A DNA stretch of 20,000 bases from Chiloscyllium plagiosum. Lineage: Eukaryota. Both the position numbers and the translations under genes were made by a program. The stretch spans positions 49,723,875-49,743,874 of the forward strand of contig NC_057719.1 in assembly GCF_004010195.1 (NCBI RefSeq), read 5' to 3'. The notes beneath the pieces were generated by a model. The model made no database searches, had not been told where the DNA came from, and saw only the letters and a program-made list of their open reading frames with translations. Shown here one piece after another: positions 1-20,000 of this stretch; the first letter of the stretch is position 1, and every line of letters begins with the position of its first letter.

Positions 1-889
1 GTATTGCAGTGTATCAGTGTCAAACAGCATAGGAAATTAATGCAGTGAGTATGATCCCTGCTGATATTATTATTAGACAAATTAGATCCTAGTCTGAAAT
101 CTAAATTAATTGATTTTGTTTCAATTAACAAGGTAGACTTTTACTGGAAATATAAACTCTCAATGCTGCAGATTTGGCTTTAACATTAAAACAGAAGTTT
201 ATTACACAAAATAAATGCAGATAAAATAGAATAAGCCAAACTATTTACATATAACATATGTTGAAAGATTTCAAAACACATGGTGAAGATATAATCCTAT
301 TTATCCCAACACCATCACTTTAAAGTAAGCAAACCGACGGTGAGTTTTCTTCTCTATCGCATCTAAAGATTTGACTTAACCATTTCTTCCAATTCCCCTT
401 CTTGAGATGTTTTTCCTTAATAATTCGTACAATTGAATTTAGACTTTTGTAGTTTCAAATAACCCCTTCAGGGTTATAATAAAATACTTCCAGTCTGGAA
501 CTTTCAAACTAAAATCACCACAATAATGTAACCTAATTCCTAATTGTTCCTTTCTTGAGGAGAAATTGTTCTTACATCGAACTTCAACCAGAACATCTAC
601 AAAACAAAACCAAAAGCTTTTCGATGTTATTAATTAAAATAATCAATTCCTGATTCTTCTAAATCAAAAGCAAGCTAAGGATTTTCAGTGTTTACTTTGT
701 TTGACCATAAAACTCCCACAACACAATTAAATCCCCATTATTACCACAAGAACTCTCAATCTCAAACTAATTTTTAAAAATATGGCTCTAGAAAGAACGA
801 CAAGTTAATCATTACCCCTCATAAATACAAACCAAAACCCACATGCCACTAGATCAAAACACAAACTCTGAAGTAAATAATATTAATCT

Positions 890-946
890 ACATATACACA
901 CATACATACACACACACATATATATATATAATACACACACACATAT
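890..946. repeat. Compound (CA)n/(TA)n microsatellite
   Basis: Seen directly: acatatacacacatacatacacacacacatatatatatataatacacacacacata. Confidence 0.9.
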
Positions 947-1970
947 TAATGAATCTAGAATCTGAAGAAAACACACCTCAGAGGAGTATTTTCAATCTTT
1001 ATACATTAGGTGAGGAACTTCACTCTCAGAGAACACATAACATAAATTTGACATTGGATTTACATGACTTCCAACTATTAATTTAAACCTTTAGAGAGTC
1101 ATGCACAGCAAATCTTTGAGATGCACATTTGACAGAAGAAAACAACTTGCAAGTATTCAATGCAAAATCAGAAAGTCATTCATTTGTTATAAAAGTAATG
1201 ATTAAACACATCTTTTAAACAGGAAACTATCAAACACTAGAAAACCAAATCATCACTTAGAAGATTAAAAACCTCACCTACCTAAAGTGCAAATTAAACA
1301 ATGAAACTGACATATTAAACTATGTACTGCAGCACCAATGTTGTTAGTTCAGTGCATTTTATAATCCATCTATTTTAAGAGACCCTATTCCATGTTGGCA
1401 AGTGATATTAATGAGGAAGCTGGTGAAAAATCTTTGTAGATTCAGCATGAGACTACTTACAAGATTACATTAACATAAGAGAGCTAATGAGACTCTTGCA
1501 TGCTCCAAAATAAAGCTTTTTATAAACCGAAAATGACTTTTGCCAATCTGGCACTGAAAGCAAAATTCAGAAAGTGCATTCTCTGAATTCACAGAATACA
1601 TTCCTACTGGAGCCACGTCAGAGCATAAATCTCGAATATCATTACCAATCTCTTCTCACCTATCCAAAACATCATCATCCACTTTTTATAGATGCTTGCT
1701 GACCTGTTCTGAGCACTTTCTTAGAATTCCAGATTTATCGTACTTTACCATAATTTACTGCCCAAGTGACCAAGAGATGCTACACCATGTCCAAGTGTAT
1801 TGCTTTTGTAATTTCAAATATAATTTAATGACATTCCTCGTCTCTTCATTCCTTCCTTTTTATGCTTTTCTTTGCCTCTAAACAACTTCACGCAGAACCA
1901 CCTCACAACCACCTTCGTGCTTTCAGTTGTGAAATGGAATATAAAACTATGGACTTAATAAGACAAACAA

Positions 1971-2044
1971 TGGCCTAGTGGTATTATCGCCAGATTATTA
2001 ATTCTAAAACCCGGATAATGTTCTGGAGACCCAGATTTGAATCC
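1971..2044 (+). promoter_or_regulatory. tRNA-type (Pol III type 2) internal promoter remnant in the LINE leader
   Basis: A box TGGCCTAGTGG (1971-1981) and B-box-like AGATTTGAATCC (2033-2044). The homologous position in the copy at 11476 reads GGTTCAAATCC (11548-11558), a good B box. Confidence 0.6.
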
Positions 2045-3055
2045 TGTGATCACAGATGGTGAAATTTTAATTCCAGAAATAATTGAAACCAACCGTGAAA
2101 CTTCTGACAATTGTCAGGTAAACCCATCTGGCTCACTATAATGTCCTTCAGGGAAGGAAATCTGTCATCCTCATCTGGTCTGGCCTACATGTGACTCCAG
2201 ATCTACAGCAATGTGGTAGATTCTGAACTGCCCTCTGAAATGGATTAGCAAGGCTGACCCAGCTAGTCACTCAATTGTATGAATCGCTAGGAAGTCTTAA
2301 AAAAGAAATGAAACTGGACTGATCACATGGCAACAACCTAGATACTGGAAGTAATATTGGCAAAAATAGCCCTGTCAACCCTGAAAAGTCCACTTTACTA
2401 ACATCTGGGGACTCGTGCCAAATTGGAAGTGCTATCTCACAGACTAGTCAAGCAACAGCCTAACACAGTCCTACTCGGAATGATACCTTACAGCAATGTC
2501 CCAGATACCATCATCACTATCCCTGAATATGTTCTATCCTATGGACAGGACAGAACCAGCAGAGGTGGTAGCACAGTGGTACACAGACAGGAGGGAGTTG
2601 TACTGGGAGTTCCTCAACATTGACTCCAGACACCATGCAGTCTTGTGGTTTCAAGTTAAACATGCTCAAGTACCCTCCAGCTGATTACTACATACCATCT
2701 TCCCTTGGATGACGAATCGGTACTCCTCCATGGTGAACAATACTTGGTAGAAGCATTGAGTGTGGCAAAGGAACACAATGTACTCTGGGGTGGGGTTTTT
2801 AATGTCTCCCACCAAGACTGGCTTGGCAGCAGCAACACTGATAAAGCTGGTTGGATCCTAAAGGACGTAACTGCTAGACTAGATCTGCGGCAGGGGCTAA
2901 AGAAACCAACAAGAGGGAAAACCATACTTGACCTCCTCCTCACCATTTTCCTTGCCGCAGGTGTCAGTATCAGTAACAGGGACTACTAGGGAGACAAAGT
3001 CCTGCCTTCACATTGAGAATACCTTACAGTACACTGTGTGGCAGGATCACCTTGA

Positions 3056-3188
3056 TCACTAGGGGAATCAAGGGTTTCAGGGAAAGGACAGAAAAATGGA
3101 TGAAAGGAGTATCAGATCAGGGAGGATCGTATTACATGGTGGAGCAGGATTAAGAGTTGATTATTCCTATTCGTTATGGATCTTATAG
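3056..3188 (+). mobile_element. Short CR1 3'-end fragment nested in the LINE
   Basis: ggaatcaagggtttcagggaaaggacag...atcagatcag...atggtggagcagg...ttatggatcttat resembles elasmobranch CR1 3'UTR ends and interrupts the LINE coding sequence. Confidence 0.6.
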
Positions 3189-3811
3189 TTAAAATGGAAC
3201 AGACTTAGGAAAGATCCAACAAAAGAATAAACTAGGCATTTACGAGGTACTTTCAGCCATCAACAGCACAGAACTGTACTCCAGTACATTCTGTAACTTC
3301 ATGACCCAGCATATCCCCAACTCAACCATTACCATCAAGCCAGGGGATATACCCTGGTTCAATGGAGAGTGCAGGAAGGCATATCAAGATCAGTACCAGT
3401 CGTACCTAAAAATTAGGTGTCAACCTGGTGAAGCTACTAAACATGACTGCTTGCATGCCAATTAACATAAGCAGCAAGTGATTGACAGAGCTAAGCAATC
3501 CTACAGCCAACGGATCAGATCTAAGCTCTGCAATACTGACACCTCCAACAGTGAATGACAGTGGACAATAAAACAACTCACTAGAGAGGAAGGCTCTACA
3601 AATATCCCCATCCTCAATCACGGGGGAGCCCAGCTCTTCAGTCAAAAGATAAGGCTGAAGCTTTCGCAGAAACTTCAGCCAGAAGTGCTGAGTGGATGAT
3701 CCAACTCAGACTCAGACTCAGTCTCCAGCATCATAGATACCTGTATCCAATCAATTCGATTCACTCCAACTAATATCAGGGAACAATTGGAGGCACTGGA
3801 TACTGTAAAAG

Positions 3812-3868
3812 TGTTAGGGAATAAATCTTGTGCCATATAATTTATGACAAAATCATTGGGACCCAACA
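3812..3868. mobile_element. 57-bp TG...CA insertion with a 4-bp AAAG duplication (possible minimal LTR remnant)
   Basis: Interrupts the LINE motif DT(A)K|AMGPDNIP. Begins TGTTAGGG, ends CCCAACA; AAAG at 3808-3811 and 3869-3872. Confidence 0.45.
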
Positions 3869-6800
3869 AAAGGCTATGGGCCCTGACAACATTCCAGTGA
3901 AAGTACTGAAGGTTTGTGCTCCAGAACTTGCCACTAGCAAAACTGTTCCAGTACAATTACAACACTGACATCTGCCTGACAATGTGGAAAATTGCTCAGG
4001 CATATCTTATAAAATAAGAACTGGTCAAATCCAAATAGGCCAATTACTAGCCTATCATTCTCCTCTTGATCATCAGTAAAGTGATGCATGGTGTCATCAA
4101 TAGTGCTATCAAGCAGCAACTGCTCAGCAATAACCTGCTCAGTGACGTCCAGTTTGAGTTCCAGCACGGCCACTCAGCTCCTAACCTCATTCCAGTCTAG
4201 GTTCAAAAGTGGACAAAAAAGCTGAATTCCAGAGGGTGATCAAGTGTGGCATCAGAAGTCCGAGCACAATCGGAATCAATGGGTATCAAAGGGGCTAACT
4301 CTGATGATTGGAGTCATACCTGACACATAGGAAGCTGATTGTGATTACTGGAGGTCAGTCGTCTAGCTCCAGCGCACCTCTGCAAGAGTTCCTCAGGGCC
4401 ATGTCCTAGGCCCAACCACCTTCATCTCCTTCATCAATGACTTTCCCTCCATGATAAGGTCAGAAGTAGAGATCTTTGTTGACAATGCTTGGCACCATTC
4501 ACAACTCCTCAACTATTGAAGCAGTCCATGTTCAAGTGCAACAAGATGGGGACAATATCCAGGCTTGGCTGATAAGCAGCAAGTAACATTTTCATTACAC
4601 AAATGCCATGTAAAGACGTATTCCAACAAGAGACAATCTAGCCATTATCCCTTGACATTCAATGGAGTTACTATCATTGAAACCTGCAATATCTACATCC
4701 TGGTGTTACCAATAACCAGAAATTCAGCTGGACTCATCATATAAATACAATGTCTACAAGAGCAAGCCAGAGGTTAGAAATACTCCAACAAGTAACTTAC
4801 TGTCCGACTCCGCAGAGGTTGTCCACCATCTACAAGGCACAAATCAAGAGTATGATATAAAACTGCCCACTTGTCTGGATGGATGCAGTTCCAACAACAT
4901 TCAAGAAGCTGGATATCATCCAGAACAAAGCAGTCAACTTAATTGTTTCTGGATGTGGTGCCATTCATTCCGTCCACCACCAATGACGCACAGTAACAGC
5001 AGTGTGTACTACCTACAAGATGCACTGTAAAAATTCACCAAAGATCATTTGACAGCACCTTCCAAATCCACAACCACTTCCATTTAGAAAGACAAGGGTA
5101 ACAAATACCTCAGAACACAAACATCTGCATGTTCCCCTCCAAGCCACTTACTATCCTGACTTGGAAATATATCCCTTTTTCTTCACTGTCACTGGTACAA
5201 AATCTGGAATGCCTTCCTAATGACATTGTGGGTCTACCTACAGCTTATAGATTGCAACAGTTCAAGAAGATACCTCACCACCACCTTCTCAAGGGCAGCT
5301 AGGGATGGGTAATAAATGCTGGTCCAACCAGCAATGCTTATATCCCATGAATGAATAAGAAAAAGGTATTTTAAATTAGCAGTGCACACATGTATCGCAC
5401 AACTATTTCTTTGAGATTATATTTTAGAAATTTCAGGCAAGTTTTGGTACTGTTGTGATATCATTTGACCAAATCACTCATTTCCAAGTTTTGCTGATGG
5501 CTCTGCATTTTCAGAAATGTTTCTGTGAAGATGTGATATTATTGCGAAAATGCAGTGAATAAAATTAATATGCAGTTTCCACAACGTTCCGCTTACGAAA
5601 GCTGCAAGAAATATTTTCAGTTTTAAGCAATATTCATATAGATGGTATGCAACAGCAGCAGTATGAAATTTCAAGTAAATGAGCTGCAATTTGTGATCCC
5701 TGCACTGATATTCACTGGAGTTATTTATAAATGCCATATTCCAGCATGTAGCAATGTTCTTTAGAAATGGAAACCTAGAGAGACACACCAAAATATCAGA
5801 TGTTTCAGAGACAGTGTGAACAAATCTCTAGTGACTCATGAGTAATAATAAAGCTATATTGAGTGATTGACTAAGATCTTTTCCAGATATCCGTAATATG
5901 TGATTTCGAGTTTCCATTGACTGATTAAGCAACCGTTTCTAAATATTGTTCATATCACTATGCAACACTGGATATGCTATTTCTATATTTATTGTTAATT
6001 GGCATGCTTGCCTAACTTCAAAGCATGGTAGTTTAGCAGGCTAATCGACAGGGAAGAAATATTTTGAGGTGGTAAATATATTTTTATCATGTTTACTGAT
6101 TATTCACATTTTGCAGCTAGCATCAATAACCATCTGTAAATGCTTCTTCCAAAGGCACTGCAACCAATTGCAATATTCTGAATTAACCTGCTGTAAAAAT
6201 TACTATTGTCCAATCGAAAACCCAGCTATGACATTGACAACAAGCATGCAGGCTCATTTCCACTTTGACATAAAGTTATGCAATATGTCTACAGTGCTCC
6301 CCCAAAATCACTGCAGGGATGTGCAAATGAAACGCGCGCACACAGCAGCACCCTGATGCTGGAAGGCTGAAAATCAGCTGGCGTCTGTCTGATTATGCCG
6401 GTTGGTGAAGAAAGCTAACTTGAGAAGTTAACCAACAATGGCCCACTGTAATTTTATGAGGCATGGAAAAACTCTCTTGTTCTTTCTGGCCACTGCAAAA
6501 CTCACTCCCAAAACAATTCCCAGCATTTTTGGAGCATTCTCCAGCATACCCTTGAAGGATAACTGATTGGCACAATGAATGCCTAGTACAGCTGATCCTC
6601 GTGTGCACAATGGATGCTCTACCTTTTTATACATGAAAATAGCAATCAGGATCCAACGCCTGACAGGAGACTCTAATGTGAATATTCATCTGCTTCTTAC
6701 TAGTTATGGATGGTACTGCAAGGAGACCACATAAAGACCAACATAAAAATTAATTCAGGTCAGTCTTGGATAACAAAAGGTTGTCCAGATGTTCCTACCC

Positions 6801-7240
6801 AATCTTTGACTCCCATTTGTCTGATTTCAGACAAGAAACAAGATAGAAAGGCAGTTGAAAATCACCCCCAATATGTTCAGGTGATGTTTTTAAATCTATT
6901 ATTTTATTCTATTATCAGTGTTCATCAATTCTTAATGTATTTATATAATGTATTTATTTAAATAACTAAATTACATAAAGAGAAATTTCATGGGATCATG
7001 CTCCTGTATTAATTGCTAATAACAAACTGTACATCATCCAGAGTGCTAAAAAGACGAAGTATTGCTCATCTATTATTGGGATGTTCAGTAAGAATTCTCC
7101 TGTGCAGAAAAAGCTGGCTTCTTCTTCACTCATCATGTTGAAAACTTCTCTGACCTTTCATTCACTCCGATCAGTATTTTTGCTAACAAGAGATTCACCT
7201 TGCAGCGTACATGTCCTTATCTTAAGCCAAGTGATTCATA

Positions 7241-7652
7241 ACATGGCGGATGGTGAAATTTGAATTTTATGAACATCTGAAATAAAAGCTTTGCCTTTCG
7301 AGAAGGCAATCTGCTACCCTTACCTGGTCTGGCCTACATATGACTCCAGCAAAGTGGTTGACTCTAAACTGCCCTTTGGGCCAGGCAATAAACATTAACC
7401 TAGCCAACTTGCCATAGTCTTACCAGACCATCAGGCTCTAATTACAGAGAGACAACTGGGGGTGATTAAACCTGAAGGCCACCACACCTCAAGCAAGGGC
7501 AGAGGTTGAGAAGGAAAGCCTTTCATAATAACCTCAGCTAGTGCAGGGATTGAACCCACCGTGTTAGCACAGCACACTGCCTCAGAAGCCAACATCCAGC
7601 CAACTAAGCTAAACTAGCCATATGCTTTCAGCTGTGAACAAATAATAAAAAA
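7241..7652 (+). mobile_element. SINE-A copy (5'-eroded), tail interrupted by SINE-B
   Basis: catggcggatggtgaaatttgaatt...ccttacctggtctggcctacatatgactccag...gtggttgactctaaactgccct matches 2054-2236 and 11560-11770. The A-rich tail resumes after 7620. Confidence 0.75.
7408..7619 (-). mobile_element. tRNA-derived SINE of a second family ('SINE-B')
   Basis: Minus strand starts GGCTAGTTTAGCTTAGTTGG (A box), has GGTTCAATCCC (B box) and ends GGTCTGGTAAGACTATGGC. Candidate TSD CTAGCCA at 7400-7406 and 7614-7620. Confidence 0.75.
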
Positions 7653-8419
7653 AGCTATGACCTTTATAATTACCAGTCCTCCACATTTCCTCAGTATTTT
7701 AGACAAGATGGTCTTTCTGGGAGACTTTACCCAAAGGAGCTTGATTGTGCTGAAATGTGCCAAATTTTCACTTCAGCTCTAAAATTTGGTGCAGTATATT
7801 TTAACACAAGAAAAACTACATTGTCTGGATCACATGTGAACTTTTCCCTTCATTTGGCACTTTTGGAGGAAGTGAACAGCACTCAAAAAGGACAACACAT
7901 TCATTTCATTGTTAAGCTGACTTATATACATCATTTTTGTATACAATATATTCCATCCATGTCAATGATTTTCCAATAACTATTACAGCAAAAGCTGAAA
8001 ACTCATCGTTCATGTGTTAGTACAAAGCTGATCAAATAAGTGATAAAATGTATTACCATTCTTCCAAAGCAAAATCTATCCCATTCAATGTTAAACACAT
8101 TAAGCAACTAATTCAAAATTCAAACAATTCAACATTTGAAAATTCAAATATTGAATATGCAAACTCAATTTATGTATAAACCCATGAGTGATAACAAGAC
8201 ATGTTTACCCAAAGTATGATCGCCTTTGATTGGTGATCTGAGGTTAAAGTCACTATTGATCGTCGCTCTCTGATGAGATAGGAGTCCTCTGGGACTATGT
8301 TGACTTTCAGTACAGTTATAAAGTTGTTCAGATAGTACAGGAATACCATAAAATATAACAACTAAATTATACCATATGTATTATGCATTTCTTTTCTTTA
8401 TCAGATTCAAGTTAATTCC

Positions 8420-10563
8420 AGCTGAGTGATAGTCAACTCTGTGGGACTTGACTGGTCAGGATCTGCTGAGGTGCATGACAGTAGCATGTGCAAATCCACG
8501 AGGAAAGATATCATCACCCTCATCTACAAGCGGAAGGGGAGAGGGAGGAAATTAGAAATTGGCGACCAATTTCACTGCTGAATGCAGATAAAAAGTTCTG
8601 TCTAACATTATCGCCAACTGGATCAGGTCTGCTCTGTGATTTAACCTGACCAACCTTTATTGTACTGGGCCTCATGCTCCTCAGGGATATGATCGCCTAC
8701 ACACAGGACAGGAGGTCTGGACACCTGGCTCATCAGCCTAGACCAGGAGAAGGCCTTCGTGCTCTCCAAAATAGGCTTTTGGGAGGGAATCCACAATTGG
8801 ATCCAACTGCTTCGCCCTACACCAACATTGTTGGTGCAGTCTCAATTAACAGAGAGATGTGGAGGTGGGGGGCGGGGGAAGGTATCAGAAAGATCCTGGC
8901 CAGATCTGAAGTCAGGCTATCCACTCTCTCCACCTTGTTTATCTAGAGCCTTTTGTCAAGTCCATCAGGAAGTCCATCAGTGAGCCTCAGAGGGGTGACA
9001 ATTCCATGTCGTGGAGGTCTGCACGTCAAAGCCTCCCGATACATGGATGACATCACCGTTTTCTGCTTGGATCTGCTGTCAGTGCATAGATTCATGAGGA
9101 TCTGTGACCAGTTCGAACCAAGATAAATCAAGGCAAAAGAGACGCCATGTTCTTTGGGAACTGGGCTCACCAATCCTTTATCCCCTTCACCATCAGGACA
9201 GATTACCTGGAAATATGGTTCAGAGGGACAGGGTGTGTGCAAAAACTTAGGAGGAGCATATCATCTAGGTAAGGCAGCAACTGCTCTTTTGGGAGCACCA
9301 CTTCCTCTCTGTTGTGGATAAAAACCTGGTCATCAGGTGTGAGGTATTCTCTGTTGTTGTATGTGGTGCAGGTCTGGCCTATCCCCCGAACCTGTGCCAT
9401 TGCAGTCACCTGAACCATCTTCCATTTCACCTGGAGGTCTAGGATGGACCGTGACCTCAGGGACACCATGTACAAAACTCTGGATAGGGGCAGGGTAAGA
9501 ATGCAACCAATGCTGCCCTCATCCTGTTGACCACCTTTGTGTGTGGCTGCATCTAGTTGTGCATAGACCTTCGGTACACAAAGACCGAGTGTCACTATGT
9601 ACTGAGGTTCTACCTGTCCCCAGTGTTGCGAAGGATGGCCTCTGGAACACTGCAAGTTGTTGGACCATTTTGTATCAACTGTCCATCACATGGAATTTTT
9701 CAAGGATAAACATCTTTGACCACAAGTACATCAGGAAGTGGTCAACATGTCACATCCTCGATTCTCTGCGGGAAAAGGAGAGGATGGATTCTGAGCAGAC
9801 TGTCAAAGTCATTTGGCAGAATGCTTCATCACCAGAACTTTCCAACAAGCACCAAGTCATTGCTTGGCAGGAGGTGAGAATGGAGACCTGTGAGATCATT
9901 CATGCATGCCTGGTCTCTCTGTGCCACTGCATGCTGCCTTCGAAGTGGCTGTGGGCAGGTAGAGATGATGACACATCTCCTTCAGGAATGTGCCTTTGCA
10001 AAGGAAGCCTGGAGACAGATGCAGTGGTTTTTGTCAAAGTTCGTCCCAAGCAGCTCCGTGATGCAGGACTCCATGCTCTACAGTCCGTTTGCCAGGACAC
10101 ATACATAGACAAACATTGATTGCATTGGGAGGACCATTAACTCGGTGAAAGATACTCTTTGGTCTGCCTGAAACTTGTTGGTCTTTCAGAGCAAGGAGTT
10201 GACCTTGACTGAGTGCTGCAGATTGGCACATGCTAAGGTCCAGGACTATGTCCTGAGGGACAGATTCAAACTTGGGACAGTTGCCGTCAAGGTGCAGTGG
10301 GAAAAGACCACCATCTAAGGTCTTTCTGCCAAAGTTAAATGGGGATCTGTTCAGTTATCGGACCCGCCTAGTGCCTCAACATATGTAAATATAGTCTTGC
10401 ATAAGTAAGAAATGCCCTTGGTTTGTTTGCTCGTTAGAGTCAAATTTCAATATATGTTGGTTTCCTCATATACTACTGTGCAGAACTGAACTGCTTCAAT
10501 GACTATGTATGTATATTAAAGATATTTTTACAAATAAAGTATATTTTTGCAAGTAAAAAATAA
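8420..10563 (+). mobile_element. 5'-truncated, decayed Tx1/L1-clade LINE (RT, C-terminal Cys/His knuckle, 3'UTR, poly(A) signal)
   Basis: IITLIYKRKG, NWRPISLLN (8557-8583), SLDQEKAF, YMDDITVF (from 9040), C-terminal CLRSGCG...THLLQECAFAKEAW. Stop ~10316-10318, AATAAA 10533-10538, A-rich tail. Flanking near-duplication ATTCAAGTTAATTCC (8405-8419) / ATACAAGCTAATTCC (10564-10578). Confidence 0.9.
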
Positions 10564-10870
10564 ATACAAGCTAATTCCCACTGATAACTGAAACAGGTAG
10601 GCATTTTACAAAATTAAAATAAAAATGTTTGCACATGGGTTTCATTGGAAAAAATGGATGAGTCATGCAAATAAACCTTGTTAATTTTGGAGCTGTCATT
10701 TTAAAACACCCTTTGATTCAGATGAAAATATTTATGTAAATCAATAAAGCCGATGGATGTTCTGTGACCAGTATACACAAGAGCTTGGGGCATTATTCTA
10801 CCAGTACTACATTTCATTGGAATTTACAAGAGAAAGCAAATTATAGTTTTGAAAAATATTTATGATTTGT

Positions 10871-10958
10871 GTCATAGAATCATAGAGCCTTTTCAGAATA
10901 GAAGGATGCCTTTTGGCCCATCCAGTCCATGCCAGCTCTCTGTAGAGCAATCGAGTCA
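10871..10958 (-). mobile_element. CR1-type 3'-terminal fragment
   Basis: catagaatcatagag...gaaggatgccttttggcccatccagtccatgccagctctctgtagagcaat: reverse-oriented CR1-like tail with an (ATTCTATG)-type terminal repeat. Confidence 0.6.
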
Positions 10959-11147
10959 GGATTGTGAATTGCTTGAATTTGATGTTCCTGTGAGCCAGAG
11001 ATAAATATTTATGCAGTTTATACTTAAATCCAAAGGACATCCAAATACACAATGAAAATGTAATTTCTATAATTATTGAAGATGTACAATTCCCCAAATG
11101 TAAATACATAATCATTTTTATTCAAACCTTTTGTCAAACTGTACCAA

Positions 11148-11884
11148 ACTGTGGCTCAGTTGAAAATACTCTCACCTCTGAGTCATAAGGTCCCATTTGG
11201 AGACTTGAAACGCTGCTCTATTCAAAGTGTCAACCTTCAAATAAGATGTTAAACGGAGGACTTTCTGTCCTCGCAAGTGAATGCAAAAAAATCTTAGTGT
11301 TATTTTGAAAAGAGCAGGTGAATTATCACTGGTCTCTGGGCCAATACTTATCTGTCAGTCAACATTACAAAATAAATCATCTGGTTTACAGGAACTGAGC
11401 ATTGGCATTTCTTGCAATACTTTGATGCCTTCACTTTTAAAGTACTTCATCAGTTGCAAAATGTTTGGGATGTCAGGAGAGGTGATGGTCGAGTGATATT
11501 ATTGCTGGACTATTAATCTAGACACCCAGATAACGTTCTGCGGACCAGGTTCAAATCCTGCCATGGCAGATGGTAGCATTTGAGTTCAAAGAAAAGAAAA
11601 TCTGGAAGTAAGAGTCTAATGATGACCGTGAACCCATTGTCGAATGTTCAGGGAAAAACCCATTTGGCTCACTAACGATCATCAGGGAAGGAAACTGCCA
11701 TCCTTACCTGGTCTGGCCTACTTGTGACTCCAGACCCACAGCAATGTGGTTGACTCTTAATTGCTGTCTGGGTAATTAGGCATGGGTATTAAATGCTGCC
11801 TTGTCAGTGATGCCCTCATCCCATGAATGAATTAACAAAATCTGGTCACCAGGCAAGGTGCTATATAAATGCAGGAGCTTTTTA
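11148..11884 (+). mobile_element. Old Deu-domain SINE (SacSINE1/AmnSINE1-like), split by SINE-A
   Basis: Head gtggctcagt...ctctcacctctgagtca (B box deleted); Deu-like core gatgttaaacggagg...gaaaagagcagg...ggccaatacttat; 3' part aagtacttcat...tttgggatgtc | ...aaggtgctatataaatgca. Recognised from recalled consensus. Confidence 0.7.
11476..11840 (+). mobile_element. Complete SINE-A copy (tRNA head, body, LINE-shared tail)
   Basis: A-box-like TGGTCGAGTGA 11486-11496, B box GGTTCAAATCC 11548-11558, body gggaaggaaactgccatccttacctggtctggcctac..., tail ...catcccatgaatgaattaacaaaa. Confidence 0.85.
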
Positions 11885-12231
11885 TGATCTATTAAAGATG
11901 AAATTCAAGATCAATTTGAAGATTAAATGCTTTTTCAAGAAATTTGTGAAGGTTCATTTCGATATGTATAGCCACACACTCGTCAAATCATAAGTTTAAG
12001 GTTTTTCCAAAACGGACCTCATTGTAATAGTTGGGACAGGCTGCTCCATGTACTCAGGTGCCATGCCTTCATAGCAGTTCATGGTTTTCAATCCATCTGG
12101 TTTGGATACCTATCTGACTGGTTCTCACTCTGGTATGAGGCAGAATGGTGTGGTTAACTTGAAGCAATATTCTTGCTCCTGGTGACGGTGCATTGAGGTA
12201 GTTTTATGTTAAAGCTTATCTATTGCTGAAG

Positions 12232-12886
12232 GAAAACAATAGCTTAGTGGTATTATTGTTAGATTACTAACCTAGAAACCCAGGTAATGCTCCGGGGATC
12301 CGGGTTTCAATCACACTTGAATTTAATATCAAATCTGGAATTTAAGAATCTAATTATGACCATGAAACAATTGTCAGTTATTGGAAAAAAACTGATCTGG
12401 TTCACTCCTGTCCTTTAGATTAGATTAGATTAATTACAGTGTGGAAACAGGCCTTTCGGCCCATCAAGTCCACACTGACCCTCCAAAGAGCAACCCACCC
12501 AGACCCATTCCCCTACACCTAACACTACGGGCAATTTAGCATGGCCAATTCACCTAACCTGCACGTTTTTGGACTGTGGGAGGAAACTGGAGCACCCAGA
12601 AGAAACCCACACAGACACGGGAAGAATGTGCAAACTCCACACAGACAGTTGCCTGAGGCGCGAATTGAACCTGGGTCTCTGGCATTATGAGGCAGCAGTG
12701 CTAACCACTGTGCCGCCCACTTTAAAAAAGGAAATCTGCTGTTCTTACCTGGTCTGGCCTGTGTATGATTCCAAACCCATAGCAATGTAGTTGACACTCA
12801 ACTGCCCTCAGGGATACTAGGGATGGGCAATAAGTGTTGGCCTATCTCTAGCAGCACCCACATCCTGTGAATGAACGAAAAATAAA
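12232..12886 (+). mobile_element. SINE-A copy interrupted by an HE1 SINE
   Basis: A box TAGCTTAGTGG 12240-12250. Body breaks at gtccttta and resumes at 12720 (ctttaaaaaaggaaatctg...). Tail ctagggatgggcaataag...catcctgtgaatgaacgaaaaataaa. Confidence 0.8.
12415..12719 (-). mobile_element. HE1-type (V-SINE) elasmobranch SINE
   Basis: Minus strand: GGCACAGTGGTTAGCACTGCTGCCTCA...GGTTCAATTC (tRNA head), V-core TGTGTGGAGTTTGCACATTCT...GGGTTTC...CAGTTTCCTCCCACAGTCCAAA, CR1-like tail GGGCCGAAAGGCCTGTTTCCACACTGTA plus (TCTAA)n. Short CTTTA duplication at 12413-12417 / 12720-12724. Confidence 0.92.
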
Positions 12887-13091
12887 TTGTTTGTTTGGTC
12901 TCAAGCAGAGCTAGAAAACCTGAACAGTGCTCGAACAGGCACTTTTCCTTGCCTGTGCTAGAAGAAAATCCATTTTGGACCAGACTTATTTTAGATAATG
13001 TTTCGAGTGCTAGGTTGGTCCACATGGTTCCTATTTCCACCTGGAAAATCATTATGCTAGATTCATCCTACATGACTGCATTTTAAATAAA

Positions 13092-13397
13092 TTAATTTGC
13101 GGGATTGTTAGATAAGGCATAATCTAATACCCATCTCAAACTGCTCAGAGGACAACTAAGACTGTGGGCCTCATATGGGCCAGAGCAAGTCACAATAACA
13201 GTTTTTCTTCCCCAAAGGTTATTAGTGAACCAGAGTTTACCCTTTCTAACAATTGACAGTGGTTACATGGGTTAGCTTTTTATTCCAGATTATTATTGAA
13301 TTTAAATTGCACCATGTTCTATGTTGGGATTGGAACCTACATTCTGGTTACGCTACCTCTGGATTACTAGTCCATTACCATCACACTACTGGCTTCC
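13092..13397 (-). mobile_element. Highly diverged SINE-A-related copy
   Basis: Reverse-oriented remnants: ttcttccccaaaggttattagtgaaccaga, ttccagattattattgaatttaaatt, ctctggattactagtcca; colinear with the minus-strand copy at 15039-15581. Confidence 0.55.
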
Positions 13398-13851
13398 AGC
13401 ACACTTATTGTTCCTTTATTCCACTTGGTAATTAAAGAACATTAACTGTTGAGAAATGTCACAGTTACCATTGCCCTCACCATAATTATTCACAGGGATC
13501 ACCAAAAAAACTATGAACAGAAACCAGTAAAGAAGGTGAAACTATACACAATGCTATAAATTAATAGCTTCATAGCCTACTGCCTTAAAAGAAGCCCCAA
13601 ATGCTCATTCGTCAACAATTTTATCAGCTACTGCAATGAAAAGAAATGTTTGCATCTGCATGATGTGGCAATCTTTCATAACATTCCCCACAATTAATTG
13701 AAATATTGTTGTGGGAATTAGATTATTCAATTGTATTAATTGTTCTGATACTGTTCTATGGTATCAGTGGCTGCATTAGCTGGCCCACTCTGGTTAATTT
13801 TCATATATAATCTTGATAATGAATGTTAAGAAGCAATTATTCATCTTAAGT

Positions 13852-14065
13852 ACCATAAGGTAAGATTATCAGACCATAAAAAAAGCAAGAGTAAGTCATT
13901 CACCCCTTGAACCTTCTCTGCAAATCGAAAGATCAAGGTTGATCTGATTGGGGCCTTAACACAACTTTCTCCTCAGCACTCTGGAACCCTTTCACAATCA
14001 AAAATCTTTCTAAATCAGTTTTGAATATATTCAGTTACCCAGCCACCACTGGTGTCTGTAGAGTG
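13852..14065 (-). mobile_element. Diverged CR1 3'-end fragment
   Basis: accataag...gagtaagtcattcaccccttgaacct...aagatcaaggttgatctga...aatcaaaaatct...ttgaatatattca resembles a reverse-oriented CR1 3'UTR. Confidence 0.55.
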
Positions 14066-14074
14066 CCTCTCTGC

Positions 14075-14172
14075 TCCACCACCTACAAGGTCCCCTCTGA
14101 GTCACACATCATCCTTACTTGGAAAGATATTGTTGTTCCATCACTGTCACTGGATCAAAATCCGGGAACTCC
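14075..14172 (+). mobile_element. Fragment of the 3' region of the same LINE family as 1968-5364
   Basis: caaggtcccctctgagtcacacatcatccttacttggaaagatatt...tcactgtcactggatcaaaatccgggaact aligns by eye to 5128-5212 (catgttcccctccaagccacttactatcctgacttggaaatatat...tcactgtcactggtacaaaatctggaat). Confidence 0.7.
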
Positions 14173-15038
14173 AGCCTTATTGGAGATTCATTCATCCACA
14201 CAAATGAAGGGTATTTTGTCACATGACTTTGTCTATCCATCAGACTCCTCCTACACCATCCCATGTCCTCCCACACACTTACAGTAACACGATGCCCTTG
14301 ATTTCTTCTTATTCTAGGTTGCTGCCTGCTATCCCAAGCAGTGATCCTCTTTACCTTCCTTCTGCAACAGTGCCCCCTGATATCTCACACCCTACTCAAC
14401 ACAATACTCATTCAACTGACTCACAGCACTGACCACGGACCACTGCCAGAAGGTACTAAGATGGAACTCAGTGACTGCCCCAAACGGATGACTGATTGTG
14501 ACCCTAGACTGCTTATGGAAGTAGTCCTTTACTGACTGCTCTGGGGTAGCCTGACTTACATCACCCCACTGAGGCCTACTCCCCTTAAACTTTGAGACTT
14601 GGCCATTTGGTAAGTGCATGCTGCTGGCTTTCTGTATGTTTAAGTTTGCACTGAGTTATTCAGCAACATGTCCAACACCTTGACTGTTGACTGCTAACAA
14701 AAGTGACCAGGTGCCTGGCTTTCTGCCTGCACTACATTGCAGATAAAGGGCAAAGCAGTGAAAAGGAGGGTAGGGCAAAGATTGTTGTGAGCATCCAAGT
14801 AGGTGTAAATTAAGTGCTAAGAAAGCAGGACAGCAGCCCTGAGATTCAGCCTGATTCAGTTGTGAGGTAGGTTGATGTCTGTGAGCTAAGTGTCCTTGCA
14901 GCATCATTGCAATGACAGTTGCCAGTGCACATCCAAGTGTAGCACTAAGGTGCAGAAAGGTGCTGTATGTGGATTAGAGATTTGCCAATGACAGTGCAGA
15001 GAGACGAGCACATGTTGGATGCCAGTATCTGTGGACAC

Positions 15039-15581
15039 TTTTTAAATTAATTAATGGGATTAGGGGGTTGCTGGCTAGATCATCCCTAATTGCCCAGAGG
15101 GCAGTCAAGAGTCAACCACATTGCTGTGGGTTTGGAGTCACATGTAGGCCAGGGTCAAAGGTCACATGACACCAAGTTATAGTCCAACAGATTTATTTGA
15201 AATCATAAGGTTTAGGAACGCTGCCTGTTAGTCAGGGTCTGACGAAGGAGTAGCAATCTGAAAGCTTGTGATGTCAAATAAACCTGTTGGACTATAACCT
15301 GGTATTGTGTGACTTTTGACCTTGTCTCCCCCAATCTAACACCAGCACATCCACGATATGTAGGCCAGATCAGGTAAAGGAAGGCATATTTCATTCCCTA
15401 AAGGACATTAGTGAACCAAATGGATTTTTCTGGCAATTGTCAATGAATCCGTGAATCATTAGATTCCAAATTCCAGACTCTTATTGAATGCAAATTCCAC
15501 CTTCTGTTGTGGCGGGTCCCCACATTATTTCCTGGGTCTGAATTAACAGTCGTGATAATGCCACTAGGCCACTGCCTCCCC
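15039..15581 (-). mobile_element. SINE-A copy interrupted by a palindromic PLE-derived insertion
   Basis: A box as reverse complement ccactaggcca 15561-15571; body ttccctaaaggacattagtgaacca; body/tail junction catccctaattgcccagagggcagtcaagagtcaaccacattgctgtggg. Confidence 0.85.
15153..15357 (+). mobile_element. Palindromic Penelope-like-element-derived insertion with a degenerate hammerhead core
   Basis: Inverted arms 15153-~15213 and ~15261-15321 (9 mismatches in 61 nt by my count). CTGACGA (15239-15245)...GAAA (15260-15263). Exact 11-bp TSD ATGTAGGCCAG at 15142-15152 and 15358-15368. Confidence 0.75.
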
Positions 15582-17016
15582 ATATACATTGTATATACCT
15601 CTCCTCACACGGGGTGCATGAGGCAGCTGCCTGGGTTTGTGTCCTGTGATGTTGGTCCTGGAAGTCCAAAATGTCTGTCCAGGGAACAAACAGTGAGCAG
15701 GAGTCACCAGGTACCTGCACTACCTTTCATATCAGAAATTTTTCTATCCAGTGGATGATACAATAGGAACCTGCATGTTAATGAGGTAAGATTTGGTGTA
15801 AATGAGAGGGATAAGAAACAATGATCTCTGCTAATAGACATCCCGCTACTCCCTCGCAAGAATCTCCACTCGATTGCAACTTAGCTGGAAAATGTGACAT
15901 GCTACTCCTGATGTCTCACTGAACTTCACATGTGACTCTCCCAGATTTCTCACCATAGCCTGTGTCATTCAGCCCCTTAAGATTCTACCCTTAGTGTTCT
16001 TCTCCGTTATTTAAGGTAAGATGGCGAAGATCGGTCAGAAGTTACAGACACCTTGAGATAAAACTTGGTATGTGTTGTACACTGCCTCTTGGTGACTCAG
16101 GGACTGGGACTCAGAAATATGGTGTGGAACTGTTTTGGCTGTAATGTGAGGACATTTTGGAGGTTGTGGCAGATGAAAGCAAATGAGAGTGGTAAGCTGA
16201 GTGTGAACGACCAAATGCACGTAATGCACTTATAATGACAGGATCAGTTGCACATTAGCAATTTTAATAAAGCGCCTCCTCGGTTCTGGAAAAGCTGTTA
16301 ATTCAAAATCACTTTCCTTGAGAAGACACCTATGGCACCAACCATGATCAATGATTGGCTTTAAGCTCTTTTAAGTGCATGTCAAATTTAATAATCTAAC
16401 TATAAGTACAGGAAGGGAATTGCCAGGCCCAGACCCTAAAAGCAGATTATGGGCCTCAGGCCTAGCTCTTCAGGGACAGTGGTCATTAGCAGCACTCAAC
16501 TCACATTGACCCATTGGTACACACAAATTTCTGTCCAAAGTTGTGAAGTATATCGGTAGGAAAGTGGCAAATTGAGTTACTTGTTACAATACTGTCCCCA
16601 AATTTCCTTTCCAATTATTGGAGTATATAAAAGGCAGATGCTCCATTCTTACTAGTTTCCCAGCCCCACTGGAGTTACCTCCATTATATATCTGTCCACA
16701 GACTAGATATTCAAAAGCAGGAGAGCCAGAAGAGATCTCACGAGGAAATAGCAACAAGTGGAGACAATTGAAAGAAAAGGACAGACCTGAAAGGAAAACA
16801 CTGAGTAACAGAGAAAAAACAGAGAATGAGAAGCTGACAAATGCCTGGATCATGATGGAAATCCTGGGGTCCTCAGATTTGTGTCTAATGAGATAAGCTC
16901 TTGATTCAGGGAAGGTGTTATTCATACAGTCTTAGATTCATACAGCACGGAAACAGACTCTTTGGTCCATCTCATCTGTGGTGAGCAGACATCCCAATCT
17001 CACCTAGTCCTATTTG

Positions 17017-17193
17017 ATTGATTAATTCATAGTTGTCACATGTACCGAGATACAGTGAAAAGTAATATTTTGGTTGTTGTACAAGCAGATCACACAAAGT
17101 GCACCAGGGTAGCAAAAAAGAGTGCAGAAAACATGTTACTTCCACAGAGAAACTGCAGAGAGAGAGAGAGAGAGAGAGAGAGATCAGCGTTGA
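17017..17193 (-). mobile_element. Short retroposon 3'-end fragment with (GA)n, nested in the CR1 3'UTR
   Basis: Interrupts cctatttg|ccagcatttggccc. TATTTG duplicated at 17011-17016 and 17194-17199. Contains tgtcacatgtaccgagatacagtgaaaag. Confidence 0.6.
17157..17183. repeat. (AG)n microsatellite
   Basis: About 13 perfect AG units seen directly. Confidence 0.95.
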
Positions 17194-17814
17194 TATTTGC
17201 CAGCATTTGGCCCATATTCCTCTAAACCCTTCTTATTGATATACCCATCCAGATGCATTTTAAGTGTTGTAATTGTATCTACCTCCTCTTGCATCTCATT
17301 CCATTCATACTTCACCCTCTGTGTGAAATAATTTACCCCTCAGGTCCTTTTTAAATCTTTTCCCTCTCACCTTAAACCTATGGCTTCTAATTTTGGACTC
17401 CCTCGCCCGAGGACAAAGACCTTGGCTATCTACCCTATTCACGTCCCTCATGATTTTATAAACTTCTAGCAGGTCACCCCTCAGCCTCTGAAGCTCCAGG
17501 GAAAAAAGCCCAACCTATTCAGTCTCTCCCTATAGCTCAAACTCTTCAGTCCTGGCAACATCCTTGTAAATCTTTTCTGAAATCTCTCAAGTTTAACAAC
17601 ATCCTTCCCATAGAAGGGCAACCAGAATTGTACATAGTATTTAAAAAGTGGTTCACCAAAGTCCTGTAAAACCACATTATGAGGTTCCAACTCCTATATT
17701 GATTGTTCTGACCAAGGAAGGCAAGAGTGCCAAAAGCCTTCTTCACCACCTTGTCTATCTGTGATTCTACTTTCAAGAACTATGCACCTGGACTCTCTTT
17801 GTTCAGCAACATGT

Positions 17815-17987
17815 AAAATAAAATCAGAGAATGCTGGGTAGTCTCAGTAGGCTTGGCAACATCTGTGCACAGACAGAAAGGGAGCTAGTGTTTCAGATGA
17901 AAGGTCACAGACATGAAATGTTAACTCTGCTTTCCCTGCACAGATAACACCTATTGAGAGAATTTCAGCACATTCTGATTTTATTTC
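17815..17987 (+). mobile_element. Second palindromic PLE-derived remnant with a decayed hammerhead core
   Basis: Arms aaataaaatcagagaatgctg...atctgtgca / tgcacagat...cagcacattctgattttattt. Centre CAGATGA (17894-17900) aaggtcacagacat GAAA (17915-17918) tgtta. Confidence 0.65.
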
Positions 17988-18071
17988 ATACAAGTTTGTG
18001 TCATTAAAAGAATTTTGAATCTCTATAAAAATGACTTTGTGATACCAGCCATTTAAATCTTCTGAGCAACA

Positions 18072-18122
18072 ACAATCAAAGACATTTGCTACACAATCAA
18101 AGACATTTGCTACAAAATCAAA
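18072..18122. repeat. 21-bp tandem duplication (about 2.4 copies)
   Basis: acaatcaaagacatttgctac x2, followed by aaaatcaaa. Confidence 0.9.
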
Positions 18123-18159
18123 CCAGACAGGCGAGTACTCAAAAAGACAGGAACCAACT

Positions 18160-19636
18160 ATAAAAACTGTGTAAGCTCCTTACAATCAAAAAACAGAGGG
18201 TAGACGTAACAGGAACAAATATGGCAGACCAATTAAATACATACTTTGTTCTGTCTTCATAAAAGGAGGAAAGAATAACATCCCAATGTTTGGGAACACA
18301 GAGTATATTAAGAAATGAAAGGAATGAAAGGAAATCAGTATTTGTAGGGAAATATATTGAGGACAAGGCTGGGTTTAAAGGCTGATAAATCCCCAGGATT
18401 TGATAATCAACACCTCACATTACTTAAGGAAGCCTGTAAGGCCCTAAAAATGGTGAATACATTGATGCCCACCCTTCAAGATGCTACTGACTCCGGAACA
18501 ATTCTTATGGACTGGAGGGTAGCTAATGTAATCCCACCATTTTAGTAAAAAAGGAGGTAGGAAGAAAACAGAGAATTATAGACCAGTGAGTTATAGACCT
18601 ATAGTGAGGAAAATGCTAGAGTCTGTCATAAAAGATTTAATAGCAGAACACTTGAAAAGCAAGCCTCTTCCTGAGTAGCAGGCAGTGACTAGTGTGGTAA
18701 TGCAAAGATCAGTGCTTGGACCTGAGCTATTCACAATATTTTTTTTTAGATTCCATACAGTGTGGAAACAGGCCTTTCGGCCCAACAAGTCCACACCGAC
18801 CCTCTGAAGAGCAACCCACCCAGACCCATTCCCCTACATTTACCCCTGACTGATGCACCTAACACTTAGGGCAATTTAGCATGGCCACTTCACCTAACCT
18901 GCACATCTTTGGACTGTGGGAGGAAACCCACACAGATGCAGGGAGAATGTGCAAACTCCACACAGACAGTTGCCCAAGGCAGGAATTGAACCCAGGTCCC
19001 TGGCACTGTAAGGCAGCAGTGCTAACCACTGAGCCACTGAGGAGAGAATTAAATTTAATCTTAGTTTGCAGATGATGCAAAACTGGGTGGGAAGTGAACT
19101 GTGCAGAGGATACAGAGATGCTTCATTGTGATTTGAACCAATTGAGAAAGTAGACAAATACATGACAGAATAAGTATAATATGAGTAAATGTGAGGTTAT
19201 TCACTTTGGTCGCAAGAACAGGAAGGCAGATTATCTGAATGGGGGCAATCTAATTGGGAAAGAGGAAGGTGCATCAAGACCACAGTGCCCTTGTATACCA
19301 GCTGCTGAAAGTAAGCACACAGGCAGCAAAGGCAGCAAATGGCACATTGGCATTTATAGTGAGAGAATTCAAGTAAAAGAACAGGAATGTCTTGCTGCAA
19401 AAGGTGAGATGATACCTGGAGTATTACATTCAGTTTTGCTCTCCTTATCTAAAGAAAGATGAATTAGCTATGGAGAAGTGCAACAAAGGTCTGCCAGGTT
19501 GATTCCTGGAATGGCAGGACTGACGTATGAAGATAGACTCGATTGCTTAGGACTATATTCATTAGTATTCAGAAGAATGGGGGAGGGGCATCTCATAGAA
19601 ACCTATAAAATTCCAACAGATCAAGACAGGGTAAAA
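18160..19636 (+). mobile_element. Decayed, internally deleted CR1 ORF2 fragment (RT region), interrupted by HE1
   Basis: GLKADKSPGFD, DWRVANVIP, ENYRPVS, VTSVVMQRSVLGPELFTI, FADDAKLGG (~19065), KCEVIHFGRKN, RLIPGMAGLTYEDRLDCLGLYSL. Confidence 0.88.
18739..19039 (-). mobile_element. HE1-type (V-SINE) elasmobranch SINE
   Basis: Highly similar to 12415-12719; head CAGTGGCTCAGTGGTTAGCACTGCTGCC...GGTTCAATTCC. Lacks ~19 nt of the core between two gaaac repeats. Confidence 0.92.
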
Positions 19637-19759
19637 CATAGCATCAATTGGAAGTTAGCAAATGTAAGGGAGATGAGAGCGGCGCGAGCTGGGCGGAAGT
19701 GAGGTTGGAGCGCAGAGCTGGTCGGGAAGGTAAGTGATTGATATTTGAGTGGGTGTGTT

Positions 19760-19798
19760 CTATACCCCAGGCCCTACATAGTAGGGCCTGGGGTATAG
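19760..19798. repeat. Perfect 18-bp inverted repeat with a 3-nt loop
   Basis: ctataccccaggccctac ATA gtagggcctggggtatag. Confidence 0.95.
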
Positions 19799-19899
19799 TA
19801 CATAGTAGGGCCTCCCTCCCATCCTCCTCCTCTAACCTAACTTTAAATTTCACAGGTAAGCTACTCAGTGTTCTTGCTTTGGAGACGAAGTGTAGAGTA

Positions 19900-20000
19900 A
19901 TGGCAGCGCAGGCGGTGGAATGTTCCTCCTGCTGGATGTTCGAGGTAGGGGTGATCACCGATACTCCTGCTGACTTCATCTGCAGGAAATGCAGTCAGAT
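19900..20000 (+). CDS. CR1 ORF1 protein N-terminus (zinc-finger-like), partial
   Basis: ATG at 19900: MAAQAVECSSCWMFEVGVITDTPADFICRKCSQ, with CxxC...CxxC as in vertebrate CR1 ORF1p N-termini; no stop before the window end. Confidence 0.7.
   Translation, partial: MAAQAVECSSCWMFEVGVITDTPADFICRKCSQ

Follow-up and report, generated by a model that had tools for sequence, protein, structure and literature searches.

The 20,000-nt stretch of Chiloscyllium plagiosum DNA analysed here (the window) holds, at positions 1961–5364, an inactivated copy of the Zenon LINE of sharks and rays, a family in which the autonomous element itself, across sharks and a ray, bears the tRNA-derived head of an abundant SINE. 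In the textbook division, LINEs are transcribed by Pol II as mRNAs, whereas SINEs are parasites made by Pol III, in which a small-RNA head has been added to LINE ends. The LINE copy and the short-form SINEs of the window are laid out as follows.

1961–2055, plus strand: tRNA-derived head; 1961 is the start boundary, and the tRNA-profile match to the family majority sequence lies at its positions 9–92
1971–1981, plus strand: A box, intact in the window copy
about 2033–2043, plus strand: B box, damaged in the window copy
2056–2236, plus strand: body common to LINE and SINEs, ending where the short SINE has its join
2237–2275, plus strand: post-body stretch, 26 nt long in the family and enlarged by a small insertion in the window copy, that the mid-length short form retains
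2308–2310, plus strand: conserved ATG that precedes the endonuclease (EN) TNIWG codon by 92 nt and is out of frame with EN-RT
2385–5302, plus strand: decayed single EN and RT frame (Zenon, CR1 group) interrupted by numerous stops and frameshifts; the family's own stop codon lies at 5300–5302
3055–3230, no strand assigned: foreign insertion in the window copy, a gap relative to other copies
3810–3868, no strand assigned: foreign insertion in the window copy, a gap relative to other copies
5293–5364, plus strand: 3′ tail common to LINE and SINEs, beginning within the last ORF codons and ending A-rich
7240–7410, plus strand: partial decayed copy of the short-form SINE
11476–11840, plus strand: short-form SINE, complete (head, body and tail)
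12227–12885, plus strand: short-form SINE, split at 12425–12714 by another tRNA-headed SINE on the minus strand
15039–15575, minus strand: short-form SINE, split by an insertion at about 15153–15355

The short SINE is non-coding, 354 nt long and dispersed (8936 candidates, 40 scored), and has its 3′ tail in common with the LINE; its majority sequence has a head of tRNA origin that includes the A and B boxes (profile E = 5e-7). It is not known to be any of HE1, SacSINE1 and CmiSINE. An earlier note on this DNA had claimed that the LINE shares head and body, and separately its tail, with the SINEs at 11476, 12232 and 15039, and the alignments agree. The head and body (window 1970–2237) match 11485–11770 at 71.8% over 291 columns (E = 1e-31), and the tail (5300–5363) matches 11777–11840 at 75% (E = 6.5e-4). 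Local scores for the head were 246, 114 and 133 for the three copies, well above the 100-shuffle maxima of 38, 41 and 37, while those for the tail were 62, 58 and 41 against 31, 29 and 40, the tail at 15039 being marginal. Body and tail are joined directly in the window SINE copies, as had been stated, two of the three carrying other insertions. What lies between the SINE-like ends of the LINE is indeed EN-RT coding sequence, now decayed, as judged by reading of frames and by Pfam (PF14529 in the window copy; PF14529, PF03372 and PF00078 in other copies). The 5′ boundary given previously, 1968, moves to about 1961; the A box at 1971 stands and is intact, and the B box was rightly located at 2033, although it is damaged in this copy. 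The proposed duplication 1957–1967/5354–5364 is no target-site duplication, as 1957–1967 runs into the decayed 5′ end of the element itself. Target-site duplications of at least 9 nt were present in 1/29 SINEs (null 3.1%) and 0/15 LINEs (null 1.9%), none beyond chance, in a sample of old copies that includes LINEs with truncated 5′ boundaries. Such duplications are typically short or absent in CR1-group elements.

A one-off event at this locus, in which a SINE inserted upstream of a LINE or the two recombined, is a reading favoured by the high density of both repeats and by nothing else. It is refuted by the recurrence of the head-to-endonuclease junction, which is spanned by 39/39 other scored genome matches and is present in the consensuses of five species, and we give it next to no credence. 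When 30 copies were chosen by protein alone, 14 reached the tRNA head and the other 16 ended earlier, with no alternative leader common to those 16. Seventeen of 20 copies start in the head or body and continue to window position 5300 or beyond. The majority sequence is 3.3 kb long (3295 nt) and has one EN-RT frame of 934 codons. It contains no ORF1 and, apart from the 5′ extension of the EN frame itself, no open frame exceeding 80 codons precedes EN. The ATG at 2308–2310 is conserved in 45/55 copies, and its offset to EN is 2 mod 3 in 32/55. No intact copy was found among 150 scored protein matches; for the ray, PMC13343379 lists a few copies with an intact ORF2. Thus, of the possibilities raised in the earlier note (a junction unique to this locus, a different leader, an ORF1), none was borne out, and its claim of a real family of autonomous-type LINEs, headed by a tRNA-derived sequence shared with the abundant SINE, holds.

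The element is the published elasmobranch Zenon LINE of the CR1 group (PMC13343379), and hence the LINE itself, for which the earlier note had suggested seeking a prior description, is not new. The tRNA nature of its 5′ end is absent from that paper, in which, over the available text and supplement, "tRNA" occurs 0 times and no partner SINE or Pol III features are described. Elasmobranch Zenon has the same head, body and junction, is ~3.3 kb long with a single APE-RT frame and an A-rich tail, and lacks ORF1 (PMC13343379). The window's family likewise has a single ORF with APE endonuclease and RT, lacks ORF1 and ends in an A-rich 3′ tail. In the first 400 nt of each supplementary consensus, compared by eye and thus outside the coding part, this same head starts 7/7 elasmobranch rows (CarCar, RhiTyp, ScyCan and HypSab Zenon-1; SquAca Zenon-1 to -3) versus 0/3 hagfish and coelacanth rows. 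A 19-nt window motif is exact in 3 Zenon rows, row lengths are 2886–3314 compared to 3295 in the window's family, and the whale shark consensus is, by eye, the nearest. In a quick RT tree of 46 rows, which included no named Zenon reference, the shark RT fell in a 12-row clade of unnamed proteins (SH-aLRT 99). No description of a tRNA-headed shark LINE was found in the literature searched, Repbase, Dfam and most subscription journals lying outside that search.

A profile of 14 genomic tRNAs matches the family majority at 9–92 (E = 6e-6), while the window copy's own head falls below match level with the same profile. Long-arm Leu types scored best of the 14 tRNAs tested and are candidate parents. 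The A and B boxes are conserved in the Zenon consensuses (PMC13343379) from sharks to a ray. ARAGORN detected no tRNA in the window, and its relaxed threshold was set aside after giving 6 false tRNAs in a control. Rfam had no match on the window head or on L221, the nearest relative with DNA, and its matches on the element at 5 loci were unrelated hairpins. The body contains a hammerhead-like CTGATGA..GAAA motif, which was rejected because its key C is a lineage-specific state (site 145) and stem I is unpaired.

Judged by its sequence, the full LINE would qualify as a type-2 Pol III unit, since its A and B boxes lie close to the 5′ end and its sense strand is free of T4 and of degenerate terminators, runs being counted by the terminator rule of PMC3141230. 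The majority sequence of 18 copies has 0 T4 runs compared to 14 A4, 11 C4 and 9 G4 and no degenerate runs of the T3-N-T2 type; a second majority, from 29 protein-picked copies (2.6 kb), has 0 T4 and 5 T3. Within the ORF, 5 T3 runs were observed versus 13.8 expected under synonymous shuffling (P = 0.001), whereas a control L1/Tx1-like LINE of the same genome has 15 versus 15.7 expected. The lack of T4 is weak evidence by itself: the Zenon T4 test yields P = 0.046, an order-1 Markov model yields zero T4 in 10% of runs, and the control has 1 T4 in 1965 nt (P = 0.18). Among 46 other LINE ORFs, mostly T-rich single copies from unidentified hosts as compared with the T-poor (20%) sense strand of shark Zenon, none has z ≤ -3 (shark Zenon, -3.25) and 1 is free of T4; L221 has 26 T4 and no tRNA match. 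The scarcity of T runs fits what Pol III transcription would require, but is suggestive only, because the control LINE is likewise poor in T4. Low Phe content (1.8% versus a mean of 3.7% in 35 matches) was discarded as a sign of T avoidance, three close relatives being equally low. A T4 before the A-tail, seen at 17/67 ends, was similarly dropped as a terminator; it is at least partly decay, since an internal A-run shows the same conversion in 5/69 copies. RNA reads were uninformative: at 80% likeness they span the full element, for the most part in a single orientation, but derive from many copies and show no peak at its start or end; one run gave nothing.

We favour, at evenly balanced confidence, a Zenon with a tRNA-type 5′ end that is transcribed by Pol III from an internal promoter and gives rise to SINE-like forms by deletion of its middle. 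The ancestral elasmobranch Zenon would have exchanged its leader for the 5′ end of a tRNA or tRNA-SINE, a template switch in reverse transcription being the simplest route, and the A and B boxes would have driven transcription of the entire 3.3 kb. Such whole-length Pol III transcription would have selected against sense-strand Pol III stop signals, and the Zenon protein would have recognised the 3′ tail that LINE and SINE have in common. As the ends contain both promoter and tail, an internal deletion could produce a working SINE in one step. Translation of the uncapped RNA would need a -1 shift, re-initiation or a non-AUG start, since the conserved ATG is out of frame. The complete proposal, a coding autonomous retrotransposon of sharks and rays made as a 3.3 kb Pol III transcript from a tRNA promoter that it captured, translated cap-independently via an out-of-frame start and giving true SINEs by simple deletion, we advance more tentatively, as somewhat short of an even prospect.

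The same family and anatomy would also be expected if Pol II made the LINE, the tRNA-SINE head serving as a Pol II leader or being passive, and T-poverty reflecting the ordinary strand bias of LINEs or a need to avoid processing signals rich in U. LINEs are as a rule Pol II transcripts (PMC5786205), a capped RNA is more easily translated, many copies end in an AATAAA-like tail and, as noted, the control LINE is also poor in T4. This account, which we consider a serious possibility if a little less than evenly likely, is opposed by a T3 depletion beyond codon and dinucleotide expectation that is absent from the in-genome control and 46 other ORFs, and by the retention of A and B boxes in consensuses from sharks to a ray with no other leader found. 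The missing ORF1 is no indication of Pol III, because Zenons of every phylum lack it (PMC13343379). If Pol III did make the Zenon RNA, it would be a natural protein-coding Pol III transcript, and cap-independent translation and the polymerase–ORF1 link discussed in PMC2666806 would become directly testable. Even under Pol II, the family documents a route between LINE and SINE without any addition of a head. For repeat annotation, SINE and LINE libraries will mask one another in shark genomes.

Short forms join the LINE ends at two main points, the mid-length form retaining 26 nt of LINE behind the body, and rarer copies (L047, L036) have joins deeper in the ORF. At the three sites with a derived base in this genome's LINE, 11, 7 and 9 of 12 mid-length copies carry the LINE state and 0, 1 and 2 the older state, in a sample biased by the use of the window's head as query for most copies. 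These bases identify the mid-length form as a deletion product of this genome's LINE, the only form showing such derivation. By contrast, the commonest short SINE keeps ancestral bases where this genome's LINE has changed and has its own states at 159 and 218. At the three sites it agrees with the Zenon heads (by eye) of white shark, catshark, dogfish and ray, the derived states being those of this genome's LINE and of the whale shark consensus (PMC13343379). Because it retains ancestral bases, the short SINE is no direct deletion of the window's LINE subfamily; it is an older sister lineage, for which descent could have run in either direction. The earlier note's proposal of a captured tRNA head with the SINE as an internal deletion thus stands for the tRNA-headed family and for the mid-length form, which has this LINE's derived bases; for the commonest SINE, which is not nested in this LINE subfamily, it could hold only as a deletion from an older Zenon.

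Under either polymerase, the SINE could have come first, as a Zenon-tailed SINE whose head and body the LINE took, the short SINE being the surviving donor lineage. SINEs normally share tails, the tRNA head had to derive from a small RNA at some point, and the short SINE's own states and those of the other sharks' and ray's Zenon heads would fit; yet an older Zenon that underwent deletion would account for the same data, the mid-length form follows the LINE's derived bases and keeps its 26 nt, and the deeper joins show that deletions occur. We regard this order of events as plausible, but as falling slightly on the less likely side.

A possible precedent, given no weight here, is BovB, where parts of SINEs may lie at the 5′ end of a LINE. 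The Persaeus SIDEs of lepidopteran Zenon (PMC6740152) are likewise short, made of Zenon 5′ and 3′ ends and arisen more than once; as described there, these are without tRNA, 5S or 7SL homology and without a Pol III promoter, whereas in sharks the parent itself has a tRNA-like 5′ end. The bipartite SINEs associated with RTE and Vingi LINEs (Bov-tA, AfroSINE, CoeSINE4; PMC5786205) likewise have 5′ and 3′ sequence in common with a LINE, but their tRNA head was added to a deleted LINE and is not in the autonomous element, while the shark LINE is itself headed; CR1-group LINEs are not among the donors listed in that paper. RTE-1_DAn and relatives (PMC5786205) are also LINEs with a tRNA-like sequence, matching many SINE2 heads, but belong to the RTE clade, and the tRNA-like piece was left out of the analysis there. 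HE1, SacSINE1 and CmiSINE (PMC5499810, PMC3747384) are tRNA-headed cartilaginous-fish SINEs with LINE-like tails as well; compared by description, they differ in partner (HER1, CR1-4_DR-like, L2-2_CM) and have V, Deu or CORE bodies. As in the SIDE definition (PMC6740152), the shark short form consists only of its partner LINE's 5′ and 3′ ends, but it departs from that definition in having a small-RNA head and putative Pol III promoter; it is built like a SINE2 because the parent LINE's own 5′ end is tRNA-like.

The decayed Zenon LINE in the window carries, at its two ends, the sequences that make up the nearby SINEs. Self-comparison of the window aligned the LINE head and body (1970–2237) to the SINE at 11485–11770 with 71.8% identity (E = 1e-31) and the tail (5300–5363) to 11777–11840 with 75% identity (E = 6.5e-4); a broken EN-RT frame lies between the two blocks. 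The head alignments to the SINE copies at 11476, 12232 and 15039 were clearly above shuffled sequences, as were the tail alignments to the first two, the 15039 tail being only marginally so. The earlier note's description of a LINE with a SINE-type head, body and tail is thus borne out, with that one tail marginal. By contrast, its candidate target-site duplication (1957–1967/5354–5364) overlaps the decayed first bases of the element, which starts at ~1961, and is not supported; no such duplications were above chance in 29 SINEs and 15 LINEs. Other repeats in the window are as follows.

~8900–10560 (+): L1/Tx1-like LINE, 3′ part, used as a T-run control
~11141–11475 and 11845–11880: older repeat into which SINE 11476 inserted, presumably a Deu-domain SINE, SacSINE1-like
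12425–12714 (−) and 18746–19038 (−): second tRNA-headed SINE family, copies 79% alike, which we take to be HE1/V-SINE; one copy interrupts the Zenon-type SINE at 12227, so this family moved later
13204–13380 (−): decayed relative of the SINE head and body
14080–14165 (+): fragment from the Zenon 3′ coding region

When window 2100–2500 was used as a junction query against the Chiloscyllium plagiosum genome, the junction was spanned in all 40 places scored from 5340 candidates (window included), at 73–78% identity. Among 20 fetched copies, 17 ran from head or body to window position 5300 or beyond; six reached both termini under a strict cut. To avoid selection for the head, the endonuclease protein alone also served as the query; 14 of its top 30 loci continued into the tRNA head and 22 at least as far as the body (12 and 20 of 28 once two previously known places are removed). 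The 16 loci that stopped short had no common upstream sequence at their break points, as expected from 5′ truncation, and no alternative leader or ORF1 was present among the 30. The earlier note had asked whether many loci share this junction; they do, and the existence of the family and of its tRNA head is near certain. A script-built majority sequence of 18 copies (3295 nt) contains a single 934-codon open frame beginning at the EN start, and is 79–91% identical to the copies and 81% to the window copy. Because no intact copy was found among 150 scored protein matches, the family seems to have died out in this genome.

Zenon elements, of the CR1 group, are reported from five elasmobranchs as having a poly-A tail and no ORF1 (PMC13343379, accessible part). 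In Supplementary Table 2 of that paper, three Zenon rows contain an exact match to a 19-nt window motif. By eye, over the first 400 nt, all seven elasmobranch rows (white shark, whale shark, catshark, three from dogfish and a stingray) open with the same head, body and junction; two hagfish rows and a coelacanth row open differently and are T-run-rich. The word “tRNA” occurs nowhere in the text or supplement, and a whale shark preprint, in its accessible part, names CR1-Zenon and nothing more. No description of this tRNA head on a shark LINE was found in the literature, Repbase and Dfam lying outside the search. The LINE family is thus already known, and its anatomy with a tRNA head is undescribed in the literature searched. 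A quick RT tree, built without a named reference, grouped the shark protein with unnamed single-ORF relatives (43–49% RT identity). Gene models from three other sharks also include fragments of the LINE protein; such pieces (in P0005, P0014, P0016, P0032 and P0053) are probably annotation artefacts or exonised fragments.

When 14 tRNA genes of this genome were made into a profile, it matched the LINE majority at 9–92 (E = 6e-6) as well as the SINE majority (E = 5e-7). It did not match L221, the nearest head-less relative with DNA. CpG decays both ways in the B box columns, pointing to a canonical B box in the master element. Among candidate parent tRNAs, long-arm Leu types score highest against the SINE head. 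Two motifs in the L221 leader (170–220 and 390–450; a short stem flanked by conserved sequence) look, by eye, like the 5′ ends of the rows for hagfish Zenon-2 and coelacanth Zenon-1; they are possibly an ancestral structured leader replaced in sharks. An Rfam search of this leader gave no match.

Among 122 distinct body ends in the loci studied, which do not represent genome proportions, 56 were scored as LINE, 46 were joined directly to the tail, 12 kept ~26 nt more ahead of the join and eight, including the window copy, were unclassified; one row scored as LINE, L036, represents a longer deletion. Five non-CpG sites distinguish the short form from this genome's LINE. At three of them the short form has the state of the white shark, catshark, dogfish and ray rows, the LINE and the whale shark consensus sharing the other state, and at two it has a state of its own. 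The mid-length form follows the LINE at all five (11:0, 7:1, 10:0, 11:0 and 9:2) and so is a deletion from, or a recombinant with, this LINE lineage. The commonest SINE, which keeps the other rows' states and its own, split off earlier and ran independently. This pattern fits either an older Zenon losing its middle or a SINE lineage donating its head to Zenon, and the evidence on direction is mixed. Contigs of organisms B and C show the short join as loose ends, and D has a longer join. In the accessible parts of the sources, moth Zenon likewise yields deletion derivatives, but these lack a tRNA head (PMC6740152); RTE and Vingi SINEs gained their head after deletion, and RTE-1_DAn has a tRNA-like piece noted in passing (PMC5786205); in bivalves, what SINEs share with Zenon is limited to the tails (PMC11481361).

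T4 and degenerate runs terminate Pol III transcription (PMC3141230, accessible part). The sense strand of the LINE majority has no T4 (14 A4, 11 C4 and 9 G4) and eight T3, against 42–56 for each other base, and none of six degenerate terminator patterns. The ORF has five T3 (13.8 expected under synonymous shuffling, P = 0.001) and no T4 (2.5 expected, P = 0.046). A second majority of 29 protein-picked copies repeated the pattern (no T4 and five T3 in 2.6 kb). The absence of T4 alone says little, since the L1/Tx1-like control has just one in 1965 nt; its T3 count was 15 (15.7 expected). Of 46 metagenome LINE ORFs of at least 600 codons, from 80 matched loci, none was as low as the shark z of −3.25 (minimum −2.9) and one was T4-free, these being single copies and mostly more T-rich than the shark LINE. 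Such depletion is what Pol III transcription predicts, as an indirect signal; the chance that the LINE was so transcribed is about even. In the accessible parts of the sources, ORF1 is not required for Pol III transcripts in the L1 system (PMC2666806), but Zenons lack ORF1 everywhere (PMC13343379). T4 or longer directly precedes the A-tail at 17 of 67 3′ ends; an internal A-run shows the same T change in 5 of 69 copies, and these T runs are probably A-run decay.

The EN frame lacks its own ATG. In the two main subfamilies, an ATG preceded by an A-rich stretch lies 98 or 92 nt upstream; 45 of 55 copies retain it, and it was seen by eye in six of the seven published elasmobranch rows. Relative to the EN frame, 32 of the 55 share one out-of-frame offset (the remainder 12 and 11). 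The EN frame might be reached by a ribosome shift, by re-initiation or from a non-AUG start, which would lie in its arginine-rich extension.
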